In this document: piece by piece, positions 1 through 39,001 of the stretch
Numbering within the stretch: position 1 is the stretch's first letter
Layout: the number at the start of each line of letters is the position of its first letter
Assembly (NCBI GenBank): GCA_016198325.1
Contig: JACQIV010000014.1
Span: 1 to 39,001 of the forward strand
Source of the DNA: Candidatus Curtissbacteria bacterium
GTDB lineage: Bacteria; Patescibacteriota; Microgenomatia; Curtissbacterales; GWA2-41-24
DNA length: 39,001 nucleotides
Direction of reading: 5' to 3'
Program-made: the position numbers and the translations under genes
The notes under the pieces: model-generated
What the model saw: the letters and a program-made list of their open reading frames with translations, nothing else
Database searches by the model: none
What the model was told of the DNA's origin: nothing

Positions 1-51
1 AGGGAAAGGGAATATTAAGGGAAAACCGTAGGTTGTCCCTTAAAGTCACAT

Positions 52-339
52 ATGAATATCAAGCCACTCGCAGGATATGTTTTAGTAGAACCGGTTCCAA
101 AGGAGACCAAAACAGCCAGTGGAATTGTCCTCCCGGATTCAGCAGACGAAAAGCCACAGGAAGGTAAAATTCTTGCAATCGGGGATTCAATTTTCGACGA
201 AGGCCACGAAATAAAATGTCCAGTAAAAGTAGGGGACAAGGTCGTCTATAAAAAATGGGGCGGGAATGAAATTAAAGTTGAAGGAAAGGAACTTTTGCTC
301 ATTAAGTTCGAAGACTTGATGGCGCAAGTTAAAAAATAA
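52..339 (+). CDS. groES: Co-chaperonin GroES
   Basis: [16 protein letters not shown] mobile loop, VKVGDKV; immediately upstream of groEL. Confidence 0.97.
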
Positions 340-341
340 GC

Positions 342-1967
342 ATGGCTAAACAATTACTTTACGCAGCAGAAGCAAGAACAAAATTAAAAGCAGGTATCGA
401 CAAGCTTGCCAATGCCGTCGCAACTACTCTAGGCCCTAAAGGCAGAAATGTCGCTTTAGATAAGAAATGGGGAGCCCCCAATGTAATCCACGACGGGGTA
501 ACCGTTGCTAAAGAAATCGAACTCGAAGATCCGTTTGAAAATATGGGCGCATCCCTCGTAAAAGAAGCGGCAAGTAAAACCAATGATGTAGCAGGAGACG
601 GAACAACCACAGCAACCATCCTTGCTCAGGCAATGGTCGAAGAAGGCATTAAAAACATAACAGCAGGTGCAAACCCGATGATACTTAAAAAAGGTGTCGA
701 AAAAGCAACAGAAGCTGTTGTTGCCGAACTTAAGAAAATGGCCAAAAAAGTTGCAGGTCAGGAAGAAATCGAACAAATAGCCACTATTTCGGCAGCAGAT
801 CCGTCAATCGGTAAAATGATAGCAGAAGCGCTAGATAAAGTCGGTCCGGATGGGGTTGTCACGGTCGAAGAAGGCAAAGGCTTAGAGCTTTCCGTCGAAT
901 ATAAAGACGGCATGGAATTCGACAGAGGATTTGTTTCCCCCTATTTCGTAACCGACTCCGACAAAATGCAATCGGTTATAGAGGACGCGCACATACTTAT
1001 TACTGATCAAAAAATTGCTTCACTTAATGATTTACTTCAATTCCTGGAAAACTTCGTTAAAGTCTCCAAATCCTTAGTCATCATTGCCGACGAGGTCGAA
1101 GGAGAAGCTCTGGCAACCCTGGTTGTTAACAAACTACGCGGTACATTCAACGTTTTGGCAATCAAAGCCCCCGGTTTCGGTGACCGAAGAAAAGAAATGC
1201 TCGAAGATATTGCAATTTTAACGGGTGGAACAGTTATCTCCGAAGACATGGGAAGAAAACTGGAATCCGTAACTATCGACGACCTGGGCAGGGCAGACAG
1301 GATAGTCTCCGACAAAGACAATTCCATTATTGTCGGCGGTAAAGGTGCAAAAAGTGCAATCGAAGGCCGTATTAAACAGATCAAAACCCAAATCGAGACA
1401 ACGGATAGCGATTTCGATAAGGAAAAATTGGAAGAAAGGCTCGCCAAACTTTCCGGCGGAGTAGCGGTAATCAACGTCGGGGCGGCAACGGAGATCGAAC
1501 TCAAGGAAAAGAAAGAAAGGGTAGACGATGCGGTACACGCCACAAAAGCAGCAGTTGAAGAAGGATACGTTGTCGGCGGCGGAGTCGCACTGCTCAGATC
1601 TGCAAAAGTACTGGAAAAACTTGCTTTAATTGGAGAATCGGATGAGCGGATCGGTGTCGAAATTGTCAAAGAATCACTTAAAAAACCTCTCGCCAAACTT
1701 GCAGAAAATGCCGGTGCGGATTCCGGTTGGGTTGTGAAGGAAGTCGAAAAAAGCACAGGCAACTCCGGCTTCAATGCTCTGAGCGGAAAATTTGAGGATC
1801 TGGTAGTAGCCGGTGTAATTGACCCGGTTAAAGTAACTAGGTCCGCGCTTCAGAACGCAGCATCCGTTGCCATGATGATATTAACAACCGAAGCGTTAAT
1901 TACGGATCTCCCCGAAAAAGAAAAAGCTATGCCGGCAATGCCCCCGGGCGGCATGGGTGATTATTAA
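342..1967 (+). CDS. groEL: Chaperonin GroEL
   Basis: [26 protein letters not shown]-like, [13 protein letters not shown] tail; 541 aa. Confidence 0.99.
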
Positions 1968-2071
1968 ATCTCCCACTACTAATTCTTCACTGCACACAAG
2001 ACGTATCAATGTTGTACACATTAGAGTTGCAAGGGAAAGCCCTGAAATAGTTGAAGCGGCTAGGTTTACGT

Positions 2072-2311
2072 CTACTCTTCTTTCACCAGCTTAGAGAGCT
2101 GGTAAGTTACAAAAACGGCAAAAGAAGTAATAATCACAGCATAAATAAACTTCGAGACAATTACAGGCCCCACAGCCACATATTTGGCAATATATTCATT
2201 TACAAAAGTTTGGATAGCTTCGTTCCAGGCCAGAGCCGCAACAAATCCAAATCCCGCTGTTGAAAGTGTAACCAACTGGCGAATTAGTTCCATCCTTAGT
2301 TTCTTAGGCAT
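2072..2311 (-). CDS. Small 2-TM membrane protein (DUF5654-like)
   Basis: T.GFG.VAALAWNEAI motif and two hydrophobic helices, 79 aa. Confidence 0.7.
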   Translation of the reverse strand: MPKKLRMELIRQLVTLSTAGFGFVAALAWNEAIQTFVNEYIAKYVAVGPVIVSKFIYAVIITSFAVFVTYQLSKLVKEE

Positions 2312-2434
2312 ATTCAGAGGCTATTATCCAAATTATGAAACCATAAAGTCAAATCACTCTTCTGGCCCCCCTTTGGCACTTTTGGTACTTGTCACACTAC
2401 CTTGTACCCATATACTTTTCGAACCTTTCGTACA

Positions 2435-3076
2435 TCACTTCAAGACGATCTTCAACCGTCCGTTCTCCAAATGCGCCGGAAAATCTGTAATGTCCGTCTT
2501 TGCCATCATCCTGAAAGTCTTAACACCGCTTGGAACAGGCAACCTGCCGGAAATTTTGACCTCCCCGGTTGAACTGTTACTACTTACAATGCTTTCTGCA
2601 AGCGGGTTCTTATCCGAAACATTCTTGATTTGTCCATACGCCCTACCGTTTCCGTAAAGTACCCAGACCGATGCTTCAAAAACCATATAATCAATTTCGG
2701 AATATTTCGAAAAATCAACAGTTACGTCTGTTCCGGGAATATCGGAAAAACTATTTGTGCTTGCCGAGCCCGATCCCAATGGAATAAAAATTTCTTTTTG
2801 TGCAGTTTGGACAATGGTTTTTGTCTCTTTCTGGATTATTGTTTTAGGCTCAACAGATGGTTCCGGGCTGGGCGAAGCCTGAATATAGGGAGTGGGAGAA
2901 CTAACCTCCTCAATGTTACCTATTTGTTTACTTTCATCTGAAGTCCCTTCCTCACTTGGAATTTTGACGTTTAAGTTTTTGGCATTTCCCCAAATCCAGT
3001 AGTTAACAAAAATCAAATCTACCATCGCCAAAACGAACAAGGCGATACCCATTTTTATAAAAATTTTCGAACCCAT
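2435..3076 (-). CDS. Hypothetical membrane-anchored protein with S/P-rich linker and C-terminal beta-rich domain
   Basis: N-terminal TM, SPTP/SPSP linker, 213 aa ORF. Confidence 0.75.
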   Translation of the reverse strand: MGSKIFIKMGIALFVLAMVDLIFVNYWIWGNAKNLNVKIPSEEGTSDESKQIGNIEEVSSPTPYIQASPSPEPSVEPKTIIQKETKTIVQTAQKEIFIPLGSGSASTNSFSDIPGTDVTVDFSKYSEIDYMVFEASVWVLYGNGRAYGQIKNVSDKNPLAESIVSSNSSTGEVKISGRLPVPSGVKTFRMMAKTDITDFPAHLENGRLKIVLK

Positions 3077-3146
3077 ATCACCATCATATCAAAGCGAAGG
3101 CGGGCTTGATCCGGTTACTTCTTAGTCTTAAACTTAACTTGCCGTC

Positions 3147-3641
3147 ATGATTCCTCCCAAACCTCCCTCGTTTAAACAAAAGAAAAAAGTGGAGAAATTT
3201 CTTGGCAAAGGCGAAGAGCCTGTAATTGTCACCAGCATCGGTCCCCGCTATTTCTGGATAAATTTTTTCATACTGCTTCCATTTGCCCTGATTTTTATCG
3301 GACTTCCCAGATGGGGCAAAATCGTCAGGATGCGCCAATCCTACACGTATGTTCTAACAAACAGGAGATTTATGATTATCCGCGGAATTTTCTCAAGAAA
3401 AATAGTAACAGCACCGCTTAAAGCAGTTACGCACGTAACGGTGGAGCAGTCCGTTTTACAAAGGTTTCTTTTCAACACCGGCCACCTGGTCATAATTACC
3501 GCCGGTTTTGACCAGAGAGAAATCGTTATAGAAAATATCGGGAACCCTTTAAGATTTAAGGTTTTAATGGAGGATTTGACTCACAGGCTGGACGATTCCA
3601 CAGACAGCCAGAAAAGCCCCATGAGATCACTCTCTGCTTAA
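3147..3641 (+). CDS. Bacterial PH-domain (bPH_2/YdbS-like) membrane protein
   Basis: TM segment followed by YVLTNRR..IIRGIFSR and V.QS.LQR.F..G.L.I.TAG pattern. Confidence 0.8.
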   Translation: MIPPKPPSFKQKKKVEKFLGKGEEPVIVTSIGPRYFWINFFILLPFALIFIGLPRWGKIVRMRQSYTYVLTNRRFMIIRGIFSRKIVTAPLKAVTHVTVEQSVLQRFLFNTGHLVIITAGFDQREIVIENIGNPLRFKVLMEDLTHRLDDSTDSQKSPMRSLSA

Positions 3642-4406
3642 TTACTTTGTCGGCAGGACCGAAGACGGGTCGACCATCTGGTCGTTGTCATATATCTCTA
3701 AGTGGACGTGGGGACCGGTTGTTCTTCCGGTCATACCTACGTTTCCGAGTACGGAATTAGTAGTAACCATATTACCCACACCCACATTGATCCTACCCAT
3801 ATGGGCATAAAGTGTCTTTAGTCCGTCCCCGTGCGTAACGATAACAATATTACCCTTACCGTCAGGCGTGAATCCTGCAAATTCCACGATTCCCGGGCCC
3901 ACTGGCTTAATCGGTGCCCCAAGGTTGGTAGCTATGTCGTTTGCCCTGTGGTAAGAAAAATATCCTTGTGAAACGTATCCCTTTTCAACCGGGCTTGAAA
4001 ATTCAAAAGGGGAAAGCCTTCCCACTACTGCCAGGGATATTTCGGTTTCCGCCTCGTTTTTGACAGCCTCTTCTGCAAGGCCGGCAGCAAGTATTGGTTG
4101 GCCGTTTATCTTAATCTCAGCCTGTTTAACCCTAAGGTAAGGCGCAGCGAAGCTTGTTAAGGCAAACCCAAGCATTAGGGCAAAAATTGCCTTCATAGAA
4201 AATTTGGCCCGCGGCCTTACTTTAAGCTCAATATATAGATAATTTAAGGTGAGCATTAAGGCCTTCTGAACAGGCAAACTTAAAAACCTTTTTGTAGCCT
4301 TGAAGGCATAAAGTTTCTTGAGGCTATTTAGCCTCGAAACTAAAAGTAAACTCTTTTTTGCGAGAAGCCTTCTGGCCATTCGCAATTGTTTGTTAGGTTT
4401 ATTCAT
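3642..4406 (-). CDS. M23 family metallopeptidase
   Basis: HRANDIA (HxxxD), TLYAHM, GRTTGPHVHLE (HxH); ATG at 4406 preferred over GTG at 4436. Confidence 0.9.
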   Translation of the reverse strand: MNKPNKQLRMARRLLAKKSLLLVSRLNSLKKLYAFKATKRFLSLPVQKALMLTLNYLYIELKVRPRAKFSMKAIFALMLGFALTSFAAPYLRVKQAEIKINGQPILAAGLAEEAVKNEAETEISLAVVGRLSPFEFSSPVEKGYVSQGYFSYHRANDIATNLGAPIKPVGPGIVEFAGFTPDGKGNIVIVTHGDGLKTLYAHMGRINVGVGNMVTTNSVLGNVGMTGRTTGPHVHLEIYDNDQMVDPSSVLPTK

Positions 4407-4510
4407 GTAGCTCTCTCCAAAGCTATTTAGCCACAAAATACCCTAGGAATAATTAATTCTTAGGGATTTTGGGCTCATATCAAGCCCATAGGAGAAATTT
4501 ACAAGTGGCA

Positions 4511-4539
4511 ATGATAACAAATACGCTATTCCATGTCAA
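4511..4539 (-). promoter_or_regulatory. Sigma70-type promoter for the M23 gene
   Basis: Minus strand TTGACA-17 nt-TATCAT with TG extension; the leader contains an inverted repeat at about 4435-4470. Confidence 0.6.
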
Positions 4540-4610
4540 GTATTACTATGGGTTTATATATTCGACGATTATTTCATCAAACACTGTGTACAGTTTTGAA
4601 CGAAGTGGGC

Positions 4611-4655
4611 AGTTTACACCGAGCCAAGCGAGTAGTTTACATCGAGCGTAGCGAG
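4611..4655. repeat. Tandem pair of 22-bp REP-like units
   Basis: AGTTTACACCGAGCCAAGCGAG (4611-4632) and AGTTTACATCGAGCGTAGCGAG (4634-4655), 19/22 identical. Confidence 0.7.
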
Positions 4656-4677
4656 ATGCTAACGTAGATTAAAGAAA

Positions 4678-5499
4678 ATGAACCTGCTCAAGAGAGTGTC
4701 AACTGTCAAACGTCAACTGTCAAATGTCAAACCTGCAATGGTCACTATCCACTTTGCACTGACCACTATACTCCTCTCCGGCTGTAGCCTCCTCGGTTCA
4801 CAAAATCCTTCAGCACTTCAGGTTAAATCCACCCCCGAAGCCGCTGTCTTTCTCGATGACAAGCATATCGGTAAAACGCCGTTTTATTCCGATCAGCTTA
4901 AAGCTGGGACCCATTCCCTTAAAATTGTTGCCTCCGACTCCTCGTATTCGGAAGAAATCGGTCTTATTCCGGGCACGCTTACGGTAGTAAATAGGGAACT
5001 TTCATCGAATTTCATGGCTGCCTCAGGAGAAACCCTTTGGTTAGAACCCTCTTCCCGGGGAATATTTATAAATTCCAATCCAAATGAAGCCTCGGTTGAA
5101 GTGGACGGACAAAAGAAAGGTAAAACTCCGTATCTTTCCGAAGAAATCGAGGTGGGGGATCACAAAATTCACATATCTCGCGAAGGTTATATCACACGAG
5201 AATTTACGGTTAAAACTTCGGGCGGTTCGCGCCTGACGGCAGACGTAACCCTGGCTTCGGAACTTGCTAAAAATCCAAAAGCAGTTCCATCTCCACTACC
5301 TACAGTCCAATTAGAAATATTAAAAACGCCCCAGGGCTTCTTAAAGGTTAGAAAAGAGGCCTCACTTTCCGCACCGGAAGTCGGAAGGGTCAACTCCGGT
5401 CAAAAATATGAACTAATCCAGGAAACCAAAGATTGGTACAAAATAAATTTCGACGGAAAACAGGGCTGGATTTCCGCCCAATACGCGAAGAAAATATAA
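4678..5499 (+). CDS. Exported PEGA-domain protein with C-terminal SH3 domain
   Basis: Two PEGA repeats (S.P..A.V..D....GKTP), SH3b-like end (WYKI...GKQGWIS..Y), lipobox-like LLSGC; start could be 4738. Confidence 0.85.
   Translation: MNLLKRVSTVKRQLSNVKPAMVTIHFALTTILLSGCSLLGSQNPSALQVKSTPEAAVFLDDKHIGKTPFYSDQLKAGTHSLKIVASDSSYSEEIGLIPGTLTVVNRELSSNFMAASGETLWLEPSSRGIFINSNPNEASVEVDGQKKGKTPYLSEEIEVGDHKIHISREGYITREFTVKTSGGSRLTADVTLASELAKNPKAVPSPLPTVQLEILKTPQGFLKVRKEASLSAPEVGRVNSGQKYELIQETKDWYKINFDGKQGWISAQYAKKI
4697..4731. repeat. Heptamer tandem repeat (YGTCAAM)x5
   Basis: tgtcaac tgtcaaa cgtcaac tgtcaaa tgtcaaa. Confidence 0.85.
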
Positions 5500-5631
5500 C
5501 GTTCCGTTGTCAGACCTTGTGCCCATAACACCCATGACCCCATTGATCCTTCTTGTTTTCATACTTGTAAAATTGCAAATAATACTTTTAAAATATAGCG
5601 AAACTTAAATTGAATCTGCCCCCAAAGATTA

Positions 5632-6738
5632 GTGGCGAAAAAAAGTTCCTCAAATAAGTATTTAAAAACAAAAGTTCGTGCTATCGAGGTAAAGAAGAAA
5701 CCCCTCGCACAACTTCTAAAAGAAATGTCCCAAACAGGATTCCAAGGCAGGACACTTGCAGAAGTAGTTGATGTCTGGGAAAAGATGGCCCGTGATCCGA
5801 AAACAACCATCATACTGGGCTACGCAGGTTCACTTTCAACAACCGGCCAGTGGAAAATCATCAACTGGCTAATAGAAAACCGTTTTATTGATGTCCTGGT
5901 TGCAACAGGAGCAAACCTTTCCGAAGACATTGTTGAGGCGATGGGCAGGACCTACTGGAAGGGAAAGGTTAATGTTGACGATTACGATCTTTTAAAGAAC
6001 GACGTTAACCGCTACTACGACGTTTACGGATCCGAAATCGATTATATGGATATGACGGAATTAATTGCCGATTTTTACCTCAAATTCCTCAAGCCGGATA
6101 CCGCGTACTCCTCACGCCAACTTTTTTACCTGTTTGGCCAGTGGCTTTGGAAAAAGGGGATAAAATCAATTGTAGCAACTGCCGCCCACCACCAGGTCCC
6201 TGTTTTCTGCCCGGCAATTGTCGATAGTCCCTATGGCGACGCCGGCCTGATAGCAAAGAGTCAGGGTTTTCGGCTTATCCTCGATAACATGAAGGATTAC
6301 ACGGAATTCATGAGCATGGGCGAAAAGATCAAGCAAACTGGCGTCGTCTACATAGGCGGGGGAGTCCCAAAAGATTTTATCCAGCTTCTTGCAGTCACTT
6401 CCAATCTGATGTATCCAAACAGGGAAATTCCCGGCAGAAAACCAACTGTAACCCGTGCCGCCCGCGACAAAAAGTACATGGAAGCCTACTATTCCCATAA
6501 ATACGCAATCCAGATAACCACCGACGCGCCGCAATGGGGAGGCCTTTCGGGCTGTACTTTCGAAGAAGCGACCAGTTGGGGTAAAGAAGATATTAATGCA
6601 GATAAGGTCCAATGTTACTGTGACGCAACTATTGCCCTTCCGATCGTTACTCACGCCCTTGCAGAAGGGGTCAAAACCAAGCGCAAAGCCCCTAATTTCT
6701 CCTGGATCTTCAAAGAAGATGCCAAAGATGCCAAATGA
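5632..6738 (+). CDS. Deoxyhypusine synthase family protein (DHS / DHS-type homospermidine synthase)
   Basis: GFQG, GGGVPKDF, YAIQITTD.P..GGLSGCT.EEA.SWGK with catalytic Lys, DATIALP. Confidence 0.92.
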   Translation: MAKKSSSNKYLKTKVRAIEVKKKPLAQLLKEMSQTGFQGRTLAEVVDVWEKMARDPKTTIILGYAGSLSTTGQWKIINWLIENRFIDVLVATGANLSEDIVEAMGRTYWKGKVNVDDYDLLKNDVNRYYDVYGSEIDYMDMTELIADFYLKFLKPDTAYSSRQLFYLFGQWLWKKGIKSIVATAAHHQVPVFCPAIVDSPYGDAGLIAKSQGFRLILDNMKDYTEFMSMGEKIKQTGVVYIGGGVPKDFIQLLAVTSNLMYPNREIPGRKPTVTRAARDKKYMEAYYSHKYAIQITTDAPQWGGLSGCTFEEATSWGKEDINADKVQCYCDATIALPIVTHALAEGVKTKRKAPNFSWIFKEDAKDAK

Positions 6739-7600
6739 TATAGAGTTCCCGAGTCTCGAGCCGTTCAACTTTCTGGGTTTGGAAGACCAAACCCTGGAAA
6801 AAGCGAAAGCAGTAGTCTTTCCCGTGCCGTACAATTCAACAACCTATTGGAAGTCGGGCACCAAAGACGGCCCAAAAGCAATTATCGAAGCCTCACGTCA
6901 TATCGAACTATACGACCATGAATTTAAAAAGGACATTTCCAAAATCGGCATCTATACGCTTGCCGAACTCGAAGTTTCCAAAAATTCACCTAAAGAAACT
7001 ATTGACCGCATAACATCAGTCGTCGGTCAAATCCTAAGTAGGGAAAAGTTTCCTCTGATATTAGGCGGCGAACACTCAATCGCCCTTGGCGGAATTATGG
7101 CGGCAGCCCAAAACTTTAAAAATCTGTCAGTACTTCAACTAGACGCCCATACCGATTCAAGATTCGAATTTGAAGGGACAAAATATCACCATGGCTGCAC
7201 CATGCGCCGGGCGGTCGAAGATCTTGGTCTTTCAGTCACACACGTAGGTATCAGGTCCTCCTCGGAAGAAGAAGTAAAATTCCTGGAAAAATCCAAAAAA
7301 AACCACGTTTTCCCGGCTCCGGAACTGCCAACCGAAAAGATTATCAAAACACTAAAACCAAATGTTTACCTTACCTTCGATCTAGACGCGCTAGACACAT
7401 CCATCATGCCGGCAACAGGCACACCCGAACCCGGAGGCCTCAAATGGTATGAAACCTTGAAGTTACTAAAGACAGTTGCCAAAAGGCGCAATATTGTTGC
7501 TACCGATATCGTCGAACTAGACCCGATTCCCGGCATCCACGCACCTGACTTTCTTGCCGCTAAGTTGGCTTATAAACTTATTGGCTATAAGTTTACGTGA
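6728..7600 (+). CDS. speB: Agmatinase (ureohydrolase family)
   Basis: GGEHS, DAHTD, FDLDALD, PATGTPEPGG; start at 6719 or 6728, overlapping the DHS stop. Confidence 0.92.
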   Translation: MPNDIEFPSLEPFNFLGLEDQTLEKAKAVVFPVPYNSTTYWKSGTKDGPKAIIEASRHIELYDHEFKKDISKIGIYTLAELEVSKNSPKETIDRITSVVGQILSREKFPLILGGEHSIALGGIMAAAQNFKNLSVLQLDAHTDSRFEFEGTKYHHGCTMRRAVEDLGLSVTHVGIRSSSEEEVKFLEKSKKNHVFPAPELPTEKIIKTLKPNVYLTFDLDALDTSIMPATGTPEPGGLKWYETLKLLKTVAKRRNIVATDIVELDPIPGIHAPDFLAAKLAYKLIGYKFT

Positions 7601-7650
7601 AGCTTATTGAACAAGTATTGATAGCTTTTACTTAAACGTAAATGAAGAAA

Positions 7651-7675
7651 GTTATCCTGAGCAAGGTCGAAGGAT
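7651..7675. repeat. REP-like imperfect palindrome
   Basis: GTTATCCTGAGCAAGGTCGAAGGAT with ATCCT...AGGAT stem; shares CGAAGGAT with the 104-bp element. Confidence 0.55.
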
Positions 7676-7717
7676 GATTTTTTGGCAGCAAAACTTGCCT
7701 ACAAGTTAATAGGGTAT
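7676..7717 (+). pseudogene. Recoded remnant of the speB 3' end
   Basis: Encodes DFLAAKLAYKLIGY, identical to speB 7547-7588, with 27/42 nt identity and only synonymous differences. Confidence 0.9.
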
Positions 7718-7829
7718 GCTCTAGGACAAGACCCTCGCAAAAGAATTGTTGTTTACAAAATCGTTCTAGCCAAAAAGCGTAACCATTTTAGATATTGCTA
7801 AAATGGTTTATTCAGTGTATTATTTTTTT

Positions 7830-8987
7830 ATGTCCTCAGGTCTAAATCAGCTTCAGAGCAACCTAGAATCGCTTAAAAAGACAGCTGAAGATTTAGAGTA
7901 TTGGTCAGCAAGGGAGCTAATGCCCATGCTTGGCTACACTAATTGGGAAGGCTTTAAGACAGCCCTTAATCGTGCCAGAGAATCATGCCAACAAACAGGG
8001 CAAGTTGTTTCAGACCATTTTCGGGGCGCCCTAAAAATGGTCGATATCGGGTCCGGAACAAAAAGAGCAATCGAGGATCTACTATTAACACGTTATGCTT
8101 GTTATCTGGTTGCTCAAAATGGAGATCCCCGAAAGCCTCAAATAGCTGCGGCTCAACGCTATTTTGTTGTAAAAACACGAATGCAAGAGGTTTGGGAACA
8201 AAGGGCAATTGAAAGCAAGCGCTTGGAAGAACGAGATAAACTTAGAGATACTGAGAAAAAAATTGAGCGAACGGTTTACCAACGAGGAATTACACAAAGC
8301 TTTGAGTTTGCAACCTTTAAAAATAAACATATTGAGGCGCTCTATGGGGGAATCAATACACCTGATCTGAAAAAAAGACGAGGAATTCAAAAAGATAGGG
8401 CACTTGCAGATTTCGATACAGATGTCGAACTCAAAGCTAAAAGTTTTGCACTCGGAATGACAGATCATAACATTCGGACAAAAGATTTGGTCGGAAGAGA
8501 TAGGCTAGAACATGAAGTAATAGCGAATAGTACAGCTACAAGAAACGCACTATTAGCCAGAGGTATTATTCCTGAGAATCTTGAACCTGAGGAAGACATT
8601 AAGAAAATTGAGAAACGCAGAGCAAAGGAATTGCATGCGTTAGAGGCTACAGGATCACACAAAGCGATAGAAGAATCTTCAAGGATAAAAGAGCTTGAAA
8701 GACAATTTAAGCAAACCAACACTCAAGCACAAAACAAAATCGTTTCAAAAAGCAGACAGAAATCAAATTATGCGGGTTGTTTTAACGTCAAGCTGCCGCA
8801 AGAAGTTACAAGAGTGCATTTATCAAAACTATATGAATTATTCAGAGACAACCCAGGAATTACTACAATAATCTTGGAAGTTCCTGGAGTCAATTCTACT
8901 AGGCAATTTAAAGTTCCGTTTCAGGTGAATGTGACGGATGACGTAAAAATAAAACTTAAAAAAATATTAAATTCGTCAGAAGGATAA
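7830..8987 (+). CDS. dinD: DNA damage-inducible protein DinD (BRO-N-like) with C-terminal extension
   Basis: EYWSAREL..MLGY..W, DHF, LTRYACYLVAQNGDPRK..IA.AQ.YF; ATG at 7830 preferred over 7803. Confidence 0.88.
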   Translation: MSSGLNQLQSNLESLKKTAEDLEYWSARELMPMLGYTNWEGFKTALNRARESCQQTGQVVSDHFRGALKMVDIGSGTKRAIEDLLLTRYACYLVAQNGDPRKPQIAAAQRYFVVKTRMQEVWEQRAIESKRLEERDKLRDTEKKIERTVYQRGITQSFEFATFKNKHIEALYGGINTPDLKKRRGIQKDRALADFDTDVELKAKSFALGMTDHNIRTKDLVGRDRLEHEVIANSTATRNALLARGIIPENLEPEEDIKKIEKRRAKELHALEATGSHKAIEESSRIKELERQFKQTNTQAQNKIVSKSRQKSNYAGCFNVKLPQEVTRVHLSKLYELFRDNPGITTIILEVPGVNSTRQFKVPFQVNVTDDVKIKLKKILNSSEG

Positions 8988-9033
8988 ATAGGTGAAAAGC
9001 AGGTACAAACTTAAACAGTTGGATTGACAGCAT

Positions 9034-9074
9034 CGATACAATTTGATGGTTACAAAAACGTTTATCAAGCTAAT
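9034..9074 (+). pseudogene. Remnant of the -10 box and 5' end of the gene at 12083
   Basis: 34/41 nt identical to 12071-12111; MVTKTFIKL versus MVPKTVIKL. Confidence 0.88.
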
Positions 9075-9076
9075 GT

Positions 9077-11983
9077 CTACCTCAGTTCAACTTTAGTTTG
9101 GATATCAGTTTCTGATACTTCCAGATTAAGTTTATTGTCCGAAAAGGTAGGGACTACATAGTTATTATTCAGCTGAATATCCACAACCTCCCAAGGCAAA
9201 AAGGGTAGTCGGACAAACGTTTTTCCGCCACATCCGTTTTGCACATTTAAAGTAAATGTCTTTGCACTTTTTTCCCAATCAACAGAAATTTCCCCGCATG
9301 ATGCTTTAATGCTAGTAGATGTTTTGTCGGTAATAATCATTGGTTCAATAGTCGTACTTTTAAAACCGGGGGATGCCGGCCTAATTCCTCCAACATATGC
9401 CGGCAAAAAGTAAGTTGGCGTTCCGGCCCAGGCGTGGGTTAAAGAGCCCTGGGGACGCGAACTAATTCTTGGGTCAAAAGTCTCCCAGGTAGAGACTGCA
9501 CCGCGTCTTAACATTTCGCCCCAGTAATTATTCATTAGATTCTTAACTTGCACCGCATCCCCGAATTGTTGCATAACCATTAAATAAAACAGGTTAAAGT
9601 AACCCGTTATAAACGTCGGGTTTTTAACTCTGAGACTATCGTAAATAATTTTGGAAAATTCAGCATCAAAAGTGTTGCTCCAAAGAAAAGCAACCAGTGC
9701 ATGCGGCTCCAATTCCGCCAAATTTTTACCGGAAAGCAGTTCGCGGTTTTTTTGCACCTGTTCCTCTTTTAATTTTCCGAATTTTTCCGATTTCTGCACA
9801 TCTCTTTCTTTATACAATTCCTCTAAATCAGCCAGGTTTTTAGTATAGAAGGCTGTAAGGATTAGATTTGTATCGGAAGGCACATCTCCGGGCGAAAGAT
9901 GGTTAGTCCAGCCCGTTAAGACTTGACCAAGTTCCAAATCGGTTGGCCTGTCTTGGTTAATAAGCCCGAATGGCTCTTGCAATTTCGAAACAGCTGCTAC
10001 AATTTTCTCTGCCGTCGGAAGCAGCTGGTTTAAAGCCTCCTCATCATTGGTGTAAAGGTAGTAATCCTTCAAGAAACTGACAAAAAGAAGATTATAGGAA
10101 AGAATCGTTTGATTAAGACTTGAAGGGAATACTGTTTCGATTAAACCGGTCGGTTTCTGGCTCGAAGCATATTCATATAAAGCCTTTTTTGCCAGGTCAC
10201 GGCTATCAAGGCTATAAAAACCCATAAGCATCTCAACGTAGGCATCTCCAAGGTATTGTGAACGTTCGTGAACAAAACTATCCTCAAACTGGTTCTGCAT
10301 GGCATATTTAAGAGTATCCTCGCCTAGTCTGTAAGTTTTATTTAATAATTCGTCGGAGCTTTTAAAATCGCCGACTTTGCCGGCCGGATAACTAACGGCA
10401 AAAAATTTAACTGATGTATCCACGTCCGCATCTGGCTCAGTTGTAACTTTAATTAATCTCATACCTCTCCGGCCGAAAGTTTTATAAGTAAATTCTCCAG
10501 CTCTATCAGTAATAATTTTATCTTTCTGGACCATGCTGCTTTCCCAATCCTCAAAATACTGAGCTGTTATTGTTGTTGAACCGGAAGCTTTAAAAGTAAA
10601 TTGGGGAAAACCGGCCACGACCTTTTCAAAATCAAACCAGAGCGCCCCGTCTTTTTTGAATACTAACTTAGGAGAAATCTCGCTATATGATAACGGCAAA
10701 ATTTCTCGTGCATAAAGATTTTGTTTCTTTTCGACTAAAGCCTCTTTCGCATTTTTAAACTTAACTGCCTGAGGGGTAAAATCATATATTTCGCGATAAA
10801 GCCCGGAGTTAATTTCATGATGTTTGACCTTGGCGCTTTCAAGGTCAACCTTTTGCCATCCGGTTTGGCCTGTAACCAGCCATGTCCGGTTAGTAGATAA
10901 AGCTAATTTTAACCCTGCAATTTCATAAGAAAATTCGGCCAAAACCCCGCCCGGAATTTGTTTTTGGAAATGAGTTTCGTGGTTATAGCTATAAGCAAAA
11001 ATCTCAATTTGATTTTTCCCTTCACGAAGGAAAGAAGATAAATCGTACTCGTCAAAATAAAGCCTTTTTTCATCTATCGGTCCGGGTCCTTCTCCAACAA
11101 ATTGGCCATTTAAAAAAAGCCGATACCTGCTTTTAGCAGTAATTGTTGCTTTGGCTTGTTTTGCAAACTTACCCGGGACATATAAATTCTTTTTAAATTT
11201 AAGATATTGATCATTCGTCTGTATATCTGCCCAGATCCATCTACTCTCGCCAAACTGTGAAGTAGTTTTAACACTCAATATGCAAAAAACAAAAAATATA
11301 CCAACAAGCACAAATATTGCTGTTTTAAGTTTAAATTCAGGTCTTAACAAGGGATAAGTTAACATCAGCAGAGATAAAATAAGTAGAAAAACGGGTAAAT
11401 AGTCAAAAAAACTAATCGGAATGAAAAATAGTTGCAATTTGTTAAAAATAATATTTTCAAGTGGAGCCGACCAAATTGCTCGGCCTAACCATAATCCAAC
11501 TACGACTAATATCGAAAAATAATACAAATTATTAACCTTGTAATTTCTTTTCCATAAGATCATTATTGTCAAAATTACCGGCGTATAAATAAGACTTTGG
11601 AGTTTGTGCTGCTTAAGGTTTACAAATGTTTCAATGTAAATAAGCAAACTGGAAGCAAGAAACAACCCGGTAGACACGTCATTCTTCTTTTTAAAATGGA
11701 GAAAAGTTAACGCCCATAACGCAAAAAGCAGAGTATTCGGTAAGTATTTTATAGTTGCAATATAAGATTGGTTCTGAAGGTAAGGAATTAAAAATGACGG
11801 AAACGATGTGAACTTACTGTTTAATATAAGGGCAAGCTCAAGTAATTTTTTACTAATTGCGGAATGTTGGTAGTAAACATCGGTTGGAATTGCAAAATAG
11901 ATAAGAAGAATTAACAATACGTCAAATGCAAGTATCGCCAGTATCGGCAAGCGTAGCAACTTTCTTTGTTTAATCCGTGTCAT
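9077..11983 (-). CDS. GH78 alpha-L-rhamnosidase-like protein fused to a polytopic membrane N-terminus
   Basis: Y.LFLNG..VG.GP, FDF....AG, D...HER.QYLGD, GA.STWE, SLTHAW..TP, GIRP..PGF; about 240 aa hydrophobic N-terminus. Confidence 0.85.
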   Translation of the reverse strand: MTRIKQRKLLRLPILAILAFDVLLILLIYFAIPTDVYYQHSAISKKLLELALILNSKFTSFPSFLIPYLQNQSYIATIKYLPNTLLFALWALTFLHFKKKNDVSTGLFLASSLLIYIETFVNLKQHKLQSLIYTPVILTIMILWKRNYKVNNLYYFSILVVVGLWLGRAIWSAPLENIIFNKLQLFFIPISFFDYLPVFLLILSLLMLTYPLLRPEFKLKTAIFVLVGIFFVFCILSVKTTSQFGESRWIWADIQTNDQYLKFKKNLYVPGKFAKQAKATITAKSRYRLFLNGQFVGEGPGPIDEKRLYFDEYDLSSFLREGKNQIEIFAYSYNHETHFQKQIPGGVLAEFSYEIAGLKLALSTNRTWLVTGQTGWQKVDLESAKVKHHEINSGLYREIYDFTPQAVKFKNAKEALVEKKQNLYAREILPLSYSEISPKLVFKKDGALWFDFEKVVAGFPQFTFKASGSTTITAQYFEDWESSMVQKDKIITDRAGEFTYKTFGRRGMRLIKVTTEPDADVDTSVKFFAVSYPAGKVGDFKSSDELLNKTYRLGEDTLKYAMQNQFEDSFVHERSQYLGDAYVEMLMGFYSLDSRDLAKKALYEYASSQKPTGLIETVFPSSLNQTILSYNLLFVSFLKDYYLYTNDEEALNQLLPTAEKIVAAVSKLQEPFGLINQDRPTDLELGQVLTGWTNHLSPGDVPSDTNLILTAFYTKNLADLEELYKERDVQKSEKFGKLKEEQVQKNRELLSGKNLAELEPHALVAFLWSNTFDAEFSKIIYDSLRVKNPTFITGYFNLFYLMVMQQFGDAVQVKNLMNNYWGEMLRRGAVSTWETFDPRISSRPQGSLTHAWAGTPTYFLPAYVGGIRPASPGFKSTTIEPMIITDKTSTSIKASCGEISVDWEKSAKTFTLNVQNGCGGKTFVRLPFLPWEVVDIQLNNNYVVPTFSDNKLNLEVSETDIQTKVELR

Positions 11984-12082
11984 CGCCTGAGAGATATTAC
12001 AATTTTATCGCATGCAAAATCGTCGGCTATAGTCTCTCCTTTAATTGACACCCACCGCAAGTTCCCCCTACGATAGAATTTG

Positions 12083-12619
12083 ATGGTACCAAAAACCGTT
12101 ATCAAATTAATCGACGAAGCAATTATCCCTGCAATTCTCTTAATTTCTGCCAAGATATTTGGGTTAATCGGAGCATCACTCATCTTTGGCCTCCCATTTT
12201 CAATTCATGGTCGCAAAATACTGGCAATTTTACCCTCAGTACAATTTGCCAACTTTCAGGATTACATTGTGGCCGAAAACTATTCCAATTTGGCTATGTT
12301 TATAGCCGCAGCTGCAGGCACAATGTATATCCTTGTAAAAGCCCATTTTTTCCACGAAAGCCATATTCACCCGAAACTTCAGGCAAAGCTTGCTAAACTG
12401 AACCTGGAATCACTAATAACGCCTAGTTATCATCTTTATCACCAAGCGGCAATTTGGCTGACCTTTCTTTGGTTAACTGTTGCTTTCATGTTTATTTCTT
12501 CTATCCTAAAAATTACATATCCTCAAATAACCATAATTGCCTTTATTGTTGCCGCCAATTTTTCCTGGGTTTTCGCAATCGACGTGGAAAAAGAAATAGA
12601 GCTTTCTAGGGAGACTTGA
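12083..12619 (+). CDS. Hypothetical integral membrane protein (about 4 TM)
   Basis: Hydrophobic ORF; TAGAAT box upstream; abuts the next gene. Confidence 0.8.
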   Translation: MVPKTVIKLIDEAIIPAILLISAKIFGLIGASLIFGLPFSIHGRKILAILPSVQFANFQDYIVAENYSNLAMFIAAAAGTMYILVKAHFFHESHIHPKLQAKLAKLNLESLITPSYHLYHQAAIWLTFLWLTVAFMFISSILKITYPQITIIAFIVAANFSWVFAIDVEKEIELSRET

Positions 12620-13039
12620 ATGAAAAAAAAGCATTTTCTTTATACTCTTGCCAATTTCTCAACATTTATGGTTTTGGCAGCAATTGTAGCAGCGCCATTA
12701 TATTTTGCTTCGAAATTTACACAAGTTGCGGGCGTTAAATCCCAAAGTACTTATTTGATAATTTCCCAGGCGGAAAAATTTCCCGGGATGAAGTTTTCCC
12801 AGGATGGAACAACTTATTCCCTCAATTTGCCCAATTCCGCAGAGGCTTACCTCGCAGTACTAATTCTCAATAACCCGACGAATCAAAGCAGGACTTACCA
12901 AATAGAAAGTAGTGATGGATTCTTCTTTGGGGATAATTTGGACGAAAAACTCAAATCGATTTCATTACCGGCAGGTGCATCGGTTCCGGTAAGTGTCCAG
13001 TCCAAAGATAATAGCGAGGTAGAATTTTCGGTTAAATAA
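12620..13039 (+). CDS. Hypothetical membrane-anchored protein
   Basis: N-terminal TM followed by QVAGV motif and beta-rich domain; starts directly after the upstream stop. Confidence 0.75.
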   Translation: MKKKHFLYTLANFSTFMVLAAIVAAPLYFASKFTQVAGVKSQSTYLIISQAEKFPGMKFSQDGTTYSLNLPNSAEAYLAVLILNNPTNQSRTYQIESSDGFFFGDNLDEKLKSISLPAGASVPVSVQSKDNSEVEFSVK

Positions 13040-13092
13040 TTGAAGATAGATTCCCAATTAACAATGAACGATAAACTATTAACGATAAAATC

Positions 13093-14103
13093 CTATTGTA
13101 AAAACCGAATAAACCTTGCCGGCAAAAATCCGCTTCCGTAAATAATCACAAAGACAACAAAAATCCACAAAATCACCACAGAAAGGAGTGGTACATCGGA
13201 AAGCAAAACCCGCTCCGGTGATTCGCCTTCTTTTTTCTCGTGTATTACGTACAGATAACGCATGACCCCGTAAATCACAAACGGCACAGTGGCCATCAAC
13301 CATTTCGAAGCAAGCAAAGTCCTTGGCAAATAGTCGCCGAATAAAACCAGCACTTGTGGGCCGGCAGAAGGCGGCGGTTGCAGGAACGTAAACATCGTAT
13401 ACGAAAGCCAGGTTGCAGTTGCAAACATAATGGTTAATGAATCAAGAAGCGTTTCGGGGTAGTGCAACAAAATTGCCCTCGTAGTCAAATTTTTACTTTG
13501 GGTACCCAAAAGTAACGTTCTTTCCGACCTTCTTTTCCCGATTGCCAGAAACAGCGAAAGACATGCAACAGTTAGGATAAACCAGACAGTAACATGCGCG
13601 TCAATTAAAACCCCTCCTGCGTAAACCCGAAGAAGGAAACCGGAAGCAATTGCCATGACATCAAGCAATATGACAGATCTTAAGAAGAGGGAATAAGAAA
13701 GTTGCAGTATTGCATAAGCAAGTAATACTATCGAAAAAAATCCTGAAAGTTTACCGGCAGTAATGTACGAAACCCCAATCAACATGGAAGCAACGAACAA
13801 TGCAAGTATAGGGCTTACTTTTCCGGCAGCAATCGGCCTTTTGCGCTTGAACGGATGTTCTCTGTCCTTTTTTAAATCAATAACATCGTTGATAAGATAA
13901 ATTCCGGAAGTTAATGCGGTAAATATTAAAAACCCGACCGTTGTTGTTGCAAATTTTTCCGGGTTAAAAAATTCTCCTTCAAAGACAAGCGGAGCATAAA
14001 GTGCCAGGTTTTTAAGCCACTGTCGGGGCCTTGCGGAAACAAAAAGCCAAAAGGGAAGCCAGATTACTTTTGGCCCTTTATTGGTAAAGTCATATGTAGC
14101 CAA
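13093..14103 (-). CDS. UbiA family, decaprenyl-phosphate phosphoribosyltransferase-like
   Basis: RPRQWLKN, YLINDVID...DREHP.KR.RPIAAG, LDV..IA.GF.LR, GKRRSE, RY, ESPE. Confidence 0.88.
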   Translation of the reverse strand: MATYDFTNKGPKVIWLPFWLFVSARPRQWLKNLALYAPLVFEGEFFNPEKFATTTVGFLIFTALTSGIYLINDVIDLKKDREHPFKRKRPIAAGKVSPILALFVASMLIGVSYITAGKLSGFFSIVLLAYAILQLSYSLFLRSVILLDVMAIASGFLLRVYAGGVLIDAHVTVWFILTVACLSLFLAIGKRRSERTLLLGTQSKNLTTRAILLHYPETLLDSLTIMFATATWLSYTMFTFLQPPPSAGPQVLVLFGDYLPRTLLASKWLMATVPFVIYGVMRYLYVIHEKKEGESPERVLLSDVPLLSVVILWIFVVFVIIYGSGFLPARFIRFLQ

Positions 14104-15149
14104 ATCAAGCCTCCCAAAACAATAATACCGATTATCAAAATTGCAAATACTTTACCTGTTGAATTCAGGTTTAGCGCAATCGCCCCCAAAATAGCACACA
14201 GAATCCAATAAAACAAGGCAACTTGCCTTTGCGACAAGCCAAGAGATAACAGTTTATGGTGCAAATGACCACGGTCTCCCACAAGTGGCGATTTTTTCGA
14301 AGATAATCTGCGGATAATCGTAAAAACACCGTCTGTTAAAGGAACAACCATAACTAAAACAGCCGTGCCGACTTTTGCGCCCGAAAGAATTGCTAAAACT
14401 GCAACCAAAAAGCCCAAAAAATAAGAACCCGAATCACCGGGAAAAATCCGTGCAGGGGCAAAATTGAATACCAAAAAACCCAAAGTTACTGCGGCACCAA
14501 TCAGCGAAAGTAGGGAGACCATGAGTTGAGTGGGGTCGGAATAAGAATATTTAAGGCTCACTAAAAATAGGACAATTAACGCAATAAATACAATTCCCGG
14601 CATTTGCCCGTCGACTCCCGAAGAAAAATTCACCATATTAATGACCCAGACGATCCAAAGCACTGCGAATAAATCGGCAAGTACCAAAATAGAATGCGGT
14701 CCCCAAAAATCAAAAACAATTCTAAGTGTATCAAGCCTCAAGACGGAAAAATCTCCCGGCAAAACAGAAGCAATCGGGTTTGTAATAAAAGCAATTCCGA
14801 CACCGGACCCGACAACTACTATAGCTGCCAGTATTTGAGCAAACAACCTTAATCCTTTATTCAATTCGCGTCTGTCGTCAATAAGCCCGGCAAGTACCAA
14901 AATTAAACCGCCTGCAAAAATTCCAAGTAACTGCCCGCTTATCCCGACAAATAAAAGTGCTGCCAAAAAAAAGGAACAAAATAAAGCAAGCCCCCCTGCT
15001 CTTGGAATAATTGTTTTATGCAGTACTGCGGGATGTTTGTGTTTTTCAGGGTCATCAACATAACCGAATTTTTTAGCCAGATAAATCGTAATTGGAGTAA
15101 AAAGAACAGAAAAAGAAAAAGAAACCAAAAAGACTAATAAAAAAGTCAT
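14064..15149 (-). CDS. MraY/WecA/TagO family polyprenyl-phosphate HexNAc-1-P transferase
   Basis: PRAGG, GLIDD, N.VN...GVDG, FNF.PA.IF.GDSG, D..HLHH. Confidence 0.92.
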   Translation of the reverse strand: MTFLLVFLVSFSFSVLFTPITIYLAKKFGYVDDPEKHKHPAVLHKTIIPRAGGLALFCSFFLAALLFVGISGQLLGIFAGGLILVLAGLIDDRRELNKGLRLFAQILAAIVVVGSGVGIAFITNPIASVLPGDFSVLRLDTLRIVFDFWGPHSILVLADLFAVLWIVWVINMVNFSSGVDGQMPGIVFIALIVLFLVSLKYSYSDPTQLMVSLLSLIGAAVTLGFLVFNFAPARIFPGDSGSYFLGFLVAVLAILSGAKVGTAVLVMVVPLTDGVFTIIRRLSSKKSPLVGDRGHLHHKLLSLGLSQRQVALFYWILCAILGAIALNLNSTGKVFAILIIGIIVLGGLIWLHMTLPIKGQK

Positions 15150-15514
15150 ATTAATAGTTCTACAATCTTAAACAACCCGTAGAAAGAGCTAAAAACAATA
15201 ACGGCTGCTGATCCGCCAAGCGACCTTTTTAAAAATTTATTTTCATCGGACAAAAAAGAGATGATTGCGAAATTAATAACAACACAAACAATAGAAATTG
15301 AAGGGAAAATCCATAAAAAAATCGGCGCACCAAGCATTTTTTCTCCCCAGGGCATCGAATAAAATACGGGGACTTTCGGCGGAAACTGTTTAAGGTTCAC
15401 AAGAATTAGGCCGACTTCAAGTAAAATTAATAGACACGAAACTGAAAGCAACAAAAATAAAAGTTTATCCCGTGATAAACTTTCCCGCTCCAACACCAGT
15501 TGCTTAAAAGTCAT
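15146..15514 (-). CDS. Small 3-TM membrane protein
   Basis: P.KVP.FYS.PWG motif; 4-bp overlap with the next gene. Confidence 0.75.
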   Translation of the reverse strand: MTFKQLVLERESLSRDKLLFLLLSVSCLLILLEVGLILVNLKQFPPKVPVFYSMPWGEKMLGAPIFLWIFPSISIVCVVINFAIISFLSDENKFLKRSLGGSAAVIVFSSFYGLFKIVELLI

Positions 15515-15556
15515 TTAAAAATTCTCGATCTCCATCCTAATATCCTTGTTACCCAA

Positions 15557-17041
15557 CTATTTCCTTTGCCAAACCTCACTGCCTTCAACTTTAGCCACAA
15601 AAGTATAATGGGAAGATAGTATTTTCTCAAGAGCCTCAAAATATCCTATTGAGCTTTTGGGTTTGATAATAAAAACCGGTAAGTTCGCACGCAAATCTTC
15701 CTCCACTTCGCGCTTACCGTCCGGTACTCCGAATACATGGAAAGAAGTAACATAACGGCTTGGATTCCAAAGGTCGCCAATCGCATATAACCAGGGCCAG
15801 TCTCCCCAAATATAAACGGTTTTGCCGGCACCACCACTTGCCTTTAGAAAGTCCAATGTTCCCATTATCGAATTTACCCCTCCGTCAAAATAATTATTAT
15901 AGTCAGCAGTAGATTTATTTCCCCTGGCATAATCCAGAAAATTTGCCCAGTACTTAAACTGGTTCAACGGCCCCCCCGACAAAAAATCACGGAACAAAGT
16001 TTGGGTTAAAAAGATAAGTGGAACAAAGAAAAAAATTGCAAAAATAGCCCCTGCCTTCGTTAGTTTCACCGGTAGCTTTATTGAAGCAATTGTCAGCGCA
16101 ACAGCAGGTGCAGCCTGGATAAGGTAATGCCCGTAAGTCCTCCCCGAAAAATAACTGCCCAAAAACGAGAACCCAAGCCACAATAAAAACAAGTGGGAGA
16201 TTTCGACTTTCCCTCTCACCTTGTTAAAAAGTCCGTATAAAATTGCCGATGCCGGCGCCATAAACTTCGCCGCGTTTATAAAAATGGCGTACTTTGGACT
16301 CTCCTGTAGATAAATCCTGTAATACGTGTATGCTGCAAAAATATAGTCGTCAACAAGTTTTTTTGGTGCAAAATATAAAACGGTAACAACATATGGAATA
16401 GCAAAACCGACTCCCATCATAATTGCCGAATAAAAAATTTGCTTGATGCTTTTTAAGTACAGAAAAACAAAAATTCCAAGCGCCACAGCCTCAAGCGCAC
16501 CGACTTGTTTATAAAGTGAAGCAATTGCAAACAAAAATCCGGCAGCAAATAGTGAAGGTAAGTCAAAATTACGCTTGATCGCTACTAACATCGCAAGCGT
16601 AATCGGTAAAACCATAAATATTTCCGTTAATGCTAAATTACCTTCAACCAACCTCAGCGAAGTAATAAGGCCGAAGATAAAACTTGCAACAAGTGCCCGT
16701 TTTTCTCCCAAAACTGCCTGCCCTATCTCATAAATGACCGCAGCTGTTCCCAGTACAACAACGATCGTTACAAGTCTTAGCCAGAACATCGAAACCCCGA
16801 ATGTTGCAAAAATAGCCTGGTATGTCAGGTAAATCATTGGTGGTTTGTTATCCCAGGCAGTTTCATAAAGAACACCGCCAAGGTTTAAGTTCCTGGCAAC
16901 CGCAGCAAAAATGCCCTCATCCCCATACCAAAAGGGCTCAAAGAGCGAGGGGAAACGCAGCACAAAGGTCAAAAGCAAAATACCGGCAAGTATCAAGTGA
17001 TGATGTTTATATTGTTTTTTAAGTGCCTGAATTATCTTCAT
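15557..17041 (-). CDS. GT-C (ArnT/PMT-like) glycosyltransferase
   Basis: DEG.F, LY...WDNKPP, many TM helices, YGHY. Confidence 0.85.
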   Translation of the reverse strand: MKIIQALKKQYKHHHLILAGILLLTFVLRFPSLFEPFWYGDEGIFAAVARNLNLGGVLYETAWDNKPPMIYLTYQAIFATFGVSMFWLRLVTIVVVLGTAAVIYEIGQAVLGEKRALVASFIFGLITSLRLVEGNLALTEIFMVLPITLAMLVAIKRNFDLPSLFAAGFLFAIASLYKQVGALEAVALGIFVFLYLKSIKQIFYSAIMMGVGFAIPYVVTVLYFAPKKLVDDYIFAAYTYYRIYLQESPKYAIFINAAKFMAPASAILYGLFNKVRGKVEISHLFLLWLGFSFLGSYFSGRTYGHYLIQAAPAVALTIASIKLPVKLTKAGAIFAIFFFVPLIFLTQTLFRDFLSGGPLNQFKYWANFLDYARGNKSTADYNNYFDGGVNSIMGTLDFLKASGGAGKTVYIWGDWPWLYAIGDLWNPSRYVTSFHVFGVPDGKREVEEDLRANLPVFIIKPKSSIGYFEALEKILSSHYTFVAKVEGSEVWQRK

Positions 17042-17074
17042 AACCAACCTCTAATGACCAATACCTAACCTCTA

Positions 17075-18382
17075 TTACCTAACTTCTAAACTCGGCCCCG
17101 GCCTAAGTTCCAGATACCGTCTTTCCGGTGCTTCGTCTACTTTAACAACACCGTTTGCCTCATACGCGTCAAGCAGGCTTTTACCCGAAAATTGCACCAG
17201 ACCCTCCGGCAATACTATCAGTTCGTTTTCAAGTCCAAAGCGGTTTCTGTAATAAAGGGCTTCTGCAAAAGAAGGCAATACGGTAACAATCGGCTCGTTA
17301 CCAACTTTTCCTACAATCTGTTCCTCATACACCTGCTTGAAACCGTACGTATAACGCGAAAATGTTAGAAGGTCGATAGCCAAAGCAAGTCCAATTATCG
17401 CGCCAACTGTTGGTATATAAAAATATTTTCCAAGTCTTTGGGCAGTATGGACAAGAACCAGTGAAAGCGGGATTGAAGCATTGATTAAATAACGCCAGAA
17501 AAAAATCGGCCTGAACGGTACACTAACATTTCCTGCCTTAAATCCCGGAAGGGTTGCCAGGACAAAGGGAACAGTTGCCCAGAGCCAGATTAAAAGATAT
17601 GGTTTTTCGAATTTATGTCGGAGGGCGTGCTGGATAATCCCAATGGTCAATAAGCTTATCGAAAAGCCAAACAAAAAAGGCCGGAAAATATTTTTGTGCT
17701 CTCCCCCCAAAATCCTCAAAAGAGCCTCATAATGAGTCCGCCCGTCAACTTGCCCAATCCAATAACTCTCTTTAACCGAAGTCACTTGTGAATATAAAAA
17801 AGGGATCCAAGGCAAATATAGAAGTGCCACAACAAAGTAAAGGCCAAACATCTTAAAGAATATTTTTCTGTCTAAAAGCAACAGGTAAAGGCCTTGGGCA
17901 GCCAGTGTAAAAAACATGTAATAGTGGGTATAAATTCCAAGAGTAGAAAATAAGACAAATCCCAATGCTCTCAGCTTTGTGAATCCTTCAGAAATTCTAA
18001 TCAAAAAATAGACTGACCCGACTGCCGTGAAAGCAAACATTGTGTAGTTTCTGGCTTCATATGCATAAGTAAAGAAGATGGGGTTCAAAGCAACAACTAA
18101 AGTTGAGACCAATCCAAAAATTTTGCCTTTTATTTCCGAAGCTAGCTTCCAGACCAAAAATAACGTCAGAAAATAAAAAATAATGGAAACCGAACGGGTA
18201 ACAATTTCCGTTGGAGGGAAAAATTTATACACAATTTCAATTACCGAATAATAAGCCGGCGGATGAAAATCCGCAGCCGTCGTTTTTAACATTTGCAAAT
18301 AGGGGAGTTGCGAAATCAGAGAAGTCCACGCCTCATCCCCCCAAAAGCCCCGCGTAAGATAATTTTGGGAAAACGAGAACAT
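17075..18382 (-). CDS. GT-C (ArnT/PMT-like) glycosyltransferase
   Basis: FWGDEA, DFHPP.YY, YA.EARNY, YTHYY; ATG at 18382 lies 7 nt after a TATACT box. Confidence 0.85.
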   Translation of the reverse strand: MFSFSQNYLTRGFWGDEAWTSLISQLPYLQMLKTTAADFHPPAYYSVIEIVYKFFPPTEIVTRSVSIIFYFLTLFLVWKLASEIKGKIFGLVSTLVVALNPIFFTYAYEARNYTMFAFTAVGSVYFLIRISEGFTKLRALGFVLFSTLGIYTHYYMFFTLAAQGLYLLLLDRKIFFKMFGLYFVVALLYLPWIPFLYSQVTSVKESYWIGQVDGRTHYEALLRILGGEHKNIFRPFLFGFSISLLTIGIIQHALRHKFEKPYLLIWLWATVPFVLATLPGFKAGNVSVPFRPIFFWRYLINASIPLSLVLVHTAQRLGKYFYIPTVGAIIGLALAIDLLTFSRYTYGFKQVYEEQIVGKVGNEPIVTVLPSFAEALYYRNRFGLENELIVLPEGLVQFSGKSLLDAYEANGVVKVDEAPERRYLELRPGPSLEVR

Positions 18383-18470
18383 TAAGTTAAGTATAGCGAA
18401 TAAACCGTCGTTTTTTACAATCCATTTTCGGTTTGACGGCGATTGCTTCAAGTTTCCTCTAACCCTATAG

Positions 18471-18499
18471 TTGCTTTTAGACCAACCAAATGGTAGAAT
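18471..18499 (+). promoter_or_regulatory. Sigma70-type promoter for the Zn-ribbon/DEAD-box operon
   Basis: TTGCTT-17 nt-TAGAAT with TG extension. Confidence 0.6.
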
Positions 18500-18606
18500 T
18501 AACAAACTTAAGTTGAGCGACTAAAAGTTTTTGCTACCCCGGGAAGCTAATCTCCTTACAGACAAAAATCCTATTTAATCTCTCATTAAGAAGTAAAGAT
18601 GAATTT

Positions 18607-18855
18607 ATGGACATAGCATCGGAAACCGTTTGCATCCGCTGTGGTAAAAAAAGAATTTTCCTGAAAAAATGGTCCGAAAAAGCGGACGGAAAAGGAAAGC
18701 TCCTCACTTACACACAGACGATTTGCCCGGATAAAAAATGCCAGGAAATTGTAGACGCAAAGTTTACGGAAATGCGCGAACGCAGGGAAATGTCCGAAGA
18801 AAAAAGAAAACATAATTTAATTAATAGAAAGTTAAAACATCAAACAACAAAATGA
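18607..18855 (+). CDS. Small Cys4 zinc-ribbon-like protein with charged helical tail
   Basis: CIRC...CPDKKC; ATGA overlap with the helicase. Confidence 0.75.
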   Translation: MDIASETVCIRCGKKRIFLKKWSEKADGKGKLLTYTQTICPDKKCQEIVDAKFTEMRERREMSEEKRKHNLINRKLKHQTTK

Positions 18856-20033
18856 AAAGAAGTTTTTCGCCTCACTCATTCAAAAATAAATACCGCGGCT
18901 TAAGGCAATCGCGTCGCAGCCCAGCATCTTATAAAACGCACTCGGAAAAGTACATAAATAAGAATGTAGAAGTACAAACCGAAGAAAAGTACCGAAACAC
19001 CCACATTTTTTCCGATTTCGACATCGCAAGTATTCTCAAAGAAAACATCACAGCGCGTGGATACAAAATTCCGACGCCGATCCAGGATAAATCAATCCCA
19101 ATAATTCTCGAAGGGCACGATTTAATCGGAATAGCAAACACCGGCACTGGTAAAACCGCTGCTTTTCTTGTGCCTTTAATTAATAAGGTTCTTAATAAAC
19201 GAGACGAAAAAGTTTTAATTATTGTTCCAACCCGTGAGCTGGCTATGCAGATAGACGAAGAATTAAAGGCATTTGCAAGATCAACGGGTATTTTTTCCCA
19301 GGTCTGTATAGGTGGTGCCAATATTAATGCTCAGATTTCGGGGCTTTCCGGAAATCCCGGTTTTGTAATAGCGACACCGGGCAGGCTCAAGGATCTTATA
19401 AATAGGGGACTAGTTAATGCACTAACCTTCTCAAGTGTCGTTCTGGACGAAGTAGATAGAATGCTGGATATCGGTTTCATAAGGGATATCCGGTTTATAA
19501 TTTCGCACCTTCCCGAAGTTCGCCAATCACTCTTTTTCTCGGCAACAATCGACCGCGATGCAAATACCATTGTCCAGACTTTTCTTAAGGATCCGGTTAC
19601 GGTTTCCACAAAAGTTGGTCAAACGGCAGCGGGTGTCGAGCAGGACATTATCAAGGTAAATAGCAATTGGGAGAAATTTGAAAAACTATATTTCATGTTA
19701 AAGCAAAAAGAATTCTCAAAAGTGCTGATTTTCGGCCGCACAAAACGTGGCGTGGAAGGTTTGTCCCGGAGTCTTCGGAAAGAAGGTTTTTCTGCTGATT
19801 CAATCCATAGCAACAAATCACAAAGCCAGCGAATTAGGGCCCTTTCGCAGTTCAAAGGTGACCGCCTGCAAGTACTAGTTGCTACAGATATAGCAGCTCG
19901 TGGACTGGATATAGAAGCAGTATCGCACGTAATTAATTACGACGAACCATCGACCTACAACGATTACATCCACAGAATAGGCAGGACCGGCAGGGCAAAC
20001 AGGCAGGGCAAAGCCCTAACCTTCGTAATGTAA
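18852..20033 (+). CDS. DEAD-box RNA helicase (RhlE-like, DEVD variant)
   Basis: PTPIQ, TGTGKT, PTRELA, TPGRL, LDEVD, SAT, ARGLDI, HRIGRTGR. Confidence 0.96.
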   Translation: MKRSFSPHSFKNKYRGLRQSRRSPASYKTHSEKYINKNVEVQTEEKYRNTHIFSDFDIASILKENITARGYKIPTPIQDKSIPIILEGHDLIGIANTGTGKTAAFLVPLINKVLNKRDEKVLIIVPTRELAMQIDEELKAFARSTGIFSQVCIGGANINAQISGLSGNPGFVIATPGRLKDLINRGLVNALTFSSVVLDEVDRMLDIGFIRDIRFIISHLPEVRQSLFFSATIDRDANTIVQTFLKDPVTVSTKVGQTAAGVEQDIIKVNSNWEKFEKLYFMLKQKEFSKVLIFGRTKRGVEGLSRSLRKEGFSADSIHSNKSQSQRIRALSQFKGDRLQVLVATDIAARGLDIEAVSHVINYDEPSTYNDYIHRIGRTGRANRQGKALTFVM

Positions 20034-20064
20034 GTTTTCTCGAACGTGGGCATTTAACCTCACT

Positions 20065-20168
20065 TTATTCCGAGCGAGAAAACCCCGGCATTCATACCGG
20101 GGATGAGAGTGAATCTCGCGAAGCGAAGGATCAAAATACCACGGCCTTCAGGCCGTGCGTAGTTTATT
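20065..20168 (-). mobile_element. 104-bp miniature palindromic element, copy 1 (IS200/IS605 PATE-like)
   Basis: Identical to 22779-22882; two subterminal hairpins; TTATT at both ends. Confidence 0.85.
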
Positions 20169-20224
20169 GTTTTCAAGAATAAATATTCCTTTGAGGGATG
20201 ATGGGTAAAGAACAGAACTAACCA

Positions 20225-20252
20225 TTGCCAATTCCTGTAAATATTGTAGAAT
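20225..20252 (+). promoter_or_regulatory. Sigma70-type promoter
   Basis: TTGCCA-16 nt-TAGAAT, 9 nt before GTG at 20262. Confidence 0.5.
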
Positions 20253-20261
20253 TGTTTCTAA

Positions 20262-20495
20262 GTGAAAAACCTCGAAAAATTTGGCATTGACAGGAATTTC
20301 CTAATATCTGGTGCTATTGCGCTTGTTGCGGTTGCCGTTATACTCGTAATCTTTAAAGATTCAACTACCCGTTTCACTTTTGTAATGCCAGTCTTTGCCG
20401 GCTTTATTTTTTACAATATTCTGACTTCAAAGGATTTAGACAAAGAGGATGACGCAGAAGAAAAGAGTAAATCCGCTGCTAAAGGAAAAAAATAA
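20262..20495 (+). CDS. Small 2-TM hypothetical protein
   Basis: Two hydrophobic segments, charged tail, promoter upstream. Confidence 0.7.
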   Translation: MKNLEKFGIDRNFLISGAIALVAVAVILVIFKDSTTRFTFVMPVFAGFIFYNILTSKDLDKEDDAEEKSKSAAKGKK

Positions 20496-21584
20496 TTAAT
20501 AGGCGTAAGAAAGCTGTCTTCGCCAATCCTCAAAGCGTTTGACCAAGTCAATATTTTCCACCGGATACGGTTCGATCCCCAAACCGCTGAATCCGTAATT
20601 TAATAGCGCAGCCGCCGCGATTTCCCTATCTTCTATCGAATTTGCTCCCACAACAATTGCCATCAGGTTTTTGCCCTCACGGCTTGCTGTAACAATTGTA
20701 GCGTGGCCCGCTTCTTCCGTATAACCGATTTTTAACCCGTCTACACCGGGATATGTCCCCAGAAGTGCATTCCAGTTTGGCAGGTCAAATAATTTATGGT
20801 TTGCGTTGGCATCAAGCCGCAAATATTCGGAAGCAGCAATCTTTGCAATTAAAGGATAATTTGTTTTCGCGTCATTGGCAATTATCGCAAGATCGTAAAC
20901 GGTCGAATAGTGGTTGACAGAATCCAGACCGGTTGCCGTCTCAAGACGGGTGTTTGCGGCACCGATCTTCTTCAGTTTTTCGTTTACTAGTTGCATGAAA
21001 GTAGTGGTTCCGGATCCTGCTCGTTTTCCCAAATCATCGGCAATTACCTCTGTCGCGTCGTTTGCTGAAGTTAATATCGCTCCGGCGATCGCTTCACTAA
21101 GTGTTAATCTCTCCTTTTCTCTAAGTCCAAGCTTGGTTGGTATCTGCTCACTGGCATTTTTGGATACCACCAATAATTCATTTTCGGAAGCCAAATCAAG
21201 GGCAGTGATAACTGTTGCCAGCTTGGAAAGCGAAGCAGGTGCAATTTTTTCATTGAGATTGCTGGACCAAAGGACTTTGCCGGAATCTTCGTCAATTACA
21301 GCACCCGCACGGATTTGGGGTAAATTTTCAACATTTTCACTGCTTCCCGCGCCTTGCGGCTGCCAATAATCATTCCCGGTGAGCTTCTTTTTAGCATCAA
21401 AAAACGCCTCCCTCTTGTTTATTGGAACCGGTGAAAGGATAGAATTATCCTGGCTGTTTATCTGCCTGAAAACCGCAAAAGAAAGAACAAAAGCCAAAGC
21501 TATAAAAACAAGCCTCTTTTCAAAATTTAAAAAAATACTACCCTCAAATTTAAAGTTCTGCCGCATTTTAGTGAGTCTTAGCAT
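20496..21584 (-). CDS. D-alanyl-D-alanine carboxypeptidase (peptidase S11)
   Basis: PASLSK (SxxK), SANDA (SxN), GLKIGYT (KTG variant). Confidence 0.9.
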   Translation of the reverse strand: MLRLTKMRQNFKFEGSIFLNFEKRLVFIALAFVLSFAVFRQINSQDNSILSPVPINKREAFFDAKKKLTGNDYWQPQGAGSSENVENLPQIRAGAVIDEDSGKVLWSSNLNEKIAPASLSKLATVITALDLASENELLVVSKNASEQIPTKLGLREKERLTLSEAIAGAILTSANDATEVIADDLGKRAGSGTTTFMQLVNEKLKKIGAANTRLETATGLDSVNHYSTVYDLAIIANDAKTNYPLIAKIAASEYLRLDANANHKLFDLPNWNALLGTYPGVDGLKIGYTEEAGHATIVTASREGKNLMAIVVGANSIEDREIAAAALLNYGFSGLGIEPYPVENIDLVKRFEDWRRQLSYAY

Positions 21585-22902
21585 CTGCGAGGTTTATCCT
21601 GTTTTCTCCCGGAAATTTTTCAGAAAGAGTTTCCCAAAAGCTTTTTTCCCCTTCATCAAATCCCAACGCCCATATTCCGACACCCGCCAGGTTTTTCTCC
21701 TTGGCAAAATCGTACTTTAGGGAAAGCGATTTTTTATCTTCCATATAAACAACATGCCAGCCAGTCTCGTCCCAATAACCACGCCAAGAAACTTTTGCAT
21801 CATCGTCCCAGCCCCCGAGTGGAGTAGTCATCAGAAGTTGGTTACTATTAACTTTTTCCTGGGTTGTTGCAAAAGAACTTCCCCATGACCGGTCAGCCTT
21901 AGGTTGCGGGTCAACGGAAGGGTAATTCCAGCCGTAATAAGGAACTCCCATGATGATTTTGTCGGCAGGTGCTACCTTAAGAAAATCGTCTACCGCCGTC
22001 GAAACGTCGTACCAAAAAGGTCCCTTGCCGTTGTTATACCCGTAAAACGGCGCGCTCGGTCCGATTTTTTCCGAACCCGGATAGTAAAAGTCATAAGCCA
22101 TCATAAAAATCCCGTCAGTGTGTTTTGCCAAAAACCCAAGATCATAAATTTTGTTATCTTTTGCAGAAGATGCGATTACGGAAACGGTAATATAAGGATT
22201 TTGTTTTGTCTCTGCCTCCACTCTTTCCGAAAAGTAAGCAATAAATTTGGAAAAGCGGCTTCTTAAATAATCATCGGAAGGCATGAATTCAAAATCGATA
22301 TTGACCCCGTCCAGCTCGCGGTTATTCAAGATTGCAATCGTCTCCGCTGTCGTATTTTCCCAGGCTTCTTCGTCGTATAAAAATAACCTAATATCGTAAG
22401 GCTCCATCTGAGTGAGCGTTACTACCCTGCGAACATCATGTGACTTGGCTTTTTCAAATAAATTGGCGAGCTTCGGGCTTTCAAAAACTCCCCATTCATA
22501 AGAAGTCCTATCAATAGAACCGTCAGCAAAAACCGGCAGGGAAAAATAGGCAAACGTAGTTAAAGTATCCCAATCAACATTGTCCATTTTGGAAAGCGTC
22601 CAGTAAGGAGCGAAACCAAATACTTCCTGTTTTGGCACGGCAGAAGCAGCAACCGGCGGTAAAAATTTAGCGATAAACGATGGTCTTGAAACAACTACAA
22701 AACCTAAAAAAAAGATCCCGCAAACTAGGATCACAGAGGTCAAAAGCCAAGTGTATTTTCTCCGTAAGTTTTTCCGGATTATTCCGAGCGAGAAAACCCC
22801 GGCATTCATACCGGGGATGAGAGTGAATCTCGCGAAGCGAAGGATCAAAATACCACGGCCTTCAGGCCGTGCGTAGTTTATTTCTGGCAGGGAAGGTAAC
22901 AT
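21568..22902 (-). CDS. GH18 glycoside hydrolase, membrane anchored, with 33-aa in-frame element insertion
   Basis: LDGVNIDFE catalytic motif, MAYD, MGVPYYG, LAGVGIWALG. Confidence 0.9.
   Translation of the reverse strand: MLPSLPEINYARPEGRGILILRFARFTLIPGMNAGVFSLGIIRKNLRRKYTWLLTSVILVCGIFFLGFVVVSRPSFIAKFLPPVAASAVPKQEVFGFAPYWTLSKMDNVDWDTLTTFAYFSLPVFADGSIDRTSYEWGVFESPKLANLFEKAKSHDVRRVVTLTQMEPYDIRLFLYDEEAWENTTAETIAILNNRELDGVNIDFEFMPSDDYLRSRFSKFIAYFSERVEAETKQNPYITVSVIASSAKDNKIYDLGFLAKHTDGIFMMAYDFYYPGSEKIGPSAPFYGYNNGKGPFWYDVSTAVDDFLKVAPADKIIMGVPYYGWNYPSVDPQPKADRSWGSSFATTQEKVNSNQLLMTTPLGGWDDDAKVSWRGYWDETGWHVVYMEDKKSLSLKYDFAKEKNLAGVGIWALGFDEGEKSFWETLSEKFPGENRINLADAKTH
22779..22882 (-). mobile_element. 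104-bp miniature palindromic element, copy 2, in frame within GH18
   Basis: Identical to 20065-20168; removing 99 bp gives MLPSLPEIIRKNLRRKY. Confidence 0.88.
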
Positions 22903-22938
22903 TAGGTAAAATTTCTTTCCGCAACTAAAGGAATCAAA

Positions 22939-22967
22939 AGGGTAGCAAGTGAAAATTACAGTGTCAA
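22939..22967 (-). promoter_or_regulatory. Sigma70-type promoter for GH18 and the carboxypeptidase
   Basis: Minus strand TTGACA-17 nt-TACCCT with TG extension. Confidence 0.55.
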
Positions 22968-22994
22968 GTCGAGGTTTGGAAGAAAAACAATAAT

Positions 22995-23017
22995 TTATAC
23001 CTTTTCCGTCACTCTAT
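22995..23017 (-). pseudogene. Recoded remnant of the GT2 3' end
   Basis: AGA GTG ACG GAA AAG GTA TAA (RVTEKV*) versus the gene's AGA GTA ACT GAG AAA GTT TAG. Confidence 0.8.
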
Positions 23018-23043
23018 TCGCAGAAAGAGTGACTTCCATAAAT

Positions 23044-24537
23044 CTAAACTTTCTCAGTTACTCTATACTCCAAATATTTTCCAAGCATCAGCCTTGTATG
23101 CGCGTCGATTCCCGGTAAAGCGGTAAACAGGAAAGTAATAACAGGCATCAAAATATACTCAAATGGGGTCAGGACTTTTTTAACGAAAGTTGCATGTTCG
23201 CTTCTTTTTGGCCTCTGTCTCCAGTCAATAACAATGATAACTGCCAAAAATATCCAGCAGGTGGTCAAAATCCCAAAAGATACCCTTGGCAAATTCTGGC
23301 CCATCACCGTTTGGGCAAAAGCTGGGTTCAGAAGTGTCGGGATAGTTGCCCCAAGAGTTATCGCAAACCAGTTAACCGGCCAAAGAAAATGGTCCTCGAT
23401 TACTTTAAAAACCCGGATTGTCCTTCTCCAGAAAGGAATATGCGTGTGTGTCAGCCACTTTTTAATAATGTAAGCATCGTCCGAAACTCCCCAGGCCCAA
23501 CGTCTTTCCTGCTCATAAAAATTAATTAAGGATTTAATATACGTTGTCGATTCAGCTGCATCCGCATTGGCCGGTAAAAACACCGGGTCAACATCGACTA
23601 AACCGTCTTTTGCGAAAAAACTTTTGAAGAAAATCCGGTAATCTTCCGGAATTACATCGACATCCCAGTAACCGACCTCATGAAGGAGCTTCATGGAAAG
23701 TGAATACATCGAATAATTTACAAGTCTGTCAGTCCTCGAATTTTGTGCTGTCTGCCAAACAGAGCCGAGTGAATTCATAACTCTAATTGGCGCGGGTACT
23801 TTCCAAATATTTGTGTAAAAAAGAATTATAGGCTGCCAAAATAGCAGATACCTTTTTTCTCCCTTGGAAAGAAATTTAAAGGTCAAGCATGAAAGATATT
23901 TTTCGTGAAGCTGCCCGTCGGCATCTTTGGAGGTAACCGTCATAAAGTTGATATCCAGCTTCTTTTTATCTATCAAAAACTTTTTTGCAATTTTTCCGGC
24001 ATATGCCTCATTGGAAGATTTACCTTTTACTTCATGGGCAATGTCGGGATGAAACGTAAAAAAAAGATTGCCGAAATGTTGGCCGTATTTTTTTCTGATC
24101 GCTGCGGCTTTGTCTCTGGCGTCTTTTCCTTCGCGTGCTTCAAAAGCGACACAAATAGAAATTCTCTTTTTTGGAAAATCTTGCCGAACTAGTGAATCAA
24201 GCCCCCGTTCCAGAACATGAAGCGGTTCCTTATAAGTCGGAATCAGGACTAAATGATGAACCTTAACAAAATCCTTAAGTTTTTTTGCATCTGCAAGCCA
24301 GTCATATTTTTGGGCAGCATTTAACTTCAGATGGGAAAGTATAGCCGAAAAAGCCATAATGGCACTTTTATAGAACCAGAAAATAATAAAGAAGATAATG
24401 TAATAAGCAACGTAATGGGGAACCCAGAAAGAACCCCAAACCGGGAAGAGAATCAAAGTCCACGAAAAAGTCCCTGGTAATATTTCCAGGAACCTGTGTA
24501 TTATCGGATCATGTTTTTCAACAAACCTTCGCATCAT
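23044..24537 (-). CDS. Processive-type GT2 membrane glycosyltransferase
   Basis: IPTYKE, GKSSN, DAD, IPED, QERRWAWG (QxxRW), flanking TM helices. Confidence 0.9.
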   Translation of the reverse strand: MMRRFVEKHDPIIHRFLEILPGTFSWTLILFPVWGSFWVPHYVAYYIIFFIIFWFYKSAIMAFSAILSHLKLNAAQKYDWLADAKKLKDFVKVHHLVLIPTYKEPLHVLERGLDSLVRQDFPKKRISICVAFEAREGKDARDKAAAIRKKYGQHFGNLFFTFHPDIAHEVKGKSSNEAYAGKIAKKFLIDKKKLDINFMTVTSKDADGQLHEKYLSCLTFKFLSKGEKRYLLFWQPIILFYTNIWKVPAPIRVMNSLGSVWQTAQNSRTDRLVNYSMYSLSMKLLHEVGYWDVDVIPEDYRIFFKSFFAKDGLVDVDPVFLPANADAAESTTYIKSLINFYEQERRWAWGVSDDAYIIKKWLTHTHIPFWRRTIRVFKVIEDHFLWPVNWFAITLGATIPTLLNPAFAQTVMGQNLPRVSFGILTTCWIFLAVIIVIDWRQRPKRSEHATFVKKVLTPFEYILMPVITFLFTALPGIDAHTRLMLGKYLEYRVTEKV

Positions 24538-24617
24538 ATATTTTTTGCGTTGAAAAATATATCAAAGGAGCCACATTGCAAGAAGCGTTGCTCTCGCAAG
24601 TGGAACTGCTGATATAA

Positions 24618-24636
24618 TTTCAACAAACCGCTTCAT
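24618..24636 (-). pseudogene. Remnant of the GT2 5' end (opens a 24-aa ORF ending at 24562)
   Basis: ATG AAG CGG TTT GTT GAA A (MKRFVE) versus the gene's ATG CGA AGG TTT GTT GAA A (MRRFVE). Confidence 0.65.
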
Positions 24637-24694
24637 TATATTAATTTATTATCCTCCTTTTATTCGTATAAATTCGGATTAAGTAACTCGTAAC

Positions 24695-25531
24695 CTATTC
24701 GAATTTAAACAACCTCTTCGCATTAGCAGCCGTGGCAGAGTAAATGTCGATAGGCGAAACATTACGGAGGCCTGCTATGAAGTCGGCGATTATTTTAACA
24801 TTTTTAGGCTCGTTTTTGCTACCTCGGTGCGGTTCGGGTGCAAGAAAGGGCGAATCTGTCTCAATCAACATCCTCTCAAGCGTGACCATCTTTGCTGTTT
24901 CCTGTACTAAAGGGGCGTTTTTAAATGTCACAATTCCCGAAAAAGAAATATAAAATCCAAGTTCAAGCACTTTTTTTGCAGCCTCAACACCCCCGGTCCA
25001 GGAATGAAAAACCCCTTTTAAAGTCGAGGACTGTCCTCGCCAATTTTTAGAATTGGAAATCATTTCAAATATCTCATCCCACGCATTCCGGCAATGAATT
25101 ATCAATGGTAAATTTAAGCCAACAGCCAAATCTATCTGTTTTTTAAATAATTCTCTTTGAAATTGCTTGTCTTTGTCGACTGTTGGTACCCTTTTCTCTC
25201 CCTCCAAATAGTAGTCAAGGCCACACTCTCCAACAGCTATAACCTTCTTTGACGATCTTGCCAACTGTTTTAATGTTTTAATACACTGCAACAAGTCCAT
25301 TTCTCCTACTTCGTCTTTTCCGTCCTGTGGATGAATTCCACACGTTGCGTAAATTTGTAGATCATCCCTGGAGTATTTTTCAGCAACCTCGATGGATTTT
25401 TTGCTTGCTTCGATTGAAGTGCCAACGCAAACGATTTTATCAACGCCAGCCTTTTTTGAATCAGCAAGTATCTCATCAATGGTTCTGCCTTCCGGTAAGA
25501 AATCTAAATGGGCATGGGAGTCAATAAGCAT
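24695..25531 (-). CDS. tatD: TatD family DNase
   Basis: MLIDSHAH, GIHP, VGECGLDY, IIHCR, GVFHS, ETDSPFLAP.P.RG..NEP; follows metG. Confidence 0.95.
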   Translation of the reverse strand: MLIDSHAHLDFLPEGRTIDEILADSKKAGVDKIVCVGTSIEASKKSIEVAEKYSRDDLQIYATCGIHPQDGKDEVGEMDLLQCIKTLKQLARSSKKVIAVGECGLDYYLEGEKRVPTVDKDKQFQRELFKKQIDLAVGLNLPLIIHCRNAWDEIFEMISNSKNWRGQSSTLKGVFHSWTGGVEAAKKVLELGFYISFSGIVTFKNAPLVQETAKMVTLERMLIETDSPFLAPEPHRGSKNEPKNVKIIADFIAGLRNVSPIDIYSATAANAKRLFKFE

Positions 25532-25551
25532 ATTTATATTTCCCTCCACCG

Positions 25552-25661
25552 GTCATCCTCGCGAAAGCAGGGATATGACATTCGCCCCGGGAACTAAACC
25601 TCAAGGGATTTTTGATCCCGCCAAAGGCAAGGTTCGCCCCCGGCGACAGATCGAGAATGAC
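25552..25661. repeat. About 110-bp palindromic (CIR/RPE-like) intergenic element
   Basis: Terminal inverted repeat GTCATCCTCG / CGAGAATGAC (9/10); internal ATCCTCGCGAAAGCAGGGAT hairpin; TTCGCCCC occurs twice. Confidence 0.6.
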
Positions 25662-25696
25662 AGAAAGATAGCAATTTCTCGCACTGATTTTTTTAC

Positions 25697-27118
25697 TCAC
25701 AACCGTGGGAACAAAGGTTTTTCCGATTTAATTTCCCCGTTAAACTGCTGCATAATCCTTTCCGAAGTTTCGGGCATAAAAGGAGAAAGATTATATGCAA
25801 TTTCACGGATTGCAGAGGCAATTGGTGTTATTACTGACTTTAACGCCTTACCATCCTTTTCCCATGGTTTTTCGTCATTTATTAATTTATCCAACCTCGA
25901 AACTTCCTCCCATATGGCAAAAGCGGCATGGTCAAATCTAAATTTATCCAAATTGGCAGAGACTTCTTTTAAGAATACATACTTTCCCTTTTTTGGAAGC
26001 TTCAGGCTTACTTCCTGGCACAGCCTTGCAACCCTTGCCACTAAATTACCAAGTCCGTTTGCCAACTCTCCATTGTAAATTTCTACTAACCTTTTTTCCG
26101 AAAAATCACCGTCTCCCCACGAAGGGATTTCCCGAAGTAAATAGTATCGAATAACTTCACTGCCGTACTTTTTAACCATTTCAAAAGGGTCGATCACATT
26201 ACCAAGAGTTTTGGAAATTTTTTGTCCCTCGATTGTTATATAACCATGCACAAATTCCAAGGTAGGCAGGGGGACTCCGGCAGAAGCGAGCATTGCTATC
26301 CAGTAAACAGCATGGAAACGGATGATACCCTTTCCAATCACGTGAATCCTATTTGGGTTAGTTGTCCAAAACTTACCAAAAAGTTTCTCTTCACGTGCAA
26401 AACCCAAAGCTGTCAAATAAGTGACCAATGCATCAAACCAGACGTACATCACCTGTGAATCGTCCCCGGGTACCGGAACTCCCCAACCCCTTGCTCTTTC
26501 GACTGACCGGGAAATACTAAAATCTTCCAGCCCGCCTTCAATAAAGGCGAGAACCTCTTTTTTCCTTGTCTGGGGAATTATTTTTAAACTGTCTTTTTTA
26601 ATTAATTCTCTCAGGAATTCTTGATAGTTACTAAGCTTAAAAAAATAATTTTCCTCTTCGACTTTGTCTATGTTTGTATGGCCATCCGGACACTTCCCGT
26701 CTTTTATCTCTAAAGGTGTATAAAAAGCCTCACAACCCACACAATAAAGCCCTTTATAGTTTTTCTTGTAAATGTCTTCTTTTTTACACAACGACCATAA
26801 TTTCTGGGCTCCCTTTATATGGCGTGCATCGGACGTCCTGTTAAAAACGTCCCATGTCAAATTGAGGGCAGGTTTTAAATCCTCAAACAATTTCGCATTT
26901 CTGTCAACAAGCTCCTTCGTGGAAATTCCTTCTGCTTCTGCCGCCTGGACATTTTTCAGCGAGTTTTCGTCCGCCCCGGAAGAAAAGTAAACATCGTTCC
27001 CCAATAATCTCTGGTACCTGACGTAACAATCGCTCATGACCGCCTCCAACGCAAAACCAATATGCGGAGCCGCATTGACGTAAGGTATAGCCGTCGTTAA
27101 ATAAACTTTTTTAGCCAT
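25697..27118 (-). CDS. metG: Methionyl-tRNA synthetase (short monomeric form)
   Basis: YLTTAIPYVN..PHIG, YVWFDAL, IGKGI.RFH, KISKT, LAN.LGNL..R, LFPR. Confidence 0.97.
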   Translation of the reverse strand: MAKKVYLTTAIPYVNAAPHIGFALEAVMSDCYVRYQRLLGNDVYFSSGADENSLKNVQAAEAEGISTKELVDRNAKLFEDLKPALNLTWDVFNRTSDARHIKGAQKLWSLCKKEDIYKKNYKGLYCVGCEAFYTPLEIKDGKCPDGHTNIDKVEEENYFFKLSNYQEFLRELIKKDSLKIIPQTRKKEVLAFIEGGLEDFSISRSVERARGWGVPVPGDDSQVMYVWFDALVTYLTALGFAREEKLFGKFWTTNPNRIHVIGKGIIRFHAVYWIAMLASAGVPLPTLEFVHGYITIEGQKISKTLGNVIDPFEMVKKYGSEVIRYYLLREIPSWGDGDFSEKRLVEIYNGELANGLGNLVARVARLCQEVSLKLPKKGKYVFLKEVSANLDKFRFDHAAFAIWEEVSRLDKLINDEKPWEKDGKALKSVITPIASAIREIAYNLSPFMPETSERIMQQFNGEIKSEKPLFPRL

Positions 27119-27165
27119 ATGGGAATTATATATTTAAATTCGAATCTCAATAAACTCGGACAATA

Positions 27166-29598
27166 TCAGTTGTCGTTTTTTTCCTGTTTCTGTTCGTTTT
27201 TATTACTATTTTCTATTTTTATTTCATTTGGCAGCCCGCCCTGTGGCAGTGGAGGAGAAGAAGGGCTTGGCGACGGCGAAGGGAAAAGCTGTGGGCAGGA
27301 AGCGCAGAAATCTTTTTTGGAATAAGGGTCCTGCACGACAATCTGTTCCTGTTCTTCCGCATTTGGCGAACCCGGTTCAACTACTTGGCCCGTTGTCTTG
27401 TCTATCCAGACCTTTGCTTTGGCAAAACTATCTTTCTTCGGCTCTGTCCCGGCGATGAAATATTCGGTTCTGTTTGAGCATTTTTCGCTTTTGGCTCCCC
27501 CTGTTGTTGAACAAACTTCTCTGGCTACGACTCCGGAAGGTACCTTAAACGCTTCGTTAACTTTGTCGCGTAAGACTTCGGCCATTACCGCATTCCAAAT
27601 AGGCGCTGCTCCTGTTACGCCTGAAGACAAAGAAGGGTGCATCGGAGTGTTGTCATTATTCCCTACCCAAGTTGCCACTAAATAGCTTGGCGTGTATCCG
27701 ATCGTCCAGTTATCCCGCTTGTCATCGGTCGTTCCGGTTTTAACTGCCACGGTTTTACCCTTTATATTTAGAAGCGAAGCCGGTCCGAATGCCGATGATC
27801 TTGCCCCATTGTCGGAAAGAATCGAAGAAATTAGAAAAGATGCTTCCGTAGAAAGTACGCGCTTGCCGCTTTTTTGTTTGAATTCCTCCAGTATTTTCCC
27901 CCTCGAATCTTCAACTTTCAGAACAGGAACAAGGTCAATTCTTTCTCCCTGGTTTGCAAAGACCCCGAAAGCGGTAGCCATCTCTGTCATTTTGACCTCT
28001 CCTCCACCAAGAGTCAGCGAAAGACCGTATCTGGAAGGGTCGGTCAGGGAATTTATTCCCATCTCGCTTGCTTTCTTGACCATTTCATCTACACCGTTTA
28101 GTGCCAAGACTTTAACAGCAGGGATGTTGTAAGAATTACCAAGGGCGTTACGGACAGTCACCGGACCGTGATATTTGCCGTCATAGTTAACAGGCCTGTA
28201 CGGGCTTGGTCCGCCAGAAAAAGTTGTTGCAACATCGATAATAATTGTCGCCGGTGTTATTAATTTTCGGTCCAGGGCAAGGCCATAATTTATAGGTTTA
28301 ATCGAAGAACCCGGTTGTCTCTGTGCAACCGTCACATTAACGTTTCCGTCCTCGTCTACATTGAAAAAATCACGGGAGCCGACCATTGCCAGTATTTCTC
28401 CGCTTTTTGGCTTGGTAACTAGTGCCGCCCCGTTACCGACCCTGAGCGGTTTTAATTTTTCGATATTTTCGCGGACAATCGATTCGCTTTTCTCCTGAAG
28501 ATCCAAATCAATAGTTGTTGTTACCTTCAAACCACCCTGAGCTGCCACAGTCTCACCATATTTTCCGGCCAGATATTCCCGCACATACATCACAAAATGG
28601 GGCGCCTTTATATCTGTAGCTGCGGACTTAAATTTTAACTCTTCGCCCGCCCCTGCATTTGCCTCCTCCTGTGAAATATATCCATCCTCAACCATTCTTC
28701 TCAACACAGCCAGTTGTCTATCCTTTGCCCTTTGAGGGTTCCCGGAAAACGGAGAAAAATAACTTGGCGCCTGTGGCAAACCGGCAAGTAATGCCGCTTC
28801 TCCAAGCGATAAATCTTCAACTTTTTTCCCGAAGTATTGTTCTGCCGCAGCAGATGCTCCCCATGCTGTCCCTCCATATGGGACTTGGTTTAAATACATC
28901 TCAAGTATCTCATTCTTGGAAAAGGCCATTTCCACCCTGAATGCCAGGTATAGCTCCTTAACTTTTCTGTTTATCGTTCGCTCCGGCGTTAAAAACGCGC
29001 TTTTTACAAGTTGTTGGGTAATAGTCGAACCTCCCTGTAAATTACCTTTAAAAACCGTACTCTCCGCTGCCCTTATAATTCCGTATATATCAAACCCCTT
29101 GTGTTTGTAAAAATCTTTGTCCTCGATAGCAATCGTTGCCTTTTCAAGAGTATCCGGGACTTCCGAAAGCGGGACAATCGTCCTATTTTCATCGGTATAA
29201 ACGTTATAAAGAAGCTTTCCGTTTCTGTCGTAAATCTTTGTGGTTTGGGGGACCTGCCTTTCTTCAAGCGCTCTGGGGCTCGGCAAATCTTTAGTAAAGT
29301 ACCAGATACCAATAATAATAAATGCGATAGTTACAAGGCCGAATTTAAAACTTTTATCTTGGTGGACAATTGGATGGTGGATTAGCGAACTAATTTTAGA
29401 AGAGATTCTTGGCGCTCTTTTTTTCAGGTCCAGATTTAGCCTCTTTAAAACAAAGTAGAGGCTGATAAAAAAGTGTCTAAGGATCCATATAGTAATATCA
29501 CCAAAAAAGGTGACAAGCCTGATAAACCAGGTTAAGAATCCGACGATTATAGAAAAAAAGAAGCCAATTACGGTCGAAAAATAATCCCTTTTTGCCAT
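27166..29598 (-). CDS. Class A penicillin-binding protein (PBP1A family)
   Basis: AIEDKDFY.H.G, GGSTITQQLVK, RKVKE, QPGSSIKP, SYN, KTGT. Confidence 0.96.
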   Translation of the reverse strand: MAKRDYFSTVIGFFFSIIVGFLTWFIRLVTFFGDITIWILRHFFISLYFVLKRLNLDLKKRAPRISSKISSLIHHPIVHQDKSFKFGLVTIAFIIIGIWYFTKDLPSPRALEERQVPQTTKIYDRNGKLLYNVYTDENRTIVPLSEVPDTLEKATIAIEDKDFYKHKGFDIYGIIRAAESTVFKGNLQGGSTITQQLVKSAFLTPERTINRKVKELYLAFRVEMAFSKNEILEMYLNQVPYGGTAWGASAAAEQYFGKKVEDLSLGEAALLAGLPQAPSYFSPFSGNPQRAKDRQLAVLRRMVEDGYISQEEANAGAGEELKFKSAATDIKAPHFVMYVREYLAGKYGETVAAQGGLKVTTTIDLDLQEKSESIVRENIEKLKPLRVGNGAALVTKPKSGEILAMVGSRDFFNVDEDGNVNVTVAQRQPGSSIKPINYGLALDRKLITPATIIIDVATTFSGGPSPYRPVNYDGKYHGPVTVRNALGNSYNIPAVKVLALNGVDEMVKKASEMGINSLTDPSRYGLSLTLGGGEVKMTEMATAFGVFANQGERIDLVPVLKVEDSRGKILEEFKQKSGKRVLSTEASFLISSILSDNGARSSAFGPASLLNIKGKTVAVKTGTTDDKRDNWTIGYTPSYLVATWVGNNDNTPMHPSLSSGVTGAAPIWNAVMAEVLRDKVNEAFKVPSGVVAREVCSTTGGAKSEKCSNRTEYFIAGTEPKKDSFAKAKVWIDKTTGQVVEPGSPNAEEQEQIVVQDPYSKKDFCASCPQLFPSPSPSPSSPPLPQGGLPNEIKIENSNKNEQKQEKNDN

Positions 29599-29763
29599 TT
29601 TCTTGCCTTCAAATAATGTTCACATTCTATCTCACTTAGCCTCAATTTGACACTAGGCCAAAAAGGCCGCAGTCTGCCAAAAGTTGCGCTTTGAGCCGTG
29701 TATGAATAATACTGAAAAGGCGAAAAGCAAAACTTGGCAAAGTACCTTATAATTACTTGCTAA

Positions 29764-30234
29764 ATGGAAGAAAAACGGGGACCGATAGAAAAAGGCGAAA
29801 AAGGCTGGCCGGTAAACCCCTTCGGTGTTGTCGCTGTTGTAGTTTTTGTGCTTGTAATCGTTTTTTTAATCGCGCGGCCTCTTTTTCGGCAAAAAGCCCA
29901 AGGTGACCAAAACCAACAAACAAATTCACCGGGAGGAAGGATTATTTCACCGAATGCCGGAGATATCATCAGGTCGGGAAACTTGCCTCTTGAGCTTTCC
30001 GTAGACAGTCCAACTGACGCCCAAAAAGTCCAATTTTGGATAAAAAGCTATGCGGACGGTAAGTGGCAGATGGTTGGTGAAGACACTGGCTCGCCGTTTA
30101 AGCTTGACTGGCAGATCCCTAACGAATATCAAAACAAAGCAGTCGCCATTACCACCCACATCTACCAAAAAGACGGAAAAATAGTAAAAGACCCTGGCGG
30201 CTGGCGCGAAGGTATAATACTCCTATCGGAGTAA
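29764..30234 (+). CDS. Membrane-anchored protein with Ig-like domain
   Basis: TM segment, I.SP..G, KVQF, VG.D..SPF...W pattern. Confidence 0.7.
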   Translation: MEEKRGPIEKGEKGWPVNPFGVVAVVVFVLVIVFLIARPLFRQKAQGDQNQQTNSPGGRIISPNAGDIIRSGNLPLELSVDSPTDAQKVQFWIKSYADGKWQMVGEDTGSPFKLDWQIPNEYQNKAVAITTHIYQKDGKIVKDPGGWREGIILLSE

Positions 30235-30255
30235 ATTTTCTAAATCCAAATTGCT

Positions 30256-30312
30256 CTAATTTCTAATCAATTTCACAAAATTTGAAAATTATTTAGATCA
30301 ATTAGAAATTAG
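30256..30312. terminator. AT-rich inverted repeat between convergent genes
   Basis: CTAATTTCTAAT (30256-30267) / ATTAGAAATTAG (30301-30312). Confidence 0.45.
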
Positions 30313-30332
30313 GTAAATTAGGTTAATTTTCA

Positions 30333-30704
30333 TCAACTTCTCTTTCCCAAATAACTATAAAAAGCAAAAATAACGACCACCAAAAGCGCAAGGCTAACAT
30401 TAATTAGCGTGATTAATTTAAGAACTCCAAGTACGGCAAATAAAGCCAAAAAAAATGCCACAAAAAACGACATCTTAAAAGAAGTCTTAAAATACCAATC
30501 GCGGTCATACTTTTTATAGAACCTTGTCCTCAAAAAATACAAAACAGTTCCCAAAAAGCAGAAAAAAAAGATAAAAACCAAAAAAACAAAAAGCGTAAAA
30601 TAGCGCCAGGGGTTAGTTTCCGGATCGACTTCAAATACAATCCACAAAATTCCAAAAATAGAAGCAATAGTCAATAAGAATGTAAAAGGCAAAAACTTCT
30701 GCAT
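30333..30704 (-). CDS. Hypothetical 4-TM membrane protein
   Basis: Hydrophobic 123 aa ORF; TATGAT 6 nt upstream of ATG. Confidence 0.75.
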   Translation of the reverse strand: MQKFLPFTFLLTIASIFGILWIVFEVDPETNPWRYFTLFVFLVFIFFFCFLGTVLYFLRTRFYKKYDRDWYFKTSFKMSFFVAFFLALFAVLGVLKLITLINVSLALLVVVIFAFYSYLGKRS

Positions 30705-30721
30705 AACTTAATCATAGTAGA

Positions 30722-30758
30722 GAGGACGGTCCTTGTCTTCCACATAAGGACCGTCCTC
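30722..30758. repeat. Inverted REP-like doublet (AGGACNGTCCT x2)
   Basis: GAGGACGGTCCTT-11 nt-AAGGACCGTCCTC. Confidence 0.75.
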
Positions 30759-30791
30759 ATTTAAATTAATTTACTGATATAATTCCCCAAA

Positions 30792-31781
30792 ATGGATCCA
30801 CAGCTACTCCAACTCTCAATCGGTGTTATCATTATTACTGCGCTTGTTGTCTTCTATCTTCAGATTAAAAAACTAACAGATACAAAATCTAAAGACGAAA
30901 CCACAAAACTCCTTACACAACTCGTCTCCGACATGCGCGGTTCCATGGATAAAACCACCGATTCCATGGTAAGGCAAACCAAAGCTATCAATGAACGTTT
31001 AGACCGTGCCGCGCAGGTGATATCAGGCGTTTCAAAATCTGTAGGCGAAATGACGGAACTGGGAAGGTCAATGAAAGATCTACAGGAATTCCTGCGCTCG
31101 CCAAAACTTCGGGGCCAAATAGGGGAGTCCATCCTCAAAGATTTGCTTTCGCAATCTCTCCCAAAGCAAAACTTTCATCTTCAATACGCTTTTAAGAGCG
31201 GAGAAATAGTCGATGCCGCCTTAAAACTCGAACAGGGAATCATTCCGATAGACGCCAAATTCCCTATGGAAAATTTTAGGAAGATGACAAAAGCAAAAGA
31301 CGAACAAGAGCAAGCGCAACATCGCAAATCATTTGTTTCGGACGTCAAAAAACACATCGATGCAATTTCCAACAAATATATCCGCCCACAGGAAGGAACC
31401 CTCGATTTTGCCCTCATGTACATTCCAAGTGAACCTATCTATTACGATATCCTCACCAATAATCCGGAACTCGACGAATATGCCTATACAAAACGCGTCC
31501 GCCCTGTTTCCCCAAACACGCTTTATGCTTATCTGCGCGCAATAATCATGTCGCTGGAAGGTTCAAGAATCGAAAAACAGGCAGGCCAGATATTGGCGGC
31601 CCTTCGTGAAATCGGCGACGAAACCACCAAGTTCGGATCAAGCCTCTCCATCCTCACCAAACATATAAAAAACGCCGCAGCATCAAGCGACGACGTCAAC
31701 ACCCGCTATGCACGCCTTTCCTCAAAAATTTCAACGGTCCAGACGATAGAAGAAAAAGCCACCAAAAGATTGAAAACTTAA
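30792..31781 (+). CDS. rmuC: DNA recombination protein RmuC
   Basis: N-terminal TM, coiled coil, K.RG..GE, IDAKFP, KYI.P..GT.DFA.MYIPSE, VSP.TL. Confidence 0.93.
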   Translation: MDPQLLQLSIGVIIITALVVFYLQIKKLTDTKSKDETTKLLTQLVSDMRGSMDKTTDSMVRQTKAINERLDRAAQVISGVSKSVGEMTELGRSMKDLQEFLRSPKLRGQIGESILKDLLSQSLPKQNFHLQYAFKSGEIVDAALKLEQGIIPIDAKFPMENFRKMTKAKDEQEQAQHRKSFVSDVKKHIDAISNKYIRPQEGTLDFALMYIPSEPIYYDILTNNPELDEYAYTKRVRPVSPNTLYAYLRAIIMSLEGSRIEKQAGQILAALREIGDETTKFGSSLSILTKHIKNAAASSDDVNTRYARLSSKISTVQTIEEKATKRLKT

Positions 31782-31847
31782 AGGTAATGCTATTTATCCT
31801 CCTGAAACTCAAAGTGTACGATTGAAGCAAGCCAAAGCCTTGTGCCC

Positions 31848-31876
31848 TTGACTAAAAATGAGTCTTATAGTATAAG
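31848..31876 (+). promoter_or_regulatory. Sigma70-type promoter
   Basis: TTGACT-17 nt-TATAAG, 8 nt before ATG at 31885. Confidence 0.6.
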
Positions 31877-31884
31877 AGTGCAAA

Positions 31885-32325
31885 ATGTCACACTTTATTG
31901 AAGCTGCCAGAGAAAAATTGCGCAAAGAAGAACAGAAGGGATTCTTCACCAAGCAACTCTTTACTGTTGCGATAGATTTACTTCAAGAAAGGGGAGTCCC
32001 TTATCGTCAAGGTTTATTCAAATATTCATCAATTCTTCACACCATTAATTTTGCTGAACCACCCATTACAGTGACTGTGTTGGCCGGTACTAATTTAGAT
32101 AAAGCAAAATCTGTCTGGATAGCAGTCGAGGGAATGGATTATTGGCTGGGAACATTTAAAGAAGGAAAGGGCAAAGGCGAAAGATTTACTTCCGAAAAGA
32201 GACGCCTTAGATTGTCTGACAATCGGGTTTCTGGAAGTGGTATGGACGCTGAATTTGAAGAAATATCGAACCATCTTGAGGTGTTAAACTTAGTTCAAAG
32301 AGAAGTTTCCCAAACGCAAGAATAA
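31885..32325 (+). CDS. Hypothetical protein
   Basis: 146 aa ORF with its own promoter; no recognised motif. Confidence 0.7.
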   Translation: MSHFIEAAREKLRKEEQKGFFTKQLFTVAIDLLQERGVPYRQGLFKYSSILHTINFAEPPITVTVLAGTNLDKAKSVWIAVEGMDYWLGTFKEGKGKGERFTSEKRRLRLSDNRVSGSGMDAEFEEISNHLEVLNLVQREVSQTQE

Positions 32326-32427
32326 TCATAAATTCTAAAGAAAATTTTGCAGTTTTTCTCTACAGACCCCTTTTTAATGGTTGTTAATTTTATTATGGGT
32401 AAATAGCCGCAATTCCGGCTCGGTTAT

Positions 32428-32462
32428 AAAAAATCCCCTCGACAGAGAATTTGGCGAGGGGA
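32428..32462 (-). terminator. Intrinsic terminator
   Basis: TCCCCTCG/CGAGGGGA stem followed by T6 on the minus strand, downstream of the 32486 gene. Confidence 0.65.
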
Positions 32463-32485
32463 ACAGCCGACCGCAAAGTTGGCCA

Positions 32486-33313
32486 CTAACTAACCAAATT
32501 TTGTAAAAATGCAAGCACTTGTCCGATAAAGATGATTGCCTGGTCAATTGGTCCGTTTGTTTTAACCTGAACATTTACATTTCCAGATAATGGCTCGGGC
32601 GATGCGGAAGGTGATGGTGTAGGGGAAACGGATGGTTCAGGCAAAACTTCCGGACTTGCAGACGGTGTTGGTGATACGTCAGGCGAAGGCGATGGACTAA
32701 CCACCGGTGAAGGGCTGGTACTTGCGTCCGGTGATGCACCGGGTGAAGCAACAGGTGTCGGTGTTGGTGATGGTGAAGGGTTCGTTACGTTTCCCGCAAG
32801 GTCTTGAAGAAATCCCAGAACACTACCTAAAAATGAAATAACTTGGTCAATCGGCCCTGAAGCTTTTATTTTGACTTTGACATTACCGGAAACTGTGGGT
32901 GACGGACTCGATGTCGGTGAGGCTTCAGGCGAAGCTGAAGCATCCGGGCTTCCGCTTGGACTGGCACTCGGGTCTGCACTAGCAGATGGCGAAGCATTTG
33001 GTGATGCAAAAGGGAATCCGGAAGGAAATGGACTTCCTAAAAAGGGAAAACTTCCTTTGAATTTAAATTGAAATTTCCCCTTATTAGCACCCCTCGCATT
33101 ATTATCCTCATGGTCTTCATCCTCCTCCTCGTTTTCATCCTCGTGTTCATTTTCAATTTTAATTTTGCTTTTTGCCTCTAAATTGCCCTGGCTGGAATTA
33201 CTATTCAGTTTAAATTCGAACTGTGATTTATTTTTGTTTTCGGATTTTGCAAAGGCTGGAGTGGTTCCTATAAGGAGAAAAAGAATTACAAAAAACAGTA
33301 GCAGTTTTTTCAT
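32486..33313 (-). CDS. Secreted Ser/Pro-rich protein with a duplicated ~31-aa module
   Basis: Signal peptide (PAFA), acidic tract, SP/TP linkers, two GN.....GPIDQ...F...VL.FLQ.L repeats. Confidence 0.8.
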   Translation of the reverse strand: MKKLLLFFVILFLLIGTTPAFAKSENKNKSQFEFKLNSNSSQGNLEAKSKIKIENEHEDENEEEDEDHEDNNARGANKGKFQFKFKGSFPFLGSPFPSGFPFASPNASPSASADPSASPSGSPDASASPEASPTSSPSPTVSGNVKVKIKASGPIDQVISFLGSVLGFLQDLAGNVTNPSPSPTPTPVASPGASPDASTSPSPVVSPSPSPDVSPTPSASPEVLPEPSVSPTPSPSASPEPLSGNVNVQVKTNGPIDQAIIFIGQVLAFLQNLVS

Positions 33314-33395
33314 CTTCAAAAATTAAAACGGATAAAATCCAAAAATGTTACAGAACAATGATTTTTCTAAAAACCCAATACCCAATACAAATAAA

Positions 33396-33424
33396 GACCA
33401 TTAGGGGTTAAACCCCTAATGGTC
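33396..33424. repeat. Perfect palindrome (REP) downstream of the RAYT
   Basis: GACCATTAGGGGTT-A-AACCCCTAATGGTC. Confidence 0.9.
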
Positions 33425-33428
33425 ATAT

Positions 33429-34076
33429 TCAATCAATAATGAGATTGTCTATTTTTTTCAATCCCCCCGCATAATCAGCATGATCGTGTATGAATTTTTT
33501 ATATTCAGTCCTAGAAGGGAAAAAATCAGTAATAACAGTAGTTTCGCAAAAAGTTTCGTCAGACTTGAAAATAAAATCTTTATAAGATGACCATTGGTAT
33601 GAATCCAGGTCTTCAGTTAAACCAGCTACATATGGGTTCAAATGAATATATCTTGTTATATGAATCAGTTGTTCGTCATTCTTTATTCTTACAGCCTTAA
33701 AAGGTCCCTGCATTAAGCTTCCCGACCTTACATATTTTTTATTGAAGTATTCTGTATAAGCATTGGTGATCTGTTTCAAAAACTTAGAAATACCGCTCTT
33801 AGTTGTTTGTTTTAAAAGGAGATGAAAGTGGTTTGGCATCAGGCAATAACTAACCAAAGCAGCTTCCTTTGAAAGATTTTTATTATGAAGCCTTATTGGT
33901 AGACGCGGATATTTAGTAAGAACTCTTTCTAAGGGATAAAGATATATAAACAAATAGTAGATAAAAATTTTGTAATCCTTTTCGTCTAGAAAAATCTTTC
34001 TTTTTTCGACGCCTCTATTGAATACATGATAATAGGCATTTTCCTCATACTCTCGAACGACGTATTTAGAAGGCAT
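33429..34076 (-). CDS. REP-associated tyrosine transposase (RAYT, Y1 HUH)
   Basis: YYHVFNRG, YCLMPNHFH (HUH), YFNKKY.R.G.L, RYIHLNP (catalytic Tyr), YQWSSY. Confidence 0.93.
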   Translation of the reverse strand: MPSKYVVREYEENAYYHVFNRGVEKRKIFLDEKDYKIFIYYLFIYLYPLERVLTKYPRLPIRLHNKNLSKEAALVSYCLMPNHFHLLLKQTTKSGISKFLKQITNAYTEYFNKKYVRSGSLMQGPFKAVRIKNDEQLIHITRYIHLNPYVAGLTEDLDSYQWSSYKDFIFKSDETFCETTVITDFFPSRTEYKKFIHDHADYAGGLKKIDNLIID

Positions 34077-34099
34077 AATTAGGGGTTAAACCCCTAATT
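34077..34099. repeat. Perfect palindrome (REP) abutting the RAYT start codon
   Basis: AATTAGGGGTT-A-AACCCCTAATT; 21-bp core identical to 33400-33420. Confidence 0.9.
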
Positions 34100-34122
34100 C
34101 AGACTAATGTTAAAATAAGGCC

Positions 34123-37047
34123 GTGTCAACCATCCTTAAAGACCTGAACCCCAAACAAAAAGAAGCAGTAACAACCACCGAAGGCCCGCTTTTAATAATC
34201 GCCGGTGCTGGAACCGGTAAAACCACCGTAATAACCAGAAGAATCGCCTATATTATCGAAAAAAAACTAGCCAAGCCAGCCGAAATTTTAGCGCTTACTT
34301 TTACAGATAAAGCCTCTCAGGAGATGGAGGAAAGGGTAGATGCTTTGGTTCCCTACGGATATATCGATACTTGGATACACACTTTTCATGCATTCGGCGA
34401 CCGCCTGCTCCGCGACAACGCACTCGACATTAACCTTCCTCCCGATTTTAAAGTGCTTTCCCGCCCACAGCAAGTCCTTTTTTTCCAGCAAAATTTATTC
34501 CGTTTTAACTTAGACTATTACCGCCCGCTTTCAAACCCCAACAAATTTATTTCCGCCATGCTCTCGTTTCTCTCAAGACTTAAAGACGAAGATATTAGTC
34601 CCGAGGAATTTTCCAGGTTTGCTAAAAACCAACAGAAAGAGGGAAGCGATAAACAGGAAGCAAACCGGATAGAAGAGCTTGCCGGAGCTTATCAAGACTA
34701 TGAAAAATTTAAATCGGAAGCGGGAGTTATCGATTTTGGCGACCAGGTTGTCAAAACACTTAAACTTCTAAGAACCCGGGAAAGAGTTCTCAAAAACTAC
34801 CGGAAACAATTCAAATATATTCTTGTCGACGAATACCAGGACACTAACTTTGCCCAAAACGAGTTGGTTAAATTACTTGCCGTGTCACACCAAAATATCT
34901 GTGTAGTCGGTGACGACGACCAGTCAATTTACAAGTTCCGGGGTGCGGCAATTTCAAATATCCTTGAATTTGCAAAGGACTTTCCCAAAGCCAAACAGGT
35001 AGTCCTTACAGAAAATTACCGCACGAACCAGTCAATCCTAAACAGCGCTTACCGCCTGATCACAAATAACAATCCCAACCGGCTGGAAGTCCAAAATAAA
35101 ATCGACAAAAGACTTAAATCTCAAAGAGGCCAGGGTATGCCCCCTCAGGAAATTTTCACAGAAACTATATCCGAGGAAGCAGATGCGGTTGTCGAAGAAA
35201 TAGAAAAACTCATGAAAAAGAAAGTCAAAGGTTACTCCTACCGCGACTTTGCCATTCTGGTCCGTGCCAATGCCTCGGCAGATTTTTTCTTAAGAAGTCT
35301 CAATATGAAAGACATTCCCCACAAATTTATCGGATCGTCCGGACTATACCAACAGGAAGAAGTCGGCGTTCTCATTTCCTTTTTGAATGCCATTTCCAAT
35401 TTCGAAGACAGTATTAACCTTTATAACTTAATCATCTCGGATATCTACCAGATGCCTCCTCAGGAAGCGATCAAACTCTTATCCTTTGCCAAACGAAAAA
35501 CCCGCTCACTCTACTATGTATTAAAAAATCCAAAAGGGCCTTCCTTGGAAGAACTGGGGTTATCAAAAGAAGCCGGGGAAATTATAAAAAAAGTTCTCAT
35601 CGACCTTGATGAAGCGATTAATCTTTCAAGACGCGAAAAAGTCGGAAGAGTCCTGTACGATTTCCTAAAAAGGACCGATTATTTAAATACACTGACAAAA
35701 ATAGATACGGTTGATGCCCAGGTAAAAACCCAGAACATCGCCAAATTCTTCGACAAAATTAAACAGTTCGAAACTGTTGCCAAGGTAGAAACAGTTATCC
35801 AGTTTGTCGATTATTTACAAGCCCTACGGTCTGCCGGTGACGACCCGGCAACTGTTGAATTTGACCCTAACGTCGATGCGGTCAACGTCATGACTGTTCA
35901 TCAGGCAAAAGGTCTGGAATTTCCCGTCGTTTTTCTGGTAAATCTTACATCCGACAATTTCCCGACTCGCTCAAGGACTGAAGCCATCGAAGTCCCGGAG
36001 CAGATCATTAAAGAAACCTTGCCTTCCGGAGACTGGCACATACAAGAAGAACGGCGGCTTTTTTATGTTGGTGCAACCCGCGCAAAAGATCTCCTCTATT
36101 TTTCCTTTTCAAAAGATGTAGGGGGCAAAAGGCTTAAAAAAGTTTCACCGTTTGTACTGGAAGCGCTGGATAAACCGCAAATTGCCGGCACGGTTACAAA
36201 AGCATCACCTCACCAGAAGATAGAAAAATTTGCGCCCGTCGCGTTAAGAACAACCCAAACTGTACTTTTCGACGTTGATGTTCTCAAGCTCACCCAAGGT
36301 TCGATCGATGACTACCTTACCTGCGCTTTCAAATACCGCTATGTCCACCTGCTTAGGGTTCCAATCCTAAGACATCACGCGATCATTTATGGGTCTGCAC
36401 TCCATTTGGCAGTTGCCGCATTTTTAAGGTCAAAGAAAAGCGGTAACATGCTCACCCTTCCTCAAACCCTAGAGGTTTTTGAAAATGCCTGGGATTCTGA
36501 GGGATTTTTAACTCAGGAACACGAGGAAAAAAGAAAAATGCAGGGGAAGCTTGCTATGGAAGCCTTTTATAAAAGGGAAACTAATAATAAAGACATACCG
36601 GGTCTTATTGAATCTTCGTTTAAATTTTCCCTCGAAGGAGTTATGGTAGTTGGCCGTTACGACCGGCTGGACGTAAAACCGGGCTCAAAAGTTACTATTA
36701 TCGATTACAAATCTTCCGAAAACATTAATCAGGAAAGGGCAGATGCCCAGGCCGAAGAATCAACGCAACTGGCAGTCTATGCTCTGGCTTACTTTAAAAA
36801 TTATAGAATTATGCCGGGAAAAGTCCTTTTACACTTTCTGGAAAACGGTATTGAAGGCGGCTACACTCCGACAAAAAAGGATATCGAAAAAACCGAAAAA
36901 TTAATAGTAGGAACAGCAGAAAATATCACCCGCGATATTAAAAACGATTCATTCAAGGCAAACCCTAAATACTTCGGCCGCGAACCGGCCTGTGTTTACT
37001 GCGCCTATAATTCAATCTGTCCATTTTCATTATCAAAAATATCCTGA
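34123..37047 (+). CDS. UvrD/PcrA-family helicase fused to PD-(D/E)XK nuclease with Fe-S cysteines (AdnA/B- or AddA-like)
   Basis: AGAGTGKT, VDEYQD, VGDDDQSIY.FRGA, AKGLEF, EERRLFYVG.TRA; GRYDR..IIDYK; Cys in YLTC and CVYC..C. Confidence 0.93.
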   Translation: MSTILKDLNPKQKEAVTTTEGPLLIIAGAGTGKTTVITRRIAYIIEKKLAKPAEILALTFTDKASQEMEERVDALVPYGYIDTWIHTFHAFGDRLLRDNALDINLPPDFKVLSRPQQVLFFQQNLFRFNLDYYRPLSNPNKFISAMLSFLSRLKDEDISPEEFSRFAKNQQKEGSDKQEANRIEELAGAYQDYEKFKSEAGVIDFGDQVVKTLKLLRTRERVLKNYRKQFKYILVDEYQDTNFAQNELVKLLAVSHQNICVVGDDDQSIYKFRGAAISNILEFAKDFPKAKQVVLTENYRTNQSILNSAYRLITNNNPNRLEVQNKIDKRLKSQRGQGMPPQEIFTETISEEADAVVEEIEKLMKKKVKGYSYRDFAILVRANASADFFLRSLNMKDIPHKFIGSSGLYQQEEVGVLISFLNAISNFEDSINLYNLIISDIYQMPPQEAIKLLSFAKRKTRSLYYVLKNPKGPSLEELGLSKEAGEIIKKVLIDLDEAINLSRREKVGRVLYDFLKRTDYLNTLTKIDTVDAQVKTQNIAKFFDKIKQFETVAKVETVIQFVDYLQALRSAGDDPATVEFDPNVDAVNVMTVHQAKGLEFPVVFLVNLTSDNFPTRSRTEAIEVPEQIIKETLPSGDWHIQEERRLFYVGATRAKDLLYFSFSKDVGGKRLKKVSPFVLEALDKPQIAGTVTKASPHQKIEKFAPVALRTTQTVLFDVDVLKLTQGSIDDYLTCAFKYRYVHLLRVPILRHHAIIYGSALHLAVAAFLRSKKSGNMLTLPQTLEVFENAWDSEGFLTQEHEEKRKMQGKLAMEAFYKRETNNKDIPGLIESSFKFSLEGVMVVGRYDRLDVKPGSKVTIIDYKSSENINQERADAQAEESTQLAVYALAYFKNYRIMPGKVLLHFLENGIEGGYTPTKKDIEKTEKLIVGTAENITRDIKNDSFKANPKYFGREPACVYCAYNSICPFSLSKIS

Positions 37048-37143
37048 GATTGAATTACGTGAGCGATAGCGAACTTAACACTATCTGCCCCTTTTCCTTA
37101 GCTAAGGTCACCTAAACAAGGTGTTTACTATAATGTAGAAGGA

Positions 37144-37671
37144 ATGCCATTTATCCTCGGCCTTGCATATCTGTTAATTTTTCTCCTTTTACTATTCGCC
37201 ATAATTTTAACGGTCTTTATGATAATTGACCTTTTTTTGGAACTTCCCTATGTTGGAACCCAAAAAAAGAAAATGGATACTATTATGAAATTTGCCAAAA
37301 TTAAAGAAGGTGAAACGGTTGTGGATTTAGGTAGCGGCGACGGCCGGTTATTGATTGAATCTGCAAAACGGGGCGCCTTCGCGATTGGTTACGAAATTAA
37401 TCCATTCCTAATTGCAGCAAGCATTATCCATACGAAACTCGAAGGGCTTGCCAGTCACGTCGAAGTTTTCAAAAAAAGCCTGTGGCGGGCAGACTTAAAA
37501 GTTGCGGACGTAATTTTTGTATATACACTCCGAAAAACCATGCCAAAAATGGAAAAATTCATCTTTGAAAACGCCAGAAAAGGAACCCGGGTTGTCGTCA
37601 ACACAAACCCATTCCCCAACAAAAAAGCCGAAAAAGAAGAAAACGGGGTATATCAATACTTTTTAAATTAA
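37144..37671 (+). CDS. Membrane-anchored class I SAM-dependent methyltransferase (FAM173-like)
   Basis: N-terminal TM, PYV, VVDLGSGDGR, GYEINP.L. Confidence 0.85.
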   Translation: MPFILGLAYLLIFLLLLFAIILTVFMIIDLFLELPYVGTQKKKMDTIMKFAKIKEGETVVDLGSGDGRLLIESAKRGAFAIGYEINPFLIAASIIHTKLEGLASHVEVFKKSLWRADLKVADVIFVYTLRKTMPKMEKFIFENARKGTRVVVNTNPFPNKKAEKEENGVYQYFLN

Positions 37672-37836
37672 TATTACTCTAAGACCAGAAAATAAACCTA
37701 ACATCCATATTAGCAAAATATAAACTAAAATTAGGCTTAGCTACTAAAGAAATCTTTAATTCTTTGTATCCACTTATACTAATTGTTGACTTTCCTGCAG
37801 CATTTGGTTCAAAATTTCCAATAAGCTGCCCGCTTT

Positions 37837-38643
37837 ATGACACCGGAAGCGACAGTTGAAACTCTTGGCCTTCCTTTTAGAGAAGAACCCCAACACCGCA
37901 TCTTATTTCATAAAACCCAGGAGGCAATGCACGAGGCCGGCTCTTCCGTAAATTCATACTGGGAAGACCTCATTCAAGCCGGTATTGCAGATGCCCTGAT
38001 GACGGCGCAGATTAAACTAACATCAGTGCCTATCGCGATAAATGCGCAGGATGTTTCTAAATATGATTACTTTTTATCATACGAAGGCGCAGCCGTGGAT
38101 AATTTTCTTCAACCGCTGGATATTTTTCACTTAGTTAAGGACGAGGACCTGAATAAAACGGAATCTGTCGGGATTATTAAAATCGGCACTTACCGGGGCC
38201 TGAATACAAGATATTCACAACTGGTTATGTTTACAGTAGAGGATGAAGATTCCCAGGTCCCCGAGCAGTCATTCCATTTCTTTCGCGGTGAACTGGTATA
38301 TGCAACCCAAGTAACCCAGCCCCAAGTCGCATTCGAAGGAATTGGACCGGAAGATGAAAAACAATTTGCCAAAGTCAGGTTTTTTGTTGATTATGAGAGC
38401 AGAGAAAGGACCTTAGTGTTTACCGGAGGAATTTACTATGAAGATTTTAAAAACCAACACCTATACAAAAATGAATCGGGTGTATTTGTAACAACTCAGA
38501 AATTATCCGTCACAGATCCTTTCAAGGGAGAGGTTCAGTTCTTTGACGTGGAAGAAGATGGTCAAATTCAGATATCGGAACCGTTCAGTTTGCCGGATGC
38601 AATAAGAGATATGGGCAAATTCCAGCCAATTAATCAAAATTGA
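37837..38643 (+). CDS. Hypothetical acidic protein
   Basis: 268 aa ORF, no recognised motif. Confidence 0.7.
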   Translation: MTPEATVETLGLPFREEPQHRILFHKTQEAMHEAGSSVNSYWEDLIQAGIADALMTAQIKLTSVPIAINAQDVSKYDYFLSYEGAAVDNFLQPLDIFHLVKDEDLNKTESVGIIKIGTYRGLNTRYSQLVMFTVEDEDSQVPEQSFHFFRGELVYATQVTQPQVAFEGIGPEDEKQFAKVRFFVDYESRERTLVFTGGIYYEDFKNQHLYKNESGVFVTTQKLSVTDPFKGEVQFFDVEEDGQIQISEPFSLPDAIRDMGKFQPINQN

Positions 38644-38652
38644 GAGACTAAT

Positions 38653-39001
38653 TCACCTTCTACTTGCCCTCAAAACGAGCCATCTCAATTTTTCTCCTAC
38701 ATTCAATAGATTGTACATAGAGGGTTTCAAAACCAGGTCATAAGTTCCAATGTACTCAACATGTGCCGGGCCGTATCCCGCTTTAAACCTATGAAAACCA
38801 AACCATGGATTCTTTTCATTTGCGTCCGGTTCAAGTGCCCCCCACATATCAAAAAATTTAAGCCCCATTTTTTTGCCTAGTCTAATTGCGTCCCAGGCAA
38901 TTAAATTTGAAGCCATTACATCTTTGTTTTCCGTTGAAGAACCGCCATACGGATAATAGAGAGTGTCTTTGAAATTCAGGAGCAGCCAGGCAACTAAAGG
39001 C
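38653..39001 (-). CDS. FemAB/MurM-family peptidoglycan bridge aminoacyltransferase (3' part; runs off the window)
   Basis: YPYGGS, W.AI, FDMWG, GFHRFK.GYG. Confidence 0.88.
   Translation of the reverse strand, partial: PLVAWLLLNFKDTLYYPYGGSSTENKDVMASNLIAWDAIRLGKKMGLKFFDMWGALEPDANEKNPWFGFHRFKAGYGPAHVEYIGTYDLVLKPSMYNLLNVGEKLRWLVLRASRR

Follow-up and report, generated by a model that had tools for sequence, protein, structure and literature searches.

Duplicated gene ends that flank inserted DNA have been described in several settings. In fungal mitochondria, mobile endonuclease ORFs (mORFs) generate C-terminal duplications, for example in atp6 of Allomyces macrogynus and in atp6, atp9, cox2 and nad3 of Glomus sp. 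(PMC3630166). In these cases the core of the host gene is followed by an inserted, foreign copy of its own C-terminus, and the native C-terminus is left downstream as an untranslated remnant. The two copies are about 64–81% identical in bases but 91–100% identical in protein, with mostly synonymous differences, and the inserted ORF can run in phase with host gene sequence. A second kind of system is the integration of prophages or islands into the 3′ end of a protein gene, where the element carries a replacement end, as e14 and phage 21 do in E. coli icd. This leaves an intact gene with an element-borne, synonymously diverged end and a displaced partial copy at the far junction, but requires an integrase and an identical core in both copies. 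Lastly, homology-facilitated illegitimate recombination of taken-up DNA needs no integrase. It combines one homologous anchor with one illegitimate join, brings foreign DNA next to a conserved gene, and would leave a stub if the join fell inside the resident gene. Natural competence has been described in Saccharibacteria (PMC10187176).

We set out to compare with these systems a locus from an ultra-small groundwater bacterium, Candidatus Curtissbacteria bacterium, in which a small DNA damage-inducible gene, dinD, sits between leftover ends of its two neighbours. The window analysed is a 39,001-nucleotide stretch (GenBank assembly GCA_016198325.1, contig JACQIV010000014.1, forward strand) of a metagenome-assembled genome, referred to here as G000, of 29 contigs and 83% completeness. 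A first-pass annotation of the sequence alone had described a dinD segment at 7676–9074 bracketed by a recoded second copy of the speB 3′ end and a diverged second copy of the −10 box and 5′ end of a downstream gene, here called geneX. The features of the locus are as follows.

4678–5499 (+): PEGA/SH3-domain gene, the left anchor of a variable slot (Pfam PEGA 1.8e-21, SH3_3 4.2e-14)
5632–6738 (+): deoxyhypusine synthase-like gene, DHS (Pfam DS 7.4e-87)
6728–7600 (+): intact speB, agmatinase of the arginase family (Pfam Arginase 6.7e-66), with its functional tail DFLAAKLAYKLIGYKFT* at 7547–7600
7601–7675 (unstranded): 75-bp spacer, the whole of the DNA between the two speB tail copies
7676–7717 (+): ghost 1, a stub of a second, diverged speB allele (its last conserved 14 codons)
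7718–7802 (+): continuation of the ghost frame, ALGQDPRKRIVVYKIVLAKKRNHFRYC*, ending 1 nt before the dinD ATG
7803–8672 (+): dinD core, with a Bro-N domain at the N-terminus (Pfam 1.1e-09)
8673–8987 (+): C-terminal extension of the dinD frame, a linker followed (about 8778–8984) by a stub like the extreme C-terminus of DnaE, whose stop codon it uses
9024–9074 (+): ghost 2, a second copy of the geneX promoter-like boxes, start codon and first ten codons (MVTKTFIKL), ending 2–3 nt from the stop codon of the GH78-like gene
9077–11983 (−): 968-aa membrane-anchored GH78 (alpha-L-rhamnosidase)-like gene (Pfam Bac_rhamnosid6H 1.9e-21, plus the N and C domains), lying between the two geneX heads
12044–12105 (+): intact partner of ghost 2 (ATTGACA box, TAGAAT box, TTG ATG, first ten codons of geneX)
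12080–12619 (+): geneX, a conserved membrane protein without Pfam or NCBIfam match, the right anchor of the slot

Two diverged copies of gene ends flank the dinD segment

Both ghosts were confirmed, and the observation made in the first-pass annotation thus held. The sequence at 7676–7717 translates to DFLAAKLAYKLIGY, which is identical in 14 of 14 residues to the speB C-terminus at 7547–7588. Only 27 of 42 bases are shared, every codon difference is synonymous and the longest identical base run is about 3 nt, so ghost 1 is a stub of a diverged, once-functional allele. A stop codon lies 6 codons upstream in the same frame, and read-through from speB was ruled out by five stop codons between the speB stop and the ghost. 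The spacer between the two copies has a weak predicted fold (−9.7 kcal/mol). A scan of 92 sources (the window, 11 genome loci and 80 metagenome speB loci) revealed a second copy of the motif in 2 of 92, the window and the locus L114, which belongs to the same-family relative G016; the reversed-peptide control gave 1 hit in all 92. The 14-codon motif is conserved across phyla and is too short for a tree.

For ghost 2, the 48 bases at 12065–12112 (the −10 box, then TTG ATG and ten codons of geneX) found their best other match in the window at 9028 (9028–9074), with 36 of 48 identical. Two hundred mononucleotide shuffles of the window gave at most 29 and the rest of the genome (about 510 kb) gave 28. 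Among 22 relatives' geneX heads, the ghost was closest to the window's own head (36/48 against 21–31/48), with which it shares a lineage-specific Lys-Thr. A gapped alignment extended the repeat to an ATTGACA box, with a 16-nt indel.

In order to exclude an assembly artefact, we examined Logan contigs of four groundwater runs (four samples of one study, possibly the source study). These cover 6500–9207, 6500–11348, 6500–8829, 7297–8077 and 8401–10966, as well as 11039–12218 and 11471–12600, all with 0 differences, so that every junction lies inside a single contig.

The junctions, the synteny of speB and geneX, and the frequency of terminal matches against controls had been named beforehand as points on which the first interpretation could fail, and none refuted it. 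speB lies upstream of geneX in the 2 of 2 relatives that carry both genes, G016 and a second relative, G025; the window's speB is 71% identical to that of G016. Terminal-peptide matches near their own gene numbered 13 at a score of 50 or more among 2414 tests, against 0 for reversed and 0 for shuffled peptides. Of 14 candidate stubs examined in intergenic DNA next to their own gene, 13 showed pS 0.71–1.31 with pN 0–0.29. Recoded gene-end stubs also occur at about ten other places in this genome.

One of these, an rplL tail, recurs in eight relatives (8 of 29 relatives' loci), and all eight ghosts start at the same codon. The terminator that follows the real stop in ghost-free genomes follows the ghost's stop in ghost-bearing genomes; there the ghost is the native end, and the recoded tail plus spacer is the insert. 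The rplL ghosts of two relatives, G003 and G017, appear to have no start codon in frame, which speaks against ghosts being independent small ORFs. The rplL spacer matched no known RNA family at E up to 1, apart from L10 leaders upstream. An nhmmer profile of a hairpin element found 5–6 copies elsewhere in G000 but none in the window, neither at the ghosts nor in the 75-bp spacer. A count of the motif C[CT]TTGCG gave 148 sites against 80 expected, mostly inside called ORFs, and was uninformative.

A variable slot and a patchy, phage-borne dinD

The PEGA/SH3 gene and geneX lie 33–204 bp apart in 17 of 22 relatives' loci, but 6.6 kb apart here, and geneX is present in 23 of 24 same-family genomes. 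DHS is paired with speB in G016, in the locus L115 and in many metagenome loci, whereas the GH78-like gene was found in 1 of 41 genomes searched, G000 only. GC3 is 0.504 for DHS, 0.307 for dinD and 0.286 for the dinD extension, against a genome mean of 0.397 (sd 0.048). DHS and dinD deviate in opposite directions, and the flank and the core therefore have different histories. G016, the one same-family relative with speB, has the same architecture with a cargo gene: speB with its tail, a 294-aa methyltransferase-like gene, a speB-tail ghost (13/14 aa), 135 bp and then geneX. The ghost is the copy contiguous with the native downstream gene.

The dinD product scored 294.3 bits against the NCBIfam NF008573 (DNA damage-inducible protein D) cut-off of 242, residues 15–278 matching profile positions 7–278 of 288. 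Nucleotide homology to other dinD loci starts at 7782 and ends at 8639–8688. At 394 aa, however, the ORF exceeds the typical length of about 270–300 aa, 35 intact homologues being 257–306 aa long. The extra 105 or so residues are a linker plus a third stub of about 68 codons: residues about 312–389 match the last 65 or so residues of 1160–1197-aa ORFs in 24 relatives and on contig C27 of G000 (36%). The structural model is of low confidence in this region. dnaE lies next to dinD in 1 of 80 other dinD loci (L041), where it is convergent rather than fused.

dinD is patchily distributed, with no full-length copy in 40 relatives, while its homologues are spread over many phyla, with records from Riemerella and Streptococcus among them, and occur in 254 phage records. 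In at least 12 of 75 dinD loci from other genomes, dinD lies between direct repeats of 33–145 bp at 81–98% identity; several of these repeats are the tail of the upstream gene, with pS 0.2–0.8 and pN 0–0.08. Literature searches on dinD mobility gave nothing relevant, although this does not prove that nothing is in print.

Origin of the ghosts

The interpretation in the first-pass annotation, synteny-guided and integrase-free gene exchange at a hotspot, possibly by homology-facilitated illegitimate recombination, was partly supported. Three points required correction. The segment is not a clean speB-dinD-geneX slice, as the dinD frame ends in the DnaE-like stub. No chromosome with that order was found among 80 dinD loci, 9 genome speB loci and 80 metagenome speB loci: none of the dinD loci holds speB, geneX, PEGA or the GH78-like gene within 6 kb, none of the speB loci holds dinD, and geneX occurs only in L114. 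Lastly, whereas no target duplication had been seen, one is in fact visible, since each ghost and its intact partner form a diverged direct repeat bracketing inserted DNA, 75 bp at speB and a 3-kb GH78-like gene at geneX. The absence of an integrase did hold, within Pfam scans of 17 ORFs between 342 and 18505, five of which had no match at all. Of the two alternatives offered, an imported cassette or an old resident left behind, the evidence leans towards the latter, but with short end-replacing insertions rather than whole genes shown to be overwritten; import is not excluded.

We propose, with moderate confidence, that the interval between the PEGA/SH3 gene and geneX is a variable slot in this Microgenomates (Curtissbacteria-like) family and that 7676–9074 is its older content, consisting of the original 3′ end of a speB allele (ghost 1), a dinD cassette, a relic of a former dinD neighbour (a dnaE tail now fused in frame to dinD) and the original 5′ end of geneX (ghost 2). 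In this view, two later insertions each landed just inside a gene end and brought their own copy of that end, so that the gene stayed intact and the original end was pushed aside as a stub. At speB the incoming DNA would end 75 bp after its own stop codon and may be only a short tail patch of 129 bp (7547–7675) or the whole DHS-speB block; at geneX it would be the GH78-like gene plus promoter plus the first ten codons of geneX. No integrase would be involved. The joins would have been made by recombination between diverged homologues, with pairing on the gene side and an out-of-register or illegitimate join on the other, and only products keeping an intact gene would survive. We regard the stubs, their recoding, the hotspot, the mobility of dinD, the repeats flanking dinD elsewhere and the recurrence of such stubs as demonstrated, whereas the order of events and the recombination mechanism are inferences.

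This proposal rests on the 15 of 42 base differences without amino-acid change in ghost 1, which indicate that both copies evolved as working genes before one was truncated, on the G016 and rplL loci, on the GH78-like gene lying exactly between the two geneX heads, and on the dinD, genome-wide, contig and GC3 evidence given above. Several observations weigh against it. Neither the proposed earlier state (speB′-dinD-geneX′) nor either empty site was found in the loci searched, G000 being the only sampled member of its genus, and polarity at speB is argued only by analogy with G016 and rplL. Ghost 2 has only 6 coding differences (4 synonymous, 2 not) plus promoter changes, and could equally be a target duplication made at insertion and since drifted. 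At 64% identity the two speB tails are too diverged for ordinary RecA pairing, so the anchor, if there was one, lay elsewhere. Both speB ghosts (G000 and G016) start at the same codon, which random illegitimate joins would not predict, although the conserved motif also starts there. The rplL ghosts keep their peptide across genera, which is unexpected for neutral relics unless they are young or refreshed by recombination.

The best surviving alternative, which we consider possible but unlikely, is an imported slice: a 1.4-kb fragment from a relative reading speB′-dinD-geneX′, inserted by illegitimate recombination at both ends between the resident speB (plus 75 bp) and the resident GH78-like gene, the ghosts being its ragged ends. 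dinD is the most obviously mobile and compositionally odd part, one event explains both ghosts, and the ghost 1 frame runs to within 1 nt of the dinD ATG, as expected if speB′ and dinD were tightly packed neighbours in a donor. The divergence of the two ghost/intact pairs is not clearly different (15/42 against 12/48 mismatches). However, an insertion with no homology at either join would have to land by chance in the one interval orthologous to its own origin, no donor was found in the loci searched, and in G016 and at rplL the ghost is the native copy, not the imported one. As the GH78-like gene is itself unique to G000, a resident speB-GH78-geneX backbone is no more ancestral than the alternative.

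In-situ duplication at insertion followed by drift is doubtful. An exact 22-nt tail duplication flanking a hairpin element at about 14400–14490 of contig C5 of G000 shows that duplication at insertion does occur in this genome, and ghost 2 shares 36/48 bases with its partner, including non-coding bases. For ghost 1, however, 15 base changes with no amino-acid change cannot come from drift in an untranslated copy, since roughly three in four random changes would alter the peptide, and no similarity continues beyond the 14 codons. The recoded pattern of 13 of 14 other stubs also speaks against it.

A homing-type cassette, in which dinD or a nuclease acting in trans cuts conserved gene ends and repair copies in a recoded, cut-resistant end, is less likely still. 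The architecture of gene core, inserted tail, ORF and native tail around dinD in other genomes matches the mitochondrial cases, which show about 64% base identity between the tails and synonymous changes, and the shared start codons of the two speB ghosts and of the eight rplL ghosts would fit. The DinD model (mean pLDDT 82.3), however, matched only the DNA-binding protein DdrC (E 2.3e-06) and no nuclease fold in the Foldseek PDB library, no endonuclease domain was found among the 17 ORFs, and in the window dinD does not lie between the two speB tails. An end-to-end joining of two related populations is very improbable, as far as contigs allow, given the unscaffolded contigs and the recurrence of the architecture in independent assemblies of other genera.

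Comparison with described systems and implications

The closest analogue is the mitochondrial mORF duplication. Ghost 1 (64% nt, 100% aa), the G016 locus and the dinD loci L044, L045, L051 and L074 of other genomes all fit that picture of a gene end left downstream of a diverged copy that keeps the gene intact. Here, however, the setting is a bacterial chromosome, no LAGLIDADG or GIY-YIG endonuclease was found among the 17 ORFs (only 75 bp lie between the speB copies), and the cargo is dinD (a predicted DdrC-like DNA-binding fold), a methyltransferase-like gene, a GH78-like gene or only 20–100 bp. A 5′ end is affected as well as 3′ ends, and in the window dinD would lie after the native tail. 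With regard to integrase-mediated integration (attL/attR), no tyrosine or serine recombinase was found in the 17 ORFs, and the longest identical run is about 3 nt for the speB pair and 11 nt for the geneX pair. With regard to transposon insertion with short, fixed-length identical target duplications, the repeats are 42–62 nt long and 64–81% identical and no transposase domain was found in these ORFs. A diversity-generating retroelement was likewise not supported: the mismatches involve all four bases rather than template adenines only, fall mainly at third codon positions (also first positions of Leu codons) and leave the peptide unchanged, and no reverse transcriptase domain was found in the same ORFs. 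For homology-facilitated illegitimate recombination, no donor or anchor was identified, the 36% divergence of the speB copies is far beyond what such anchors tolerate, and the recurrence of the same breakpoint codon is not expected. A limited literature search gave no paper linking this mechanism to these bacteria.

A broader reading, which remains speculative and rather unlikely, is that these bacteria have a general, integrase-free way of taking in DNA at gene ends. The incoming piece, a cargo gene such as dinD, a methyltransferase or a glycosidase, or just a 36–85-nt hairpin element, would arrive with its own recoded copy of the neighbouring gene's last or first 10–70 codons, so that the host gene survives and its original end is left as a ghost. 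This would be a bacterial-chromosome counterpart of mitochondrial C-terminal swapping without a resident homing endonuclease, with dinD as a widespread selfish passenger using host gene tails as its homology arms.

On the practical side, gene callers will misread such stubs as small ORFs or as extensions, as with the 394-aa dinD described here. dinD has been studied as an SOS gene of E. coli; the repeats that flank it in many phyla, and its presence in phages and satellites, suggest that it is a mobile passenger, which bears on what it does. If the stubs are footprints of end-replacing insertion, they give a dated, readable record of gene flow in organisms that cannot be grown, every ghost marking one event, its breakpoint and the divergence of the partner. 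They would also show that conserved genes in minimal genomes (rplL, efp and an ftsZ-like gene, as well as speB) are routinely entered by foreign DNA without being broken.

Gene order at the locus and the two ghost gene ends

The window is contig C29 of a 29-contig bin of 0.55 Mb that is 83% complete (genome G000 hereafter). Its relatives are Microgenomates, and the nearest relative that carries speB, genome G016, is a Candidatus Curtissbacteria record. The genes and gene ends that surround the finding are as follows.

4678-5499, PEGA/SH3 gene
5632-6738, deoxyhypusine synthase-like gene (DHS)
6728-7600, agmatinase (speB)
7676-7717, ghost 1, a second copy of the speB tail
7803-8987, dinD
about 9024-9074, ghost 2, a second copy of the geneX start
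9077-11983, minus strand, 968-aa GH78 (rhamnosidase)-like gene
12080-12619, geneX, a membrane protein of no known family

Ghost 1 reads DFLAAKLAYKLIGY and was found to be identical in 14 of 14 residues to the speB tail at 7547-7588 but in only 27 of 42 bases, with no difference changing the peptide. Ghost 2 repeats the ATTGACA box, the -10-like box, TTG ATG and the first ten codons of geneX, and shares 36 of 48 bases with the original, against at most 29 in 200 shuffles and 28 in the other 510 kb of the genome. Contigs from four runs, all belonging to a single study, cross every junction without a single difference. The two ghost gene ends reported in the first-pass annotation are therefore confirmed.

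We next examined the locus in relatives. In the same family, geneX is present in 23 of 24 genomes and speB in 1 of 24. In 17 of the 22 relatives' loci that hold both PEGA and geneX the two genes lie 33-204 bp apart, while the gaps in the other five are 600 bp, 1.7 kb (genome G025), 2.8 kb and 6.3 kb (G016); in the window the gap is 6.6 kb. The gene order is DHS, speB, a methyltransferase-like gene and geneX in G016; PEGA, speB, a 139-aa gene and geneX in G025; and PEGA, DHS, speB and UbiA in G027, a class-level relative. The synteny of speB and geneX that the first-pass annotation had assumed is therefore real wherever both genes exist, and what lies between them differs every time, making the locus a hotspot. 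The GH78-like gene was found in G000 alone among 41 genomes.

A second speB ghost was identified in another genus. In G016 the stop codon of the methyltransferase-like gene is followed after 4 nt by DFPAAKLAYKLIGYKFT, which is a speB tail (13/14 residues in the motif), and geneX begins after 135 more bases. In that genome the cargo lies between the live tail and the ghost, and the ghost is the copy still joined to the native downstream gene. The G016 ghost and ghost 1 begin at the same codon. Among 92 sources scanned for the motif, only these two have a second copy; the motif itself is conserved in agmatinases of many phyla, so it cannot point to a donor. In the same conserved neighbourhood of genome G020 (locus L140, 1539-1598), a ghost of the UbiA C-terminal tail (GGEFLPQKLLQYLQ, 13/14 aa, pS 0.36) lies 633 bp downstream of the gene.

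Distribution of dinD and the repeats that flank it

The dinD ORF satisfies the NCBIfam equivalog for DNA damage-inducible protein D over residues 15-278. No full-length copy exists in 40 relatives. Relatives at 37-82% identity are scattered over Patescibacteria, Ignavibacteria, Bacteroidota and others, and 254 phage records match, 42 of them over at least 80% of the core. Nucleotide homology to other dinD loci runs only from 7782 to 8639-8688, and intact homologues are 257-306 aa long whereas this ORF is 394 aa. Its last 68 or so residues resemble the extreme C-terminus of DnaE and match the end of a 1160-1197-aa ORF in 24 relatives and in contig C27 of G000 itself, at 36% identity. The dinD frame therefore runs into a third gene-end stub and uses the stop codon of that stub. 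An AlphaFold model of the protein (window 7803-8672, model me7a27ba8e4cc, mean pLDDT 82.3) was compared with the Foldseek PDB library and matched only DdrC, the Deinococcus DNA-damage response DNA-binding protein (E 2.3e-06, probability 1.00, TM 0.46 on the target, 14% identity), with no nuclease fold appearing.

Comparison of the flanks of dinD in 75 usable loci showed that at least 12 (L035, L036, L040, L044, L045, L046, L051, L074, L075, L092, L097 and L110, in other phyla) have direct repeats on both sides, 33-145 bp long and 81-98% identical. The upstream copy ends within 127 bp of the start of dinD, and overlaps that start in L040 and L045. The downstream copy starts within 85 bp after the end of the dinD match in 10 of the 12 loci; in L040 it overlaps the end of the dinD frame, as the dnaE stub does in the window, and in L035 it lies 568 bp after it. 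These repeats are often the tail of the upstream gene. In L044, L045 and L097 this gene is putatively ComM/YifB-like, judged from its tail motif alone, and in L051 and L074 it is another upstream gene; pS is 0.2-0.8 and pN is 0-0.08. None of the 80 dinD loci has speB or geneX nearby. Only one of the 80, L041 from a Berkelbacteria record, has dnaE nearby: dinD (6001-6846) is followed 38 bp later by the 3' end of a convergent dnaE (6884-10318), which is of interest given the dnaE-tail stub fused to dinD in the window.

Recoded gene ends elsewhere in the genome and at rplL

In order to establish whether such terminal matches exceed chance, a control which the first-pass annotation had called for, the terminal 20 residues of 617 crudely called genes were compared with the six-frame translation of 1.5 kb on either side.

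Terminal-peptide matches at three score thresholds over 2414 tests, with real, reversed and shuffled peptides
Score 50 or more: real 13, reversed 0, shuffled 0
Score 45 or more: real 15, reversed 0, shuffled 1
Score 40 or more: real 26, reversed 2, shuffled 8

Of the 13 matches at score 50 or more, five lie in neighbouring paralogues or repeat-bearing ORFs and eight lie in intergenic DNA beside their own gene. We examined 14 candidates codon by codon: thirteen show saturated synonymous difference (pS 0.71-1.31) with pN 0-0.29, and one is an exact repeat. They include the tails of rplL, an ftsZ-like gene and six others, and the heads of efp and two others. In the window itself, a recoded ghost of the C-terminal tail of the 974-aa gene at 34123-37047 lies at 37053-37112 (plus strand), about 30 nt after the real stop, and reads NTICPFSLAKVT followed by a stop against NSICPFSLSKIS followed by a stop, with pS 1.05 and pN 0.09. 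Recoded ghosts of gene starts, which mirror ghost 2, lie upstream of their own gene in G000 at C14 1501-1560, C1 6201-6260 and C4 26964-27023; these are efp (MISVTDLRSDAVF), a glycosyltransferase-like gene (MKVALVHDY) and a membrane protein. An exact 39-nt (13-codon) repeat, INYARPEGRGILI, which contains a GGCC-centred palindrome, is shared by window 20129-20188 (minus strand) and the 5' end of the gene at 21568-22902 (minus strand), and unlike the other ghosts it is base-identical to its partner. The same scan gave only four weak intergenic hits on 0.70 Mb of mixed metagenome contigs, and on 0.25 Mb of relatives' loci it found the G016 ghost and the UbiA-tail ghost of L140.

A ghost of the last 21 codons of rplL lies 60-85 nt after the real stop codon, behind a hairpin spacer, in 8 of 29 loci, namely those of G000 (C7 636-779, locus L224), G003, G006, G007, G015, G017, G018 and G025 (rplL loci L236, L237, L238, L240, L241, L243 and L244 in the relatives). 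No Rfam family matched. In ghost-free genomes such as G008, G009 and G014 the stop codon is followed by a terminator of the form AAAACGACTAACG...TTAGTCGTTTTT, while in G003, G006 and G017 that terminator follows the stop codon of the ghost. The inserted piece is therefore the recoded tail plus stop plus a hairpin spacer, and the ghost is the native end. The G025 ghost appears to carry a 1-nt insertion, as a decaying relic would. The ghost peptide KETANEAKTKLEAAGAKVELK is kept across genera while the bases differ at third codon positions; the six other ghosts outside G000 keep it almost perfectly, which is puzzling for neutral DNA.

The spacers belong to a family of short hairpin elements of the form YTTGCGGTCCTC...CTGCGGGCCTAAA, with five or six further copies in G000 and none in the window. 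The G000 copies lie at C6 6053-6093, C15 10060-10092, C5 14373-14406 and 14430-14464, C25 4066-4095 and C28 3664-3729. Most sit between the live tail of a gene and a ghost tail, although the one in C6 lies in frame inside an ORF. At C5 two elements alternate with three tail copies (tail, element, tail, element, tail), two of which are base-identical over 22 nt, so duplication at the moment of insertion also happens. At C25 there are two successive ghost tails.

Proposed origin of the dinD segment

The first-pass annotation had read the segment as a slice of a chromosome with the order speB-dinD-geneX, either imported as a cassette from a distant syntenic relative or left as the old resident after both flanking genes had been overwritten. 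This interpretation was supported in part. Ghost 1 cannot be a drifted duplicate; it is the end of a speB allele that evolved under selection until it was cut off. By the polarity seen in G016 and at rplL, it is most simply the original end, displaced by DNA that carries the present tail and 75 bp beyond it. DHS and speB are GC3-rich (0.504 and 0.46) while dinD is GC3-poor (0.307), against a genome mean of 0.397 (sd 0.048), which fits an incoming DHS-speB block but is weak evidence. Ghost 2 and the live geneX head bracket the unique GH78-like gene, whose stop codon abuts the ghost, and this is either the same kind of event at a 5' end or a duplication made at insertion. Between the ghosts lies a mobile dinD that carries a relic of an earlier neighbour.

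We favour, at about even odds, the reading that the segment is older resident content with both original gene ends displaced. No empty site and no donor were found among the genomes searched, none of which belongs to the same genus. An imported slice is possible but less likely, and the remaining weight, about as large as that of the imported slice, is shared by in-situ duplication, a homing-type cassette and artefact.

The closest described system is the mobile-ORF-mediated C-terminal duplication of mitochondrial genes, in which an inserted foreign C-terminus and an endonuclease ORF precede the native C-terminus, the two copies being 63.5-81% identical in bases with mostly synonymous changes (PMC3630166). 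The present case shares that architecture and those numbers, but it lacks the endonuclease, occurs in a bacterial chromosome, affects a 5' end too, and places dinD outside the speB repeat pair. Integrase-mediated integration into gene ends fails here on both of its defining features: Pfam scans of 17 ORFs between 342 and 18505 found no recombinase, although five of the ORFs had no match at all, and the repeat copies share no identical core, the longest identical run being about 3 nt for the speB pair and 11 nt for the geneX pair. While the ghosts themselves are directly observed, the mechanism is inferred rather than shown: we infer recombination between diverged homologues with one out-of-register join, filtered by selection for intact genes. 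Natural competence is reported for Saccharibacteria (PMC10187176).

What the first reader, a model, noticed from the sequence alone, without database searches (positions are those of the whole stretch)
22779..22882. Miniature mobile element inserted in frame, adding 33 aa to GH18
Seen: the element is 99 bp net (104 bp with TTATT at both ends) and has no stop codon in the GH18 frame. It adds NYARPEGRGILILRFARFTLIPGMNAGVFSLGI, and precise removal gives MLPSLPEIIRKNLRRKY before the TM helix. Established: Rickettsia palindromic elements create peptide inserts this way. Inference: this is an analogous protein-modifying element, apparently derived from IS200/IS605 ends, and I do not recognise one described from CPR.
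Basis: partly seen in the sequence, partly recalled or inferred. Interest (0 to 1): 0.75.

Follow-up and report, generated by a model that had tools for sequence, protein, structure and literature searches.

The report
Mobile two-hairpin element inside GH18 gene
A 99-base mobile DNA repeat with two hairpins has landed in frame near the start of a cell-wall enzyme gene in an ultra-small (CPR) bacterium, and about a third of its relatives in sister genomes also sit in frame inside genes, much like the palindromic elements of Rickettsia.

Summary
Window 22779..22882 (minus strand) is a 104-nt unit bounded by AATAA. It is stop-free in the GH18 frame and adds 33 residues after codon 8. A second, 104/104 identical copy lies between genes at 20065..20168.

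All 8 aligned GH18 orthologues lack the insert, and several start alike (MESSLPE, MQSPLPE, MDSNLPD). So the element entered an existing coding sequence.

A covariance model finds the family in 26 of 34 genomes of the order, whose relatives are titled Candidatus Curtissbacteria. It also finds it in 14 of 143 sampled genomes of other families of the class. Both hairpins show compensatory changes.

Of the 65 best copies, 21 are read through in frame by long ORFs. Ten are internal, 9 N-terminal and 2 C-terminal. They occur in both orientations, and 15 of the host ORFs have a Pfam match above its cut-off.

It therefore behaves like Rickettsia palindromic elements. Derivation from IS200/IS605 ends is not shown: I found no cognate transposase.

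This scan has noted other in-frame hairpin repeat families in CPR genomes before. My literature searches found no published report.

The parts
22779..22882 (-). Element copy 1 (104 nt including AATAA at both ends; 99 nt net), in frame between codons 8 and 9 of the ancestral GH18 CDS
   Evidence: model R1 113.7 bits
22854..22871 (-). Hairpin 1: CACGGCC-TGAA-GGCCGTG, followed by GTATTTT
   Evidence: helix 1 is 93% paired over 23 copies, with 3 pairs changed on both sides
22797..22816 (-). Hairpin 2: CCCCGGTA-TGAA-TGCCGGGG, followed by TTTTCTCGC
   Evidence: 7 of 8 pairs have compensatory changes
22878..22882 (-). 5' AATAA (target or terminal pentamer; AATAG in subfamily B)
22779..22783 (-). 3' AATAA (AAT in 65/65 copies; last base A in 57 and G in 8 of 65)
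20065..20168 (-). Element copy 2, 104/104 identical, intergenic between the DEAD-box helicase gene (18852..20033 +) and a small ORF (20262..20495 +)
21568..22902 (-). GH18 gene (444 aa with the insert): N-tail, membrane helix, GH18 barrel
22900..22902 (-). Ancestral ATG start; the frame is kept through the element
   Evidence: orthologue N-termini
22807..22809 (-). Element-internal in-frame ATG (MNAGV...), in the loop region of hairpin 2; an alternative start, untested
22690..22752 (-). Membrane helix TWLLTSVILVCGIFFLGFVVV (residues 51-71) following the basic RKNLRRKY
   Evidence: modelled helix 41-72
22939..22967 (-). Upstream motif TTGACA-N17-TACCCT, shared with orthologous loci of G019 and G017. 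It is a presumed promoter (inference); the consensus scan did not call it

Best explanation
Shown. The 99-nt net segment is one copy of a family of small non-autonomous repeats of about 100 nt. It is built from two directly repeated hairpin modules, each a hairpin followed by a T-run and then a TCGCTC-R-GAAT-type tail. The element begins at (A)ATA(A/G) and ends in GAATAA. Two identical copies in this genome point to recent copying. The family sits at unrelated sites in most genomes of the order and, patchily, elsewhere in the class.

Shown. In the window, one copy entered the GH18 coding sequence at an AATAA (codons E-I-I) after codon 8. This is in the short cytoplasmic tail ahead of the membrane anchor, and the reading frame is kept.

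Inferred. The gene is still translated from its ancestral ATG, giving a tail 33 residues longer. This is tolerated because the insert lies outside the membrane helix and the GH18 barrel. The element is selfish DNA. Its consensus is stop-free in several frames, so copies landing in frame in loops, linkers and termini survive in gene-dense small genomes, as with Rickettsia palindromic elements.

Inferred and weak. Mobilisation is by a hairpin-recognising single-strand (HUH/Y1-type) enzyme acting in trans, with insertion at AATAR. The enzyme is not identified.
For: Identity and boundaries: two copies are 104/104 identical and identity ends at AATAA.

Distribution: a DNA search hit 22 of 61 genomes including the window's own. 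That was 20/31 in the same family, 1/1 in a second family of the order, and 0/28 in other families. Model R1 hit 26 of 34 genomes of the order and 19 of 151 in a class sample, of which 14 of 143 lie outside the family.

Structure: 86.9% of cells are paired, 10 of 15 pairs have double changes, 0/500 shuffles reach that, and slid controls give 24-41%.

Empty sites: 8 of 8 aligned orthologues lack residues 8-44 and start MESSLPE, MQSPLPE, MDLNLPE, MDSNLPD and so on. The closest is 77% identical.

Reciprocal empty and filled sites occur in other genes: L093 against L063, and L094 against L090.

Census of the 65 copies above 50 bits: 21 are read through in frame by ORFs with an upstream start. Ten are internal, 9 N-terminal and 2 C-terminal; 13 are co-oriented and 8 opposite. 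15 of the 21 have a Pfam hit above its cut-off. Examples are DUF4147 + insert + MOFRL, an insert inside PMT_2, and an insert in the DnaX linker.

Frame openness: 1.85 stop-free frames per copy against 0.98 in shuffles. One forward frame is open in 38/65 copies against 21% in shuffles.

Conserved ends.

Synteny GT2-like, GH18, S11 peptidase is kept: S11 lies next to GH18 in 10/10 relatives' loci, so the DNA between the two copies is not a composite transposon.

The AF2 model has residues 1-47 at pLDDT below 50 with no secondary structure, a helix at 41-72, and the barrel from residue 93.

Public contigs join both gene flanks 30 nt into the element. A unitig of exactly 104 nt has 2.4-3.5 times the flank depth (three of the four runs may be the source sample).
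Against: There is no expression or proteomic evidence that the insert is translated.

Both hairpins match a terminator-like pattern in the sense orientation within the first 130 nt of the CDS. They could lower expression.

An in-frame ATG lies inside the element.

No empty-site allele of this gene was seen at strain level: no contig joins across the element, and the closest empty orthologue is only 77% identical.

No cognate transposase was found.

The census used ORF rules, not gene calls. Five doubtful cases (L050, L052, L095, L101, L108) were left out of the 21. About 60 weaker hits were not examined.

Family copies share ancestry, so frame-openness counts are not independent events.

In the copies from other families of the class that I inspected, 0 of 20 were read through by long ORFs.
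Confidence: 0.8

Rival explanations
1. The insertion is real, but the protein now starts inside or after the element, for example at the internal ATG giving MNAGVFSLGIIRKNLRRKY.... Most of the element would then act as 5' leader and the first 31 codons would not be made.
For: An in-frame ATG lies at 22807..22809(-), 18 codons ahead of the basic stretch before the membrane helix. Orthologue tails are only about 12-17 residues long. A stable hairpin 33 nt after the upstream ATG could hinder elongation.
Against: The upstream ATG, its context (GGAAAGAAATTTTACCTAATG, against GGGAAGAAAACCTAATG in G019) and the upstream TTGACA-N17-TACCCT motif are kept. The frame from the old ATG is open. The internal ATG sits in the hairpin-2 loop with no purine-rich stretch before it. 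9 further family copies sit just after a start codon and are read through.
Confidence: 0.2
2. The element is an IS200/IS605-type end-derived miniature element (PATE-like). It would be mobilised as single-stranded DNA by a Y1 transposase that cleaves 3' of AATAR, without target duplication.
For: It has subterminal hairpins rather than terminal inverted repeats, and a strand-asymmetric layout with the pentamer 5' of hairpin 1 and 3' of hairpin 2. The 5' pentamer is AATAG in subfamily B while the 3' end stays AATAA, which argues against a simple 5-bp duplication. Y1_Tnp genes are present in 27 of 34 genomes of the order. The cross-tabulation is 23 genomes with both, 3 with the element only, 4 with Y1 only, and 4 with neither. 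That is a weak signal, and kinship and completeness confound it.
Against: No full-length partner was found. There were 0 RAYT-like ORFs in the 101 loci around copies in the order. The single one near a copy outside the order has its own different palindromes. The four Y1 genes of this genome, and two checked in relatives, are bracketed by unrelated repeats. There was no TnpB zinc-ribbon match in this 83%-complete genome. The 5' pentamer lies only 6 nt from hairpin 1.
Confidence: 0.3
3. The repeat is chiefly a functional RNA-level module, such as a terminator or an mRNA-stabilising 3' hairpin pair, spread through the genome. Genic copies would be by-products.
For: Both hairpins are followed by T-runs and are called terminator-like. 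Compensatory changes keep the stems. At least six copies start exactly at a host gene's stop codon, with the TAA/TAG of the terminal pentamer serving as the stop.
Against: 21 of 65 copies are inside ORFs, 8 of them antisense. Stem conservation is equally expected for single-strand DNA recognition. There was no Rfam match at E up to 10 over 19900..23100. No RNA run was available.
Confidence: 0.12
4. There was no insertion: the 33 codons are ancestral and lost elsewhere, or the join is an assembly artefact.
For: Contigs, not raw reads, were available, and three of the four runs may be the source of the assembly.
Against: An identical copy lies in non-coding DNA 2.6 kb away. The family occurs at unrelated sites in 25 other genomes of the order. 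8 of 8 orthologues lack it. Unitigs from both flanks run 30 nt into the element in all four runs.
Confidence: 0.02

Closest known systems
Rickettsia palindromic elements (RPE; Ogata et al. 2000, as summarised in the review PMC10969869, of which I read passages)
   Same: Short (about 100-150 bp) hairpin-forming non-autonomous repeats in a small, gene-dense genome. A large share of copies is inserted in frame in unrelated genes and read as extra peptide. No transposase is known.
   Different: Different phylum. I tested no sequence relation to RPEs. Here the two hairpin modules are directly repeated rather than forming one long palindrome. The ends are a conserved AATAR/AATAA. Genic copies occur in both orientations and in at least four reading phases.
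IS200/IS605-derived miniature elements (PATEs) and the Y1 HUH transposition mechanism (recalled knowledge)
   Same: Subterminal hairpins, no terminal inverted repeats, a conserved short sequence at the 5' flank and at the 3' end, and Y1 genes in the genome.
   Different: No parent IS with matching ends was found. The spacing of pentamer to hairpin is short on the left. Guide-to-cleavage-site pairing is not demonstrated.
REP / REPIN elements with RAYT transposases (PMC3337134 and PMC3733652, search listings and abstracts only)
   Same: GC-rich hairpin repeats in a genome that carries RAYT-like genes. Each RAYT gene here is bracketed by a private palindrome.
   Different: The element is about 100 nt with two hairpins in direct, not inverted, orientation. 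Copies in this order have no GTAG or CGTC tag. None flanks a RAYT gene. A third of copies are intragenic.
Terminator-like small mobile elements such as SPRITE of Streptococcus pneumoniae (named only in the abbreviation list of PMC10969869)
   Same: Hairpin plus T-run modules dispersed in the genome, often just after genes.
   Different: No function was tested. Many copies here are inside ORFs and antisense.

Membership tests
Rickettsia palindromic elements (as a kind: in-frame, peptide-adding palindromic repeats) | Multi-copy short hairpin-forming repeat at unrelated loci | tested here: met
   covariation
Rickettsia palindromic elements (as a kind: in-frame, peptide-adding palindromic repeats) | A large share of copies is inserted in frame in ORFs without breaking them | tested here: met
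   21 of 65 copies; 15 of the 21 have Pfam hits above cut-off; empty-site comparisons
Rickettsia palindromic elements (as a kind: in-frame, peptide-adding palindromic repeats) | Sequence homology to the RPE-1 to RPE-10 families | not tested
   No RPE sequences were at hand. Rfam gave no match, but I do not know whether Rfam holds RPEs
IS200/IS605-derived miniature element (PATE) | Subterminal hairpins and no terminal inverted repeats | tested here: met
IS200/IS605-derived miniature element (PATE) | Insertion 3' of a fixed short target without duplication | tested here: inconclusive
   AATAR lies at the 5' flank and AATAA at the 3' end in nearly all 65 copies. The G/A difference in subfamily B argues against a 5-bp duplication, but a 4-bp AATA duplication is not excluded. 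No near-identical empty allele was found
IS200/IS605-derived miniature element (PATE) | Ends match a full-length IS carrying tnpA and/or tnpB | tested here: not met
REP/REPIN-RAYT system | Repeats bracket a RAYT gene | tested here: not met
   The four RAYT-like genes carry other palindromes. No RAYT-like ORF lies near the copies
REP/REPIN-RAYT system | Two hairpins in inverted orientation (REPIN) with a GTAG or CGTC tag | tested here: not met
   The modules are direct repeats. No tag is present in copies of this order. GTAG appears only at the 3' end of distant variants
TIR-type MITE (DDE transposase) | Terminal inverted repeats | tested here: not met
   Only the two internal hairpins were found as inverted repeats. 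The ends ACTACGCACGG and CTCGCTCGG are not complementary
Intrinsic-terminator-like mobile module | GC-rich stem followed by a T-run | tested here: met
   Pattern match only; function not tested

The most novel reading that the evidence does not exclude
Microgenomatia (CPR) carry a lineage-wide family of 'coding-compatible' selfish DNA. It is a two-hairpin element kept free of stop codons in several frames and targeted to AATAR, a motif that includes the TAA stop. It can therefore settle either exactly at gene ends or in frame inside genes of very gene-dense genomes. It would be moved in trans by one of the resident hairpin-specific Y1 enzymes. Over time it would supply new tails, linkers and loops to envelope enzymes such as this GH18 and the many PMT_2-type glycosyltransferases.
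Probability: 0.3. Interest if true: 0.75.

Novelty: new variant of a known kind. Interest (0 to 1): 0.6.

Why it matters
In-frame selfish repeats are textbook for Rickettsia but, as far as my searches reach, undescribed for CPR bacteria. CPR genomes are similarly small and gene-dense.

This family is well suited for study. It has clear boundaries, strong stem covariation, many empty and filled site pairs, and copies inside recognisable enzymes.

It matters for annotation: extra 30-45-residue segments in CPR proteins may be repeat-derived rather than lineage-specific domains.

It matters for protein evolution, since it shows where insertions are tolerated.

It also leaves an open question about how a repeat with no adjacent transposase moves.

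Tried and rejected
Rfam over 19900..23100 at E up to 10 gave only three chance-level hits, none on the element.

The search for a parent transposase found nothing. There was no TnpB zinc-ribbon match in the genome. An HMM built from the genome's four RAYT-like proteins found nothing in the six-frame ORFs of the 101 loci L009-L109. It found one gene in L159-L180 (L176), with unrelated flanking palindromes. Two cases of a Y1 gene 1.2-1.4 kb from a weak element hit also had unrelated flanks.

DNA between pairs of copies (L058, L096, L102, L077) holds ordinary genes, not a transposase.

Composite transposon idea: rejected, because the S11 peptidase gene lies next to GH18 in 10/10 relatives' loci.

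Strain-level empty allele: the metagenome scan gave 38 loci, the closest 77% identical and none with the insert. Laid contigs of four runs showed no joint across the GH18 copy. The one 2730-nt joint there links the two identical copies through a variant contig and says nothing.

No RNA holder was listed for the stretch.

The insert peptide in other proteins: residues 1-60 found only the window's own protein among proteins of 244-777 aa. Other lengths were not searched.

An all-against-all column covariation scan for pairings between guide sequence and cleavage site gave mostly subfamily-linked correlations. The only contiguous extra candidate was a 3-4-bp TTCC/GGAA pairing (positions 39-41 with 93-95). 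I do not rely on it.

Literature: searches found no paper linking CPR, Patescibacteria or Curtissbacteria with RPE, REP, RAYT, MITE or in-frame repeats. Only part of the literature is in the library, and one search listed only 12 of 702 papers.
Full report
**1. What is in the sequence**

On the minus strand, 22882..22779 reads AATAA ACTACG CACGGCC-TGAA-GGCCGTG GTATTTTGATCCTTCGCTTCGCGAGATTCACTCTCAT CCCCGGTA-TGAA-TGCCGGGG TTTTCTCGCTCGG AATAA.
- It is 104 nt, or 99 nt if one AATAA is counted as target.
- It lies inside the 444-aa ORF 21568..22902(-), which carries a GH18 domain (PF00704, E 2.8e-31).
Taking out 99 nt restores MLPSLPEIIRKNLRRKY followed by the hydrophobic helix.
- The two other frames of this orientation are closed by TGA and TAA.
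- The two stems are perfect or near perfect. The RNA fold of the region has z = -3.7 against shuffles.

**2. It is a repeat, and a recent one**

A whole-genome search finds a second copy at 20065..20168(-), identical over exactly the same 104 nt. Alignment of the flanks shows identity starting and ending at the AATAA pentamers. That copy is intergenic, 32 nt after the DEAD-box helicase gene and 94 nt before a small ORF.

The genome is 549,505 bases in 29 contigs and 83% complete. It also holds decayed relatives: a tandem pair on C27 and a left half of a second subfamily on C10.

In public contigs of four groundwater runs, a unitig of exactly the 104 nt has 2.4-3.5 times the depth of the flanking unitigs. 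Several contigs leave the element ends into other sequence. More copies therefore exist than were assembled. Three of the four runs may be the source sample, so this is not independent confirmation of the assembly.

**3. The insertion entered an existing coding sequence**

Six orthologues in related genomes (57-60% identity to the window protein in alignment A4) and the closest metagenomic relatives (77%, 67%, 62% and 57%) all align only from about residue 39-59 onward.

Their reading frames start MESSLPEADRSKLP, MQSPLPEPYRYKLP, (V)DLNLPEDLRRNKF, MDSNLPDPLRRIF, MPTVLSDPLRRKF, MDSSLSEDHHSKL, MSLSDEDHRRRR and MQGLSLFRRRLF, followed directly by the conserved ...G(I/V)FFLG helix. In the nine-sequence alignment the window protein alone has a clean 37-column block; 8 of 8 others are gapped.

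So the MLPSLPE N-terminus is ancestral.

An upstream motif TTGACA-N17-TACCCT recurs in the G019 and G017 loci. The context of the ATG resembles that of G019. The simple promoter scan did not call this motif, so 'promoter' is my inference.

The gene order GT2-like, GH18, S11 peptidase is conserved. The S11 peptidase gene lies next to GH18 in 10 of 10 relatives' loci, and the GT2-like gene is seen in 7 of 10 within the span fetched. The 2.6 kb between the two copies is therefore ordinary chromosome, not a composite transposon.

**4. The family**

A DNA search of 61 genomes found matches in 22, counting the window's own. That was 20 of 31 in the same family, 1 of 1 in a second family of the order, and 0 of 28 in other families.

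Twenty-three full-length copies align into two subfamilies.
- Subfamily A is the window type and starts AATAAACTAC.
- Subfamily B starts AATAGATTCC.
- Both end ...TCGCTC(A/G)GAATAA.

The two halves resemble each other: hairpin, then T-rich run, then TCGCTC.GAAT. One-module copies also exist (L023, L024/L103, and a short copy in L077).

For the two named stems, 86.9% of cells pair and 10 of 15 pairs have changes on both sides. None of 500 shuffles reaches the observed values, and sliding the partner gives 24-41% pairing.

A covariance model built from this alignment finds the family in these places.
- 26 of 34 genomes of the order, with 1-15 hits each at E up to 1e-3.
- 19 of 151 in an even sample of the class. 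Outside the window's family that is 14 of 143, including a closed genome with six copies and variants with other loop and stem sequences but the same layout.

Record titles of contigs holding the hairpin-1 pattern name Candidatus Curtissbacteria in 7 of 11 matches. The other four are titled Saccharimonadales (3 contigs of one MAG) and uncultured Gammaproteobacteria (one 2.7-kb contig). The CPR placement is thus supported through the relatives.

**5. Census of insertion contexts**

I fetched 2 kb on each side of the 63 best hits in relatives, down to 53 bits. About 60 weaker hits were not examined. Together with the window's two copies this gave 65 copies above 50 bits.

Using stop-to-stop frames and the first in-frame ATG/GTG/TTG, 21 of 65 are read through by an ORF with at least 60 codons on one side.
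- Ten are internal: L059, L060, L066, L075, L081, L090, L093, L094, L100, L107.
- Nine lie 2-21 codons after the start: the window GH18, L054, L063, L077, L082, L083, L085, L088, L091.
- Two lie 12-20 codons before the stop: L086, L087.
- Thirteen are co-oriented with the gene and eight are antisense.

I left out five doubtful cases: L050, L052, L095, L101 and L108.

Pfam supports the host ORFs. 15 of the 21 have a hit above the curated cut-off, one (L088) is below it, and five have none. Some hits bracket or are interrupted by the insert.

| Locus | Arrangement |
|---|---|
| L060 | DUF4147 (20-244), insert 256-289, MOFRL (346-447) |
| L093 | PMT_2 resumes at profile position 45 right after the insert |
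| L059 | PNPOx_N resumes at profile position 23 right after the insert |
| L107 | Insert between domain III and the C-terminal domain of DnaX |

Two pairs of homologues give empty-versus-filled sites.
- L093 reads ...LLAKE[LF...NLF]SEKVAKIAAF, where L063 has ...LLAKELFGSKTAKLAAF.
- L094 and L090 are each empty at the other's site.

Of the 44 remaining copies, 29 overlap no ORF of 100 aa or more by over 15 nt, and 15 overlap one partly. In the second group five ORFs of 170 aa or more end inside the element, so the element supplies their last residues and the stop. At least six copies begin exactly at a host stop codon: the TAA/TAG of the terminal pentamer is the stop.

I did not find a clear case in the order of a gene split by a frame-breaking copy, but ORF rules are a poor test for that.

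**6. Coding compatibility**

Copies have on average 1.85 stop-free frames of six, against 0.98 in mononucleotide shuffles. The forward frame used in GH18 is open in 38 of 65 copies, against 21% in shuffles, and in 21 of the 44 non-genic copies. These copies are related, so this describes the family consensus rather than independent events.

In subfamily B that frame reads about (N)RFPRPxGRGSLIFAQNSLHxR...FFAQNK. The antisense frame reads LF...NLF, the LF coming from TTATT(C/T).

**7. Ends and target**

Across the 65 copies the last bases are G/A-A-A-T-A-A. AAT is present in 65/65. The final base is A in 57 and G in 8. The next base is A in 52.

The 5' side is (A)AATA followed by A in subfamily A or G in subfamily B. 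Because the G is constant in subfamily B while the 3' end stays AATAA, a plain 5-bp duplication is unlikely. Two options remain open: a 4-bp AATA duplication, or insertion 3' of an AATAR target by an element that itself ends in AATAA. There are no terminal inverted repeats.

**8. Who moves it**

The genome has four Y1_Tnp (PF01797) genes of 207-224 codons with HUH-type motifs. Each is bracketed by its own palindrome; the one in the window (33429..34076) has TTAGGGGTTTAACCCCTAA on both sides. None resembles the element's hairpins.
- There was no TnpB zinc-ribbon match.
- An HMM of these four proteins finds nothing in the 101 loci L009-L109, most of them fetched around copies in the order.
- It finds one gene near a copy in another family. 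That gene has different flanking palindromes and is itself interrupted, out of frame, by another two-hairpin insert.
- Across the 34 genomes of the order, element and Y1 gene co-occur in 23. Three have the element only, four have Y1 only, and four have neither. That is weak, and kinship and completeness confound it.

The hairpin-based, asymmetric, TIR-less anatomy makes a single-strand HUH enzyme the best guess, at about 0.3. It is not shown, and the specific claim of derivation from IS200/IS605 ends failed the one test I could run.

**9. Consequence for GH18**

The AlphaFold model, built on a shallow 9-sequence alignment (mean pLDDT 68.7), gives these features.
- Residues 1-47 have pLDDT below 50 and no secondary structure.
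- A long helix covers residues 41-72.
- The barrel begins at residue 93.

The insert therefore lengthens a tail that precedes the basic RKNLRRKY stretch and the membrane anchor, outside the folded enzyme. This fits tolerance.

Two caveats apply. Both hairpins match a terminator-like pattern in the sense strand. An in-frame ATG also sits in the element. So reduced expression, or a shifted start, cannot be excluded.

**10. Comparison and novelty**

The behaviour matches what the review PMC10969869 (passages read) reports for Rickettsia palindromic elements. There, elements of about 150 bp integrated 44 times in R. conorii, nearly half of them in ORFs as translational fusions. The review notes that similar processes might occur in other prokaryotes.

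Membership in RPE families was not tested. REP/REPIN and TIR-MITE definitions are not met.

Earlier notes of this scan describe other, shorter hairpin repeats in frame in CPR genes, one of them in this same genome. These are unchecked AI notes on other repeat families. They agree with the general picture but are not independent evidence.

My five literature searches found no paper on such elements in CPR.

I therefore class it as a new variant of a known kind: an RPE-like, in-frame-tolerated element family of distinct architecture, in Microgenomatia, with an unknown mobilising enzyme.

Noticed in passing
window 33429..34076 (-), and own-genome contigs C28, C6, C18: Four RAYT-like Y1 (PF01797) genes of 207-224 codons. 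Each is bracketed on both sides by its own private palindrome; the one in the window has TTAGGGGTTTAACCCCTAA.
   Followed up: partly
L176 (G168:C71), about 990-1780 on the reverse strand of the locus: A RAYT-like gene is interrupted after ...YYHLYNRGVNE by a different two-hairpin insert that shifts the frame by +1. The gene is flanked by AAGAATCATTCTT-type palindromes.
   Followed up: partly
L053, L069, L096, L102, L103, L070 (element 5' or 3' pentamer): In several copies the TAA/TAG inside the terminal AATAA/AATAG is the stop codon of the adjacent gene. The target motif often coincides with gene ends. L053 and L069 both follow a 668-codon ORF and may be one inherited insertion.
   Followed up: partly
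L077 (G001:C7), 3728-3828: A short, apparently one-module copy is read in frame near the start of a 599-codon ORF (NNRFPRSFGRGSLIFAQNK).
   Followed up: no
L075, L082, L095, L101, L105 and others: Some copies are 129-147 nt long because of an extra 30-45 nt inside the loop of hairpin 2. This is an extended stem or a nested insert. Two of them (L075, L082) are still read through in frame.
   Followed up: no
window 20065..20168 and 22779..22882 in runs X1-X3: Variant copies of the element (A>G at 20096, G>T at 20100, C>G at 22846) occur in contigs of the same runs, so slightly different copies exist in the community.
   Followed up: no
window 22294..22299 region of GH18 (residues 199-205): The GH18 catalytic motif reads DGVNIDFE, with N where classical chitinases have the middle D (the comparison is recalled). 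It is conserved in 8 of 9 aligned sequences; one has EGVNIDFE.
   Followed up: no
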